Source: Clostridiales bacterium GWD2_32_19 (GTDB taxonomy: Bacteria; Bacillota; Clostridia; Lachnospirales; UBA12420). Taken from it: 64,000 nt of DNA. Position 1 is the first letter of the stretch. Every line of letters starts with the position of its first letter. Shown here one piece after another: positions 1 to 64,000 of this stretch. A model generated the notes under the pieces. That model saw only the letters and a list, made by a program, of their open reading frames with translations. It was not told the origin of the DNA and did no database searches. The position numbers and the translations under genes were made by a program. The stretch is from NCBI GenBank assembly GCA_001795385.1, contig MGOU01000020.1, positions 27,539-91,538 on the forward strand, written 5' to 3'.

Positions 1-84
1 TCCTTTCACATATAATTAGATTTGGATTTAAAATCCTAATATAATTATATGCTTAATTGGGATAAGCGTTACAACATGTACTTA

Positions 85-1530
85 TTATTTATCAGCTTTA
101 TTTACTTTACGAAGTCTTCCTTTAATTGGTGTTTCTTGTAATACCCTGAGTGCCAGCTCACCTTTATTGTTAAATATTTCTACAAATGTTGATATATCAA
201 CTATATTTATGACCCCTATATCTTCCGCTGTTATCCCTTCTATGTTGCAAAGCGTACCTACTATATCTACTGGTCTCATCTTTGTCTTCTTACCAGCATT
301 AATATGTAGTTTCATAATTTCTTTGCTTAGTCCCGCATCTTTTGCTTCTTTAATTTCAGGTGTAGTATTTATTTTCTGAGTAAACTCATGTTTAACATTA
401 TCCACTGCTTCGCTTTTCGGTCTTACCTTCAAGGGAATCTCTTTCCCTATATATTCATGTATATCATCTAAATACTTTTCTTCTCTTTGTGTTACAAAAG
501 TGATTGCCCTGCCCGCCTTGTTTGCGCGTCCTGTTCTACCTATCCTATGAACATAGTTTTCACAGTCTTGTGGTACATCGTAATTGATGACAAGTGAGAT
601 ATCTTCTATGTCTATCCCTCTAGATGCAACATCTGTTGCAACTAGGTATCTAAAATTGCCTTTCTTAAAACTATTCATTACTTTTAGTCTATCACGTTGT
701 TCCATCCCGCCATGAATTTTTTCACATGTATATCTCATATTTCTGAGATTACTATAGACATCATCTACCATTAGCTGTGTATTGCAAAATATGAGACAAC
801 TATCTGGGTTTTCTACTATCGTTATATCTATTAGGAGTTTCTTTTTATCTATTTCATCCACATTATATCTTTCTTGAATTATCCTGTCTGATGCTTTATT
901 TTCATCTTCTATTTCAACATAGATAGGCTCTTTCATATATTCATTAGCTAAATCTTCTATATCCGTAGGCATTGTAGCTGATAGTAGCATCGTTACACGT
1001 TCATTTGGCAAGTTAGATATTATTGTTTCTATGTCTCTTATAAATCCCATATTTAGCATTTCGTCTGCCTCATCTATCACTAGATATTTTATATTTGATG
1101 TGTCAAATGTCCCTCTCTCAATAAGGTCAATGATACGCCCAGGCGTGCCCACCACTACATGTGTTTTTTGCCTAAGCTCCCTTTCTTGGTTATAGATTGG
1201 AGACTTTCCATATATCGCACATACTTTGATCCTTCTAAATCTACCAATATTAAAAATATCCTCTTTAACTTGGATAGCAAGTTCCCTTGTTGGCGTTATA
1301 ACCAATGCTTGAGGACTGTTATCATCCCAATCTAGTAGCTCACAAATAGGTATCGCAAATGCCGCAGTCTTTCCGCTTCCAGTTTGTGACTTTACAATTA
1401 TATCCTTTCGTTCTAGTACTACTGGTATAACCTGTCCTTGGACTTTTGTTGGACTTTTAAAATTCAACATGCTAATTGCCTTTAATAATTCACTACTTAG
1501 TTTATAATCGCTAAAATTTCCTTTTATCAT
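85..1530 (-). CDS. DEAD-box ATP-dependent RNA helicase with DbpA-like C-terminal RNA-binding domain
   Basis: 481-aa ORF with motifs TGSGKT, VIDEADEML, LSAT and HRIGRTGR. The C-terminal ~70 aa resemble the DbpA RNA-binding domain. Confidence 0.9.
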   Translation of the reverse strand: MIKGNFSDYKLSSELLKAISMLNFKSPTKVQGQVIPVVLERKDIIVKSQTGSGKTAAFAIPICELLDWDDNSPQALVITPTRELAIQVKEDIFNIGRFRRIKVCAIYGKSPIYNQERELRQKTHVVVGTPGRIIDLIERGTFDTSNIKYLVIDEADEMLNMGFIRDIETIISNLPNERVTMLLSATMPTDIEDLANEYMKEPIYVEIEDENKASDRIIQERYNVDEIDKKKLLIDITIVENPDSCLIFCNTQLMVDDVYSNLRNMRYTCEKIHGGMEQRDRLKVMNSFKKGNFRYLVATDVASRGIDIEDISLVINYDVPQDCENYVHRIGRTGRANKAGRAITFVTQREEKYLDDIHEYIGKEIPLKVRPKSEAVDNVKHEFTQKINTTPEIKEAKDAGLSKEIMKLHINAGKKTKMRPVDIVGTLCNIEGITAEDIGVINIVDISTFVEIFNNKGELALRVLQETPIKGRLRKVNKADK

Positions 1531-1574
1531 TTAAGTACCTCTTTCATTATGTTTTTTAATTGCTCAGTTGTTAT

Positions 1575-1742
1575 TTAATGAATCTCCCCGTGGCAAGCCG
1601 ACGGGGTATCATGTTGTCATTGCGAGCGTTTTTTGCGAAGCAATCTCATCTTTCAAAAACGAGATTGCTTCGTCGAAAGAACCTCCTCGCAATGACAAGA
1701 ACGCGGCAAGCCGACGGGGAATTAAACCCAAGGAGATTAAAT
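1575..1742. repeat. Nested-palindrome MITE-like intergenic repeat, copy 1
   Basis: Near-identical to 37963-38129. Core is gtcattgcgag...gaagcaatctc-loop-gagattgcttc...ctcgcaatgac. Flanked by the direct repeat ggcaagccgacgggg and terminal ttaatgaatctcc / ggagattaaat inverted ends. ORFs called across it (1560-1769, 1568-1873) are artefacts. Confidence 0.8.
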
Positions 1743-1796
1743 GTCGAGCTTCATCTATTGGTTTTTTAGTACCAATTTCTATAATAATATTTAAAA

Positions 1797-3023
1797 TTAT
1801 AATTCAGGCTTTGTTACTGGCTCTCCAGCCTCTACTAGAACTTTGTCACCTATTAAGAAAAACCCTTGAATAAATAGTAGAACACCTGTTCCTATTAGTA
1901 GCCATTCTATTTTTACAATATCAGCCAAAGGTCCAAATATAATCATCCCTAATGGCATAATAGAACTTGATATCATACCCATAACACCAAATACTCTACC
2001 CAGAAAATCAGGCTCGACTTTTTCCTGTAGCAAAACAGTTGATGGTGTATTAAAAAGAGGTATGGTAAGCCCTGATACACCCATGATGATGGCATATAAC
2101 CAAAAATTAGAAATCAATCCAAATGCAACTGTACATACTCCTATAGCTAGGCACGACAGGGTCATAGTATGAATCTTGTTTTTGAAACCTCCCCATGAAG
2201 CCATGACGATACCACCCATCATCATCCCAATTGAAAATGCGACTTCAATTGCCGTAAGACGCCAAACATCGTTGCCAAAACTACGTGTCACCTGTAACGG
2301 TGTCAAGAATGCAACAGGTGTAATTAGGAAAAAGAAAAACGCGCAGAATAAGAAAAACTTTTTAACATAGCTATGATTTTTGATATATTCTAGTCCCATA
2401 CGCATATCACTAAAGTAACTCGTTTCTTGCTTTTTCAATGCTTTTGCATGTACTGGCACTTTCAAAAAGAAAAGTAATGTTAAAACCCCTATTACTGCTG
2501 TAACTACATCTATGAAAAATATTGTCTCAATCGTAGCAATAGTAAGTAATGCACCACTAAGCATAGGTGATACTAACATAATTAGTGCTTGTACACTTCC
2601 ATTTATTCCGCTCACTTTAGTAAGTTTGTCCTCGGGTACAATCTGCGGAAGAAATGCCCCTACTGCTGGCATCTGAATTCCTCCTCCAAGTGCTCGTATA
2701 GCAGATATCAAAAAGAGTAGCCAAAGAGGATCATATCCCATTAGAAATAGTATAGCTAAAATAAGCGTTGCTGCTGCTATCATAGTATCAGACATAATAA
2801 TGAGCATTTTTCGATTATAGCGATCAGCCCATACCCCTGCAAACGGAGAAATAAAAAACATTGGCAAAAAACCACAAATAGCCGATATAGTCATCATTAC
2901 ACCAGACTGTGTTTCTAGTGTAATATACCACATAATCGCATACTGAACCAAAGATGATCCAAATAGTGATATAGTCTGGCTAGTCAAAAATAGTATTACA
3001 TTCTTTCTCCAGTTTTTATTCAT
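1797..3023 (-). CDS. MFS transporter (macrolide-efflux/DHA3-like)
   Basis: 408-aa polytopic membrane ORF. N-terminus MNKNWRKNVILFLTSQTISLFGSSLVQYAIMWY is typical of the family. Confidence 0.85.
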   Translation of the reverse strand: MNKNWRKNVILFLTSQTISLFGSSLVQYAIMWYITLETQSGVMMTISAICGFLPMFFISPFAGVWADRYNRKMLIIMSDTMIAAATLILAILFLMGYDPLWLLFLISAIRALGGGIQMPAVGAFLPQIVPEDKLTKVSGINGSVQALIMLVSPMLSGALLTIATIETIFFIDVVTAVIGVLTLLFFLKVPVHAKALKKQETSYFSDMRMGLEYIKNHSYVKKFFLFCAFFFFLITPVAFLTPLQVTRSFGNDVWRLTAIEVAFSIGMMMGGIVMASWGGFKNKIHTMTLSCLAIGVCTVAFGLISNFWLYAIIMGVSGLTIPLFNTPSTVLLQEKVEPDFLGRVFGVMGMISSSIMPLGMIIFGPLADIVKIEWLLIGTGVLLFIQGFFLIGDKVLVEAGEPVTKPEL

Positions 3024-3169
3024 TTTTCAAATATTCCTCCAATGCAAATATGTTTTCTATTTCAAATTATACCATACCTCATAAAATATGACAACAAGAA
3101 TACTCCAGTATTAACATAAAAATAAGCGCTAATGCGCTATTATTGGTTTCCCAATTCTCCTAGTTCATT

Positions 3170-3970
3170 TTAGAATTCTTTTATTTGTGTGTACTCTTTT
3201 TGAGCTTTTTCCATTGAATATTTCATATTATTTTGCTTATATATTGAATCAGCTGTTGCATCTACTGTAATCCATCTTTTTTCATCTTCTAGATATATTT
3301 GATTCCAAGCATGATATGTATCACCTGTTAATGTGCTGTATCCTTTTATTACTTTACTTTCTATTCCTTGACTTCTTAACATTGATGCAAGTATTACTGA
3401 GTAGTCATAGCATATACCTTTCTTTTCCGCTTCAACTTTGTTTACATCTGGTATGTAGTTTGTACTTAAAGTTTCGATTTTATTATAATCATATTTATAA
3501 TTTTCAACTACATATTTGTATATTGCATTTACTTTTTCTTTTTCTGTTGTCATTCCTTTTGTTAATTCACTTGCTACTATTACTACTTTATCTTCTACTT
3601 TCCAGTTGATTATTTTGTTTGATGTTAAGAAAACTTTTTCTGTAATTACCATTTTTAGCTCTAAAGAAGTTTCATATACTTTAGTGTAGTTTGTCCCAAA
3701 TACTGCTTGAAAAATTTTTAATGAGTAATTTCCGTTTCCTAATTGTAATGGATATCTTTCTTCAATTTTCATCATGTCATACATATATTTGCTTCCGTCT
3801 TTTTCTATTATTACTTTCATGCTTGCGCTTATTTCTTCACTGTATTTTACTGTTACTATTCCGTTTTCTTGATCTATGCTTGTACTTATTATTTCTTCTG
3901 CTAATGCTTTTGTTGTTAAGATTGTTATTGCTATTACTAAGATTGATGTTATTATCAATAGCTTTTTCAT
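3170..3970 (-). CDS. Secreted transglutaminase-like (Cys-His-Asp core) protein
   Basis: Signal peptide. GICYDYSVILASMLRS ... YHAWNQIYL ... WITVDAT matches the transglutaminase-like cysteine protease core. Paralog of 62077-62877. Confidence 0.75.
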   Translation of the reverse strand: MKKLLIITSILVIAITILTTKALAEEIISTSIDQENGIVTVKYSEEISASMKVIIEKDGSKYMYDMMKIEERYPLQLGNGNYSLKIFQAVFGTNYTKVYETSLELKMVITEKVFLTSNKIINWKVEDKVVIVASELTKGMTTEKEKVNAIYKYVVENYKYDYNKIETLSTNYIPDVNKVEAEKKGICYDYSVILASMLRSQGIESKVIKGYSTLTGDTYHAWNQIYLEDEKRWITVDATADSIYKQNNMKYSMEKAQKEYTQIKEF

Positions 3971-4164
3971 AAAAATCCCCTCTTCCTGATTGCTTGCCTC
4001 TTGTTTAGAGAAGACCCTTAGCTAATCAGTTGAGGGGGAAGAGAGGTTTATGTTGCCTTCTCTTCTAATTTATTATATTTTACCACTTTATGTCATATAT
4101 GTCAATGCTTCCTACAGAAAAAGTGTAGATTAATGTAATATTAGGCTGTATTTGGTAATCAAAT

Positions 4165-4204
4165 GGAAAAACAAAGGCCTATCTCCTTAAAGATAGGCCT
4201 TTGT
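4165..4204 (-). terminator. Rho-independent terminator downstream of the SLH gene
   Basis: Perfect 14-bp stem acaaaggcctatct/agataggcctttgt, followed by a T-run on the minus strand. Confidence 0.7.
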
Positions 4205-4240
4205 CTGTTTTGCTTGTAATTTGAAAGTTTTTATTATCAT

Positions 4241-4403
4241 TTAATGAACCTCCCCGCAACAAGCTGACGGGGTATCATGTTGTCATTGCGAGGAACGAAG
4301 CAATCTCTCTTTTGTCTTTTAAAGAACGGGATTGCTTCGTTCCTCGCAATGACAAATTTAGCACGCAGCAGAGCTGCGGGGAATTGACCCTGAGAGATTA
4401 ATA
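4241..4403. repeat. Nested-palindrome MITE-like repeat, copy 2 (diverged)
   Basis: Same architecture and orientation as 1575-1742: ttaatgaacctccccg...gtcattgcgag...gaagcaatctc...gggattgcttc...ctcgcaatgac...gagagattaat. The ORF at 4237-4431 is an artefact. Confidence 0.75.
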
Positions 4404-4411
4404 TTCTAATA

Positions 4412-4876
4412 CTAATGTATACGGCTTTCAAATGTATCTGTAGCTATTTTCAGATCCGCTTTTGCTGCGTTTAAAACCCCTACTTTTACTATTTCTGTAT
4501 TAGCTGCTATTGCTTCATCTATTGCATTTTTATAATTAATTTCTGCAGCTAAAGCCATTTTGTTATTTGAAGTATTTGCTGCCTTAATTATAGCATCTTG
4601 CCCTCCATGTAGTTCTTCTGCAGTTTTAATATTACCTAAAAGACTCGTTCTTACGTCATTTAATATTCCTACAGCTGTATTAAAATCAGTTGTAGCCTTT
4701 TCAAACTTTGTTGTTGCTAATCCTAATTTTATTCCTACTTTATCTAATTCCACTGCTACTACATTTTGTTTTTCAGAATCATTTGCTTCTTTTATTGCTA
4801 ACTTATAATCTTCTACTTCGGCAGCATATATTTCCCATGCTCTATCTAAAGCAACTCTATCATAAGCGCTTACATC
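4412..4876 (-). other. Out-of-frame 3' continuation of the SLH protein gene (helical repeat region)
   Basis: The frame is open from 4876 to 4412. It encodes DVSAYDRVALDRAWEIYAAEVEDYKLAIKEAN...VELDKVGIKLG..., which continues the repeat pattern of the upstream ORF's C-terminus. It is separated from that ORF by a 1-nt frame change at about 4870-4878. Confidence 0.6.
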
Positions 4877-7053
4877 TCAATTATATTTGCAGCAGCTTTT
4901 TGTGCTGTTGATGCATTGTCAATAACATTTTCAAGATTTTCTCTTGCTGATTTTAATGTTTCTACTGCTTGATCATATATACCTTTAGCTGTATTTAATG
5001 TTGACATTGCTGATTCTAACTCTACTCTTATCTCATTTATTTGTTCTGCTTTTTTTTCTGGTGTATAATCTTTTATTGCTTTATCTAATGCTATTACATA
5101 TTCAGATACTAATGGATTATATATTTCCCATGCACCAGCTAAATCCCTTTGTTCTTTTTTATCTACTCCACCAACTTTTGCTACTTCATCCGTTTTTAAA
5201 GTTGTTGCATTAGCTATAACTGTTTCGATATTTGTTCTAGCTGTATCCAATGTATCTAATGTAGTGTCAAATAAACCTTTAGCATACCCTAACCTATTTG
5301 TTGCCCGTACTAAATCACCAATTGCCTTATATACTGTATTTTGATTTACTGACTCGTTATTATTTATTCCTTCTGCTACTTCAATTGCTTGCGCATATTC
5401 TTTTACTTCTTCATCATATGCTACCCATGCCCCATTTAATGCTGTCTTATCATTACTGGCATCTAAGACTCTTCTTGCTTCTTCTGTAAATATAACAGTA
5501 GCAGCAGCAATAGCTTTAATTAGCCATGATTTATCAGCTTTTTTTCCTATATTTATATGCCTTACATATATTTCTCTTGATTCACCTAACTTTCTCATTA
5601 CAGCCCATACTTCTTCATCGTTTTCTACTGTAGATTTAGTAGCTAATGCTTCACTTATTGCTAATTCTAATGCATCATTAACTTCTTGTGTTACCCATTT
5701 TCTAGTTGTTAAAACATCTTTACCATCTACACTTATCAAAATATCTTTTTTTACTTCGTTAGCTTTATTTATAGCCCAATCTATTATACCAGTATTTGCA
5801 GAAGATACTATTACAGTTACTGTGTATTTTTGTGTTGTGTAATCCTGAGCGGTTACTATATAATCTACTGGATCTTTAAAATTGTTTACTGTTGTTTCAC
5901 TAACTTGCGAAGTTTCTCCTATAGCAACAGTTGATGCTGCTGAACTCGTAAATGTTGCTACTAGCTCACTTGAATTAGTTCCTCTTGGAACCACTACTCT
6001 TATTGTTTTTTCTGTCTCATTTATTACTCCTACTGCAGCTGGTGTTTTAATACCAAATGATGTAATAGCTTTTTCACTACTTTTTTGAATTATAGTAACT
6101 ACTGTTGTTCCCGTAACTCCAGAAGCAGTATTTGTCGCTTTTACCGTTACTGTACCTACTCCTGTTGCTGTCAATAATCCATTTACATCTATTGTTGCAG
6201 TCCCATTATTTAGAGTCACAACACTCCATGTTACATCTTTGTTTGTTGCATTTGTTGGTGCAACTGCTGCACTCATTTGGGATGTGCCACTTACAAAAAC
6301 TGTTGATGCACTATTTGTTACTGCAATATTAGTTACTTGGATATTAGAATTTCTTCTGTGGCTGCTACTACTAGACTTTTTAGTAACAGTGATTGGACCT
6401 TGTGCTACTTCTTCATCATCAATCTTTACTAATAAACTTTCAATAAGTTTATTAAGTACCACTACCACTTCTATACGGCTAACATTTTCTGTTGCCTTAA
6501 ATTCATCTTTAACAAATCCTTCAAAAAGATTTTGTCTTAGGGTAGCACTGATTGCCCCTCTACTCCATGTTGAAATTTGTTCTATATCTATTAATTCATT
6601 TAATATTACATTATCTTCTGTTGTATCTAATATTCCGAGTCTAGCAAGCACAACAGCAAACTCCTGTCGGCTTATGTATTTATCAGGAAGTATCATGTTA
6701 TCTGTACCATTCATATATCCATGATTGTAAGCTTTTTGTACATCTTTATAAAACCAATTTTCCTCTAAAACATCTGAAAAACTTATTTCCTTAATACCAT
6801 CTAATCCCATTGCTTTATTTACCAAACTCATAAATTCTGCTCTTGTTATAGAGTTGTTGGGTTTAAAAGTGTTATCTGGATACCCTTTTATATATCCTTT
6901 GTCTATCCATTCTTCAGCTACTACCTTATATGGATTTCCATCAAGATCAGAAAATCTAGTTGCTGCCATTATAGGTATTGGTATTACACTAGTAATTACA
7001 AATACTATTGTTAGTAAAAATGCTAACAACTTTTGCCTTTTGTTTTTAATCAT
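4870..7053 (-). CDS. SLH-domain cell-surface protein with Big_2 Ig-like domain and helical-repeat C-terminus
   Basis: Signal peptide. SLH repeats (FSDLDGNPY...ITRAEFMSLVNKA; ISRQEFAVVLARL). Big_2-like block (VTNIAVTN...DVTWSVV...GTVTVKATN). Confidence 0.85.
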   Translation of the reverse strand: MIKNKRQKLLAFLLTIVFVITSVIPIPIMAATRFSDLDGNPYKVVAEEWIDKGYIKGYPDNTFKPNNSITRAEFMSLVNKAMGLDGIKEISFSDVLEENWFYKDVQKAYNHGYMNGTDNMILPDKYISRQEFAVVLARLGILDTTEDNVILNELIDIEQISTWSRGAISATLRQNLFEGFVKDEFKATENVSRIEVVVVLNKLIESLLVKIDDEEVAQGPITVTKKSSSSSHRRNSNIQVTNIAVTNSASTVFVSGTSQMSAAVAPTNATNKDVTWSVVTLNNGTATIDVNGLLTATGVGTVTVKATNTASGVTGTTVVTIIQKSSEKAITSFGIKTPAAVGVINETEKTIRVVVPRGTNSSELVATFTSSAASTVAIGETSQVSETTVNNFKDPVDYIVTAQDYTTQKYTVTVIVSSANTGIIDWAINKANEVKKDILISVDGKDVLTTRKWVTQEVNDALELAISEALATKSTVENDEEVWAVMRKLGESREIYVRHINIGKKADKSWLIKAIAAATVIFTEEARRVLDASNDKTALNGAWVAYDEEVKEYAQAIEVAEGINNNESVNQNTVYKAIGDLVRATNRLGYAKGLFDTTLDTLDTARTNIETVIANATTLKTDEVAKVGGVDKKEQRDLAGAWEIYNPLVSEYVIALDKAIKDYTPEKKAEQINEIRVELESAMSTLNTAKGIYDQAVETLKSARENLENVIDNASTAQKAAANIIEM

Positions 7054-7240
7054 TTCAATCCTCCTAAAGGTTATTTTTAATGTTTAGATTTAATTAATGG
7101 TTACTTATTTGTTTTTAAATTAATACTTTACCTCTTTCTTTTAATATATAAATTTGTTTCATTTTAATATTGTATATTAATGTTTTACAAAAAAATGTCT
7201 AACCAAGTAATTTTACTTTTTATACCATTTTAAAGTATAA

Positions 7241-7290
7241 TACTAACAAAAAACAGAAATATAATTTATATCTCTGCTTTTTTGTTAGTA
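7241..7290. terminator. Long hairpin, probable bidirectional terminator
   Basis: tactaacaaaaaacagaaatata-attt-atatctctgcttttttgttagta, flanked by A/T runs. Confidence 0.5.
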
Positions 7291-7331
7291 TTATATTAAT
7301 AAACTCTTGCATATATCTACTAAATTACATC

Positions 7332-8699
7332 TTATACTGGAATACCTATTAGATCAAACAAATCTACCCAATCCTTGTCTGATTCTGCTGTTAGATTTGT
7401 ATTTTCAACTGTATATTCTTCTCCATATACATCTGTAATTGTTATTTCTGCTTTTGCTGGCTCTACACCTATTACTGGTGACCATGTCCCAAATTTCCAA
7501 TAATTATCTTCATCAGCTATATAAGTTCCTTCTTCTATAAAGAATGGTGTACTAAATTTTCCACCTGTTACTGTCTTTAACAATACCATGTTCCCTGCAT
7601 TTTTTACTAATGAATTACCATCGGCATCAAATAATTCTACTTCATTGATGCTACATTATTTAAATTTGTTGTTCCAATATTCCAACCTACATTGATTCCT
7701 ACATAATCTGCTGCTTTATTTGTATTGAAGTTCTCTGCTTCTAAATTCATATCACTATATCCTACATTATCTTTAGAATATGTTGTATATTTATTTTTTG
7801 AAATTGTTAACTTATATGATGTATTTACAGTTAATCTGGGTTAGTCAGCGTTAATGTGTATATGCCATTAATATATACAACACTCTCAATAGAAACACTA
7901 GGTTCAAATCCAAAGTTCTCTTTTATAAATCCATCTGTTGATGATATCACTGTAACAATATTTGCACTTGTAACAGTCACATCACTTACTTGTGTACTTC
8001 TACGTGTAGAACCACCGCTGCCACTATGTTTCTTAGTAACAATAGGAGCTTGTGGTATTTGTTCTTCTTGAATTGTAACTAACAAACTATCAATTAGTCT
8101 ATCTAGTACGACTACAACTTCCATCCTACTAACAACTTCTGTAGGATTGAACTCGTCTATTACAAAACCTTCAAAAAACTTAGCTTTCAATGTCGCACAT
8201 ACGGCACCTTTGCTCCAGTCAGGAATTTGGTTCTCGTCTGTAAGCGTGCTTAAAACTGTTTCATCCACATTTTCGTCGAGACTTCCTAGTCTTGATACAA
8301 CAACTGCAAATTCTTGTCTGCTTATATTGTTTGCAGGAAACATTCTATTTTCTGATCCTTTCATATATCCTTTTTTTACTGCTTTTAAAACTTCTTCATA
8401 AAACCAATCATTTATTAATACATCCGTAAAGCTTGCATTCTCAATTTCTTTTAAATCTAATGCTCTATTAACTAATGCCATAAACTCTGCTCTAGTTATA
8501 GGATTACTTGGTCTAAATGTGCCATCTTCATAGCCTTCTATGTATGCTTTATCTATCCATTTTTGTGCTATTTCATGATATGGATTACCCTCCATATCAT
8601 GAAATAGAGTTTCTGCCATTGATGTCACTGATACACTTGTAATTATAAATGCTATTGTTAGTAAAAATACTAATAATTTTTTCCTTTGTTATTAATCAT
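7332..8699 (-). pseudogene. Decayed paralog of the SLH surface-protein gene
   Basis: The 265-aa ORF (7831-8628) aligns to the SLH region of the 727-aa protein. The ATG at 8699 with a GGGGG RBS encodes MINNKGK, then runs out of frame at the T6/A6 run 8677-8682. One extra A would give ...KKLLVFLLTIAFIITSVSVTSMAET. Further frame breaks lie near 7831 and 7640. Confidence 0.7.
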
Positions 8700-8896
8700 T
8701 TACAAACCCCCTAAAAGTTATTTTAATCTTTAGATTTAATTAATATTTACATATACTTATTTAAAGCTTTATCACCTTTACCTCCTTCCTTATTTATATA
8801 AAATTACTAATATACTTTTATATTGTATATTAGTAATTCCCATGAAAATGTCAAATTAAGTTTCTCTTACTTTTTTTTCTATTTTAAATTACTACA

Positions 8897-8930
8897 CAAA
8901 AAAACCAGGGATAATATATCCCTGGTTTTT
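8897..8930. terminator. Terminator downstream of tsf
   Basis: Stem ccagggata/tatccctgg, flanked by an A-run and a T-run. Confidence 0.7.
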
Positions 8931-8963
8931 ACCATGTTTAACGATATTTGATATCTTATATAT

Positions 8964-9887
8964 TTATTTCTTCATACTTTCTACTTGAGCAGCTACTTCA
9001 TCTGCAAAGTTTTCTTCTTTCTTTTGTATACCTTCACCAGTTTCAAATCTAACAAATGATACAACTTTTACTTCTGTACCTACTTGTTTTGATACTGATT
9101 CTAAGTATTTTGTTATTGTTACTTCTGGATCTTTTACATAATTTTGCTCAAGAAGGCAAACTTCTTGTAATTGTTTGTTTAATCTTCCTGCTATCATTTT
9201 TTCAACTATTTCAGCTGGTTTTCCTTCGCTTAAAGCTTGTTCTCTAAGGATTGCTTTTTCGCTTTCTACATAATCAGCTGGTATTTCACCAGAAGATAGG
9301 TATAAAGGGTTTATAGCTGCTACTTGCATTGCTATATTTTTTCCTGCTTCTATTACTGCATCAGAGTTATTAGTAGTGTTAAGTTTTACAAAAACACCAA
9401 TTTTTCCTCCACCATGTATATATGGAACAACTACTCCATCAGTAGTATTTAATTTTACAAATCTTCTAATACTTAGGTTTTCACCTATTGTAGATATTTT
9501 TTCTGTTAATACATCTTTAACTGTTTTGTTTTGATCCTTTAACCATTTTTGATTTAATAAATCTTCTGTATCATTTACTTGTGTTTTTGCAACTTGTTCA
9601 GCTACATCTTTTACATAAGTTCTAAAGTTTTCGTTTTTAGAAACAAAATCTGTTTCACTATTTACTTCAACCATTGCTGCAATTCCGTCAGTTATAGAAA
9701 CTTCTACCATACCTTCTGCTGCTATACGTCCTGCTTTTTTAGCTGCTTTAGATAATCCTTTTTCTCTTAACCATTCTATTGCTTTTTCCATGTCTGAATT
9801 ATTTTCCATTAGAGCTTTCTTGCAGTCCATCATACCTGCGCTTGTTCTTTCTCTAAGTTCTTTTATCTCGTTTGTTGAAACTTCCAT
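8964..9887 (-). CDS. tsf: Elongation factor Ts
   Basis: MEVSTNEIKELRERTSAGMMDCKKAL... Start chosen at the internal ATG preceded by GGAGGGG; the ORF track extends to 9935. Confidence 0.95.
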   Translation of the reverse strand: MEVSTNEIKELRERTSAGMMDCKKALMENNSDMEKAIEWLREKGLSKAAKKAGRIAAEGMVEVSITDGIAAMVEVNSETDFVSKNENFRTYVKDVAEQVAKTQVNDTEDLLNQKWLKDQNKTVKDVLTEKISTIGENLSIRRFVKLNTTDGVVVPYIHGGGKIGVFVKLNTTNNSDAVIEAGKNIAMQVAAINPLYLSSGEIPADYVESEKAILREQALSEGKPAEIVEKMIAGRLNKQLQEVCLLEQNYVKDPEVTITKYLESVSKQVGTEVKVVSFVRFETGEGIQKKEENFADEVAAQVESMKK

Positions 9888-10037
9888 TATTACCCCTCCT
9901 GTATAATAAAAATGTACGAACAGATTATCTCCCATCGATTACCCTTGCGACTAGAATTTATTATCGGAAGTCAAGTCTTAGAATGTAATCCATCCATACA
10001 AGTTTTATGTTATATTTTAATATCAATATTCAATTAA

Positions 10038-10802
10038 TTATTTTACTGATTCTTCTAATTCTTCGTTAAATGCAAACTCTTCTTCTGCATTTTCGCCATT
10101 ATCATTCTCTGCATCTTTACACATCATTCTACCTTCTATTGCAGCTGATGCCATTTTATCAACAATAAGCTTAACTGCTCTTATAGCATCATCATTTCCT
10201 GGTATTACATAGTCAACATCATCTGGGTCACAGTTTGTATCAACGATACCTACTGTAGGTATATCAAGTGCTCTTGCTTCAAGTATTGCAGTTCTTTCTT
10301 TTTTAGGATCTACTATAAATAACACGCTAGGTAGTTTTTTCATTTCTTTTATTCCACCTATGTTTTTTTCTAATAGTGCCATTTCTTTTTTAAGTTTTAT
10401 AACTTCTTTTTTTGGAAGAACATCAAATGTTCCGTCTGCTTCCATTTTTTCAAGGTCTTTCAACTTTTTAATTCTTGTCTTTATTGTTTTAAAGTTAGTA
10501 AGCATTCCGCCTAACCATCTGTTTGTTACATGGAACATATCTGATCTTTCTGCTGCTTCTTTTACAGCATCTTGAGCTTGTTTTTTAGTTCCTATAAAAA
10601 GAACTGTTCCACCCTTTTCTACTGTTTTTTTGATAAAAGCATACGCATTATCAATCTTTTTTGATGATTTTTGTAAATCGATAATATAAATACCGTTTCT
10701 TGATGTAAAGATGTACTCAGCCATCTTAGGGTTCCATCTTCTTGTTTGATGTCCAAAATGAACACCCGCTTCTAATAAACTCTTCATTGAAATTACTGAC
10801 AT
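10038..10802 (-). CDS. rpsB: 30S ribosomal protein S2
   Basis: [27 protein letters not shown]... is canonical S2. GGAGG RBS present. Confidence 0.97.
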
Positions 10803-10914
10803 GTAAATAGCCTCCTGGTTTTTTTAAATTCTTCCATGTCTTTCATCACTTTGAGAAACCAATTCTTGGCACCCTCTCAAAATATCAAAACATGTGTATG
10901 ATGTTAACGTGAGT

Positions 10915-10944
10915 ATTTTACCATATAAAAGGACTTGTTGTCAA
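10915..10944 (-). promoter_or_regulatory. Candidate sigma-A promoter for rpsB-tsf
   Basis: Minus strand reads TTGACA-18 nt-TAAAAT, with a TG upstream of the -10. Confidence 0.45.
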
Positions 10945-11001
10945 CTGTTTTTTGGAAAATACTTGAATATTACTTGTATTTGTTGATATTAGTTTTATGT
11001 T

Positions 11002-11086
11002 CTCCCCCTGCTAAAGGAGAGTTAGAGGGTGGTAGAGTTGGTATTAAAACAATGTAACCCCACCTAACCTCCCCTTAGCAGGGGAG
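11002..11086. repeat. G/C-run inverted repeat (large imperfect hairpin)
   Basis: ctccccctgctaaaggagagttagagggtgg ... ccacctaacctccccttagcaggggag. Confidence 0.6.
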
Positions 11087-11375
11087 GAACCAAAAACACA
11101 GGTATTCCCATATAAGATTTTTCAAGGTGTTTTAGTGCCATATCAACCTACCTCCTTTTAATAGGTAGTGGGGTTGAAGTTTTTATGTGTTTCATATTAT
11201 AAGTGATACTATATCTAAACATATGCATGTACCTTTTTTCTTACTAAAACATATTATATAATAAAGGTAATCAGATTATCCTTCAAATTAAAAATATAAT
11301 TACTTTTATATTTTGATTATTAAATGGATATTTATAAATCTAGTTTGCCTATTATCTTTATAAGGAGGTGTTAAT

Positions 11376-11576
11376 ATGTCTTGCAGAGGTTGTGGTTACG
11401 GTGGTTACGGTGGTTATGGTGGTTACGGTGGTTATGGTGGTTACAGTGGTTGTGGTTATGGTGGTTATGGTTGCGGTCATCGTGGCATAGGCTACGGAGG
11501 TTATCATGGTTTAGGTTATGGCGGTTATGGTATTCGCCCATATTACAATAGATTACCTTATTACTTTGGATATTAA
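11376..11576 (+). CDS. Gly/Tyr-rich low-complexity small protein (66 aa)
   Basis: AAGGAGG RBS 7 nt upstream. Sequence MSCRGCGYGGYGGYGGYGGYGGYSGCGYGGYGCG...PYYNRLPYYFGY. The DNA is a degenerate 9-bp ggttayggt array. A strong hairpin follows. Confidence 0.6.
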   Translation: MSCRGCGYGGYGGYGGYGGYGGYSGCGYGGYGCGHRGIGYGGYHGLGYGGYGIRPYYNRLPYYFGY

Positions 11577-11613
11577 CAAATTAAATTATAAACTACTAAA
11601 TTTATAATTTAAA

Positions 11614-11672
11614 GTCAAATAGCATACAAAAAAATGTAATTTAAAATTACATTTTTTTGTATGCTATTTGAC
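11614..11672. terminator. Bidirectional terminator (27-bp perfect stem)
   Basis: gtcaaatagcatacaaaaaaatgtaat-ttaaa-attacatttttttgtatgctatttgac, between the convergent GY-rich gene and gap. Confidence 0.7.
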
Positions 11673-11693
11673 TACTCATTTGCAATACTTCAC

Positions 11694-12749
<1,056 letters not shown>

Positions 12750-12792
12750 TTACTATTTTATACTATAGTATAAATTTTGGCAAGTTATTTTT

Positions 12793-13980
12793 TTATTTAT
12801 CCCTTATAGCTGCTATCCCTGGTAATTCTCCGCCTTCTAAGAATTCAAGTGAAGCTCCTCCACCTGTTGATATGTGAGTCATCTTATCTCCAAACCCTAG
12901 TTGAATTACGGCTGCTGCTGAGTCTCCACCACCAATAATTGTTGTGGCATCAAGACCGGCTAATGTTTTAGTTATTTCTAATGTACCTTTTGCGAAGTTT
13001 TCAAACTCGAACACACCCATAGGTCCGTTCCATACTACTGTTTTTGCGTCTTTTAGAGCCTTTTTGTATAATTCGATTGTGTCTGTTCCTATGTCAAGTG
13101 CCATGTAATCCACTGGGATTTCATCTTCATTTACTACCATAAATATCGCATCATTGCTAAATTCTTTCGCAACTGTGGCGTCCACTGGTAATAGTAACTC
13201 TACACCTTTTTCTTTTGCCAAATCAATCATCTTCTTAGCAAAATCTATACTTTCAGCGTCAAGTAACGACTTGCCTATCTCATAACCCTTAGCCTTATCG
13301 AAAGTATACGCCATACCTCCACCTATTATAAGTTTGTCTACCTTTGTTAGCAAGTTTTCGATAACTTTTATCTTGTCAGCAACCTTTGCTCCACCAAGTA
13401 TAGCTACAAATGGTCTAGCTGGGTTGTTTATAGCATCTCCAAGATATTTCAATTCTTTTCCAATTAAATATCCTACTGCGGTTTCTTTTATATATTTAGT
13501 AACCCCTGCTGTCGAGCAGTGCGCTCTGTGTGCACTGCCAAATGCATCATTTACATACATTTCAGCTAAGCTAGCTAATTCTTCACTAAAAATATCTTCA
13601 TTCTTTTCTTCTTCTTTTCTAAACCTTGTATTTTGAAGTAAAACTAAGTCCCCATCTTTCATTTCTGCAACTATTCTCTTAGTATTTTCACCTACTACAT
13701 TATCATCATCTGCAAATTTTACTTCCTTTCCTAGAAGTTCTGAAAGTCTTTTTGCAACTGGTTCTAATGAAAACTCTGGTGATGGTCCCTTTGCCTTACC
13801 TAAATGTGAACAGACTATAACTTGTCCACCATCACTCGTTAACTTCTTAATCGTTGGTAATGACTCCACAATACGATTTTCATCTTTTATAATACCGTCT
13901 TTCATAGGTACATTAAAGTCACATCTAAGTAATACTTTCTTTCCTCTCACATCTAAATCATCTATAGTCATTTTTGCCAT
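12793..13980 (-). CDS. pgk: Phosphoglycerate kinase
   Basis: 395-aa ORF with typical PGK N- and C-terminal blocks ([16 protein letters not shown]; GGGDSAAAV). Confidence 0.97.
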
Positions 13981-14003
13981 AATTAATCCCCCTTGTATTT
14001 TTG

Positions 14004-14080
14004 GGTAGTGTAAAATATTTATAGTACTAAATACTACACTATCCCTTTATATTCAATATATTTTATTAGTATTATCTTCC
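14004..14080 (-). promoter_or_regulatory. Shared leader/promoter cassette, copy upstream of pgk
   Basis: ~77 bp repeated at 33995-34071 and 53800-53875. Each copy ends exactly 23 nt upstream of an ATG. Contains the TAGTGTA...TACACTA nested palindrome. Confidence 0.55.
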
Positions 14081-14250
14081 CCCTCCCTGTCATTGCGACA
14101 TCCTAAGACTTGGTTTGTGTATTGTGCAACCTAGCCATAGGAGTCCTCTAGGAGGGTGTACGAAGCAATCTCATCTTTCAAAAACGAGATTGCTTCGTCG
14201 AAAGAACCTCTCGCAATGACAAATTTGAGGTTTTCATTTTTTCATAAAAC
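14081..14250. repeat. MITE-like repeat, variant subfamily, inserted into the cassette
   Basis: It interrupts the sequence ...attatcttcc|ttttgacactatct..., which is contiguous in the plsX copy at 34071/34072. It carries the cattgcgac...gaagcaatctc...gagattgcttc...tcgcaatgac core plus a 60-bp extra segment. Confidence 0.7.
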
Positions 14251-14368
14251 TTTTGACACTATCTATTTTTGTCTATCATCTATCATATGTTGTATAATGT
14301 TTAACATTATCAACATTTTCCCATCCATATAAACCATTTATTACTCTGTGATCTATAAATATATTCGT

Positions 14369-14647
14369 TTAATTTAAGTTATCTTTGGCATGTTTAACCT
14401 TCCTCCTTCTAATTTTCTTTGCTAACTTTTTCCAGTGATATAAACCTTCTACATCTAATCCTAGATATATTACATACATTGTGAGCAATGCATAATTTTT
14501 TGTTACAATTCCAATTATCCCCCACAACAAACAACCTATAATCCAGTAATAATACGCACTCACCTGTTTTCTATTTATCAACACTTGTCCTAATATTGAT
14601 AATATAGTACCTGACCAACTGATAATGTCTATATATATTTTATCCAT
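14369..14647 (-). CDS. Small 3-TM membrane protein, PnuC-like in composition
   Basis: 92 aa with three hydrophobic segments and a basic tail. Weak resemblance to one repeat unit of PnuC-type transporters. Confidence 0.45.
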   Translation of the reverse strand: MDKIYIDIISWSGTILSILGQVLINRKQVSAYYYWIIGCLLWGIIGIVTKNYALLTMYVIYLGLDVEGLYHWKKLAKKIRRRKVKHAKDNLN

Positions 14648-14667
14648 GAAGTTTATCCCTCTCTATC

Positions 14668-14892
14668 CTAGATACATTCCTCAAATCTCTTTATCATTTC
14701 CCCATTCACATCTTTATAATCCACAAACATATCATAAGGTCTTACCCAAATTTTATTTTTATCACTTAAATCTTGGTAAACTACCATATTTTCAAGTGTT
14801 TCTGAGTGTTTCACAATATTTAGTATTATGTATTCCGTACCTTTGAAGTGTTTGTACTTTTTACCTACTATAGTATTCAAGAACATCACCAT
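14668..14892 (-). CDS. DUF1653-like small protein
   Basis: YKHFKGTEYIILNIVKHSETLENMVVYQDLSDKNKIWVRPYDMF matches my memory of the DUF1653 pattern. Confidence 0.65.
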   Translation of the reverse strand: MVMFLNTIVGKKYKHFKGTEYIILNIVKHSETLENMVVYQDLSDKNKIWVRPYDMFVDYKDVNGEMIKRFEECI

Positions 14893-14899
14893 CCTTATG

Positions 14900-14937
14900 T
14901 AAAAAACTACCCTCTCCCTACAACAAGGCGAGAGGGG
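14900..14937 (-). terminator. Terminator downstream of the second gap
   Basis: Stem ccctctc/gagaggg, with a T-run on the minus strand. Confidence 0.55.
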
Positions 14938-14986
14938 AACAATCTACAAGCTTTTACCACACAACTAACTATCCACTACCCACATT

Positions 14987-15985
14987 TTACATTTTAAACT
15001 TTGCTGATACATATTCTGTGATGTCGACTATTCTGTTTGCATATCCCCATTCATTGTCATACCATGCTATTATTTTCACCATATTTCTATCTATAACTAA
15101 TGTCGATAGTCCGTCTACTATGGCTGACCTAGAATCCTTTTTGAAGTCAATCGAAACAAGTGGTTCGTCTGTATACCCAAGTATTTTATCATCTGCTGAT
15201 TGTTTTAGTATCTTATTTACTTCTTCTACCGTAACATTTCTATTAAATTCTACCGTTAAATCGACTACTGATACATTAGGTGTAGGAACTCTGAGTGCTA
15301 TACCTTTTAGTTTTCCCTTCATCGACGGAATAATCTTACCAACGGCATCAGCCGCTCCTGTTGTTGTGGGTATTATAGATTCTGTTGCTGACCTTGCTTT
15401 CCTCAAGTCTTTATGTTGATGGTCAAGTAACTTTTGGTCATTAGTATACGAGTGTATTGTTGTAACGACACCTCTTTTTATGTCAAAACTATCGTTTAGT
15501 ACTTTTATAATTGGAACTAAACAATTAGCAGTGCAAGAAGCATTATCTATTATGTTATCCTTATCTGGGTCATAACTTTCTTCATTAACTCCCATAACTA
15601 TAGACTTTATATCCTTTTCTGTAGTATCAGCTGATATTATGACTTGTTTTGCCCCTGCTAGTAAGTGTAACCCCGCTTTCTTTCTGCTTTTATATTCCCC
15701 GGTAGCTTCTATGACTATGTCTATGTCTAAATCGCTCCAAGGTAGCTCAGCTGGGTTTTTAATAGATAATACTTTCACTTCTCTACCATTTACTATTAAT
15801 GCTTCTCCCTTAGCTTCCACAATTCCATTAAATATTCCATAACTACTATCATATTTAAGCAAATATGCTAATGTAGTTGCATCGGTCAAGTCATTAATGG
15901 CTACAATGTCAAGTCCTCTTTTCATTGCAATTTTAAAAGCATTTCTCCCTATTCTACCAAATCCATTAATAGCTATCCTTACCAT
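14987..15985 (-). CDS. gap: Glyceraldehyde-3-phosphate dehydrogenase, bacterial type I
   Basis: [18 protein letters not shown]...NASCTANCLVP...[11 protein letters not shown]. Confidence 0.93.
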   Translation of the reverse strand: MVRIAINGFGRIGRNAFKIAMKRGLDIVAINDLTDATTLAYLLKYDSSYGIFNGIVEAKGEALIVNGREVKVLSIKNPAELPWSDLDIDIVIEATGEYKSRKKAGLHLLAGAKQVIISADTTEKDIKSIVMGVNEESYDPDKDNIIDNASCTANCLVPIIKVLNDSFDIKRGVVTTIHSYTNDQKLLDHQHKDLRKARSATESIIPTTTGAADAVGKIIPSMKGKLKGIALRVPTPNVSVVDLTVEFNRNVTVEEVNKILKQSADDKILGYTDEPLVSIDFKKDSRSAIVDGLSTLVIDRNMVKIIAWYDNEWGYANRIVDITEYVSAKFKM

Positions 15986-16101
15986 AATACTCTCCTTTCA
16001 ACAACAAAATTAAACTTTATTTGCAAATATAATTTTAAAATACTCATGTATATCAATATTTTATATTATTACCAATTTTTTTGCAAGTATATTTAAAAAA
16101 A

Positions 16102-17520
16102 TTAAAAATCAAGTCTTTCCTTAAAGTAAGCTTCTAGTTCTTCTATTTTCACTCTTTCTTGTAGCATGCTGTCTCTGTGCCTAACTGTTACGCATTTGTC
16201 ATTTTCAGACTCAAAGTCATAGGTAATACAGAAAGGCGTTCCTATTTCATCTTGTCTTCTATACCTTTTACCTATACTTCCTGAATCGTCATATTCTACA
16301 TTATACAGTGCGCTCATTTTTTCAAATACAATTTTTGTCCCATCTTCTAACTTCTTAGATAATGGAAACACGCCCATCTTAATAGGTGAAAGAAATGGGT
16401 GTAATCTAAGTACAGTTCGTACATCTCCTTCTCCTACTTCTTCCTCATCATAAGCATTACACAAAAACGCAAGCGTTACCCTATCAGCTCCAAGTGATGG
16501 CTCAATGCAGTATGGTATGTATTTTTCGTTAGTTTCTTGATCAAAAAACGACATATCCTCACCTGAATTTTCCATATGATTTTTTAAATCAAAATCTGTT
16601 CTATCAGCTATACCCCATATTTCATCCCAACCAAAAGGAAATCTGTACTCAATATCTGATGTAGCCTTACTATAATGAGTTAACTCCTCCTTAGTTTGGT
16701 TATAAAACCTTACATTATCTGTTCTCATTCCTAAATCGAATAACCATTTCATGCAAAACTCTTTCCAGTAGCTAAACCATATCAAATCTTCTTCTTCTTT
16801 ACAGAAAAACTCTAATTCCATCTGCTCAAATTCACGAGTTCTAAATGTAAAGTTTCCTGGAGTTATTTCATTTCTAAAAGCTTTACCTATTTGTCCTATA
16901 CCAAAAGGTATTTTCTTTCTTGATGACCTTTGGACATTTTTAAAATTTACAAATATACCTTGTGCTGTTTCAGGTCTTAAATATACAGTGTTTTTATTAT
17001 CTTCAGTTACACCTTGAAAAGTCTTAAACATTATATTAAATTGACGTATGTTTGTAAAATTCATTGCATCACATGACGGACATTTAATGAGATTTTCTTT
17101 AATAAAATCCTCTAATTCTTTTTCTGTCCACGCATCTGGGTTTTTTTCTACTGCAATATCATTTTCTTTCATATATTGTTTGACAAGTTTATCTGCTCTA
17201 AATCTTTCATGACATTCTTTACAATCCATAAGCGGATCTGTTGCTTTATTTACATGACCTGAAGCAACCCACACTTGTGGATTCATAAGTATAGCTGAAT
17301 CCATTCCTACATTGTGCTGATTTTGTTGTATAAATTTCTTCCACCATGCTTTCTTCACATTATTTTTAAGCTCCACTCCAAGTGGACCATAATCCCAAGT
17401 ATTTGCAAGTCCCCCGTATATATCACTTCCTGGATACACAAATCCTCTATTTTTAGCAAGTGCAACTAGTTTATCCATTGTTACCTCAACTTTTATTTCA
17501 TTTGTTTTTAACTCTTCCAT
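16102..17520 (-). CDS. glyQS: Glycine--tRNA ligase (dimeric class II)
   Basis: 472-aa [35 protein letters not shown] 8 nt upstream. Confidence 0.95.
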
Positions 17521-17561
17521 AAACTTTACCTCCTAATTTTTATTTTATATTTTTTTATATT

Positions 17562-17768
17562 AAAAAAACTCACCTCATATTACTATAAATAATAATATGG
17601 GGTGAGTTTTTTCGACCCACGGTTCCACCCAAATTAGATACCAGATATATAAAACACCCAATCTCTATCTCTATTTTTTAACGCCAACTCCGCGGTTTTG
17701 CTAGAAAAGTTCCCTTCACCAAAATAATTAACTAGACTCACACCCTCTCTAGATCGCTTTATAATTAT
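17562..17768 (-). promoter_or_regulatory. T-box riboswitch leader (glycine, GGC specifier)
   Basis: Minus strand shows Stem I AGAGAGGGTG, a specifier region ...agttGGCgtt, the T-box aatttgggtggaaccgtggg, and a terminator aaaaaactcacc...ggtgagttttttt. Confidence 0.85.
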
Positions 17769-17994
17769 CTTTGACTACTGCTCTTTCATCACTGCAAAAT
17801 ATCATTTACTAGATGTTACCATATTTTTTATACTTTGTCAATATAAAAAATATGCAATCCAACAATTTTATTTTATACCACAAAACTTATTACACCTTAA
17901 ATCCAATTTATTTATTTTATTTTCCCCTGCATAAAATCAAAATTTTTACTAATATTATTATTGAGTTTAAATATAACCATATGGGAGGTCAATT

Positions 17995-18210
17995 ATGAAA
18001 GATAACAAGTCTATAAAATGTTCTGTAGAAGAGTGCGTATATAATGATATTGATAAATCTTTTTGTACTTTAGATGACATCAATGTTACATCTGATAATG
18101 ATATGGAGTTTAATGCTATATGTTCTAGCTTTGAGCCAAGTGATGAGGAAACTGATTACGAAGGTGATGATGATAGTGATGATGAAAGTAATCCAGACGA
18201 CCACGAATAA
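17995..18210 (+). CDS. DUF1540-like Cys-rich small protein with acidic tail
   Basis: KCSVEECVYN...FCTLDDINV...AICSSFE pattern. GGGAGG RBS. Confidence 0.6.
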   Translation: MKDNKSIKCSVEECVYNDIDKSFCTLDDINVTSDNDMEFNAICSSFEPSDEETDYEGDDDSDDESNPDDHE

Positions 18211-18212
18211 TG

Positions 18213-18244
18213 AAAAAGCTACAAGCATCTGCTTGTAGCTTTTT
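18213..18244. terminator. Bidirectional terminator
   Basis: Stem agctacaagc-atct-gcttgtagct, flanked by A and T runs. Confidence 0.75.
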
Positions 18245-18267
18245 CATTATATTATTTATTTTACTTT

Positions 18268-18531
18268 TTACTTTCTACTTTCTACTATTAATTTTACTGC
18301 TGTTCTTTCTTCTCCATCTATCTGAATTTCTGTAAATGCAGGAATACAGATCAAATCTATTCCAGCTGGGGCAATATATCCTCTTGCAATAATCACTGCT
18401 TTTACTGCTTGGTTAATTGCTCCTGCACCTACTGCTTGTACTTCTGCTGTTCCTTTTTCACGAATTGTATTTGCTAATGCTCCTGCCACAGAGTTAGGAT
18501 TAGATTTTGCCGCCACTTTTAATACTTCCAT
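18268..18531 (-). CDS. spoVS: Stage V sporulation protein S
   Basis: MEVLKVAAKSNPNSVAGALA...GAGAINQAVKAV..., 87 aa. Confidence 0.93.
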   Translation of the reverse strand: MEVLKVAAKSNPNSVAGALANTIREKGTAEVQAVGAGAINQAVKAVIIARGYIAPAGIDLICIPAFTEIQIDGEERTAVKLIVESRK

Positions 18532-18612
18532 TATTATTACCCCCTAGTATTGTGAAAAATTTATTTTAAAATTATCTTAAACATACAATAATTTTATTGT
18601 TTATCATTTGTT

Positions 18613-20163
18613 TTACTTAGCATATTCTACTGACCTTGTTTCTCTTATAACGCTAACTTTTATTTGTCCTGGGTATTCCATAGAAGATTCAATTTGTTTT
18701 GCTACTTCTCTTGATAACACAACCATTGCATCGTCATCAACTTCTTCTGGAATAACCATTACTCTAATTTCCCTACCTGCCTGAATAGCATAAGATTTTT
18801 CGATTCCTTTAAATGAATTTGCTATTCCTTCAAGTTTTTGTAACCTCTTTATGTAAGATTCGAGTGTCTCGCGTCTTGCACCTGGTCTTGAAGCAGATAT
18901 AGCGTCAGCTACTTGTACCAAAACAGATATGATATATTTTGGTTCTTCGTCTCCATGATGAGATGCGAGTGCATTCTTCACTATATCGTTTTCTCCATAT
19001 TTATTACACAACTCTAGACCTATTTCAATATGTGTTCCCTCTTTTTCATAATCAACTGCTTTACCTATATCATGTAAGAGTCCTGCTCTTTTTGCCATAG
19101 CCACATTTTCGCCAAGCTCAGCTGCAAGTAATCCAGATAAATGTGCAACCTCTATAGAATGTTTAAGTACATTTTGTCCATAACTTGTCCTATATTTTAG
19201 TTTTCCTAAAAGTTTAACAAGTTCAGGATTTATTAATGTGACACCTAACTCCATAAGAGCTTGTTCACCTGTTTCTTTTATTTCATCTTTTATTTCCTTT
19301 TCAACTTTTAAAATAGTTTCTTCTATTCTAGCTGGATGAATTCTTCCATCAGCTATAAGTCTCTCTAAAGTAATTCTTGCAATTTCTCTTCTTACAGGGT
19401 CAAATCCTGACAATATTACCGCATCTGGAGTATCATCTATTATCAAATCTATACCAGTTAAGGTTTCTAATGCCCTTATATTTCTTCCTTCTCTACCTAT
19501 TATTCTACCTTTCATATCATCGCTAGGTAAAGTTACAACTGATACTGTAGTCTCAGCTACATGGTCAACTGCACATTTCTGAATTGCACTTACTATGACT
19601 TCTTTGGCTCTTTTATTTGCTTCTTCCTTCGCCTTGCTTTCTTCTTCTCTTATTAACTTAGCCATCTCATGCGTCATATCATCTTTTACAGACTCTAGTA
19701 AATATACTTTTGCTTGATCTGTCGTGAAATTCGAAATTTTTTCTAGTACTTCTACCTCTTTTAATTTCAAATTTTCAATTTCATTCCTAGTTTCATCTAA
19801 CTTTTCTGATTTCTTTTCTATTGATTCCTCTTTTTTATCGAGAGATGATGATTTTCTGTCAAGAGAATCTTCTTTTTGAATTAGCCTTTTCTCTGCTAAT
19901 TGTAGTTCATCTCTTCTAACTTTAATTTCTTTTTCAATTTCTGACTTCATTTTTATTTTTTCTTCTTTTGCTTCTAGCATCATTTCTTTCTTTGTTGCTT
20001 CTGTTTGTTTTGCTGCACTATCTATAATTTGCTTTGCTTTTATTTCTGCGCTTTCAATCTTCCCTTCCGCAAGTTTTTTTCTTATTACAACACCTGCTGC
20101 GAAAGATACTATTCCAGTAATTAGCGCTACTATCATTGTTAATAGTATATCGATGACTATCAC
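18613..20163 (-). CDS. rny: Ribonuclease Y
   Basis: N-terminal TM helix, coiled-coil, KH ([12 protein letters not shown]) and HD (LLHDIGK) domains. Start uncertain: the GTG at 20163 abuts the GGAGG, and the alternative ATG is at 20136. Confidence 0.92.
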
Positions 20164-20257
20164 CTCCTATGATTCAAAGTACAAAGTTCAGATTACAAAG
20201 TAAAAAGTAAAACTTCATTTCTTGGTAAATCATTCTTCATCCTTTGTGATTTGTTAT

Positions 20258-21331
20258 TTATTTTTTTGTTTTTTGTTCTTTGTTATCTGTTACCTGTTCT
20301 TCATTATTGTCCAAATTTTCTATTTCTAAATTTGAAACATCCTTTAAGTTAAAATGAGTTCTTACTGTTTTCTCAATTTCAATGCATATATCTGGGTTAT
20401 CAGTAAGAAATTGTTTTGCATTTTCCCTACCTTGACCTATTCTCATGTCTCCATACGAATACCATGCTCCACTTTTTATTACTATATTTAGTTTTGAAGC
20501 TAAGTCCAGAATATCTCCTTCTTTTGATATGCCTGTCCCATACATTATATCAAACTCAGCTATCTTAAATGGTGGAGCTACCTTGTTTTTTACAACTTTT
20601 ACTTTTGTTCTATTTCCTATAAATTCTTCTCCTTGTTTTAATGTTTCAGTTTTCCTCACATCGAGTCTAATTGTAGCATAAAACTTAAGAGCTCTACCGC
20701 CTGTTGTTGTCTCAGGACTTCCAAACATAACCCCTACTTTTTCACGTAATTGATTTATAAATATGACAGATGTCTTTGACTTACTAACTATTGCTGTTAA
20801 CTTTCTCAGTGCTTGTGACATCAATCTTGCTTGCAAGCCTATATGAGAATCTCCCATATCGCCTTCAATTTCTGCTTTTGGTACAAGAGCTGCAACAGAA
20901 TCGACAACTACTATATCAACTGCCCCTGATCGTACCATAATTTCAACTATTTCAAGTGCTTGCTCACCATTGTCAGGTTGTGAAATATAAAGTGAATCTA
21001 TATCTACTCCCAATTTTTTTGCATATGCAGGGTCTAATGCATGTTCTGCATCTATAAAAGCTGCTATGCCCCCTCTTTTTTGAGCCTCAGCTATCATATG
21101 TAATGATACTGTCGTCTTACCAGAAGACTCAGGTCCAAATATTTCTACTATTCTTCCTCTTGGTACTCCACCTACTCCTAATGCAATATCAAGACTTATT
21201 GATCCCGTTGGAGTTGCAGGTATGTTTGCATGATCCATAGAATCCCCAAGTTTCATTATTGAACCTTTTCCAAACTCTTTTTGTATTTGTGTTAATGCTG
21301 ATTCTAATGCATTTTGCCTATTATTATCCAT
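20258..21331 (-). CDS. recA: Recombinase A
   Basis: [16 protein letters not shown]...[28 protein letters not shown]. Confidence 0.98.
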
Positions 21332-21481
21332 TTATACTATCATCCTTTCGAGCAAATTATATATTGAAATTTACTAGTATATAGTTCATACTTTCTTATA
21401 AATGTATGTTTTTACCATTCTATAGTGCGTATTCCCCATTTACTAACTTATAGTATAACTTAATTTTAAATAATGGTCAAT

Positions 21482-21520
21482 AAAAAAAATCATAATTTTT
21501 TAAAAAATTATGATTTTTTT
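21482..21520. terminator. AT-rich hairpin downstream of secF
   Basis: aaaaaaaatcataatttttt/aaaaaattatgattttttt palindrome. Confidence 0.5.
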
Positions 21521-21536
21521 ATAAAATTAAAAACAT

Positions 21537-22697
21537 TTAGGCATTTTTTTCATCATTTTTGACTAAATCATACCAAAATGGACTTGAATTTCCTATAGAA
21601 GAGTATGTCCCTGCTATTATACCTATCATAAGAGGAAATGTAAATTCTCTTAATGACTCCACTCCAAATACAAACAAAACTGCTACTACCATAACTGTTG
21701 TAAAAGATGTATTTATTGATCTTCCAAAAGTTTCTGTTATACTACTATTTATTAATTCTACTAAATTTAATTTTTTGTAAAGCTTTTTATTTTCTCTTAT
21801 TCTATCAAATATTATAACGGTGTCATTTATAGAATAACCTATTATGGTAAGTATAGCTGCTATAAAAGCATTATTTATAGGTATTCTAAATATTGCATAA
21901 ACCGCAAGTACTATTAATACATCATGTAATAATGTCAAACCTGATGCAATACCCATTTTTAGATCTTTAAATCTAAATGATATATATAACATAATTAATA
22001 AAGTACCAATTAGAACCGAACTTATAGCATTTAAAAACATTTCATTACTTATTGTTGGCGATATATCTTCAGTAGATATAAATGCTTTACTTGTTAAATC
22101 ATATTTCTCAGATAGTCCTTTAATTACCTCATCAATGTAATTTTGGTATGTTGTAACTGACTCTGTTTGGGCAGGTGTATCTGTAATTACCGCTGGCACT
22201 GTTTGAGCAGGTGTTTCATTTGATGTGCTTGTCGTAACAGGTGTTGCAGCCTTTGTTCCATCAACATTCAAAGGTTGTACATCAGTTGTTTGTACATCTT
22301 GAACTGGAACTGATGGTGTTACTACTGGCAACTGCTTATTAACATCTGGTACTAGGCTTTCTGGTAGAGCCGCAGCCTCTACTTTATTACCTTTTATAAC
22401 CTTCTCTTTTATTTGGTATTTGATTATAACTGTATTTTCATTTTGTACCTTTTGCACTTGTACACTTTCTGATTTTGTTACACCATAAACGATTTTCTCT
22501 ATGTCCTCTTTAATAAATTCTTTACCTATGTTTACTTTCATAATCGTTCCGCCAGTAAAGTCTATATCATAATTTAGCATAGTATCATTATTTATAAACT
22601 TATACGTAAACATAGCAATAAAACCTGCTAATATTATAACTATCGAAAATGTATAGAATTTCATTCTATTCTCTATTATTTTCATTATTTTCATCAA
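21537..22697 (-). CDS. secF: Protein translocase subunit SecF, with low-complexity insert
   Basis: C-terminal six-TM SecF core. The exported loop carries a ~85-aa P/T/V/Q-rich segment. Confidence 0.9.
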   Translation of the reverse strand: MMKIMKIIENRMKFYTFSIVIILAGFIAMFTYKFINNDTMLNYDIDFTGGTIMKVNIGKEFIKEDIEKIVYGVTKSESVQVQKVQNENTVIIKYQIKEKVIKGNKVEAAALPESLVPDVNKQLPVVTPSVPVQDVQTTDVQPLNVDGTKAATPVTTSTSNETPAQTVPAVITDTPAQTESVTTYQNYIDEVIKGLSEKYDLTSKAFISTEDISPTISNEMFLNAISSVLIGTLLIMLYISFRFKDLKMGIASGLTLLHDVLIVLAVYAIFRIPINNAFIAAILTIIGYSINDTVIIFDRIRENKKLYKKLNLVELINSSITETFGRSINTSFTTVMVVAVLFVFGVESLREFTFPLMIGIIAGTYSSIGNSSPFWYDLVKNDEKNA

Positions 22698-22730
22698 TTT
22701 CTCTCCTTTTCTTTTGGTTAGTAGATATAT

Positions 22731-24503
22731 TTATTTTTTCTTTAAATCCATAACTGTTTTAGACTTTAAATGTGCTCCAAATAAAACTGGATCTTTCACT
22801 CCTAAATTGACAAATGAATTTAATAGTATTTTTGTTAATACTATAGCTGAAAAAAGAGAAACTATTATACCTATCATCAATGTTTGTCCAAATCCTTTGA
22901 TAGGTCCTGTTCCTTGCCAGAACAATATTAACGCTATGATAAATGTTGTTGCATTTCCATCTACGATTGCACTCATAGCTTTTTGAAATGCAGAAGCAAT
23001 TGCAGCTTTTGTCGTTTTGCCTCCATTAAGTTCTTCTTTTAGCCTTGAGAATATTATAACATTTGCGTCGACTGCCATACCTACCGATAATATCATACCT
23101 GCTATACCCGGTAAAGTAAGTGTAACATTAAACAAGCTAAATACTGCAAGTACTAGAAATACATAGCCTATAAGAGCTATACCTGCAACAAAACCTGGAA
23201 ATCTATACATTATAACCATAAATATTAATACTAATATAGCACCTAATATACCCGCCTTAACACTTCCAGCGAGTGCATCTTGTCCAAGTCTGGCTTCTAT
23301 AGCTGTTCTTTGAATATCTCTAAGTTCAAAAGGAAGAGCTCCAGAATTAACCAGTTCTGCTACTGTTTTCGCTTGTTTTTCACCTTCCATACCTGTTATT
23401 ACTGCTACACCCGAATCAATTTCAACATTAACTCTTGGCATACTAAGTATATCATTATCTAATATAATAACTATATAATTATTTATATATTTTTTAGTTG
23501 CATCAGCAAACTTTTTTGTTCCTTCTGGTGTCATTTCAAGTTTTACAACTGCTTCAAGAGGGCTTACTTGTGAAGCTTGCTCATAATCCATGCTTGCTCT
23601 ACTTATATCTTTACCTCTTAAAACAAGCTCACCTTTTTGTTGGAAGCCTTGTATTATTGCTTGTGGTATCATAGCTTGTATTTGTTGTTCTGTAGCTGTC
23701 ATACCTAATTGTGCAAATAGTGCTTCTACTTCTGCCCGAGCACTTGTCTTTATTTCTGTAAACTGTTCCTCTGTTATCCCATAAAATTTTAATTCTGCTG
23801 TTCTACCTATCTCGCTAACCGCTTTATTTGGGTCACCAATTCCTGGTATCTCAACTCTTATTCTATTACTTCCTTGCAAAGATACTTCTGCTTCTGTATA
23901 GTTCTTAGCATTCAATCTTTGTCTAAGTAATTCTACCGCAGAGTCCATATCTTCTTTTGAAGGATTTTTAATTCCTGCTTCATATACGATACTTACTCCA
24001 CCTTTTAAATCAAGTCCTAAATTTATATTTTTATGACTTAAAGGGTTATTCATCGTAAACAATGGCTTTTTGGGTACCACTGTTTCAGCTTTTACTGGTG
24101 TTACTTCTTCAGTTGTTGCTGGTGTAGTCACTTCTGTTGCTGCTATATTGTCACTTGGTGTTATCTGATCTGGTGACAAAGTTACTTGTTGTTGTTTAAC
24201 TGTTGCTTCTTGTACTACTGGTGATGATTTAGCAATTGGAATTGTTGTCACCGGTTGTTCAGTACCAGCTGGTAGTTGTTCATTACCTGTTTTTGGTACA
24301 TTAGTAGTCGTTTCCTCTGGTGTTACAGAACCATTAGTTTCTGGTACCACTTCTTTATTTTCTACGCTTTGTTCAACATTTTTTGTTTCTGCTTTTTGTT
24401 TTTCCCCACCGATTGTGATAACTTCATCAGATAAAACCATATATCCAATAATTGCTATCGCAAGTAATACCCCTAAAATTTTAAATAAACTCTTTGCTTT
24501 CAT
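22731..24503 (-). CDS. secD: Protein translocase subunit SecD, with low-complexity insert
   Basis: INLGLDLKGGVSIVY plus a C-terminal six-TM core. About 140 aa of T/P/E/V-rich sequence follow TM1. Confidence 0.9.
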   Translation of the reverse strand: MKAKSLFKILGVLLAIAIIGYMVLSDEVITIGGEKQKAETKNVEQSVENKEVVPETNGSVTPEETTTNVPKTGNEQLPAGTEQPVTTIPIAKSSPVVQEATVKQQQVTLSPDQITPSDNIAATEVTTPATTEEVTPVKAETVVPKKPLFTMNNPLSHKNINLGLDLKGGVSIVYEAGIKNPSKEDMDSAVELLRQRLNAKNYTEAEVSLQGSNRIRVEIPGIGDPNKAVSEIGRTAELKFYGITEEQFTEIKTSARAEVEALFAQLGMTATEQQIQAMIPQAIIQGFQQKGELVLRGKDISRASMDYEQASQVSPLEAVVKLEMTPEGTKKFADATKKYINNYIVIILDNDILSMPRVNVEIDSGVAVITGMEGEKQAKTVAELVNSGALPFELRDIQRTAIEARLGQDALAGSVKAGILGAILVLIFMVIMYRFPGFVAGIALIGYVFLVLAVFSLFNVTLTLPGIAGMILSVGMAVDANVIIFSRLKEELNGGKTTKAAIASAFQKAMSAIVDGNATTFIIALILFWQGTGPIKGFGQTLMIGIIVSLFSAIVLTKILLNSFVNLGVKDPVLFGAHLKSKTVMDLKKK

Positions 24504-24680
24504 AAAATTCTCCTTTCGTTAATAAGTGCACAAATTATGCTAATTCATATGTAAAATTTATTTGTAAATAGCAAATAGCTATATATTACCTAATTTCTCT
24601 GAGCTTTAATTAAAACTCCTTTCAGTAGCATACAACACCCTTTCATACTTTCCATATTATAGTAGTTTTTTGTAAAATAG

Positions 24681-25688
24681 TCAAGCTTTTTCAACAAAAT
24701 TAAGTCCAAAATGTTGATACGATAGTTTTGTAGCTACCCGTCCACGCGGTGTCCTATCAATATATCCAAGTTTTATAAGATATGGCTCATAAACATCTTC
24801 TATCGTTCCGGCATCTTCGCCTATAGATGCTGCAAGTGTATCAAGCCCAACAGGACCACCTGAATACTTGTCTATTATACAAATAAGCAGCTTCCTATCC
24901 ACTTCATCTAGTCCAACCGTATCTATTTCCAATTCATTCAAAGCCTCATTTGCTACTATATCCGTTATGACACCATCATGAATAACTTGTGCAAAGTCTC
25001 TCACCCTCTTTAGCAACCTATTCGCAATCCTTGGAGTTCCTCTAGATCTTCTCGCAAGTTCTTTAGCACCAAATTCGTCTATCTCGACTGATAATATCTT
25101 CGAAGAACGATTCACAATCTGAGTCAACTCATTATTATCATAAAACTCAAGCTTATGAATAACTCCAAATCGATCCCTAAGCGGTGATGATAAAAGCCCT
25201 ATCCTCGTAGTTGCACCTATAAGCGTAAACTTAGGCAACTCAAGCCTTATAGACTTTGCCCCCGGTCCCTTACCTATAATTATATCAAGTGCATAATCCT
25301 CCATAGCAGGATACAAAACCTCTTCTATAGTTTTATTCAATCTATGTATTTCATCAATAAACAAAATATCATTCTCATCAAGACTAGTCAAAATAGAAGC
25401 CAAATCCCCAGGTTTTTCAATAGCCGGTCCCGAAGTTATCTTTATATTCCCCTCCATCTCATTAGCAACTATCCCCGCAAGCGTGGTCTTCCCAAGCCCC
25501 GGAGGCCCATAAAGCAAAACATGATCCAAAGGCTCACCCCTCTGCTTTGCCGCTTGTATAAATATATTCAAATTCTTCTTAATCCTAGTCTGCCCAATAT
25601 ACTCATCAAGCGTACTCGGCCTAAGCTTAGGCTCCAACTCCTTATCCTCACCCTCAATATCCGCAGTAATAATACGTTTCTTCATCAA
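24681..25688 (-). CDS. ruvB: Holliday junction helicase RuvB
   Basis: [12 protein letters not shown]...[14 protein letters not shown]...FIDEIHRL. Confidence 0.96.
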
Positions 25689-25777
25689 ATCACCATCCTT
25701 TTATTAAATAGTTTCGTATAAATCCTTTCTTTATGGATTCATTTTATTAACTAATTCATCTTACTTTATCTTTACTA

Positions 25778-25860
25778 TATATTTATCTTTTATATTTATC
25801 TTCTATATTTATCTTCTATATTTATCTTCTATATTTATCTTCTATATTTATCTTTTATAA
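25778..25860. repeat. 13-bp tandem repeat (about 6.4 copies of tatatttatcttc)
   Basis: Read directly from the sequence. Units at 25778, 25791, 25804, 25817, 25830 and 25843. Confidence 0.9.
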
Positions 25861-26037
25861 ATTCGCGTAGCTCCTTACTCACAATCGTGCGTGTGACGCG
25901 ATAGCGGAATAGCTAAGTTTGTGAGCTATCCCCCTTAAAGGATAAGGGGTTAGGGGTTCTGAGTTTTTTTGTTACTTTTTTTTGAAAAAAAGTAAAAGAC
26001 AATTATTATCTTTTGGTTACTTTTTTTGAAAAAGTAA
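25861..26037. repeat. Composite structured repeat (hairpins + ggggttagggg + AT hairpin), copy A
   Basis: Shares ...tccccc-N-ggggttagggg(t)t(c)tgagtttttttgttacttttt-N-gaaaaaaagtaa with 57960-58093. A second partial hairpin at 26015-26037 abuts the ftsY stop codon. Confidence 0.7.
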
Positions 26038-26042
26038 GAAAG

Positions 26043-27227
26043 CTATTCAAACAATGCATTCACAAATTCAGCCGCATCAAACTCTTGCAAATCCTCAATC
26101 CCTTCTCCAACTCCAATATACCGCACAGGAATATTAAGCTCCTTATTAATCGCCACAACAATACCCCCCTTTGCAGTACCATCAAGCTTCGTAAGTATCA
26201 ACCCATCAATATCAACAATCTCCCCAAACAACTTTGCCTGTTGCAATGCATTTTGCCCCGTAGTGGCATCAAGCACCAACAACATCTCCTTCTCCGCTTC
26301 TGGATATTCCTTCTCTATTATCTTATATATCTTCTTCAATTCATCCATGAGATTTTTCTTATTGTGAAGTCTCCCAGCCGTATCGCATATAAGCAAATCC
26401 ATCTTTCTCGCCTTTGCAGCAGCTATAGCATCAAACACCACTGCCCCAGGGTCTGATCCCTCTTTATGTTTTATTAAATCTATATTTGCTCTATTTGCCC
26501 ATTCCGCTAGCTGCTCTATCGCCGCAGCTCTAAATGTATCAGCAGCAGCCAATAAAACTTTTTTTCCTTCTTTTCTATATTTACTTGCAAGCTTTCCAAC
26601 ACTTGTAGTTTTGCCTGCTCCATTAACACCTATAATTAACATTACCTTTTTACCTGACTCATCCTGTTTTTTAGGTTTATCAGAAAAAGTCAAAATCTTC
26701 ACTATCTCTTCCTTTAGCAAACTTTTTATCTCACTTGGTTCCTTAAGTCTACCATCCTTAGCCTTTTGTCTAAGATCCGCTATTATATCTATAGTTGCAG
26801 CAACGCCTATATCAGCCATAATAAGCTGCTCCTCAAGCTCCTCAAAAAGCTCCTCGTCAATCTTAGTAAAACCCTTAAGTACATTATCTATATTGCCTAT
26901 TATGTTGCTTTTAGTTTTTGAGAGACCTTTGACCAGCTTCTGAAAGAAACTTTGCTTTTCTTCTACTAATTCTTCAATCACATCATCTTCTTTTATTTCT
27001 TCTTTTACTTCTTCTTTTATTTCTTCTTTTACTTCTTCTGCTACTTTTACAACTTTTACAACTTCCTTCGTTACTTCAGTTTTAATATCTTCTACTATTT
27101 CTTCATCTAAAACTTCTTGCATTTTTTCCTCTACCTGCACTATTTCTTTTTCTTCTTCATGCCTATTCCATGTCATAGGAACGACCTTTTCTTCTTTCTT
27201 TTTAAATATATTATCAAACAAACCCAT
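26043..27227 (-). CDS. ftsY: Signal recognition particle receptor FtsY
   Basis: Acidic E/K/V-rich N-terminus. NG domain GVNGAGKTTSVGKLA...DTAGRLHNK...TKLDGTAKGG. Confidence 0.93.
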   Translation of the reverse strand: MGLFDNIFKKKEEKVVPMTWNRHEEEKEIVQVEEKMQEVLDEEIVEDIKTEVTKEVVKVVKVAEEVKEEIKEEVKEEIKEDDVIEELVEEKQSFFQKLVKGLSKTKSNIIGNIDNVLKGFTKIDEELFEELEEQLIMADIGVAATIDIIADLRQKAKDGRLKEPSEIKSLLKEEIVKILTFSDKPKKQDESGKKVMLIIGVNGAGKTTSVGKLASKYRKEGKKVLLAAADTFRAAAIEQLAEWANRANIDLIKHKEGSDPGAVVFDAIAAAKARKMDLLICDTAGRLHNKKNLMDELKKIYKIIEKEYPEAEKEMLLVLDATTGQNALQQAKLFGEIVDIDGLILTKLDGTAKGGIVVAINKELNIPVRYIGVGEGIEDLQEFDAAEFVNALFE

Positions 27228-27264
27228 TGTTATTCTCCTTTCATAAATTACACCTGTATCTATA

Positions 27265-27810
27265 TTAATTATTTTTATTTATCAAGTTAACTACTAATTT
27301 CACCATTAAATCTTTCTCACCTGAATTGCTTTCAGCAATGAGTAAGGTTATAGCAACTAAAGTATTATCAGCAATTCTTTTCGTTCCATCTTCTCTATAT
27401 AATAATTGATTTTCATCTAAAAACCATAAAAACATAGAAGCACCTATTCTTTTGTTTCCATCACTAAAGCCATGATTTTTAACAATTAGATAAAGTAAAT
27501 TAGCTGCTTTTTCCTCAATGCTTTGGTACAAGTCTTCTTACCAAATGTTTGATATTCTGTTATAACATTTAATAGCCCTTTTTCCCTCTTTTTGAACTAC
27601 CGAGAAATCCTCGGTAGTTGAATTTTTATCTAATTCATTAGTTTCATAAATATCTTTAATATGCAACCCTATCGTATCAACATTTTTATCAAACAACTCT
27701 GCCATCTGTTTCTGAGAAAGCCATACTGTTTCTTCTTCCAACTTTACTTCAAAGTTAATCTTTCCATCTTCTGTTTGATATAACATTATCTCTTTTGCCA
27801 CTCTCGCCAC
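27265..27810 (-). pseudogene. RhuM-like N-terminus joined to a Fic/Doc domain, interrupted by an in-frame TAA
   Basis: ORFs 27538-27810 (IMLYQTEDGKINFEVKLEEETVWLSQKQMAELF) and 27265-27531 (EEKAANLLYLIVKNHGFSDGNKRIG) are in the same frame. Only the stop codon at 27538-27540 separates them. The middle of a full-length RhuM-type protein appears to be missing. Confidence 0.55.
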
Positions 27811-27830
27811 TCCTTGCTTATTTCAAAATC

Positions 27831-27911
27831 CTACTTTATTGACATTAAATAACCTACCAAGTCTGCAATTTCTTCCGGCTTTCCATTTCTTCCAAGTGGA
27901 GTGATTTGCAT
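27831..27911 (-). pseudogene. Short-chain dehydrogenase (FabG-like) C-terminal fragment
   Basis: Translates to MQITPLGRNGKPEEIADLVGYLMSIK*, the conserved SDR C-terminal block. No upstream body is present. Confidence 0.45.
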
Positions 27912-27952
27912 GCATCATATGAAGCTTCTGTTGACATACCTGTATTTATCCA

Positions 27953-30900
27953 TTATACCACTTCCTCAAGCTTCACAGATATTACCTTACTTATCCCCTT
28001 CTCCTGCATCGTCACCCCATACAGGTAATCTGCAATCTCCATGGTACCCTTTCTATGAGTTACCACAAGAAATTGTGTGTTCTTTGAGTAGTTCTTTATG
28101 TAGTTTGCATATCTAGTTACATTTGCATCATCTAGCGCCGCTTCTATCTCATCTAGCACGCAGAACGGTGATGGTCGTAATTTTAGTATCGCAAATAATA
28201 GCGAAATGGCTGTTAGGGCTTTTTCTCCACCCGAGAGTAGCATTATATTTTGTAGGTGCTTTCCTGGTGGCTCGACAACTATTTCTATACCTGATTCAAG
28301 TGTGTTTTCTTCATTAACTAGTTTCAGATGAGCTCGTCCTCCACCAAACATCTCTTTGAATATCTCATCAAAATTCTTATCTATTTCTTTAAATTCGTAC
28401 TCAAACTGCTTTTGCATTGCTTGTAATAATTCTCTTATTATTTCTTCTAGCTTTTTCTCTGCTTTTTGTATGTCGTCCCGTTGATATACTAGGAAATCAT
28501 ATCTTTCCTTTATTGTTTTATACTGCTCTATTGCATCTAGGTTTACATTGCCCAACTTTTCAATTTGTGATTTATATTCTCTTATGCTTTCCTTAGCTTT
28601 TGTGTAGCTAAACTTATCGTCTTTATGGGTTTCTGCCTCATCATATGTAAGTTTATATTTTTCAAACAATTGTTCTTCAATATTTTCCATTTTTATTTTA
28701 TACTCTATACTACTATTTTCAAGTTTATATATTTTATCTTGCGTTACATTTATTTTAGTGTTTAACTCTACTATTATCTCATCTAATGCTTTCATTTTAT
28801 TTTCAAATTCAATAAAAGCCTTTCCATCTACTTCTATTCTTTTAGATAATTCAATGATTTTATCTTTTTCTGTCTGCATTTTTTGTACCAAAAGCTTCTT
28901 TGTTTCTACATTTTTATATATGGAAGAATTAAAACCTTCAATCCTTGTCTCCAGCTCTTTTATTTCAGACTCTACATCTAAAACTTCTTGTTCTAGCCTT
29001 TCTTGCTCTTCTTTTCCCGTTGTATTCTTTTGCATTATTCCCGACAACTCCACTTTTATGGTAGTTATCTCTTCTGCTATATTAAATTTTGACAGTTTCT
29101 CAGCATCTAAAGAATTTCTATAAGTTTCTATCTTTTGTTTGCTTTGCTCTATATTTTCTTCTACCTCTTTTATCTGCATTTCTTTATATTTTATTTCTTC
29201 TTCTATCTCAATCTGTTGCTTTTCTATGTTTGCCTTCTCGATGGTACTCCGACTATTTTTCTCCAAACTGTCAATCTTTGCTCTTTCTATCATTTCATAA
29301 TTGTTTTTTATTTTCACCAGTTCATATTCTAGATTTTGAAGTTCTTTATTCTTTATTAAGAGCTCACTTTCTTCTAATTGTTTACTCTCTGTCACCTTTT
29401 TTATATTTTCATGTTGTTTATTTATCTCTACTTCAAGTTTTTCTATATTAGTTTTCAACACTTCTATTTCACGACTACGCGTAAATAAGCTCGCTGTATT
29501 TGAGGAAATACTTCCACCCGTTATAGACCCACCAGCATTAAATACTTCTCCTTCAAGTGTCACTACTTTATATGCATACTTGTACTTTTTAGAAAATATT
29601 ATCGCGTTTTCTATAACATCAATTATTATTGTTTTACCCAACATATTATCTATTATATCACTGTATATATCATCACAGGTTACAAAATCACTCATAACTC
29701 CGAGTACACCTGTCTCTGTTAAAATATTTTTCGATATACTCTTTCTCTCACTTGATTTCACAGAACTAATAGGCAGGAATGTGGCTCTTCCTTGTTTGTT
29801 TTGTTTTAGAAAATCAATTACCTGTTTTGCTGTGTGTTCTTCGTCTACAATAATATTTTGGACGCGTGCCCCTAGTGATACATCCAGCGCAACTTCAAAC
29901 CCTTCCTTAACATTAATTAGTTCGCCTAGCACACCACATATACCTTTCCATTTTGTTTCATTATTTTTCTTTAGCTCCAAAATAGTTTTTATGCTTTTGC
30001 CGTAGCCTTCGTGGTGGTTTTTCATATCAACATATACATTGTGTTTTGAGCGTATATTACTTAGCTCTTTGCTACTTTCTCTTTCGTTATTCTGCAAATT
30101 CATTATCTCTTTTGCATATTCACTTTGTTTGTTGGTCAGTTCTGATATCTTATCCTCTACATTTTTCTTTTGCATAAGATATGTATCTAGTTGTTTTTTA
30201 TTTATAATAATTTCGTTATCTATAAAAAGTGTTGTCTTATCTCTATTTGCTATTTCGTCTTCAAGTAATAACAGTTTTTCTTTCAAGCTCTCTACCACAA
30301 ATATAAGCTTCTCTTTTTCAGTTTTTAAATCATACGACTTATTTATCTTATTTGCTATATCAGTCTTTATATTTTCCAAATCATTCTCTTTATCTTTTGT
30401 TGCAATATCTAGCATAGAATAATGTTCTTGTTTCATTAATAGTAGTTGTTCATTCTTTTCTATATTTGATAAAATTGTTTTATATTCCGCTCTAACCTCT
30501 TTCAGTAACCCTTCCTTTGATTTTAGTACATCCAAAAGAGAAGTCTTACGCTCGTTCGACTCCTTTATACTTAGCTGTGCATTACTCATTTTTTCTTCAA
30601 TTATCTTGACTTCGCCATCTTTTCTCTCAACTTCAAGTTCTAAATGTGAAAGCTCTCTTTTCTCATTCTCTACTTCTTCTTTTACTTTATTATGCTCGTC
30701 GTACAACTTAGTTTTGTCTGATTTTGCATGTAAAAGTTCATCACTTGCACCTGCAATCTCTTTTTTAAAAACATCTTCCTTGCCTTGTATTGCATCTATC
30801 TGCTCTTTTGCTTTTTTATAATCGTATATGTATATGTTTAATTCATCTATCTCTAATTTTTCCTTAATGCCCAAATATTTATGAGCTTTTTCTGATTGCT

Positions 30901-31519
30901 CGCACAAAGGCTCTATTTGATTTGTAAGCTCTGATACAATATCATTAACTCGAGTTAAGTTTTGCTTTTCTTCATCTAGCTTTTTTTCAGTATCCTTAAG
31001 CCTTATCCTATACTTGCTTATTCCAGTAGCTTCCTCAAAAAAACTCCTACGTTCAGCAGGTTTATTATTAAGAATTTCGTCTATTTTGCCTTGTCCTATT
31101 ATTGAATACCCCTCTTTACCTATTCCAGTATCATAAAAAAGGTCATAGATGTCTTTGAGCCTACACCCCGAATCATTAATTAGATATTCAGCTTCTCCTG
31201 ATCTATAAACTCGTCTTTTTATCTCAACTTCACTAAATGTGGTATTTAATTTGTATTGCGAATTATCAATAAGCATGCTTACTTCAGCCATACCTTGTGG
31301 TTTTCTCGTCTCTGTACCTGAAAATATTATTTCATCCATTTTTGTTCCGCGCAAAGATTTTGCACTCTGCTCACCCAAAACCCATCTTATGGCATCAGCA
31401 ATATTGCTCTTTCCACTCCCATTTGGCCCAACTATGCACGTTATTCCATCATCAAATTCTAGATTGAGTTTATCCGCAAAAGATTTAAAACCTTTTATTT
31501 TAAGTTGTTTTAGTTTCAA
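27953..31519 (-). CDS. smc: Chromosome segregation protein SMC
   Basis: 1188 aa. Walker A GPNGSGKSN, long coiled coils, hinge, signature LSGGEKALTA, Walker B FCVLDEIEAALD. Confidence 0.97.
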   Translation of the reverse strand: MKLKQLKIKGFKSFADKLNLEFDDGITCIVGPNGSGKSNIADAIRWVLGEQSAKSLRGTKMDEIIFSGTETRKPQGMAEVSMLIDNSQYKLNTTFSEVEIKRRVYRSGEAEYLINDSGCRLKDIYDLFYDTGIGKEGYSIIGQGKIDEILNNKPAERRSFFEEATGISKYRIRLKDTEKKLDEEKQNLTRVNDIVSELTNQIEPLCEQSEKAHKYLGIKEKLEIDELNIYIYDYKKAKEQIDAIQGKEDVFKKEIAGASDELLHAKSDKTKLYDEHNKVKEEVENEKRELSHLELEVERKDGEVKIIEEKMSNAQLSIKESNERKTSLLDVLKSKEGLLKEVRAEYKTILSNIEKNEQLLLMKQEHYSMLDIATKDKENDLENIKTDIANKINKSYDLKTEKEKLIFVVESLKEKLLLLEDEIANRDKTTLFIDNEIIINKKQLDTYLMQKKNVEDKISELTNKQSEYAKEIMNLQNNERESSKELSNIRSKHNVYVDMKNHHEGYGKSIKTILELKKNNETKWKGICGVLGELINVKEGFEVALDVSLGARVQNIIVDEEHTAKQVIDFLKQNKQGRATFLPISSVKSSERKSISKNILTETGVLGVMSDFVTCDDIYSDIIDNMLGKTIIIDVIENAIIFSKKYKYAYKVVTLEGEVFNAGGSITGGSISSNTASLFTRSREIEVLKTNIEKLEVEINKQHENIKKVTESKQLEESELLIKNKELQNLEYELVKIKNNYEMIERAKIDSLEKNSRSTIEKANIEKQQIEIEEEIKYKEMQIKEVEENIEQSKQKIETYRNSLDAEKLSKFNIAEEITTIKVELSGIMQKNTTGKEEQERLEQEVLDVESEIKELETRIEGFNSSIYKNVETKKLLVQKMQTEKDKIIELSKRIEVDGKAFIEFENKMKALDEIIVELNTKINVTQDKIYKLENSSIEYKIKMENIEEQLFEKYKLTYDEAETHKDDKFSYTKAKESIREYKSQIEKLGNVNLDAIEQYKTIKERYDFLVYQRDDIQKAEKKLEEIIRELLQAMQKQFEYEFKEIDKNFDEIFKEMFGGGRAHLKLVNEENTLESGIEIVVEPPGKHLQNIMLLSGGEKALTAISLLFAILKLRPSPFCVLDEIEAALDDANVTRYANYIKNYSKNTQFLVVTHRKGTMEIADYLYGVTMQEKGISKVISVKLEEVV

Positions 31520-31535
31520 AGCAATTCATTCCCTT

Positions 31536-32183
31536 CTAAATTAATCCGTCTACTTCTTCATTTATCCTTTTAAAAAACTCAACCATATAATTATGCCTTT
31601 CCTCTGCTATTTTCTTACCCTCACTTGTTAACATTTTATCTTTAATCTTACTTAGTTTAATTAAAAACTCTCTATATGCCGTATCTTCTTTTGAATATTC
31701 ATATGTATTTTCTAAATCTATGTCTTTATTATGAACTCTAGAGCCTATTTCCCCTGCAAAAACAAATGTTCTTGCTAATCCTATCGCCCCTATTGAGTCC
31801 AGCTTGTCCGCATCAAATAGTATTTTAGCCTCAAGTGTTTCAAATTCATTTTCACTACGTGATCTATGCGTTCTAATACAACTTACTACTTTTCCAATTA
31901 CATCATCAGCAATATCATGTTTTTCCATTAACACTTTTGCTTTTTTCGCCCCTTCTAAAGCATGGCATATTTCGCCATTTGATAATTTTTCTTCTTTCCT
32001 TGCTATATCATGCAGTATAGCAGCAAGCTCCAATACTTCCAAATCAGCATTTTCTATTTTCCCTATATGTATACACATTTTATAAACTCTATCTACATGA
32101 TCTGCATCATGACTACCTATATCATTATAATATTTTTCCTTTACCTCATCAAAGATTTCTTTATACTTATACACTTTAGTCAA
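31536..32183 (-). CDS. HD-domain phosphohydrolase
   Basis: HDADHVDRV...AAILHDIAR...FDADKLD. Confidence 0.8.
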   Translation of the reverse strand: MTKVYKYKEIFDEVKEKYYNDIGSHDADHVDRVYKMCIHIGKIENADLEVLELAAILHDIARKEEKLSNGEICHALEGAKKAKVLMEKHDIADDVIGKVVSCIRTHRSRSENEFETLEAKILFDADKLDSIGAIGLARTFVFAGEIGSRVHNKDIDLENTYEYSKEDTAYREFLIKLSKIKDKMLTSEGKKIAEERHNYMVEFFKRINEEVDGLI

Positions 32184-32194
32184 ACCTACCTCTC

Positions 32195-32905
32195 CTACTC
32201 ATCTAGTATCTTAAAATTAGCCAGTGCTTCTTTCGCTGCGCTTTGCTCTGCTTCTTTTTTTGATTTTCCTGTGCCCACTCCAATAACTTCATTACCATGC
32301 ATCACTTGTGATACAAACTCTTTGTCGTGCGCAGGACCCTTTTCTTTTATAATAACATACTCTATTTTTTTATTACTTTTCTTTTGCAATATCTCTTGCA
32401 ATCTAGTTTTTTCATCATTTATACTAAAACTAAAATCAACTTTCTCTATGATATACTCTTCAACAAACTTCTTTACCACATTATATCCACCATCAAGATA
32501 CATAGCTCCTACTAACGCCTCAAAAGCATCAGCAAGAATAGATGGCTTATTCCTTCCTCCACCTAGATTCTCACCTTTTGCTAGATATATATAATTTCCA
32601 AGATTTATTTTTTTTGCAAGTCTAGCAAGAGTCAGTTCGCAGACTCCATTTGAACGCATCTTCGTAAGTTGTCCTTCTGGCACACCTGTGTATTTTATAT
32701 ACAAATATTCGCTAACAATAATTTCAAGCACAGCATCCCCTAAAAACTCAAGCCTCTCGTTGCTCTCAAAACTCGCCCCATTATTTCTTGCATCATTAAC
32801 ATAAGACCTATGCATTAAAGCTTTCTCTAAAAGTTTAGCATCTTTAAATTTATATCCAATTTTTTCTTCTAGAACATCCTTTTTTTCATCCGTCCTTGAT
32901 GTCAT
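32195..32905 (-). CDS. rnc: Ribonuclease III
   Basis: ALMHRSY...NERLEFLGDAVLE...dsRBD GPAHDKEF...GKSKKEAEQSAA. Start uncertain: the ORF is open to 32998 and overlaps plsX. Confidence 0.88.
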   Translation of the reverse strand: MTSRTDEKKDVLEEKIGYKFKDAKLLEKALMHRSYVNDARNNGASFESNERLEFLGDAVLEIIVSEYLYIKYTGVPEGQLTKMRSNGVCELTLARLAKKINLGNYIYLAKGENLGGGRNKPSILADAFEALVGAMYLDGGYNVVKKFVEEYIIEKVDFSFSINDEKTRLQEILQKKSNKKIEYVIIKEKGPAHDKEFVSQVMHGNEVIGVGTGKSKKEAEQSAAKEALANFKILDE

Positions 32906-32927
32906 CCTTTTTATTTTATCAATTATA

Positions 32928-33971
32928 TTATTGATTTGCTTCACATTGCTCACCCTTCTCTTCTTCCTCATCTTTTTCCATTTTTTCAGCAATTTCATTT
33001 GCTATATCTTGTTCAATAAATTTCACACATTGATTTAATGCTGCTTGTATGTCACTTGATTTAGAACTGCCATGTGCCTTTACAACCAGACTTTCAAGCC
33101 CTAGAAGTGGAGCACCACCATATTCTGAATAGTCAAAAACTTTCTTTATATTTTTAAAGGCTCTGATAGCAAACAATCCACCTATTTTAGACAGTATACT
33201 ACTATTTAATTCCTTCTTTATAAGTCCAAATATATCTTTAACAAGACCTTCTGTATGTTTTAAAATAATATTTCCTACAAAGGCATCACAAACTATTATA
33301 TCTGCTTCTCCCTTAAATATATTTCTTGCTTCCAAATTTCCTGTAAAGTTTAAGTCAGAATTTTTCAAAAGTTTATAAGATTCACGCACTAACTCATTCC
33401 CTTTTTTATCTTCTGTTCCTATATTTACAAGTCCTACTCTTGGTTCTTTTACTCCAACTACATTTTTAAAATATATCGAGCCCATTTGGGCAAATTGTTT
33501 TAAATAAATAGGCTTCGCATCTACATTTGCACCGCAATCTATTAGTAAAGAAAATCCCTTGAGTGTAGGAAATATAGCACCAAGTGCTGGCCTTTTTACA
33601 CCTTTGATTCTGCCCACTATAAGAGTACCTCCTGCAACAAGAGCCCCTGTGTTACCCGCAGATATAAACGCATCTACTGTCTTTTCTTTCAGCATATGTA
33701 ACCCTATAACCATTGAAGATTGTTTTTTAGTTTTTATGGCTTCAGTAGGGGAATCGTCATTGGATATGATTTCTGGTGCATCCACTACATCAATCTTATC
33801 TTGTGAAAAATCATGGTGCAAAAGTTGACTATAAATTAAGTCCGCTTTGCCAACTAAAATTACCTTTATATTGTGTTTATTAGTAAATTCAACTACTCCT
33901 TTTATAATCTCTGTAGGTGCATTATCCCCACCCATTGCATCAACAGCAATTTTTATCTCACTAATATTCAT
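32928..33971 (-). CDS. plsX: Phosphate acyltransferase PlsX
   Basis: IAVDAMGGDNAP...GNTGALVAGG...VVKAHGSS. Confidence 0.95.
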   Translation of the reverse strand: MNISEIKIAVDAMGGDNAPTEIIKGVVEFTNKHNIKVILVGKADLIYSQLLHHDFSQDKIDVVDAPEIISNDDSPTEAIKTKKQSSMVIGLHMLKEKTVDAFISAGNTGALVAGGTLIVGRIKGVKRPALGAIFPTLKGFSLLIDCGANVDAKPIYLKQFAQMGSIYFKNVVGVKEPRVGLVNIGTEDKKGNELVRESYKLLKNSDLNFTGNLEARNIFKGEADIIVCDAFVGNIILKHTEGLVKDIFGLIKKELNSSILSKIGGLFAIRAFKNIKKVFDYSEYGGAPLLGLESLVVKAHGSSKSSDIQAALNQCVKFIEQDIANEIAEKMEKDEEEEKGEQCEANQ

Positions 33972-33994
33972 TACATCACCCCTATATTTTGTTT

Positions 33995-34071
33995 GGTAGT
34001 GTAAAATATTTATAGTACTAAATACTACACCATCCCTTTATATTCAATATATTTTATCAGTATTATCTTCC
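33995..34071 (-). promoter_or_regulatory. Shared leader/promoter cassette, copy upstream of plsX (uninterrupted form)
   Basis: Same ~77 bp as 14004-14080 and 53800-53875. Proximal end lies 23 nt from the plsX ATG. Confidence 0.55.
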
Positions 34072-34127
34072 TTTTGACACTATCTTTTGTTTTTCTTTAC
34101 TATCTATCTATAATAACTTATTATAGC

Positions 34128-34174
34128 ATATATAGAAAAAAATTCAAGCCGTGCTTGAATTTTTTTCTATATAT
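34128..34174. terminator. Long palindrome / terminator
   Basis: atatatagaaaaaaattcaagc-cgt-gcttgaatttttttctatatat. Confidence 0.6.
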
Positions 34175-34197
34175 ATGATTTTAATTTCTTTATTTTG

Positions 34198-34368
34198 TTA
34201 CATTAATGCATCTTCTAATTTATCCAAATGTTCAATTGGAAAGTATTTCAAAAGTTGTTTATATTGATTTTGTGTAAGTCCTTCTAGAGTCGTATAAATT
34301 TTTATTTTCCCATCTATATCTGCATTTTGAAATTCCTCGCTTATTTCTCTAAATACTTTAGTATCCAT
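34198..34368 (-). CDS. Hypothetical small protein (56 aa), below the ORF-track cutoff
   Basis: ATG preceded by GGAGA at 9 nt. Encodes MDTKVFREISEEFQNADIDGKIKIYTTLEGLTQNQYKQLLKYFPIEHLDKLEDALM. Followed by the 34128-34174 hairpin. Confidence 0.4.
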   Translation of the reverse strand: MDTKVFREISEEFQNADIDGKIKIYTTLEGLTQNQYKQLLKYFPIEHLDKLEDALM

Positions 34369-34616
34369 ATATAATTATCTCCTTTCATAAGTATTGCTAG
34401 TGTCAAAATTAATTTTAAGCTTATAATTTCTTATTTACCATATTTTAGTAAAACAACCTTATATTTACCTTGACACCGCCTAAATTCGCAGTTCCTTCAC
34501 AATTTATTCACAGTTTTTTTAACTAATTTGATTTTGTGATATTGCTTTTTTATGATTTTTCTATTATAATAAACAAGTTAGATAGATTTAAAAATTTATT
34601 TATGGGGGATAGATAG

Positions 34617-35924
34617 ATGTTAAAGCTACATAAGTTGTATATATGTTTATTTTTGTTTATTTTTTTACTTAATACTATTGTTTCTCATGCTGAGAATAAT
34701 ATACCAACAATTTCTGCAGAATCTGCAATCGTTTACTGTCTAAATACAAAACAAATATTATATGATAAAAATATAAATGAAAAGCACTTTCCTGCTAGCA
34801 TAACAAAAGTAATGACGGCACTGCTAGCTATTGAAAATAATAAACTTGATGATAGAATTACTTACTCAAGTACTGCGATTAACTCTATAGACCGCAATAG
34901 TAGCCATCTTTGGGTGGTTCCTGATGAGCAGATTACAGTAGAACATTCACTTTATGGTTTGCTCATGAAATCTGCAAACGAAATAGCAAATGGTTTAGCC
35001 GAGAAAACAAGCGGTTCCATATCTGAATTTGTAAATTTGATGAATAAAAAAGCAACAGAGTTAGGTTGTACAAATACTCACTTTGAGAATACAAATGGCC
35101 TCCCAAATGATAATCATTATACTACTGCTCTCGATATGGCAAAAATATCTGCCGCGGCATTTAAAAGCTCTAAATTTAGGGAAATAATTGGAACCAAGAT
35201 TCATACAATACCTCCTACAAACAGAAATGTGGAACGTGTAATTGGAAACTCACATAAAATGCTTTTAAATACTAAATTCCATTACGATTACTGTTTAGGT
35301 GGGAAAACTGGATATACTGTTGTCGCTGGACATACATTAGTAACTTATGCAGAAAAAGATGGCATGCAACTCGTTTCAGTTTTATTAAAATCAGACACTC
35401 CAAATGTATACCTTGATGCTACAAAAACGCTTGATTATGCTTTCAACAACTATAAACTTATAACACTGACTGAGCAAAATAAAACATTTAAAAAATTACC
35501 TGTATTTCAAGGTAATAAAGTTAAAGATACTATATCTGCTTTCAGTTCACAAAAGCTTGTATTTGTAGTACCTTCGGACTACACTGAATCTGATATGCGA
35601 GTAGAGCTCAACCTTCCAGAAAAGTTTAATGAAAATATAACTGCAAGTACAAAGATAGGAACTGTAAAGTACTATTATAAAAATAATGTAGTAGCCTATA
35701 CAAATTTAATTTCTAATAAAACAGTTAATATCAAACCATCTGTTTTTGATTTTAAACAGGGTTTATTTTTAGGATTAGTGGGACTCGTAGTTGCTTTAGT
35801 TATTCTTGTATTGAAAATTGTTTTAACACTTGTTTTGATAATTGTTTTACTTATTATTCTTGCTAAGATATTTAAATTTAAATTTAAAAGAAAAAGAAAA
35901 AATGATGCTATACTAAAAGATTAG
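34617..35924 (+). CDS. D-alanyl-D-alanine carboxypeptidase (PBP5 class) with C-terminal membrane anchor
   Basis: Signal peptide. SITKVMT (SxxK), SAN (SxN), KTGYT (KTG). C-terminal TM helix and basic tail. Confidence 0.9.
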   Translation: MLKLHKLYICLFLFIFLLNTIVSHAENNIPTISAESAIVYCLNTKQILYDKNINEKHFPASITKVMTALLAIENNKLDDRITYSSTAINSIDRNSSHLWVVPDEQITVEHSLYGLLMKSANEIANGLAEKTSGSISEFVNLMNKKATELGCTNTHFENTNGLPNDNHYTTALDMAKISAAAFKSSKFREIIGTKIHTIPPTNRNVERVIGNSHKMLLNTKFHYDYCLGGKTGYTVVAGHTLVTYAEKDGMQLVSVLLKSDTPNVYLDATKTLDYAFNNYKLITLTEQNKTFKKLPVFQGNKVKDTISAFSSQKLVFVVPSDYTESDMRVELNLPEKFNENITASTKIGTVKYYYKNNVVAYTNLISNKTVNIKPSVFDFKQGLFLGLVGLVVALVILVLKIVLTLVLIIVLLIILAKIFKFKFKRKRKNDAILKD

Positions 35925-35941
35925 TATAGCATCATTTTTTT
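35904..35941 (+). terminator. Terminator overlapping the convergent gene ends
   Basis: Stem gatgctatact/agtatagcatc, followed by a T-run. Confidence 0.6.
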
Positions 35942-36543
35942 CTGTACCACTCATATGCATCTTCTGTAAGATAACATAGCTCTAGCTTTCTTTCTTTCAC
36001 ATATTTTATCGTTCTTTCCAATATAAAAGCAACAGCCTTATCTAAATCTTCATTAGCAAGTTTTCTTCCTTCTATTAGATATTCATATTCTTCTCTACCA
36101 GGTTCAATAGCATCTGCTAAATAAACTATTTTCTCAAGCACTGTCATATCTGGCTTTCCAGTTGTATGATATTTTATGGCATTCAGTATTTCTACATCCT
36201 CTATACCATATTCTACCTTGGCTACAAATACCCCTAGAAAACTATGAATTACTTTGGGGTACTTTAAAATCTCTTCATCTAATTTAATTCCATGTTTTCT
36301 TGAAAAGTCGTTATATTTATGAAACTTTGCACAGTCGTGTAATAATGCTGCTATCCTTGCTTTTTCTACATCTACTCCATATATCTTAGCGAGTTTTTCC
36401 GCAGTTTCAACTACACCTAGAGTGTGTGTAAATCTTTTTTCAGCATATGCCGCATCTTTAGGTGTTTTACCACTTGTGAAGTTCTTGTGTAGTTGTTGTT
36501 TAAGTTGTTCAAAATTATAGTTTATATTTGACATGCTATTCAC
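35932..36543 (-). CDS. yqeK: HD-domain protein YqeK (Ap4A hydrolase family)
   Basis: RFTHTLGVVETAEKLA...ALLHDCAK...YLADAIEPGR. Confidence 0.85.
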   Translation of the reverse strand: MNSMSNINYNFEQLKQQLHKNFTSGKTPKDAAYAEKRFTHTLGVVETAEKLAKIYGVDVEKARIAALLHDCAKFHKYNDFSRKHGIKLDEEILKYPKVIHSFLGVFVAKVEYGIEDVEILNAIKYHTTGKPDMTVLEKIVYLADAIEPGREEYEYLIEGRKLANEDLDKAVAFILERTIKYVKERKLELCYLTEDAYEWYRKK

Positions 36544-37860
<1,317 letters not shown>

Positions 37861-37962
37861 TTACATTATTACATTTTGTATATCTTATCACATTTTTTCC
37901 ATTTTATCAATGATTTTAACAAAATATAAAAGTTACTGGACGCTTAAATCTTTTTAAGTAAC

Positions 37963-38129
37963 TAATGAATCTCCCCGCGGCAAGCCGACGGGGTATCATG
38001 TTGTCATTGCGAGCGTTTTTTGCGAAGCAATCTCATCTTTCAAAAACGAGATTGCTTCGTCGAAAGAACCTCCTCGCAATGACAAGAACGCGGCAAGCCG
38101 ACGGGGAATTAACCCCAAAAAGATTAAAA
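37963..38129. repeat. Nested-palindrome MITE-like repeat, copy 4
   Basis: Almost identical to 1575-1742. ORFs 37965-38195 and 37996-38208 are artefacts. Confidence 0.8.
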
Positions 38130-38322
38130 TTATGTTCAAATATATTTTCAAAATTAAAAAGTTATGATATACTATTATCACATTTGTTTGTTTAAATAAA
38201 TTAATCATATTAAAATTGCATTTCTATATATACTTTATATGGGAATGTCTAATATTTAATAAAGTATCAGCCAATTTTTGCAACTGCAAAAATTGAGTAA
38301 AAATTATATTGGAGGATAAAAC

Positions 38323-40314
38323 ATGAAAAAGATTGTAAGTTTACTTATGGTAATGGTAATGGTAGTAACATTATTTACAGGATGTACTCCTGATGAAAAG
38401 GAATATTATAATATTGCAAAAGAAATGGGCAAAATTGGCATAATAGAGGGTACAACAAAGATTGATATAAATGTAGATGAATTATTTACTTATATCGAAA
38501 AACAAGCTAAAGATAGTAGTATTACAGCTGAGCAAGCTAAATATATAGCTATAGCAAAGGAAATGCTAAAACAAAAACAATTAGAACTATATATGAGATA
38601 TGACAAAGATAATTTAGAACTTTATTTTGAGACATATCTTGTAGACAAAACTACTAAAGTCAAAGATATGGTCACAACCATAATATATAAATCTGATAAA
38701 TTATACATAAATATTGAACAACTGTTGGACTTTGCTGCTAAATACGAATTAGCAAAAAAGGAAACAATATTAAATGAAAAAGCAAATGGAATAAAGTATA
38801 TTTCTATTGATATGGCAACTGAAGTTGATTCTAAAATTATGACTAAGTTTAAGAATCAGATGGCGAAAAGTGAAAAACTTAATCAAGTAATTTATAGATT
38901 AATTGATGAACTTGCTAACAAAGCAATGTCAGATTTCTCAACTGAAAAATTAAAAAAGATAGGTACTAATAAATTTCAAATTTCTATGACAGGGACAGAA
39001 GTTGCTAATATAGTACTAAATCTTGGTGAACATTTTATAAATAATGCACCAAAATATGGAGATACACTTACAACTTTCCTTGATAGCTTAACAGATAATG
39101 AATTCGCACTACTCGGTGAAGTAGGTATAACTAGGGAAGAATTTGTAACTACGGCTAAAACTCAAATTGCATCTGCCGTTGAAAGTATAAAAACAGATAA
39201 AAATACAGCAATGGACGGTATTATAGCTATGAGAGCTGCACTACAATTGTCACAAGTGAAGCCATTTATTGAAAGCATCAAGATTTCTGAAACTTTTGAG
39301 AAAACTAATGGTAATGAATATAATGATACTTTAGACTTTAGTATGGACTTAGCATCATATATATATTACCTTTCAAATCAAGGTGGAAATGCGAGAGCTA
39401 CAGCAGATAAGGAAAATATAAGAGAAATTAACAATGCTGTTCAAAGATACGAGTGGGATAATGGTAATTTTTCTATAGAAGATGAACCGAACATAATTCA
39501 AACACTTGTCGAAGATGGATACCTATCGTTCACACCAACTAACCCATATAATACTGGGGAATATAAAGTAAGCTTAATTAAAAACGGAACAATGACAGTA
39601 ATGCCTGATAATACTGCTTTATATGAAACAGAGAATAATGAAGTAAAATCTCAAAATGTTGATTCATGTAAAGTGAGTATAAAAGTAACATCAAACATGA
39701 AGTCGTTAAAAACTGCTAATATAGTAGCACCAACTGAAGGCCTTGTTAATGTAAAAGATTTGGAAAATTATGCAAAGCATGAGTTGAAAGTAAATATAGA
39801 TGATGGAAGCTATAATGAATATGTAGCAAAAATTCCAAATAATTCATCTGCATCAAAAGTAATAGCCCATAATATGAATGTTAGAGTTATAACTAATGCT
39901 ATACAAAGATATGAATGGGATAATAACGACCAAGTTGATTCAATACAAAAGTTGATAACTAAAGGATATTTATCACAAATACCGCTGAATCCATTGGGTA
40001 CAGGAGACTACACTGTGATACTAGTCGATGGAAAATCCAAAGTAATGCCTGAATCAGCAGATAATGACTTAGACATAAAAATAATCAACGATTCTTCTTA
40101 TCTTCCAGCTAGAAAAGTAGTTGAAATATTAGGAGACGAAATTAACTGGGACGCTGCAATTAAGAAGGCATATATAACAGTTAATGGTAAAAATGTATAT
40201 CTAGAAGGCATAATAATAAATAATCGTACATATATAAAAGTACGTGAACTTGAAAAAGTTGGATACAAAATAGACTGGAATGAAGAAACAAGAGAAGTTG
40301 GAATAGAAAAATAA
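38323..40314 (+). CDS. Lipoprotein with two pilin-head-like repeats and a C-terminal copper-amine-oxidase-N-like (stalk) domain
   Basis: Lipobox LFTGC. Internal repeats NAVQRYEWDNGNF...GYLSFTPTNPYNTGEYKV and NAIQRYEWDNNDQ...GYLSQIPLNPLGTGDYTV. C-terminus YLPARKVVEILGDEINWD...VYLEG...YIKVRELEK. Confidence 0.75.
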   Translation: MKKIVSLLMVMVMVVTLFTGCTPDEKEYYNIAKEMGKIGIIEGTTKIDINVDELFTYIEKQAKDSSITAEQAKYIAIAKEMLKQKQLELYMRYDKDNLELYFETYLVDKTTKVKDMVTTIIYKSDKLYINIEQLLDFAAKYELAKKETILNEKANGIKYISIDMATEVDSKIMTKFKNQMAKSEKLNQVIYRLIDELANKAMSDFSTEKLKKIGTNKFQISMTGTEVANIVLNLGEHFINNAPKYGDTLTTFLDSLTDNEFALLGEVGITREEFVTTAKTQIASAVESIKTDKNTAMDGIIAMRAALQLSQVKPFIESIKISETFEKTNGNEYNDTLDFSMDLASYIYYLSNQGGNARATADKENIREINNAVQRYEWDNGNFSIEDEPNIIQTLVEDGYLSFTPTNPYNTGEYKVSLIKNGTMTVMPDNTALYETENNEVKSQNVDSCKVSIKVTSNMKSLKTANIVAPTEGLVNVKDLENYAKHELKVNIDDGSYNEYVAKIPNNSSASKVIAHNMNVRVITNAIQRYEWDNNDQVDSIQKLITKGYLSQIPLNPLGTGDYTVILVDGKSKVMPESADNDLDIKIINDSSYLPARKVVEILGDEINWDAAIKKAYITVNGKNVYLEGIIINNRTYIKVRELEKVGYKIDWNEETREVGIEK

Positions 40315-40316
40315 AT

Positions 40317-40353
40317 AAAAAAGTTCAAGCAGTAAAATGCTTGAACTTTTTTT
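40317..40353. terminator. Bidirectional terminator
   Basis: aaaaaagttcaagc-agtaaaat-gcttgaactttttt. Confidence 0.75.
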
Positions 40354-40356
40354 ACC

Positions 40357-40947
40357 CTACTCATCCTTTAATTGCCTTTTTATATACTCTTTTAAATGCA
40401 TCGTATCAAGAACCGACTTTCTCATAATTTCTAGATACCCTTCCTTATTTATCATATCAAACCTCAAATTATATCCTGCCGACTCAGCTAAAAGTTCTAT
40501 GAATTTTCTTATCGTACGACCGTTACCCTCACGAAACGGATGAATGATATTAAACTCTGCTTTATAATATGCAAGTCTTTCTGATAATATATCTTTATCC
40601 ATATCTTTTAAGTAATTATCATCCTTTAGCTCTCCAAATACCCTTTTAAGTTCGCTTTTTATATTCTCGGGGTAAGCAAAAGTTGTGTTGTCTTTGTGTA
40701 TTCTCACTTTTCTATATTCCCCTGCCCAATCAAGTATTTCTTCAAACAAAAACTTATGGATGGCTATAAAATACTTTTCATCTAAAACCTTACCCAGCTT
40801 TTTCCCTTCCATCTCGATAAGTTTAAGCCCAGTCAAATCACGCTCAAGGCATATTAGTTTTTCTTTATCCCTTATATTAAACTTATTTTTCAAGACACCT
40901 GTATTATTATAACAATAAATATCATCTTGTATATCGTAATCCATCAT
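40357..40947 (-). CDS. fic: Fic-domain protein (class I toxin, AMP-transferase family)
   Basis: Canonical Fic motif HPFREGNGRTIRKF. 196 aa. Confidence 0.9.
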   Translation of the reverse strand: MMDYDIQDDIYCYNNTGVLKNKFNIRDKEKLICLERDLTGLKLIEMEGKKLGKVLDEKYFIAIHKFLFEEILDWAGEYRKVRIHKDNTTFAYPENIKSELKRVFGELKDDNYLKDMDKDILSERLAYYKAEFNIIHPFREGNGRTIRKFIELLAESAGYNLRFDMINKEGYLEIMRKSVLDTMHLKEYIKRQLKDE

Positions 40948-40950
40948 TCA

Positions 40951-41127
40951 TCACCCTATATACTGATTTAAAATCACCTTTCTTGCAGCATCTATTGTAC
41001 ATTCTCCAATAAGTACCTGCCTATATAAATCGACAGTTTTCTGAGGTAGTTTCATTCCTTCAAACTCCATAGTACATTGTATGTTATTTAACTTTTTTTC
41101 TGCTTCACTATAACTATACTTTTTCAT
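40951..41127 (-). CDS. VbhA-type antitoxin of Fic (58 aa), below the ORF-track cutoff
   Basis: MKKYSYSEAEKKLNNIQCTMEFEGMKLPQKTVDLYRQVLIGECTIDAARKVILNQYIG. TMEFEG fits the inhibitory motif (S/T)xxxE(G/N). Its stop lies 3 nt before the fic ATG. Confidence 0.7.
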   Translation of the reverse strand: MKKYSYSEAEKKLNNIQCTMEFEGMKLPQKTVDLYRQVLIGECTIDAARKVILNQYIG

Positions 41128-41196
41128 GAATCCAGTCCCTTCTATGATATATTTTACCCCGCCTTATCATCGCGAGGAGGAGTTATTTCTACTCTC

Positions 41197-41224
41197 ATTA
41201 TACTACAAATTAAATATTTTTCAA
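41197..41224 (-). promoter_or_regulatory. Candidate promoter of the antitoxin-fic operon
   Basis: Minus strand reads TTGAAA-16 nt-TATAAT. Confidence 0.45.
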
Positions 41225-41271
41225 TACATTGTTACATTTTTTTAATGTTGTTTTATGTCTTTCCCTATTAA

Positions 41272-41729
41272 TTACTCTAATTTCGCCAGCTCAACTTTTA
41301 CATCTAGACCTGAAAAATCTCCTGTCAAGTTTGCTACAAATTGCTTGCTTTTGTTTGCCGGTACTTTATCTGCAAATGCATTTGCTGTTATTACTAGTTT
41401 ATTTTCCTTGTCATAAAAATATATGTTCATATATGGTGTAATTGTGTTGCTTGTCAAATTTTCTACTGTTCCTACTATTGCTGTTATATTGTTTTGTACG
41501 CTAGATGTTATACCTGAAAACTTTACTTTATCTTGTATTTGTTTTGCTTCTTCTGTTACTTCCATCTTTAGCTCTTCTGGATCTTCTACTTTTATTTTTA
41601 CATTTTTCTGTGTTGTAGCGCCTGCATCTTTATTTGCTTGTTGCTTTGGTTTTTTCCCACCATTGACATTATTATTATTATTAATCCTAACGCTATTATT
41701 ACTCCGATTATTATGTTTTTCTTTTCCAT
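41272..41729 (-). pseudogene. Frameshifted paralog of the 153-aa membrane-anchored protein
   Basis: The ATG at 41729 encodes MEKKNIIIGVIIALGLIIIIMSMVGK (TM anchor). The frame then changes at the A6 run (41650-41655). A7 would read ...GKKPKQQANKDAGATTQKNVKIKVEDPEE, matching 44139-44600. The ORF-track start at 41742 is a TTG with no signal sequence. Confidence 0.6.
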
Positions 41730-41750
41730 TTGCTTCTCTCAATTTTTATT

Positions 41751-43985
41751 TTAGTTTGCAATATATTTCTTTATTTTTGCTTCTCTATCTATATAAAATA
41801 TTCCATCTTTATATTTCCCGCTTTCATCTAATATGTTACTCTTATTAAATATTATCATTACATCATCATTAATATTTCCAGCTACTAGCATTACCCTCAT
41901 TATTCCATTTTTATCGAGTCCAATATAATATTTAAAGCTTTTTCTATCCCCTACATCACCTGCGTCATAACCGTCATTTGCTAATACTACTCCCTTTTTG
42001 TATGGACCATAATACTTGGTCGTTGTATTTGCACTATCGTCTGTGGCTTTTACGTGTAAGTACCATATTCCATCTGTCGATTTGGTTACCGTTTGGTTTA
42101 GTGTTTGGGTATTTATTGTTTCTGTTATCCATGCTCCTGTTGGAGTTATCTCTGTACCCCATTGATATCCCCAGCTGGTTAGTGAACCACTTGGTACGTT
42201 TATTATTAGATCTACGATTATGTCTGATGTAGACTTTGCTCTGCTTGTTGGGGTAGGCGTTATAGTTGGCCCTGTGTAATCTATGTTAGATACTACGCAG
42301 TTTGCTACTGTTGATGAATTTCCTGCAGTATCTGTCCCTCTAGCATACATCGTTCCATTTGTTGTCATTATTACTGGTATTGTATATGGTGTCCATGCTC
42401 CTGCATCTATCTTGTATTCTTTGTTTGCTGCATCTCCCCAGTTACTTATCGTTACTATTACATCTTCGGTTGTCGGAGATGATGTATCTGGCGTAAGTAT
42501 TGGTGTAATTGGTTCTGTTCTATCTATATTTTCTATACTTAAGCTACTTGTTACGCTTTCATTTCCTAAAAAATTTGTTCCTTTCGCGTATATCGTTTCG
42601 TTTTCTGTAATTACTAATGGTACTGTATATGCTGTCCATAGTCCTTCAGCTATTTTATATTCCTTAATTGTTGCGTTCCCCCAGTTACTTATTGTTACTA
42701 TTATATTTCCATTTGTGGGGGTTGTTATGTCTGGCGTTAGTGTAGGGGGTATTGGTGATGTGGCGTCTATCATATATACTCCGTTACCTACTGAAACTAC
42801 ACTAATAGATTCAAGTATGCATAAGGCGGGCCGCATACCATACAAAAAATTGGAAACATTGTTAGCCACATTACCATCAGCACCATTCACGTAAAGACTA
42901 AATGCAGGATTAGACCCACTTGGAGTAATCAGACACCAATCCACAGACTCTCCCCCACTTGGAAATACCGACCCTTTCATTATGTTATACTCCGTTTCCG
43001 TTAGCAGTCCTATCTTCGCAGTAGGGTTAGTATACGGTGTAGAGCCATCATTTCTCGTCAAATCCCACGTACTATTTTTGATTATCGATCTTTCTGCTAC
43101 TGTAAATGTAGTATTGTTATAGTATGTATTATTTAAATAATAACCTATATTATTTGTGCCATAAATACTACCTGTAGGGTCAAATACCTGTGTAATATCA
43201 GGGTCAAACGCTCGTCTCCCCGTTATCCTATCGGTAACCAATTTTCCAGTAGATGGATTTACTACTCTCCACGCTTCCCCATGAAACATTATCGTATTCC
43301 CTATTGCTAACTCACTTATTGAGTTACTTGCTCCAGTGCCACCATAATAATACATACCCGACAATGGATCTTGTGTAAAAATTGTAGTTTCTATAATTCT
43401 AAAAGCTGGACGCACGCCATACTCATAGTTGGCATAAGCGCTTGCTAATGTCCCAGCAACATGCACAATGAGATTTTCATTAACACTTGAATTATACGGA
43501 GTGATCAGCCACCAGCTTGCACTTTCTCCTCCACTTGGAAATACCGCTGCCGTTACTGCATTATACTCTGTTGCAGTTAATAATCCTATATACGCTGTGG
43601 GATTAGTGTATAGTGTCGAGTCATCAAATCTTTTTAAATCCCATGTACTATTTTTGATTAATGCTTTTTCTGATAGCGAATCGTAGTATCCATTATTTAG
43701 ATAATACCCTATATTATTACTATCATTAGGATCAAATTTTTGAGTATTGTTGTCATCAAATTTATCAATACATACATTTTTCAAGCTCACTACCAACCCT
43801 GTAGATGGCGTTACTACTGCGAACTGTTGGCCTGCAAACATTATCTTTGTACCTACCGGTAGTGTGGATAGTGCTGCTGTGGTTGCTGCGTATGTTTTCT
43901 GGGTTACAATTGGTGTTCCCCCTACTACCAGCATCATTACTGCGATAATGCATATCATTACTTTCTTAAATACCTTTGTTCGCAT
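41751..43985 (-). CDS. Large secreted repeat protein (two DUF6273-like modules plus three Ig-like repeats)
   Basis: Signal peptide. Two ~180-aa modules end in SWWLITPY...YGVRPAFRI and VDWCLITPS...YGMRPALCI. Three ~85-aa repeats follow the pattern TPDxxxPTxxxxxVTISNWGxAxxKEYKI..W..YT.P. Confidence 0.8.
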   Translation of the reverse strand: MRTKVFKKVMICIIAVMMLVVGGTPIVTQKTYAATTAALSTLPVGTKIMFAGQQFAVVTPSTGLVVSLKNVCIDKFDDNNTQKFDPNDSNNIGYYLNNGYYDSLSEKALIKNSTWDLKRFDDSTLYTNPTAYIGLLTATEYNAVTAAVFPSGGESASWWLITPYNSSVNENLIVHVAGTLASAYANYEYGVRPAFRIIETTIFTQDPLSGMYYYGGTGASNSISELAIGNTIMFHGEAWRVVNPSTGKLVTDRITGRRAFDPDITQVFDPTGSIYGTNNIGYYLNNTYYNNTTFTVAERSIIKNSTWDLTRNDGSTPYTNPTAKIGLLTETEYNIMKGSVFPSGGESVDWCLITPSGSNPAFSLYVNGADGNVANNVSNFLYGMRPALCILESISVVSVGNGVYMIDATSPIPPTLTPDITTPTNGNIIVTISNWGNATIKEYKIAEGLWTAYTVPLVITENETIYAKGTNFLGNESVTSSLSIENIDRTEPITPILTPDTSSPTTEDVIVTISNWGDAANKEYKIDAGAWTPYTIPVIMTTNGTMYARGTDTAGNSSTVANCVVSNIDYTGPTITPTPTSRAKSTSDIIVDLIINVPSGSLTSWGYQWGTEITPTGAWITETINTQTLNQTVTKSTDGIWYLHVKATDDSANTTTKYYGPYKKGVVLANDGYDAGDVGDRKSFKYYIGLDKNGIMRVMLVAGNINDDVMIIFNKSNILDESGKYKDGIFYIDREAKIKKYIAN

Positions 43986-44138
43986 AATAATTTCCCTCCA
44001 TTTCGTTAGTATATAATATCACATCTTTTCTACAAATCCTTTAGCATATAATATTACTATTATCTGTATTTTGTAATAAAATTATAATACTTTTTAGGGT
44101 AACATCTTTCAAAGCTATTTCGTTCTTAATACTATCAA

Positions 44139-44600
44139 TTACTCTAATTCTGCAAGCTCAATTTTTACATCTAGACTTGAAAAATCTCCTGTTAAGTTTG
44201 CTACAAATTGCTTACTTCCGTTTGCTGGTACCTTATCTGCAAATGCGTTTGCTGTTATTACTAACTTATTTTCTTTGTCATAAAAATATATGTTCATATA
44301 TGGCGTGATCGTGTCACTTGTTAAATTTTCTACTGTTCCTTCTACTGTTGTTATATTATTATTTACTCTTGACGAGATACCTGAGAACTTCACTTTGTCT
44401 TGTATTTGTTTTGCTTCTTCTGTTACTTCCATCTTTAACTCTTCTGGATTTTCTACTTTTATTTGTACATTTGCTTGTGTTTTTTTAGTATCTGCCCCCT
44501 TATTTGTTTCTTGCTTTGATTTATTACCTATTACAGACATTATAATTACTATTAATCCTATTGCTATTACTGCTCCTATTATTATGTTTTTCTTTTCCAT
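44139..44600 (-). CDS. Membrane-anchored small beta-domain protein (intact paralog)
   Basis: N-terminal TM helix. The C-terminal ~105 aa are about 90 percent identical to 41272-41600. GGGGGA RBS. Confidence 0.75.
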   Translation of the reverse strand: MEKKNIIIGAVIAIGLIVIIMSVIGNKSKQETNKGADTKKTQANVQIKVENPEELKMEVTEEAKQIQDKVKFSGISSRVNNNITTVEGTVENLTSDTITPYMNIYFYDKENKLVITANAFADKVPANGSKQFVANLTGDFSSLDVKIELAELE

Positions 44601-44833
44601 TTACATATCCCCCTTAGTTAGTGTAAATTTCACAAGTTTTTAATTTTTAAATACTACACTTATATTATAGTGAAGATGTCTCTTAATACTATTTAATTAA
44701 GGATAATATTGTTTTGTGAACTTGTCAAATTTCAAATTTTGTCATGAGTTCCTTATCTATATTATATCATTTTTTTAAAACATATTTCAACATGTTATGT
44801 TAAGTAATTAATTATTTGATTAACAGAAAAATC

Positions 44834-45580
44834 TCACATCAAAAGTGAGGTTTTCGTTTCTTTAATTGAATTTGTTATGTTTAATATATTCGCATCTATT
44901 TTCTTCTTAGTTTCTATAAAATCACCCATAAACTTGACGATTATATTATCACTTGTATCTTCTATAAATTCATTAGGTGAAAACTCCATATTGCTTAGAA
45001 CAACTGGTAATAAATCATCCTTTTTATATGGCAATTTACCATTGATAACAGTTTCCAATATATTTATCGATTCTGCAAGTTTGCTATACTTATCTTCCGA
45101 CTGCACTTTTTCTAAATCTGAATCGATTGAAGCTGCAATAAATAATATTTTTTTAGCAACCTTTGTTTTTTCTTTAAGTAGTTCATGGGTTGTTTCACAC
45201 ATTTTATTTACATTACTTGAAAAACTTTTTTTATGTTCACCAGATTTTGAAAAATCAGAATTATTACTTCTCAACATAGAAACATATTTGTAAACAATAT
45301 TTTGCATGTGATTTGAATATGCAAAAAGTTCTTCTTTCCTATACACAAACGAATCAAGTGTTTTTCTCATATGAAGCTTATTTACTTCGGATTTATTAAC
45401 CTTTTCATGCGAGGTATTATAAAATTCTTCTATTTTACTATCATAATTTAACTCGATTAGTCTTCTTTCTTCACTTAACATTTCATACAATGTCATCCAA
45501 TCCACATTCTCAGTTCTATTATATGAATACCATAAATCAATTTTTTCCAAATAATTATTTATAGTTACATTATCCGTCAT
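44834..45580 (-). CDS. Hypothetical protein (248 aa), no recognised domain
   Basis: Long ORF directly downstream of DegV on the same strand. Confidence 0.55.
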   Translation of the reverse strand: MTDNVTINNYLEKIDLWYSYNRTENVDWMTLYEMLSEERRLIELNYDSKIEEFYNTSHEKVNKSEVNKLHMRKTLDSFVYRKEELFAYSNHMQNIVYKYVSMLRSNNSDFSKSGEHKKSFSSNVNKMCETTHELLKEKTKVAKKILFIAASIDSDLEKVQSEDKYSKLAESINILETVINGKLPYKKDDLLPVVLSNMEFSPNEFIEDTSDNIIVKFMGDFIETKKKIDANILNITNSIKETKTSLLM

Positions 45581-45607
45581 ATTCCTTCGCCTCTGTATTA
45601 GATTTTA

Positions 45608-46450
45608 CTAAACATCTAAGTTCAGTATTGCTATTCCTACTGCTCCTGGTCCTAGATGTACGCCTATAGTAGGCCCCATGTCGCATTTGTGTACATTTTT
45701 AGCGCCGTATTCTGTCTTTAATTTTTCTATCATTTTTTCAGCTGCCTCATCACTCGCAGCATTTAAAACAAATATGTCCGAGTCTTCCTTTATATAATCT
45801 TTTACATACTCTAACATATATGTTATACCTTTCCCATTTCCACGAACTTTATCAAGGGTATCTATAAGTCCATCTTTTAGTACTAATATTGGTTTTAAAT
45901 TAAGAATTGTACCTATCATAGCTTTTGCAGGTGATAATCTGCCACCTTTTTTTAAATACTCCAGTGTATCTGCCATAACAACAAGTTTAGAATTATTTTT
46001 AATCCGCTCTATCTCTTTAATTATTTCATCTATTGTTCTTCCTTTTTCTATTAGTTTGGCTGCATATAATATTATCGATCCCAAACCTACTGTAACATTT
46101 CTCGAATCAATTAAATGAATTTTATCGTTTACTATTAACTCTTTTGCAATTTTAGCTGAATTGAAAGTACCACTCAGGTCACTAGATATAAATATACCTA
46201 ATACCTCGTCTTTTGCTTTTAAAATATTTTCAAAGATATCTTCAAACTCTGCTGGATTTACTTGAGATGTTTTTGGAAGTTCGTTACAATCCTTCAACTT
46301 TTCATAGAACATCTTTGCTGAAATTTCTACCGTATCTTTGTAGGCTCTATCTTTAAAATGTACAGTAAGTGGTGCTATTTCAATATTATATTTTCCTATT
46401 AGCTCTTCATTTAAATCTGATGTACTATCTGTAACTATCCTTATCCCCAT
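45608..46450 (-). CDS. DegV-family fatty-acid-binding protein
   Basis: IRIVTDSTSDL...typical DegV layout, 280 aa. Confidence 0.9.
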   Translation of the reverse strand: MGIRIVTDSTSDLNEELIGKYNIEIAPLTVHFKDRAYKDTVEISAKMFYEKLKDCNELPKTSQVNPAEFEDIFENILKAKDEVLGIFISSDLSGTFNSAKIAKELIVNDKIHLIDSRNVTVGLGSIILYAAKLIEKGRTIDEIIKEIERIKNNSKLVVMADTLEYLKKGGRLSPAKAMIGTILNLKPILVLKDGLIDTLDKVRGNGKGITYMLEYVKDYIKEDSDIFVLNAASDEAAEKMIEKLKTEYGAKNVHKCDMGPTIGVHLGPGAVGIAILNLDV

Positions 46451-46627
46451 GTCCTCAGCTCCTATAGATATTATCTCTTTCTAAACTGATTTTACCTTTT
46501 TTTTACCTATATGTCAAGGGAATTTTGATCCTATTGTTATTTTTCATCCTGAATACTTCTACCAATACTGATACACATCACTAACTATTTCCTACTAAAT
46601 TTCAGAAAATTGCAAGCGTTTTAAACT

Positions 46628-46656
46628 AAAAAAAGAGCATTCTTTGCTCTTTTTTC
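46628..46656 (-). terminator. Terminator downstream of the PilZ gene
   Basis: Stem agagca/tgctct, flanked by A/T runs. Confidence 0.55.
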
Positions 46657-47011
46657 ATCTACACCTGGTTATTTCCCATCTGTATACATAAGCTCGTATG
46701 TTTTTTTCTGTACCATATGACATTTTTTCAAACTTTGCTCCACAGTCATATTTCCCACCTTCAAAATTAACTCTAACTATTTTGCAAACAATTTTTTCAA
46801 TTACTTTGTCTACTAATAATTCTATTATGTATTTATTTCCTTCTTCTATTTCATTCGAGGTTATAAAATGTATCCCTGTCGCACTTATATCAGAAATTTC
46901 TACATTAAATTTATCTCTTTCTTTTACTTGTTCACTTGAATTTTCTGGTGCTTTTGACATTTTAATTACTTGATTATACTGCGCCCTTAAATCATTCCTA
47001 TGCTGTTGCAT
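46655..47011 (-). CDS. PilZ-domain (c-di-GMP-binding) protein
   Basis: RNDLR (RxxxR) followed ~32 aa later by DISATG (DxSxxG). Confidence 0.75.
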   Translation of the reverse strand: MQQHRNDLRAQYNQVIKMSKAPENSSEQVKERDKFNVEISDISATGIHFITSNEIEEGNKYIIELLVDKVIEKIVCKIVRVNFEGGKYDCGAKFEKMSYGTEKNIRAYVYRWEITRCR

Positions 47012-47045
47012 ATTATCCTCTCCTAATGTGTTAATTTTTATTGTG

Positions 47046-47741
47046 CTATTTCTCTACTATGTATTTTTCTATTTTTGCTGGAAGCGTTCCAATAAACTCT
47101 AGTCTATCCTTCTCTATATATAATTGTTCAATAGAAAGTCCATTATACTTTGAGATTATAAAGGTGATAAAAGGTGACAAAGATGCTTGAACTTTGTCTA
47201 CTACATCAGATCCCAAGTGAATATTTCCTAAATATATTTTTTCTACGGATGCATCTATATTATATTTACCATATGAATTAATCTTCCCTTTAATATATAT
47301 AGGAGTGTCCTCCATCATATCTAACAAAAATACATACTTACCCACATTAGGATCTGTCTTAGCTGTTTCCTTTAGAAAATCAACCGTTGCCTTCTCTAAA
47401 GTAAAGTTCGCCTCTACTTCATTATTATCCAAAAGGTTTATCTTTATATTACTTATAGGTCCCAATTCATTATTAGCTGTAGATAACATTGCGCTCATTT
47501 CTTTACTTGAAAAAACAGTTTGCACTTGATTTCCCCCATAACATATAAGTTTATCATTTAATACATCTGTTAAATTTAAATCATTGATATTTTCAACATC
47601 CAATTTTGTCTTTTTTATTCCGTTTTCATAATCAGCTGTGGTCCACTCTACATCAACAGTTTTTGTCATTCTCAAAAAAAATGTAAAGCCAATGGCAAAA
47701 ACTATTAAATCAAAAATTATAAACCTTATGAATTTCATCAT
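47046..47741 (-). CDS. Membrane-anchored hypothetical protein
   Basis: N-terminal TM helix. 231 aa. Lies 35 nt upstream of the PilZ gene on the same strand. Confidence 0.6.
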   Translation of the reverse strand: MMKFIRFIIFDLIVFAIGFTFFLRMTKTVDVEWTTADYENGIKKTKLDVENINDLNLTDVLNDKLICYGGNQVQTVFSSKEMSAMLSTANNELGPISNIKINLLDNNEVEANFTLEKATVDFLKETAKTDPNVGKYVFLLDMMEDTPIYIKGKINSYGKYNIDASVEKIYLGNIHLGSDVVDKVQASLSPFITFIISKYNGLSIEQLYIEKDRLEFIGTLPAKIEKYIVEK

Positions 47742-47828
47742 GTTAATACCCTCCGCTTATCAATTCATATTAAAATATTAGCAATACAAATTTATATTAA
47801 TCTATCTCACTATTTTATACATTTCTAC

Positions 47829-47864
47829 AAAAAAAGTCAAGCATTTTTTAACTTGACTTTTTTC
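47829..47864 (-). terminator. Hairpin terminator following the displaced PFOR 3' end copy
   Basis: aaaagtcaag-cattttttaa-cttgactttt. Confidence 0.6.
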
Positions 47865-47913
47865 TACATTTTCACTCATAAACCCTTCTAAACCTTTTAC
47901 ATTAATATCCCTT

Positions 47914-48018
47914 TTTAGTATTCCATCTTACTCATTCTTACATATCCTTCATATCTATCTTTTGCTTGTTTCTCTGCTTCTACAAATAACTTATCTGCCA
48001 TTTCTGGGAATTGTTTTT
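47914..48018. repeat. Direct repeat A: displaced duplicate of the PFOR 3' end
   Basis: 105 bp aligning to 49762-49866 with 3-4 mismatches. On the minus strand it encodes [33 protein letters not shown]. Confidence 0.9.
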
Positions 48019-48025
48019 AATAGTT

Positions 48026-48724
48026 TTAAGATTCTATCAGAATCTCTAGTTCTACTTCTATACTTTCCCTGATATCATCATAATAAACCTTACTTACCTT
48101 ACAATCTATCTTGTAATTATTATCAATAGCAATTGAAATTGCTTTACTAAAATACTTTGGTATATAGCCTAATTTAGCATTTTCTTTACTAAAAACCTCT
48201 ATTGCACATTCATCAAATTCATTGCAAGGCTCCTTTTTTAAAATCAATCTTTCATACTCAGTTAATCCCATTTTTTTTAATTTTTCTATATCTTCTATAT
48301 AATATCTAATACCTGCTAAATAAAAATCCCTTTTAAAGTTTTTCTCATTATTCTCAAAGTTTATCGGTTCCACAAATTCTAGCATGTCAGTCGGTAACTT
48401 ACCACCATTCTTTTTCAAAAACTCAAATTCATTATATTCTTCTAATTCGTATTTTTCTAGAATCTCTTTTATATTTTTCCTTCTTTTATCTGGTAGTCTA
48501 GTAGTAAACGCCGGAAACATTCTTTGATTTTCATAAACCTTGTCTATATCGGAAAAAGCTGGAAGTAACTCAAATTTCGCTTTTTTTGCTTCTTTTACAC
48601 CATCTTTATCATATTTAAATTCAAATCCATAACTTGTTTTTGCTAACTCTGCAATTTTATACCTATTACGTTTTTCAGGATCTTGCCAAATTAACCATAA
48701 AACATTTTTTTCCATATTAATCAA
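48026..48724 (-). CDS. HipA-N-terminal-like domain fused to a HIRAN domain
   Basis: N-terminal half (LLPAFSD...FPAFTTRLPDKRRKNIKEIL...FLKKNGGKLPTDMLEFVEP) resembles the HipA N-terminal (HipS-like) domain. C-terminal half (FYLAGIRYY...LILKKEPCNEFDECAIEVF...KLGYIPK) fits HIRAN. It overlaps the kinase gene by 8 nt. Confidence 0.65.
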   Translation of the reverse strand: MINMEKNVLWLIWQDPEKRNRYKIAELAKTSYGFEFKYDKDGVKEAKKAKFELLPAFSDIDKVYENQRMFPAFTTRLPDKRRKNIKEILEKYELEEYNEFEFLKKNGGKLPTDMLEFVEPINFENNEKNFKRDFYLAGIRYYIEDIEKLKKMGLTEYERLILKKEPCNEFDECAIEVFSKENAKLGYIPKYFSKAISIAIDNNYKIDCKVSKVYYDDIRESIEVELEILIES

Positions 48725-49603
48725 ACTCCTTTCCTATTATTTTTTCCCTTCTATCTACTAAAAATTTTATTAAAAGTTTTTTCCTTTTAGAACTAATAGT
48801 ATCCTCATCAAATTCATATACTAGTTCCTTTATTACTTCTTCATTCAAATTTTCTTTTATTCTCGAAATTATTCCCTTCACTTCATGACAATATTCCAAA
48901 TTCAACATTATAAGCAATTCAAAGTGTTGCATTTTTCGTTTATTTTTCCATCCTACTAAAGCTTTTGATTTTGTAGTTAACATTGCCTGATATCTGCACT
49001 TGTCTCTTAATATATCTTCAATATCTTCTTCATTATTATAGCAACATAATGAAGAACTATTATCGTATACTGGTGCTATTTTAATAGTCCTCTCTATTTC
49101 ATTGAAAACGACTCCCCAATTACTATGGTGCCTATCAGAATTACCTATTAGTATATCAAAAATTATAATTTCTAATATCTCTGTACTAAGTCCAACTACA
49201 TTTATGGCTTCTACTATCATTTGTATATCATAATGTCTATCTAAAACCGTATCATAGAATTTGTTTTCATCATAATCAATAAATATTTTTGTTATAAAAT
49301 TTATACCTTCTACTAGTGTCTCCGAATTTTCTAAAAAATAATAGTTCATAGAACCTATCCTGCCTTTATATTTTCCTATTTCCACACTTTGGCAAGGTAG
49401 GTTTATTCTATCAGCTAACATACTTGCTAACTTTTCTGCCCAATATTCTCCTGTGATAACTCCTTTGCTATCCTTCTTCGGAAATTTAAAAAGACCTATC
49501 TTTTTTCTTTTATATTTACTAACCAAAGCTTTTCACTTGCTCCAGACCCCTCTGGAGAATTTTTTATTTCTTCCCAATTATCAAAGTTCTTTAGTTCAAC
49601 CAT
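48717..49603 (-). pseudogene. HipA-like Ser/Thr kinase core, frameshifted at an A6 tract
   Basis: Catalytic block FDILIGNSDRHHSNWGV. The ATG at 49603 (GGAG RBS) encodes MVELKNFDNWEEIKNSPEGSGASEKLWLVNIKEKR*. One extra A in the run 49501-49506 would fuse it to ...KKIGLFKFPKKDSKGVITGEYWAEKLA. Confidence 0.75.
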
Positions 49604-49714
49604 TTTCCAAATCTCCTAACCTACTACTTATTATCCAAATTTATACTATCATATTTATGTTTAAATTTCAATCTTTTTAATAAAACTTTAATATAATGTT
49701 AATATACAAGTTCA

Positions 49715-49759
49715 AATATAAACAAGGGAGCCGTCTTCCTCGGCTCCCTTGTTTATATT
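49715..49759 (-). terminator. Strong terminator immediately after the functional PFOR stop codon
   Basis: 19-bp stem aatataaacaagggagccg/cggctcccttgtttatatt. Confidence 0.7.
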
Positions 49760-49761
49760 GA

Positions 49762-53296
<3,535 letters not shown>

Positions 53297-53461
53297 TTAA
53301 AAATCCCCCTTTGAAGTACATTTGAAAATAAAATTGAAAATTAAAAGTATTACCATAAAACTTTCAATTTTACATCTTCTATTTTAAATTTATATATTCA
53401 TTATATATTTATTTTCTAAATTTTACAAGAAAATTTTATAAAATGTTCTTAAAATATATAT

Positions 53462-53499
53462 AAAATAACAACCTAAGATTAATCTTAGGTTGTTATTTT
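53462..53499 (-). terminator. Perfect palindrome terminator of the small acidic ORF
   Basis: aaaataacaacctaagatt/aatcttaggttgttatttt. Confidence 0.6.
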
Positions 53500-53536
53500 A
53501 TATATATGATATTATGTTTTTGCTAATAACTATATG

Positions 53537-53776
53537 TTAAATATTTGGCTCATCATCAGGGATTATCTCATCTTCTACATCTAAATTATACTCCTGCTTT
53601 TCTTGCTTAACTTCATTTGGGTACCGTCCTTTCATTCTCCAACCATTTCTATAAGCTTCTAAACCTAGTTCATTTATTAATTTATTTTGTTCTTTATAAA
53701 ACTCATCATTTTTTTCTAATATTTCTTTTACCTGTACTAAAGGATCTTTCGAGTCTGGTCCATCCCCAAACATCAT
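53537..53776 (-). CDS. Small acidic hypothetical protein (79 aa)
   Basis: GGGAGG RBS. MMFGDGPDSKD... The N-terminus and RBS region are paralogous to 54199-54411. Confidence 0.55.
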   Translation of the reverse strand: MMFGDGPDSKDPLVQVKEILEKNDEFYKEQNKLINELGLEAYRNGWRMKGRYPNEVKQEKQEYNLDVEDEIIPDDEPNI

Positions 53777-53799
53777 ATTTAAACCTCCCTACAATAATA

Positions 53800-53875
53800 G
53801 GTAGTGTAAAATATTTATATTACTAAATACTACACTATATCTTTTTATTCAATATATTTTATCAGTATTATCTTC
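53800..53875 (-). promoter_or_regulatory. Shared leader/promoter cassette, copy upstream of the small acidic ORF
   Basis: Same cassette as 14004-14080 and 33995-34071. Lies 23 nt from the ATG. Confidence 0.55.
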
Positions 53876-53980
53876 TCTCTCCCTTCATTGTGACATCCTA
53901 AGACTTGGTTTGTGTATTGTGCAAACCTAGACATAGGGGTCCTCTAGGAGGGTGTACGAAGCAATCTCTCTTTTATTTCT
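53876..53980. repeat. MITE-like repeat, variant subfamily, truncated
   Basis: cattgtgacatcctaagacttggtttgtgtattgtgcaaacctag...ggagggtgtacgaagcaatctc matches the left part of 14081-14250, at the same position relative to the cassette. Confidence 0.6.
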
Positions 53981-54198
53981 ATACTATAGTTTCGTATAAA
54001 TCCTTCCTTTCTGGATTATTTATTTTATTTGCTATTATAACATTATTTTACAATCTTTACAAGAACTTGTGAAATTTTACAAATAAAAACAACAACCCAA
54101 GATTACTATTAGGTTATTGTTTGTTATACTTTATATTATGTTTTTGCTATAACTCAATGTTTTAATAATTCAAACATCGTCATAACCTAATTCATCTA

Positions 54199-54411
54199 TT
54201 AATCAAAATCCGCCTCTTGGTCTATCTTTAACAGAACATCCCCATATTCACATTCTACACTATCTAATTCTCGTGTTGTAGTTACCTGCTTAATTCTTAA
54301 ACCTTCTTTTGCTACACGTTCACTTTCTCTCTGATCTTGGTAATAATTTTGAAATAATATCCTTGTTACCTCTGCTAAATCATCTTCTTCACAGTCATCC
54401 CCAAATCTCAT
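54199..54411 (-). CDS. Small acidic hypothetical protein (70 aa), paralog
   Basis: Start at the internal ATG with a GGAG RBS: MRFGDDCEEDD... The ORF track extends to 54453. Confidence 0.5.
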   Translation of the reverse strand: MRFGDDCEEDDLAEVTRILFQNYYQDQRESERVAKEGLRIKQVTTTRELDSVECEYGDVLLKIDQEADFD

Positions 54412-54576
54412 ATTAAATCTCCTTCTTTTAGTTTTTGTATTATTATGCAACATATTTTGACAAAAGTCAATGCATTTTACTTTTTTTTACAATTTTATTA
54501 ATGAAAGTTATTTTTCATATTTATTTTTTCCGTTTTACAAAAAATTCTAGAAAAATCTTTATGATTATTTTATAAT

Positions 54577-54605
54577 TTGACATTGTTCGACATTTATAGT
54601 ATAAT
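54577..54605 (+). promoter_or_regulatory. Consensus sigma-A promoter
   Basis: TTGACA-17 nt-TATAAT. The spacer contains ttcgaca, which is TGTCGAA on the other strand. Confidence 0.6.
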
Positions 54606-54645
54606 TATAAAAATTATAAAAATTATGTTTTATTGGAGGAATATT

Positions 54646-54951
54646 ATGAATAATAACATTATAGAAACAAGTCACAATAAACCAACACTTATAGAGGCAT
54701 TCGTTACTTATGTTCAAGAATCGTACGAGGGGATTCCTCAGGATCAATTCTCTGATATTATAGAACCTTTTTGTGAGGATGATCAATTGTGTAGATCTTT
54801 AATTATGGCCATTAATTCAAAACCTGAAAAATCTCTCAATGCTTCATCATTAGCTATGCTCACAATTATAGCTAATAATACTAACGGTGCTAATATATTG
54901 CAAGAGTATATACCTAGTAGTAATGAGAATGATATACCTACTATAGAATAA
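54646..54951 (+). CDS. Hypothetical protein (101 aa)
   Basis: ATG with a GGAGG RBS. The ORF-track start at 54577 lies inside the promoter. Confidence 0.55.
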   Translation: MNNNIIETSHNKPTLIEAFVTYVQESYEGIPQDQFSDIIEPFCEDDQLCRSLIMAINSKPEKSLNASSLAMLTIIANNTNGANILQEYIPSSNENDIPTIE

Positions 54952-54961
54952 ACTAAAAAAT

Positions 54962-55012
54962 AAAAAAATACTCCCTCGGCAAATGTACCATTTGCCGAGG
55001 GAGTATTTTTTT
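54962..55012. terminator. Bidirectional terminator
   Basis: aaaaaaatactccctcggcaaatg-tac-catttgccgagggagtattttttt. Confidence 0.75.
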
Positions 55013-55017
55013 ATTTT

Positions 55018-56358
55018 TTAGTTTATAGTTCCGCTTATCTTACTCATATACGCCGCATCCTCTAGCCCTAACCTCCATATAGCTACACCCAAAAGTCCAT
55101 AATCATTTACCATATTAAGTTTAAAAGGTATGCTGTATGAGTTTTCAAACCAAACTTCGTGTCTTACTCCTAGTGCATCATAGTAAATGTAGTATGGTGT
55201 TTGTGATACTGAGTCCCATATTATAGTTGCACCATATGTAGTTGCTATCTCATATGCTTTACTCACACTATATGACTTTGTACCATTACTAGACCAGTCG
55301 TATGCGTATGCTGCAAGACCTAGCAATATTTTTTCTTTTGGTATTACTGTCACTGCATATTCCACTACTCTTTTTACCCAACCATATGATGCTATCGCTC
55401 CTGGGGTCCCACCCGGATAATGTTCATCATATGACATTATAACTATTTGATCTGCATACATATTTAAGCTTTTATAGTCAAATGCACCGTTCCATCCATC
55501 GGTTGTACTGTCGTATGTTTTTGCTGGAACCGCTATTGTGACTAAGTATCCCTTTGGATTCAAAGTCTCATATAACTCCTTCATAAATGTAGTCATATGC
55601 TCACGGTTAGCTGCATAAACCCCTTCTATGTCTACATTTACTCCTGCATATCCATACTTTCCTATCTCTATTATTATGTTATTTATTAGAGTCGCTCTAT
55701 TTGTTGCGCTTTCCAAAAGTTGCTTAGCAACTGAACCGCTAAATTGGTTTGATATAGAAGCTTGAACTTTTATATTATTACTTTTTGCATATTGTATTTG
55801 CTCTAACGGAATAATTCCTGTAAGATTTCCGCTTCCATCTACTGTATATGTATGTGTAACTATTTCATCAATCATATCTTTGTTTGCAACTATTGAGTTG
55901 TATGATGATTTATCTCCTGAGTAATAATATGTAGCATATCCTAGAACTACTTTTCCAGTACTCACAGGTGGAGTAATTACTGGCAACGCCTCTGTTGTAA
56001 TCTTTACATGATTCGATTCAATTGATACAGTAAATTTATTAAACGCTACGATGTAGTACCAATAATCAGTACTTGGTTGTAATCCAGTATGATTATAACT
56101 TGCAGCATACACTGTACTCAATAACTTATAGCTTATGTCACTAGAAGTAGCTCCATAAACCCTGTATCCTGCAGCATTCGTCACACTGTTCCATTTTAAA
56201 TCTATTTCATCTTTCGTAACATTAGTAGTAATCAAACTTGTTGGTGCTGCTAAAACATTTTTTGCTGTAGGCTTTCCGGCTTCTGTCACACCAGTAAAAG
56301 ATGTGATAATCATAACAAATGCCAAAATTACTGCGACATACCTTTTAAAGCATTTCAT
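55018..56358 (-). CDS. Secreted GH18 glycoside hydrolase (YaaH/YdhD-like) with N-terminal Fn3 domain
   Basis: Signal peptide. Fn3-like LKWNSVTNAAGYRVY. GH18 catalytic block GYAGVNVDIEG. Confidence 0.85.
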   Translation of the reverse strand: MKCFKRYVAVILAFVMIITSFTGVTEAGKPTAKNVLAAPTSLITTNVTKDEIDLKWNSVTNAAGYRVYGATSSDISYKLLSTVYAASYNHTGLQPSTDYWYYIVAFNKFTVSIESNHVKITTEALPVITPPVSTGKVVLGYATYYYSGDKSSYNSIVANKDMIDEIVTHTYTVDGSGNLTGIIPLEQIQYAKSNNIKVQASISNQFSGSVAKQLLESATNRATLINNIIIEIGKYGYAGVNVDIEGVYAANREHMTTFMKELYETLNPKGYLVTIAVPAKTYDSTTDGWNGAFDYKSLNMYADQIVIMSYDEHYPGGTPGAIASYGWVKRVVEYAVTVIPKEKILLGLAAYAYDWSSNGTKSYSVSKAYEIATTYGATIIWDSVSQTPYYIYYDALGVRHEVWFENSYSIPFKLNMVNDYGLLGVAIWRLGLEDAAYMSKISGTIN

Positions 56359-56462
56359 AACAAAACCCCCTTATAATGTAATGGTTACCTATATTTACAT
56401 TATAAGGCTTTTTTGTAAATAAAACAATGGGAATAAAACCCAATAAAAATAGGACCAAAGTC

Positions 56463-57335
56463 CTATTCTCCTGGTTCTATATGTATAATCACATCCGTAT
56501 TTTTCAATGCTTCCTCTAGCCCTCTCTCTATCTCATCACATATTTCATGCGACTCCTCAACTGACAGCTTTTTATTTACTGTCATATGAAATTCAATGTA
56601 TTTTGTCTTACCTGCTTTTCTTGTACATAAGTTATGATAATCTATTATATGATCCCTATAAGTCTCCATAACCGTACATATCTCTGCTTCTTCTTCCCTT
56701 GATAATCTTGAATCTATTAGTGGATTGAATGCATTTACACATAAATGATAAGCTTCTTTCATAATCAACAGTGCCACACCAATAGCAATCAGTGCATCTA
56801 ACATTGCAAGCTTAGTTACTTCTAACACTATTAGCCCTACACCTACTCCTATTGAAGTATAAACATCCGTCTTTAGATGAAGTGCATCTGCCTCTAATGC
56901 CATTGAATCCTCTTCTTTTGCAACCTTATATAGATATTTTGATACTATGACATTAACTATTGCAGATACAAACATTATAATTATCCCTATCCACGTTTCC
57001 CCTACTTCACTTGGATTAATTAATTTTGCAACACCCTCTTTTATAATAAGGAATGCAGCTATAAATATAAGCAATCCTTCTATAAGACCGGAAAAATTCT
57101 CGATTTTTCCATGTCCATATGGGTGTTCATAATCTGGTGGTTTCGATGAAATTTTAACTGAACAGTATGCAATAATTGAAGCAACTAAATCGATACCTGA
57201 GTGTATAGCTTCACTTATTATACTTACAGACCCACTTAAAACCCCTGCAATTACTTTTAAAGTTATAAGTGATGTGTTTGATATTACCGATACAAGTGCC
57301 GCATACGCCTTTTTATTATCTGCTTTAAGTTTCAC
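56463..57335 (-). CDS. Cation diffusion facilitator (CzcD/FieF-like) transporter
   Basis: Six TM helices plus a cytoplasmic domain. HSGIDLVAS, HLKTDVYTS. Start at the GTG 8 nt after GGAGG; the ORF track extends to 57350. Confidence 0.9.
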   Translation of the reverse strand: MKLKADNKKAYAALVSVISNTSLITLKVIAGVLSGSVSIISEAIHSGIDLVASIIAYCSVKISSKPPDYEHPYGHGKIENFSGLIEGLLIFIAAFLIIKEGVAKLINPSEVGETWIGIIIMFVSAIVNVIVSKYLYKVAKEEDSMALEADALHLKTDVYTSIGVGVGLIVLEVTKLAMLDALIAIGVALLIMKEAYHLCVNAFNPLIDSRLSREEEAEICTVMETYRDHIIDYHNLCTRKAGKTKYIEFHMTVNKKLSVEESHEICDEIERGLEEALKNTDVIIHIEPGE

Positions 57336-57363
57336 TTTACAATCCTCCAATATCCTTATACGA

Positions 57364-57460
57364 TAAAAAACAGTGGACCTATAATGCAGTTATAGCCCCA
57401 CATTTTCTACTGTTGCTAGATTCCTAGCCCGGATTATGCTAATTTACATATCCTGTTCTA
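57364..57460 (-). promoter_or_regulatory. Candidate NiCo (czcD-motif) riboswitch
   Basis: Minus strand reads AACAG-hairpin-GGGC-hairpin(GCTAGgaatCTAGC)-AACAG-...-GGGGC-hairpin(CTATAActgcaTTATAG)-..CACTGTTTTTT. This is a pseudo-twofold ACAG/GGGC pattern with an alternative terminator pairing AACAGT/ACTGTT plus a T-run, upstream of a CDF gene. Confidence 0.5.
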
Positions 57461-57537
57461 CATAGTTTAATTTATTCACTTTAATAAAAATTATATCAAA
57501 CAATTACAAATTGTCAAGAAATTTTTATAAATTTAAC

Positions 57538-57566
57538 TTGACAAAATATGTATTTTATACTATATT
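57538..57566 (+). promoter_or_regulatory. Promoter of the tyrS leader
   Basis: TTGACA-17 nt-TATATT. Confidence 0.6.
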
Positions 57567-57584
57567 ATATAAAACTAAATAAAA

Positions 57585-57793
57585 AAGTCTATGATAGAGA
57601 CACAGTAGATATTTGTGGTTACAACCTTAGAGAGTGAGTTGCCGGTGCAAAACTCACAGCACACAAACAATCGAATTACACTCTGGAGACAGAAAAAAAT
57701 AAGAATTGACTCTTGTCAATCAAAATTGGGTGGTACCACGGGTAAAAACTCGTCCCATATAATACACATGTATTGTATGCGACGAGTTTTTTT
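57585..57793 (+). promoter_or_regulatory. T-box riboswitch leader (tyrosine, UAC specifier)
   Basis: AGAGAGTGAG...GGTGCAA; specifier gaatTACAc; T-box aaattgggtggtaccacggg; terminator aaaactcgtc...gacgagttttttt. Confidence 0.85.
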
Positions 57794-57959
57794 ATTAATC
57801 TAAAACTCCTCCAAAAATGTCATTCTTAACACTAACCATTTTTTATTAATGTTAGTGTTAGCATTATTATTGCTACCACCACGCAGGTATGTCCCGGCGC
57901 TCAGTACTTTTGAGCGGAAAGGGCAGACCGTTAACAGCCCCTCACCAAAAATTAAATAA

Positions 57960-58093
57960 TCTTTTTTCCTTACCCGCAAACTGTTTGAGTGGCGTGAAGC
58001 GAATGCGTAACAAACGAGTTCTTGCGGCTGTCCCCCATGGTTGGGGGTTAGGGGGTTGAGTTTTTTTGTTACTTTTTCTTGAAAAAAAGTAAT
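57960..58093. repeat. Composite structured repeat, copy B
   Basis: ccgcaa...ttgcgg hairpin, then tccccc-atggtt-gggggttagggggttgagtttttttgttactttttcttgaaaaaaagtaa. Homologous to 25861-25995. Confidence 0.7.
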
Positions 58094-58160
58094 TAATCAA
58101 TCTTTAGTAATCAATCAATCTTTAGTAATCAATCAATCTTTAGTAATCAATCAATCTTTT
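58091..58160. repeat. 18-bp tandem repeat (about 3.9 copies of aatcaatcaatctttagt)
   Basis: Read directly from the sequence. Units at 58091, 58109, 58127 and 58145. Confidence 0.9.
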
Positions 58161-58202
58161 AAACAATTAACAAAATCATCATCCCAAAGGAGGATTTTAC
58201 CC

Positions 58203-59414
58203 ATGAATGCATTTGATATTCTAAAAGAAAGAGGCTTCATAGCCCAATGTAGCAACGAACAAGAAATAAGAGAAAGCTTCGAAAAAGGCCAAGTAACCAT
58301 GTACTGTGGATACGACGCAACAGCAGACAGCTTGACAGCTGGACACTTTCTAACGCTCATGGCACTTAGTCACTTACAACAGGCTGGCCACAGACCCCTA
58401 ATTCTAATAGGTGGAGGCACAGCCATGATAGGTGACCCATCTGGTAAAACAGACATGCGAAAAATGCTAACAATAGAAGACATAAATTACAACGCTGAAT
58501 GTTTCAAAAAGCAAATGTCTAGATTCATGGACTTTTCAGACGGTAAAGTTATTATGGATAACAACGCCAACTGGCTCCTCGGTCTTGAATATCTTCCTTT
58601 CCTCCGAGATATTGCAGTTCATTTTTCTGTAAATAGGATGCTATCTGCAGAATGCTACAAATCTCGCTTAGAAGAAGGCCTAACATTATTTGAATTTAAC
58701 TATATGGTTATGCAATCATACGACTTCCTAGAGCTATACAAAAGATACGGCTGCACACTTCAAGTAGGTGGGGATGACCAATGGTCAAACATGCTCGGTG
58801 GTATCGACCTAATCCGCAAAAAAGAACATGCAAGTGCTAATGTCATGACATTTACCTTACTTACTACTAGCGAAGGTAAAAAAATGGGTAAAACAGAAAA
58901 AGGAGCGCTATGGCTCGACCCTGCTAAAACAACTCCATATGAATTCTATCAATACTGGAGAAACGTAGAGGATGTCAATGTAGAAAAATGCCTAGGACTA
59001 CTCACATTTTTACCTATGGACGAAGTTAGAAAACTCGGAACACTCAAAGATGCAGAAATAAACAAAGCAAAAGAAATCCTAGCATATGAAGTAACCAAAA
59101 TAGTTCACGGCGAGGAAGAAGCAAAAAAAGCCCAAGAAGCTGCCCAAGCTTTATTTAGCACTGGTAGTGACATGAGCAATGTACCTAGCTTTGAGTTAGA
59201 AAAAGATGGCGTAGATATCATATCACTTCTCGTCACAACCAAACTTGCCCCTTCTCGTGCTGAAGCAAGACGTTTAGTAGAACAAGGTGGCGTTATAGTC
59301 GGAGGAGAAAAAATCGACAATATAAATTATATAGTCACTAAAGATGCTTTTAAAAATAAAGAACTTATTATACAAAAAGGAAAGAAAACATTTTTAAAAC
59401 TAGTAATAAAATAA
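58203..59414 (+). CDS. tyrS: Tyrosine--tRNA ligase
   Basis: GYDATADSLTAGHF...KMGKT...C-terminal S4-like domain. GGAGG RBS. Confidence 0.97.
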   Translation: MNAFDILKERGFIAQCSNEQEIRESFEKGQVTMYCGYDATADSLTAGHFLTLMALSHLQQAGHRPLILIGGGTAMIGDPSGKTDMRKMLTIEDINYNAECFKKQMSRFMDFSDGKVIMDNNANWLLGLEYLPFLRDIAVHFSVNRMLSAECYKSRLEEGLTLFEFNYMVMQSYDFLELYKRYGCTLQVGGDDQWSNMLGGIDLIRKKEHASANVMTFTLLTTSEGKKMGKTEKGALWLDPAKTTPYEFYQYWRNVEDVNVEKCLGLLTFLPMDEVRKLGTLKDAEINKAKEILAYEVTKIVHGEEEAKKAQEAAQALFSTGSDMSNVPSFELEKDGVDIISLLVTTKLAPSRAEARRLVEQGGVIVGGEKIDNINYIVTKDAFKNKELIIQKGKKTFLKLVIK

Positions 59415-59433
59415 GCCCTCGTGGGCTTTTTTT
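59413..59433 (+). terminator. tyrS terminator
   Basis: aagccc-tcgt-gggctt plus a T-run. Confidence 0.7.
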
Positions 59434-59451
59434 ATTACACTCTCCTAGTTT

Positions 59452-60582
59452 CTATTTTATCACCTTTGCCAATCTATTAACTTCCTTCGCATCTCCTATT
59501 ACTATCGCTCCCACAATATCTCCATTATCCTCAAATGTCTTTACATACGCCCCATCATTTTCCTCAGCCTTTTCTACTAGTCCATCCCCTTGTATCTTCC
59601 CAGCAGACAACAAGCTTATCCCAACTACCTTTAACCTTGCCTCCATCTTGCTACCTGCATATACCTCAGAATTGCCCGTCGCCATATTCTTCCCAGCTAT
59701 CGCCCCTTGTTCTTTTGCAGGTGCCCACAGCCCGTAACAAATTCCATCATGCTCTGCCACATCTCCTGCTGCATAAACAACTCCATCTGATGTCTGCATA
59801 TATTCATTCACAACTACACCCTTATTAAAGTTAAGTCCAACCTTATCAGCCAAGTCACGCCTAGGTCTTACCCCTACTGAAAATATTACTACTTCTACAT
59901 CTAATACCTTACCCGAATTCATGCTTATCTTTTCTACCTTACCATCACCTATTATCTCTTTTGTCGACTCTCCCAACATAAATTTAAAACCTTTTTCTTT
60001 TAACATTTTCTCCAATACTTTTGATCCATCATTATCCACCTGTCTTGGAAGTAGCCTATCAGCATACTCCACCACAGTCACATCTAACCCCTGTTCCATA
60101 AGGCTATTTGCTGTTTCTATTCCTAGTAGTCCACCACCCACAACTATTACCTTTTTCTTATCTTTGCAATATTCTTTTATGTTATCGACATCAGTCCTAT
60201 CTTTTATCGTAAATACTCCATCCTTATTTATTCCCTCTACCGGTAATATAAAAGGATCAGAGCCATTTGCAAGTAATAGCTTTGTGTACTCGAGCTCATC
60301 ACCATTATCTAACACTACCTTTTTTTCATCTGCTAATATGTCTATTACTTCTACGCCTAGCACACATTTTATATTCCTATCAGTATACCATTTCTCATGA
60401 TACACAATTATCTGCTCAAACCCTACTTTCCCCGCTATATAATCTATAAGCCTCGGTCTATAATAAAATAAGTCCCGCTCTTTTGATATTATAGTTATAC
60501 TAGCTTCATCATCATTTTCTCTTATAACCTTCGCTGCTTCAACTCCTGCAACACCATTTCCCACAATAACATATCTTTTCAT
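59452..60582 (-). CDS. FAD/NAD(P)-dependent pyridine nucleotide-disulfide-family oxidoreductase (rubredoxin-reductase/NirB-N-like)
   Basis: MKRYVIVGNGVAGVEAA...VIVVGGGLLGIETA...AAGDVAE. Start at the internal ATG with a GGGGGA RBS. Confidence 0.85.
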   Translation of the reverse strand: MKRYVIVGNGVAGVEAAKVIRENDDEASITIISKERDLFYYRPRLIDYIAGKVGFEQIIVYHEKWYTDRNIKCVLGVEVIDILADEKKVVLDNGDELEYTKLLLANGSDPFILPVEGINKDGVFTIKDRTDVDNIKEYCKDKKKVIVVGGGLLGIETANSLMEQGLDVTVVEYADRLLPRQVDNDGSKVLEKMLKEKGFKFMLGESTKEIIGDGKVEKISMNSGKVLDVEVVIFSVGVRPRRDLADKVGLNFNKGVVVNEYMQTSDGVVYAAGDVAEHDGICYGLWAPAKEQGAIAGKNMATGNSEVYAGSKMEARLKVVGISLLSAGKIQGDGLVEKAEENDGAYVKTFEDNGDIVGAIVIGDAKEVNRLAKVIK

Positions 60583-60642
60583 AAATTTTATCCCCCATAA
60601 GGCGCAGGCAAGCCCACTTTTTTTGTTATCAATTATACACAT

Positions 60643-61941
60643 CTAATCCTTAAATATCTCACTCATAATCTCAAGCGTCTCAAACAATGTAAAATTCTCC
60701 TCAACTCGTTGCGTTAAAAATTCATTTACCTTCCCTATTTTAGCAACCGCATAATCTATTTCTTTATTGCTTCCCTTTACATACGCACCTATATTTATAA
60801 GGTCCTCTGCCTCTTTATATATTGCCATTACTTTCTTTACATTATTAGAGAGTTCCTTATGTTCTGAAGTTACTACATCTGACATTACCCTCGATATACT
60901 TTGCAATATGTCTATTGAAGGATAATGGTTCTTGTGAGCAAGCGACCTCGACAAAACAATATGCCCGTCAAGTATACTTCTAGCTGTATCTGATACTGGT
61001 TCCGACATATCATCGCCCTCTACAAGTACAGTATATAATCCTGTTATCGACCCCTTTTCTGAGTTACCTGCTCTCTCAAGTAACTTTGGCATAGTTGTAA
61101 ACACCGATGGCGTGTATCCTTTACTAACTGGTGGCTCACCAACTGCAAGCCCTACTTCCCTCTGTGCCATAGAAAATCTCGTGAGGGAGTCAAGCATTAG
61201 CGCGACATCTTTCCCTTGTTCCCTGAAATACTCTGCTATACTAGTTGCCACATACGCCGCTTTTAATCTAACAAGAGATGGTTGATCTGATGTTGCAACA
61301 ACTACAACCGAACGTCTGAGCCCTTCTTCCTTCAAGTCTTTTTCTATAAATTCCCTTACCTCACGCCCCCGCTCACCTATAAGTGCAATAACATTTACAT
61401 CTGATATCGCATTTCTAGCAATCATACCTAAAAGAGTACTCTTACCAACTCCACTCCCTGCAAATATACCTATTCTTTGCCCTTTACCTACTGTGAGCAT
61501 GCCGTCAATAGCTTTTACGCCTAATTCGAGTGGTTTTGATATCCTATTTCTCTTTAATGGTGTAGGACAATCATTGAGCACATTGCATTGTACTTCGCGG
61601 CTTATATCACCTTTGTCATCTATAGGTCTCCCAAGCCCGTCAAGCACTCGTCCCAATATATTGTCACATATATTAATTTTAAATATTTCGCCTGTAGCTT
61701 CTACTAAATTTCCAGGTCCAACACCTTGCATATCACCAAGTGGCATAAGTAATAAGTTTTTATTTTTAAACCCAACCACTTCCGCCAATATATCATCTTT
61801 TTCTGTATGTATTTTGCATACCTCACCCATCGTAGCTTTTGGCCCAGTTGACTCAATCGTAAGTCCCAATATTTGCGATACCTTACCATAATATTTGATA
61901 TGCTCTTTATCTATAATACGTTCATATTTTTCAAAATCCAT
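60643..61941 (-). CDS. fliI: FliI/YscN-family type III secretion-type ATPase, orphan
   Basis: GIFAGSGVGKSTLLGMIARN...VIALIGERGREVREFIE...SLTRFSMAQREV...GSITGLYTVLVEGDDMSEPV. Start at the ATG with a GGGGTG RBS. Confidence 0.85.
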   Translation of the reverse strand: MDFEKYERIIDKEHIKYYGKVSQILGLTIESTGPKATMGEVCKIHTEKDDILAEVVGFKNKNLLLMPLGDMQGVGPGNLVEATGEIFKINICDNILGRVLDGLGRPIDDKGDISREVQCNVLNDCPTPLKRNRISKPLELGVKAIDGMLTVGKGQRIGIFAGSGVGKSTLLGMIARNAISDVNVIALIGERGREVREFIEKDLKEEGLRRSVVVVATSDQPSLVRLKAAYVATSIAEYFREQGKDVALMLDSLTRFSMAQREVGLAVGEPPVSKGYTPSVFTTMPKLLERAGNSEKGSITGLYTVLVEGDDMSEPVSDTARSILDGHIVLSRSLAHKNHYPSIDILQSISRVMSDVVTSEHKELSNNVKKVMAIYKEAEDLINIGAYVKGSNKEIDYAVAKIGKVNEFLTQRVEENFTLFETLEIMSEIFKD

Positions 61942-62027
61942 ATAATCACCCCTTGAATCAGTTAGTGGTATCAAAAGTTTTATTGAATTTAATCCTAACT
62001 CTTCATTGTTTCATTTTATCCTATAAG

Positions 62028-62062
62028 CAAAAAAATTGCAACCATTTAGTTGCAATTTTTTA
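62028..62062 (-). terminator. Terminator downstream of the transglutaminase-like gene
   Basis: aaaaattgcaac-catttag-ttgcaatttttt. Confidence 0.7.
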
Positions 62063-62076
62063 CTTCACTCATATTT

Positions 62077-62877
62077 TTAATATTCTTTGTCAGTTGTATA
62101 TTTTGATGCACTCTTTTTAAAAGTATAACTTCTGTCATGTTGTTCTTTGTATGCATCATATGTTGTATCGACTATAACCCATTTACCATCTAAGTAAACT
62201 TCATTCCAAGCATGGTATCCATCTATTAGTTTAGAGTTTCCTTTTACAAGTTTTGCTTTTACATCCACACTTCTTAACATTGCTGCATATAATGATGAAT
62301 AGTCATAGCAAATACCTGTTCCATCTTCTAATGTTTCATCTATGTCTGGTACATAACTTGAATCTATTGTTTTAATTTTGTTGCGATCATATTCTATGTT
62401 TTTTACTATGTATTTGTATATTGCTTTTGCTTTTTCCTCATCAGTGTCTGCATCTTCTGTTAATTTTTTAGCTAATTCTACTGCTTCACTATCTTCATCA
62501 TATTTTATATTTTGTACTGATTTAGTATATATACTTGTATTATCTTTTATTTGTACATTAATTGTATCTTCATATACCCTTCTGTATTTTGTTCCAGAAA
62601 TATTTTCATATACTACTAATGTATATTCTCCATCTCCCATTTGCAATGTAAATTCTTCGGTTTTATCTGTATTCTTCAAATTATAATAATACTTTTTTGA
62701 ATCTTTTTGAATCATGAATTTTGCTTTGTCTACATCTTCATTTTCATACAAAACTTTTACTATTCCTTCATCTACATCTGTAGTGTCAACTTCAACTATT
62801 CTTTCAGCAAATACTAATGTTATAAAAGTCATCATAGATACAAAAATAGCAACTAGTAATATGATTTTTTTAAACAT
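62077..62877 (-). CDS. Secreted transglutaminase-like protein (paralog of 3170-3970)
   Basis: Signal peptide. GTGICYDYSSLYAAMLRS...GYHAWNEVYLDGKWVIVDTT. Start at the ATG 9 nt after GGAG. Confidence 0.8.
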   Translation of the reverse strand: MFKKIILLVAIFVSMMTFITLVFAERIVEVDTTDVDEGIVKVLYENEDVDKAKFMIQKDSKKYYYNLKNTDKTEEFTLQMGDGEYTLVVYENISGTKYRRVYEDTINVQIKDNTSIYTKSVQNIKYDEDSEAVELAKKLTEDADTDEEKAKAIYKYIVKNIEYDRNKIKTIDSSYVPDIDETLEDGTGICYDYSSLYAAMLRSVDVKAKLVKGNSKLIDGYHAWNEVYLDGKWVIVDTTYDAYKEQHDRSYTFKKSASKYTTDKEY

Positions 62878-62892
62878 ATTAACCATCTCCTT

Positions 62893-62982
62893 CGATAACT
62901 GGCTACCACCTGCATCTACAGAAGGCCCTTTAGTTTTGCGTCCTTACCTTTCGATAAGTTTGCCATTGTCGGGTGAAAAGTT
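62893..62982 (-). promoter_or_regulatory. c-di-GMP-I (GEMM-I) riboswitch
   Basis: Minus strand reads ...aatGGCAAAC-ttatcGAAAggtaag-GACGCAAAAc-taaaGGGCC...GGTGGTAGCC, ending a few nt before the GGAG RBS. It has the conserved GGCAAAC, a GNRA-capped P2 and the ACGCAAA block. Confidence 0.8.
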
Positions 62983-63083
62983 AAGTTTAGTTTGTTTTGT
63001 CAAGCTAAATCTAGCTTATCACTCATTACTTTTACTTCTTTCTCTATTAAATTGTATCTGATATATATCTTTACTACATTTAT

Positions 63084-63112
63084 ATAATACCATATTTTTA
63101 CAAGTTTTGCAA
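63084..63112 (-). promoter_or_regulatory. Candidate promoter of the riboswitch-controlled gene
   Basis: Minus strand reads TTGCAA-17 nt-TATTAT, with a TGg extended -10. Confidence 0.5.
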
Positions 63113-63227
63113 TAGATTTCGTTAATATTTATGTAATATTTTGTAATTTTTGTAAACAAAAAGGGCTAATGCCCCATTTCCATTATCTTGATTCTCTATT
63201 CAAATAAAATTATTAAATACTCTTTTA

Positions 63228-64000
63228 TTAGTTAACACGATTACCTTGCCTATCAATATAGAAATAATCATTGTTTAACTCTACACCTGCTCTCCCTTTA
63301 TCAAAAGGATAACCCATATCATACTGGCAAGGTATTACCTCTATACCTTGTAAATTAACATATCCAAATTTCCCATTTGATTCTACTGAGGCTAATCCTT
63401 CAGAGTAATCATTCACCCAATCGTACTTGCATTCTACCACTTCTTTTCCTGTACTATCCATAAATCCATATTTCCCATTTAATTTAATTACTGCCAAACC
63501 ATTCTCTCTAAAATAGCTAAAATCATCATATTTAAAATCCACTACTACTTTTCCTTCCTTATCAATACATCCATACTTCCAATTTTCTTTTGAACATACG
63601 ACTGCAATTCCACCATTAAAACTTTGTGCAGATGCATATTGAATAGGTATTATTTCTTCTCCATTTGTATTTATATAACCATAATCAAATCCATTTGGCG
63701 TCACCAGTGCTAAACCTTCGCTAAATCTTGACACCGAACCATATTTCATGCCTGTTATTTCTTTTCCTTCTTTATTCACGGCTCCCCAACCATTTCCACT
63801 TACTACAGCCACTCCATCATAAAAAGAATCAACATAATTATACTTACACTTTACAGTCTCTTTTCCATCTTCATTTATAAAACCCCATTTACCATCCAAT
63901 TGTACTGCGTACATACCTTCATTCGCATCATACATTGCATCATACTTAGTATTTTTGACTGTCTGTATATCATTGCTTAGTATATTTCCCTTTCTATCAA
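63228..64000 (-). CDS. WG/KWG-repeat protein, 5' end outside the window
   Basis: Repeats of the form GKWGFINEDGKE..KYNYVDSFYDGVAVV. The frame stays open upstream of the annotated Met to the window edge. Confidence 0.8.
   Translation of the reverse strand, partial: DRKGNILSNDIQTVKNTKYDAMYDANEGMYAVQLDGKWGFINEDGKETVKCKYNYVDSFYDGVAVVSGNGWGAVNKEGKEITGMKYGSVSRFSEGLALVTPNGFDYGYINTNGEEIIPIQYASAQSFNGGIAVVCSKENWKYGCIDKEGKVVVDFKYDDFSYFRENGLAVIKLNGKYGFMDSTGKEVVECKYDWVNDYSEGLASVESNGKFGYVNLQGIEVIPCQYDMGYPFDKGRAGVELNNDYFYIDRQGNRVN

What the first reader, a model, noticed from the sequence alone, without database searches (positions are those of the whole stretch)
48026..49603. Two-gene split-HipA module: kinase core followed by a HipA-N-like/HIRAN fusion protein
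What the sequence shows:
- The upstream gene has the HipA catalytic block (FDILIGNSDRHHSNWG) but only about 295 codons. It therefore lacks the HipA N-terminal subdomain.
- The gene that overlaps it by 8 nt encodes a protein whose first ~120 aa look like that missing HipA N-terminal (HipS-like) subdomain.
- The last ~100 aa of that second protein fit a HIRAN domain. HIRAN is a 3'-DNA-end-binding fold known from HLTF/Rad5.

How it differs from known systems:
- No HTH HipB-type gene is present.
- The gene order (kinase first, partner second) is the reverse of hipB-hipS-hipT.

To my knowledge, HIRAN-bearing partners of short HipA-like kinases have only been noted in comparative surveys and have not been characterised. 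I cannot verify family membership here.

A DNA-end sensor coupled to a toxin kinase would suit either a toxin-antitoxin or an anti-phage role.
Basis: partly seen in the sequence, partly recalled or inferred. Interest (0 to 1): 0.8.

Follow-up and report, generated by a model that had tools for sequence, protein, structure and literature searches.

The report
Decayed hipIN kinase toxin-antitoxin cassette
This is a copy of the already named but never tested hipIN module: a short HipA-type toxin kinase followed by a partner protein that joins a HipS-like kinase-blocking domain to a DNA-end-binding HIRAN domain. In this copy the kinase gene is broken by a one-base deletion, and the whole 1.85-kb cassette is a recent insertion behind a housekeeping gene.

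Summary
On the minus strand, 48026-48715 encodes a 229-aa protein. Its N-terminal half is a HipS/HipA-N-subdomain-1 fold and its C-terminal half is a HIRAN fold (Pfam above threshold, AlphaFold2 pLDDT 91, Foldseek best matches HipS 7ab3_B and HLTF HIRAN). The gene directly upstream is a short HipA-superfamily kinase.

The architecture is not new. It is the hipIN organisation named by Gerdes et al. (mBio 2021) and is candidate defence system PDC-M03 in PADLOC (E 1e-97 and 3e-75). I found no experimental work on it.

- Synteny: in 66 of 77 testable loci an intact kinase lies immediately upstream of hipN. There is no conserved third gene and no conserved HTH gene.
- Broken kinase: in this window an A6 run (49501-49506) splits the kinase into a 35-codon piece carrying the ATP-binding Gly-rich loop and a 269-codon piece carrying the catalytic loop. 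Adding one A restores 295 codons. Four other assemblies carry the same break. Eleven other loci have independently lost the kinase while keeping hipN.
- Insertion: the cassette is a 1,848-bp insertion flanked by a 105-nt duplication of the PFOR gene's 3' end. A relative with ~85% nucleotide identity has the empty site.

Verdict: a new, decayed member of a known, uncharacterised family.

The parts
48019..49761 (-). Unique part of the inserted cassette: terminator hairpin, promoter-like site, hipI, hipN. GC is 27.8% against 32.6% for the whole window.
   Evidence: It is absent from the related contig L088, where the PFOR stop is followed directly by the homologue of the 231-aa gene.
49762..49866 (-). 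Direct repeat copy 1: the real last 104 nt of the PFOR gene plus 1 nt.
   Evidence: the repeat finder family D1: 105 nt, 97% identity, spacing 1848. Three-way alignment with L088.
47914..48018 (-). Direct repeat copy 2: a duplicated PFOR 3' end that starts 7 nt after the hipN stop. The ancestral downstream sequence follows it.
49715..49759 (.). Hairpin with a 19-bp stem at the PFOR-proximal edge of the insert. It now serves as the PFOR terminator and insulates the cassette.
   Evidence: Terminator scan: 2 found against 0.2 expected.
49643..49671 (-). Promoter-like site (TTGAAA, 17 nt, TG-TAGTAT) upstream of hipI. The Shine-Dalgarno sequence AGGAG lies about 9 nt before the ATG at 49603.
   Evidence: consensus match only, not above shuffle expectation. 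Sequence.
49496..49603 (-). hipI 5' fragment: 35 codons plus a TAG stop. It encodes the conserved Gly-rich ATP-binding loop SPEGSGASEKLWL.
   Evidence: Translation. The residues are invariant in the alignment with intact homologues.
49501..49506 (-). A6 run where the reading frame breaks. Inserting one A (A7) restores a 295-codon ORF.
   Evidence: The sequence is identical in L001-L004.
48717..49526 (-). hipI 3' fragment: the 269-codon ORF in the -1 frame. It carries the catalytic loop GNSDRHHSNW and the YDNSSS Mg-binding motif.
48026..48715 (-). hipN: 229 aa from the ATG, intact. The Shine-Dalgarno sequence AAGGAG at 48726-48731 lies inside the hipI 3' end.
   Evidence: 100% identical to database protein P0001 (229 aa). 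PADLOC PDC-M03B, E 3e-75.
48356..48715 (-). HipS-like domain (HipA N-subdomain-1) of HipN, residues 1 to about 120.
   Evidence: Pfam Couple_hipA. Foldseek best match HipS 7ab3_B.
48038..48337 (-). HIRAN domain of HipN, residues about 127-226. The R137-Y138, N165, F167, D168 and G183-Y184 motif positions are kept.
   Evidence: Pfam HIRAN. Foldseek HLTF HIRAN. Profile alignment to HLTF and lp_0118. Family-invariant columns.

Best explanation
The locus is a hipIN cassette, also catalogued as PADLOC PDC-M03. It is a bicistronic toxin-antitoxin-like module.

How an intact module is expected to work:
- HipI is a short HipA-superfamily Ser/Thr kinase that lacks N-subdomain-1.
- By analogy with HipA (which targets GltX) and HipT (which targets TrpS), HipI would arrest growth by phosphorylating an essential translation factor.
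[quoted passage not shown] - The HIRAN domain, whose 3'-end-binding pocket residues are conserved, ties this inhibition to free DNA 3' ends. Either it acts as a trigger, with phage or replication-intermediate ends releasing the kinase and causing abortive infection, or it is the DNA-binding moiety that replaces HipB.

What this copy is:
- The toxin has been inactivated by loss of one A from an A7 run. That separates the Gly-rich loop from the catalytic core.
- hipN remains intact, so what is left is an orphan antitoxin-like gene.
- The cassette arrived as a self-contained 1.74-kb unit with its own terminator and promoter. It inserted at the 3' end of the pyruvate:ferredoxin oxidoreductase gene with a 105-nt target duplication.

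Shown here: domain identities and folds, conserved synteny, the frame break and its reproducibility, and the insertion with its empty site.
Inferred: toxicity, neutralisation by HipN, the kinase target, and the role of HIRAN.
For: Identity:
- Pfam HipA_C, Couple_hipA and HIRAN all score above their gathering thresholds.
- PADLOC PDC-M03A E 1.7e-97 and PDC-M03B E 3e-75, both full length.
- Fold matches to HipS/HipA-N and to HLTF HIRAN.
- The closest solved kinase by sequence is H. pylori CtkA (E 1.6e-10), followed by HipT.

Coupling of the two genes:
- 253 species genomes encode a HipN relative.
- In 66 of 77 testable loci an intact kinase with both a Gly-rich loop and a catalytic motif lies immediately upstream on the same strand.
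- The same holds in 11 of 12 viral contigs with a full-length hipN.
- Natural fusions of kinase + HipS-like + HIRAN (HipL type) exist: P0130 and P0154 match all three Pfam families, P0186 and P0192 match HipA_C and HIRAN.
- Flanking genes vary and there is no conserved third gene.

Toxin-like behaviour:
- The kinase is absent (5 loci), truncated (3), frameshifted (2) or carries a nonsense codon (1) in 11 loci. In every one hipN is an intact ORF.
- The breaks lie at different positions, which argues for independent decay.

Frame break in this window:
-.
- The sequence is identical in four assemblies from NCBI, JGI, ENA and Logan.
- Adding one A restores 295 codons that are collinear with intact homologues.

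Insertion.

Mechanistic precedent: HipS Trp65 wedges under the HipT Gly-rich loop (PMC10627512). The hipIN hypothesis itself is in PMC8262856.
Against: - No member of the hipIN family has been tested. Toxicity, neutralisation and DNA-end sensing are all inferences.
- The 269-codon part of hipI is still free of stops, so the break is either recent or tolerated. Low-level frameshifting or reversion at the A run cannot be excluded.
- The survey was anchored on HipN. Loss of hipN with retention of hipI would be under-sampled, so the asymmetry of decay is not a fair two-sided test.
- This HipN lacks the cysteines (alignment column 155, C215, C218) that are nearly invariant in the family, and its partner is dead. 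Its own activity is therefore uncertain.
- The immediate neighbourhood is housekeeping (PFOR, PilZ, DegV), not a defence island.
Confidence: 0.75

Rival explanations
1. The module is functional. The A-run is a recoding or phase-variation site: -1 ribosomal slippage, transcriptional slippage, or reversible A6/A7 slipped-strand mutation. It would keep toxin output very low or switchable.
For: - A -1 shift at GAA-AAA-AGA yields exactly the homologue-length protein.
- The downstream 269 codons remain open.
- The break sits in a homopolymer, which is the classic substrate for slippage.
Against: - The zero-frame codons are AAA-AGA, so the A AAA AAG heptamer is in the wrong phase for tandem slippage.
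- There is no upstream SD-like or obvious downstream stimulator. The only hairpin lies 5' of the site.
- 66 homologues have uninterrupted kinases. The other broken copies break elsewhere (L026 about codon 106, L051 about 131-139, L038 nonsense).
- Six A's are short for efficient transcriptional slippage (general knowledge).
- All five sequences show A6 with no heterogeneity.
Confidence: 0.12
2. The frameshift is a sequencing or assembly artefact and the kinase is intact in the organism.
For: Homopolymer runs are error-prone on some sequencing platforms.
Against: - The same A6 appears in the window and in four separately produced assemblies from different archives and runs: GCA_003518385.1, JGI 3300001041, ENA ERZ936476/SRR944699 and Logan SRR6487784.
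- Gene callers in all four split the gene into 35 + 269 aa.
Confidence: 0.05
3. HipN is retained because it has a role of its own, independent of the adjacent kinase. One option is anti-addiction immunity against HipI kinases brought in by phages or other elements. Another is a role as a DNA-end-binding protein. The locus would then be an orphan-antitoxin locus under selection rather than a decaying remnant.
For: - hipN is intact in all 11 loci that lost the kinase, and in this window.
- Five loci have hipN with no trace of a kinase. One example is L005, where hipN lies between a type I R-M system and a large helicase.
- hipIN pairs are carried by temperate phages next to their integrases, so incoming HipI is plausible.
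Against: - There is no direct evidence of selection on orphan hipN.
- The survey was ascertained on HipN, so intact hipN is expected.
- Cross-neutralisation between HipN and HipI proteins with 40-50% identity is untested.
- This HipN has lost the family's conserved cysteines.
Confidence: 0.3

Closest known systems
hipIN modules (HipI kinase + HipN), Gerdes, Baerentsen and Brodersen, mBio 2021 (PMC8262856); the same pair as PADLOC candidate system PDC-M03
   Same: - A short core kinase without N-subdomain-1.
- A downstream gene encoding a HipS-like domain plus a HIRAN domain.
- Kinase-first bicistron with no HTH partner.
- Firmicutes are among the described host phyla.
- Both PADLOC profiles match over their full length.
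   Different: - This copy has a frameshifted kinase.
- Its HipN lacks the cysteines found in most family members.
- I did not place the kinase in the published clade XI tree.
HipBST (E. coli O127:H6, Legionella, Haemophilus)
   Same: - A split HipA: HipS corresponds to N-subdomain-1 and HipT to the kinase core.
- HipS is the antitoxin and blocks the Gly-rich loop.
- The HipN N-domain has HipS as its best structural match.
   Different: - HipBST is tricistronic, with a HipB HTH protein and the order B-S-T.
- HipS is a single domain with no HIRAN.
- Here the order is reversed and there is no HipB.
HipL kinases (single-chain kinase + HipS-like + HIRAN)
   Same: The same three domains in the same N-to-C order. 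Relatives were found in the same search (P0130, P0154, P0186, P0192).
   Different: HipL is one polypeptide. Here the domains are split into two genes at the boundary between the kinase and the HipS-like domain.
HipBA (E. coli K-12)
   Same: Kinase superfamily, Gly-rich loop and catalytic motifs. The N-subdomain-1 sequence motif (F..F...LPD...) is recognisable in HipN.
   Different: HipA is a single protein of about 440 aa. It is neutralised and regulated by the HTH protein HipB. There is no HIRAN domain.
HLTF/Rad5 HIRAN domain; bacterial lp_0118 (PDB 3k2y)
   Same: The fold, and the conserved R-Y, N-x-[YF]-D and G-[HY] motifs that form the 3'-end pocket in HLTF.
   Different: In eukaryotes HIRAN is fused to SNF2/RING fork-remodelling enzymes. 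Here it is fused to a kinase-inhibitory domain. DNA binding is untested.

Membership tests
hipIN (Gerdes et al. 2021) | A HipA-homologous kinase of about 290-300 aa that lacks N-subdomain-1 but keeps the core kinase motifs (Gly-rich loop, catalytic loop, Mg-binding Asp). | tested here: met
   - HipA_C matches residues 20-211.
- GSGASEK, GNSDRHHSNW and YDN are aligned and invariant with intact homologues.
- All motifs are present only when the two ORF fragments are joined.
hipIN (Gerdes et al. 2021) | [quoted passage not shown] | tested here: met
   Pfam. AlphaFold2 plus Foldseek for both domains.
hipIN (Gerdes et al. 2021) | Bicistronic, kinase first, with conserved adjacency and no HipB/HTH gene. 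| tested here: met
   - Window ORF map.
- 66 of 77 loci have an intact kinase immediately upstream.
- An HTH neighbour occurs in only 2-4 of about 74 loci.
hipIN (Gerdes et al. 2021) | The kinase falls in a HipI subclade of main clade XI of the Hip tree. | not tested
There is only indirect support, from the PADLOC PDC-M03A profile match.
PADLOC PDC-M03 candidate defence system | Adjacent genes match the PDC-M03A and PDC-M03B profiles. | tested here: met
   E 1.7e-97 (residues 4-290 of 296) and E 3e-75 (residues 3-228 of 232).
Type II toxin-antitoxin system (functional sense) | The toxin arrests growth, and the cognate antitoxin binds and neutralises it. | not testable with these tools
   Only indirect evidence is available: recurrent loss of the kinase with retention of hipN, and the HipS precedent.
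Type II toxin-antitoxin system (functional sense) | An intact toxin gene in this locus. | tested here: not met
   The frame breaks after codon 35, and the Gly-rich loop is separated from the catalytic core.
HipBST | A tricistronic operon with a HipB HTH protein and a stand-alone single-domain HipS upstream of the kinase. | tested here: not met
   There is no HTH ORF in the insert. The order is kinase then partner, and the partner carries an extra HIRAN domain.
HIRAN domain | The HIRAN beta-barrel fold with conserved residues of the 3'-end-binding pocket. | tested here: met
   - Foldseek against HLTF HIRAN: E 2.7e-6, TM (target) 0.64-0.78.
- The profile aligns HipN ...EPCNEFDECAIEV...LGY to HLTF ...DPNNPYDKNAIKV...VGH.
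- G135, N165, D168, A171 and G183 are invariant and R137 and Y184 nearly so in 58 homologues.
- The HLTF residue roles are from my recollection of the HLTF structure papers.
HIRAN domain | Binding of free DNA 3' ends. | not testable with these tools
   This needs EMSA or fluorescence anisotropy with 3'-OH against 3'-blocked oligonucleotides.

The most novel reading that the evidence does not exclude
hipIN pairs are compact mobile cassettes that insert into unrelated chromosomal sites with a variable-length duplication of the target (18-292 nt). The downstream boundary falls 0-9 nt after the hipN stop codon. The 3'-end-binding HipN protein, or a templated-insertion or Campbell-type process acting on a circular cassette, takes part in this mobility. 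After insertion the kinase is often lost, and hipN persists as immunity against incoming HipI.
Probability: 0.1. Interest if true: 0.7.

Novelty: new member of a known kind. Interest (0 to 1): 0.3.

Why it matters
hipIN/PDC-M03 is a widespread kinase module: at least 253 species genomes, and 1,117 clusters at 50% identity for HipN-like proteins. It has never been tested. The published hypothesis is that a DNA-end reader gates a translation-poisoning kinase.

This locus does not change that picture, but it adds three usable facts.
1. It offers a natural experiment in toxin decay. The kinase is lost repeatedly while hipN survives, which is the behaviour expected if HipI is toxic and HipN is protective.
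2. It gives a clean occupied-site/empty-site pair showing that the two genes move as one self-contained 1.7-kb unit.
3. It gives a one-base repair (A6 to A7) that would yield a matched toxin/partner pair for testing.

As it stands, this copy is most likely non-functional as a toxin or defence system.

Tried and rejected
- Exact-identity look-up of the 232-aa TTG-start product found nothing. The recorded product starts at the ATG and has 229 aa.
- NCBIfam has no model for HipN and gives only a sub-threshold YjjJ hit for the kinase.
- Sequence-only profile searches of the PDB barely see HipS (E about 0.7-0.9). The HipS relationship rests on Pfam and on the fold match.
- An exact-pattern scan of metagenomes for an empty site found nothing. 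A protein-anchored scan with the downstream 231-aa gene then found L088.
- Canonical -1 programmed frameshifting was considered and judged unlikely: wrong heptamer phase, not conserved.
- A prophage or ICE remnant as the source of the direct repeats was considered. The insert holds no integrase or transposase fragment, and hipN ends 7 nt from the repeat, so simple internal deletion of a larger element is not parsimonious. It is not excluded.
- Rfam found nothing meaningful in 47600-50000. The only hit was a sub-threshold miRNA-hairpin match on the terminator.
- Literature searches for HipN/HipI, PDC-M03 and HIRAN + anti-phage + kinase returned no experimental study.
Full report
**What is at the coordinates**

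Both genes are on the minus strand. The downstream ORF runs 48724/48715 to 48026. The upstream kinase ORF is listed as 49526 to 48717, 269 codons from a TTG. Translating upstream of that TTG in the three frames shows an ATG at 49603. It opens a 35-codon ORF, MVELKNFDNWEEIKNSPEGSGASEKLWLVNIKEKR*, which ends at a TAG at 49498-49496. The kinase continues in the -1 frame. The region lies between a 1,177-aa pyruvate:ferredoxin oxidoreductase gene (PFOR, 53296-49763) and a 231-aa gene (47741-47046).

**Domain identities**

- Pfam places HipA_C on the frame-joined kinase (E 6.7e-10, 39.4 bits against a cut-off of 30.5).
- Pfam places both Couple_hipA (residues 22-110, 26.1 against 22.5 bits) and HIRAN (133-216, 34.9 against 24.7 bits) on the partner protein.
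- PADLOC-DB matches the pair over full length to candidate system PDC-M03: M03A E 1.7e-97 and M03B E 3e-75.
- An AlphaFold2 model of the partner, built on 58 homologues, is confident (pLDDT 90.8, pTM 0.82).
- Foldseek against the PDB returns the HLTF HIRAN domain (4s0n_B, E 2.7e-6) and the bacterial HIRAN protein lp_0118 (3k2y) for the C-terminal half.
- A separate model of residues 1-122 (pLDDT 89.5) has HipS of E. coli HipBST as its best PDB match (7ab3_B, E 9.8e-4, TM 0.64/0.76). The next matches are a HipA N-terminal domain (7czo) and the N-terminal parts of full HipA structures (4pu3_A, 3dnt_B, 4yg7_K).
- The profile alignment to HLTF pairs HipN ...EPCNEFDECAIEV...LGY with HLTF ...DPNNPYDKNAIKV...VGH. 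G135, N165, D168, A171 and G183 are invariant and R137 and Y184 nearly invariant across 58 homologues. From my recollection of the HLTF structures, these correspond to the R71/Y72, N91, D94 and H110 pocket that reads a free 3' end.
- By sequence, the kinase's closest solved relative is H. pylori CtkA (E 1.6e-10), followed by HipT proteins.

**Two corrections to the observation**

1. The start of the partner gene is almost certainly the ATG at 48715. The identical database protein has 229 aa. All public gene calls use that start. AAGGAG sits 10 nt upstream, inside the end of hipI. The junction is therefore TAA-T-ATG rather than an 8-nt overlap.
2. The kinase is not intact. The break lies at an A6 run (49501-49506). 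Adding one A gives a single 295-codon ORF, whereas removing one A does not. The restored protein is collinear with intact homologues from L006 and L007. The residues P17, G19-S20-G21, S23-E24-K25, W27 and L28 are all encoded before the break and are invariant. This segment is the Gly-rich ATP-binding loop of HipA-type kinases. Its role is described in PMC10627512.

The same A6 sequence is found in four separately produced assemblies: NCBI GCA_003518385.1, JGI 3300001041, ENA ERZ936476 and Logan SRR6487784. In all four, gene callers split the gene into 35 + 269 aa. An artefact is therefore unlikely.

**Family and synteny**

- A profile search found 432 HipN-like proteins at 90% clustering, almost all about 230 aa.
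- An exhaustive search of 50%-identity representatives found 1,117 hits at E <= 1e-3. These include single-chain kinase + HipS-like + HIRAN proteins of about 500-530 aa and HipS-only proteins of about 116-130 aa.
- In one-genome-per-species contigs, 253 stretches encode a relative. Of the 80 loci retrieved plus three from contig look-ups, 77 could be tested for an upstream kinase.
- 66 of the 77 have an intact kinase, with Gly-rich loop and catalytic motif, immediately upstream on the same strand. In 5 the kinase is absent, in 3 truncated, in 2 frameshifted, and 1 has a nonsense codon.
- In all 11 exceptions hipN is an uninterrupted ORF with its motifs. The breaks are at different places. This argues for independent decay rather than a conserved recoding signal.
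- The nearest flanking genes are highly variable, with 117 and 124 Pfam families among 74 and 73 neighbours. No third gene recurs, and an HTH neighbour occurs in only 2-4 loci. Some loci sit beside R-M, Cas9, Cas3, TOTE, recombinase or terminase genes.

**Presence on mobile elements**

- hipN relatives occur in 5 of 50,697 phage records and 3 of 72,556 plasmids.
- In C. difficile phage phiCDKH02 and in Vibrio Vinavirales elements, the hipI-hipN pair lies next to the integrase at the genome end.
- In IMG/VR, 17 contigs carry a relative. Of the 12 full-length hipN, 11 have hipI directly upstream.

**The cassette is an insertion**

- A 105-nt direct repeat (97% identity) brackets the pair: 49762-49866 and 47914-48018, spacing 1,848 nt. 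The first copy is the true 3' end of PFOR.
- A related metagenomic contig (L088) has a 231-aa-gene homologue with 79% amino-acid identity and about 85% nucleotide identity over PFOR. There the PFOR stop is followed directly by that downstream gene. Both window repeat copies align to the same single stretch of L088.
- The window therefore carries 1,743 unique bases plus one extra copy of the PFOR end.
- In order, the insert contains a 19-bp-stem hairpin (49715-49759), a promoter-like site, hipI and hipN. It stops 7 nt after the hipN stop codon. It contains no recombinase.
- Its GC content is 27.8%, against 31-34% in the flanks.
- Other hipIN loci also have flanking direct repeats. Their sequences are unrelated and their lengths are 18-292 nt. 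In L016, L047 and L050 the downstream copy starts 0-9 nt after the hipN stop.
- Such repeats are about seven-fold more frequent than around shifted control positions: 6/63 against 5/344, Fisher p = 0.003.
- I cannot say what mechanism produces them.

**Literature**

Gerdes, Baerentsen and Brodersen (mBio 2021, PMC8262856) define hipIN as a HipI kinase with a downstream HipN made of a HipS-like domain plus a HIRAN domain. They note the related HipL fusions and hipJS modules. They propose that HIRAN recognises phage DNA ends and thereby activates the kinase for abortive infection.

A 2025 NAR paper notes HipA + HIRAN pairs next to diDNase genes in Actinobacteria and calls the link uninvestigated. 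PDC-M03 appears once in the library, as a genome-annotation remark. Searches for experimental work on HipI/HipN or on HIRAN-kinase defence systems found none.

**How it most likely works**

The HipBST structures show that HipS occupies the position of HipA N-subdomain-1 and wedges Trp65 under the HipT Gly-rich loop. This locks the loop outward so that ATP cannot bind.

By homology of both partners, I infer that the HipN N-domain neutralises HipI in the same way. I also infer that HipI, when free, phosphorylates an essential translation component. HIRAN adds DNA 3'-end recognition. It could act as a trigger that releases the kinase, which is the published hypothesis. It could instead be a substitute for the missing HipB DNA-binding function.

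None of this has been tested. The repeated loss of the kinase with retention of hipN fits a toxin/protector relationship, but the survey was ascertained on HipN.

In this window the toxin is disabled: its ATP-binding loop and catalytic core are in different frames. The 269-codon remainder is still open, so the deletion is probably recent. Low-level slippage or reversion at the A run is the main alternative (about 12%). The zero-frame codons (AAA-AGA) put the A AAA AAG motif in the wrong phase for canonical tandem slippage. No homologue shares the feature.

**Verdict**

The system is a member of a named, catalogued but experimentally untouched family, and this copy is a decayed one. The cassette-like insertion with a long target duplication, and the hint that other hipIN loci share this, is the only element I could not find described. 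It is recorded as unexplained.

Noticed in passing
window 47914-48018 and 49762-49866; L016 5031-5052/6679-6700; L047 5009-5026/6674-6691; L050 4817-4864/6675-6722; L019 580-664/2474-2558; L080 2905-2996/5005-5096; L056 4399-4685/6890-7181; L078 4914-4934/6714-6734: hipIN cassettes in unrelated genomes are bracketed by direct repeats of unrelated sequence and variable length (18-292 nt). In four cases the downstream copy begins 0-9 nt after the hipN stop, and in L047 the stop codon straddles the junction. The repeats are enriched over shifted-window controls (6/63 against 5/344, p = 0.003). The insertion mechanism is unknown.
   Followed up: partly
window 40357-40947 (-): A 196-aa Fic-domain protein matches PADLOC candidate defence family PDC-S04 (E 9.6e-65) and, weakly, SoFic. 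It lies about 7 kb from hipIN. The other nine neighbours tested gave no defence-family match.
   Followed up: partly
HipN residues about 140-150 and 213-218 (window 48062-48295); alignments A3/A4: Most HipN homologues carry nearly invariant cysteines (C.G..C ... C.EC) in the HIRAN half, which suggests a metal site. The window protein and its closest relative P0002 have lost them.
   Followed up: no
proteins P0227, P0172, P0226, P0211: HipN-like (HipS-like + HIRAN) modules occur fused to other domains: an N-terminal MqsA-antitoxin/HTH domain, a C-terminal HD domain, a nucleotidyltransferase domain, and DUF4062. This suggests the HipS-HIRAN unit is reused with other partners.
   Followed up: no
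L024 5782-6675: In one Lachnospiraceae MAG, a deletion has fused the first ~62 codons of the kinase (including the Gly-rich loop) in frame to hipN. The result is a 297-aa chimera with no catalytic loop.
   Followed up: no
L005 3664-15287 (Inediibacterium massiliense): The closest named homologue of this HipN (53% identity) has no adjacent kinase. It sits between a complete type I R-M system (HsdR/M/S) and a 1,236-aa AAA_11/AAA_12 helicase, which is a defence-island-like setting.
   Followed up: partly
L089 (phage phiCDKH02 2135-1415) and L090 (Vibrio Vinavirales element): Intact hipI-hipN pairs are carried by temperate phages directly beside the integrase. In phiCDKH02 they lie between the integrase and the ImmA/XRE lysogeny module, which is the usual position of prophage accessory or defence genes.
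   Followed up: partly
window 45603-46593 against L088 7150-10401: The relative L088 has about 3.2 kb (three ORFs of 380, 258 and 382 aa) between the PilZ and DegV genes that the window lacks. The window's 248-aa ORF (44834-45580) has no aligned counterpart in L088. This stretch downstream of PFOR is a variable region in both genomes.
   Followed up: no
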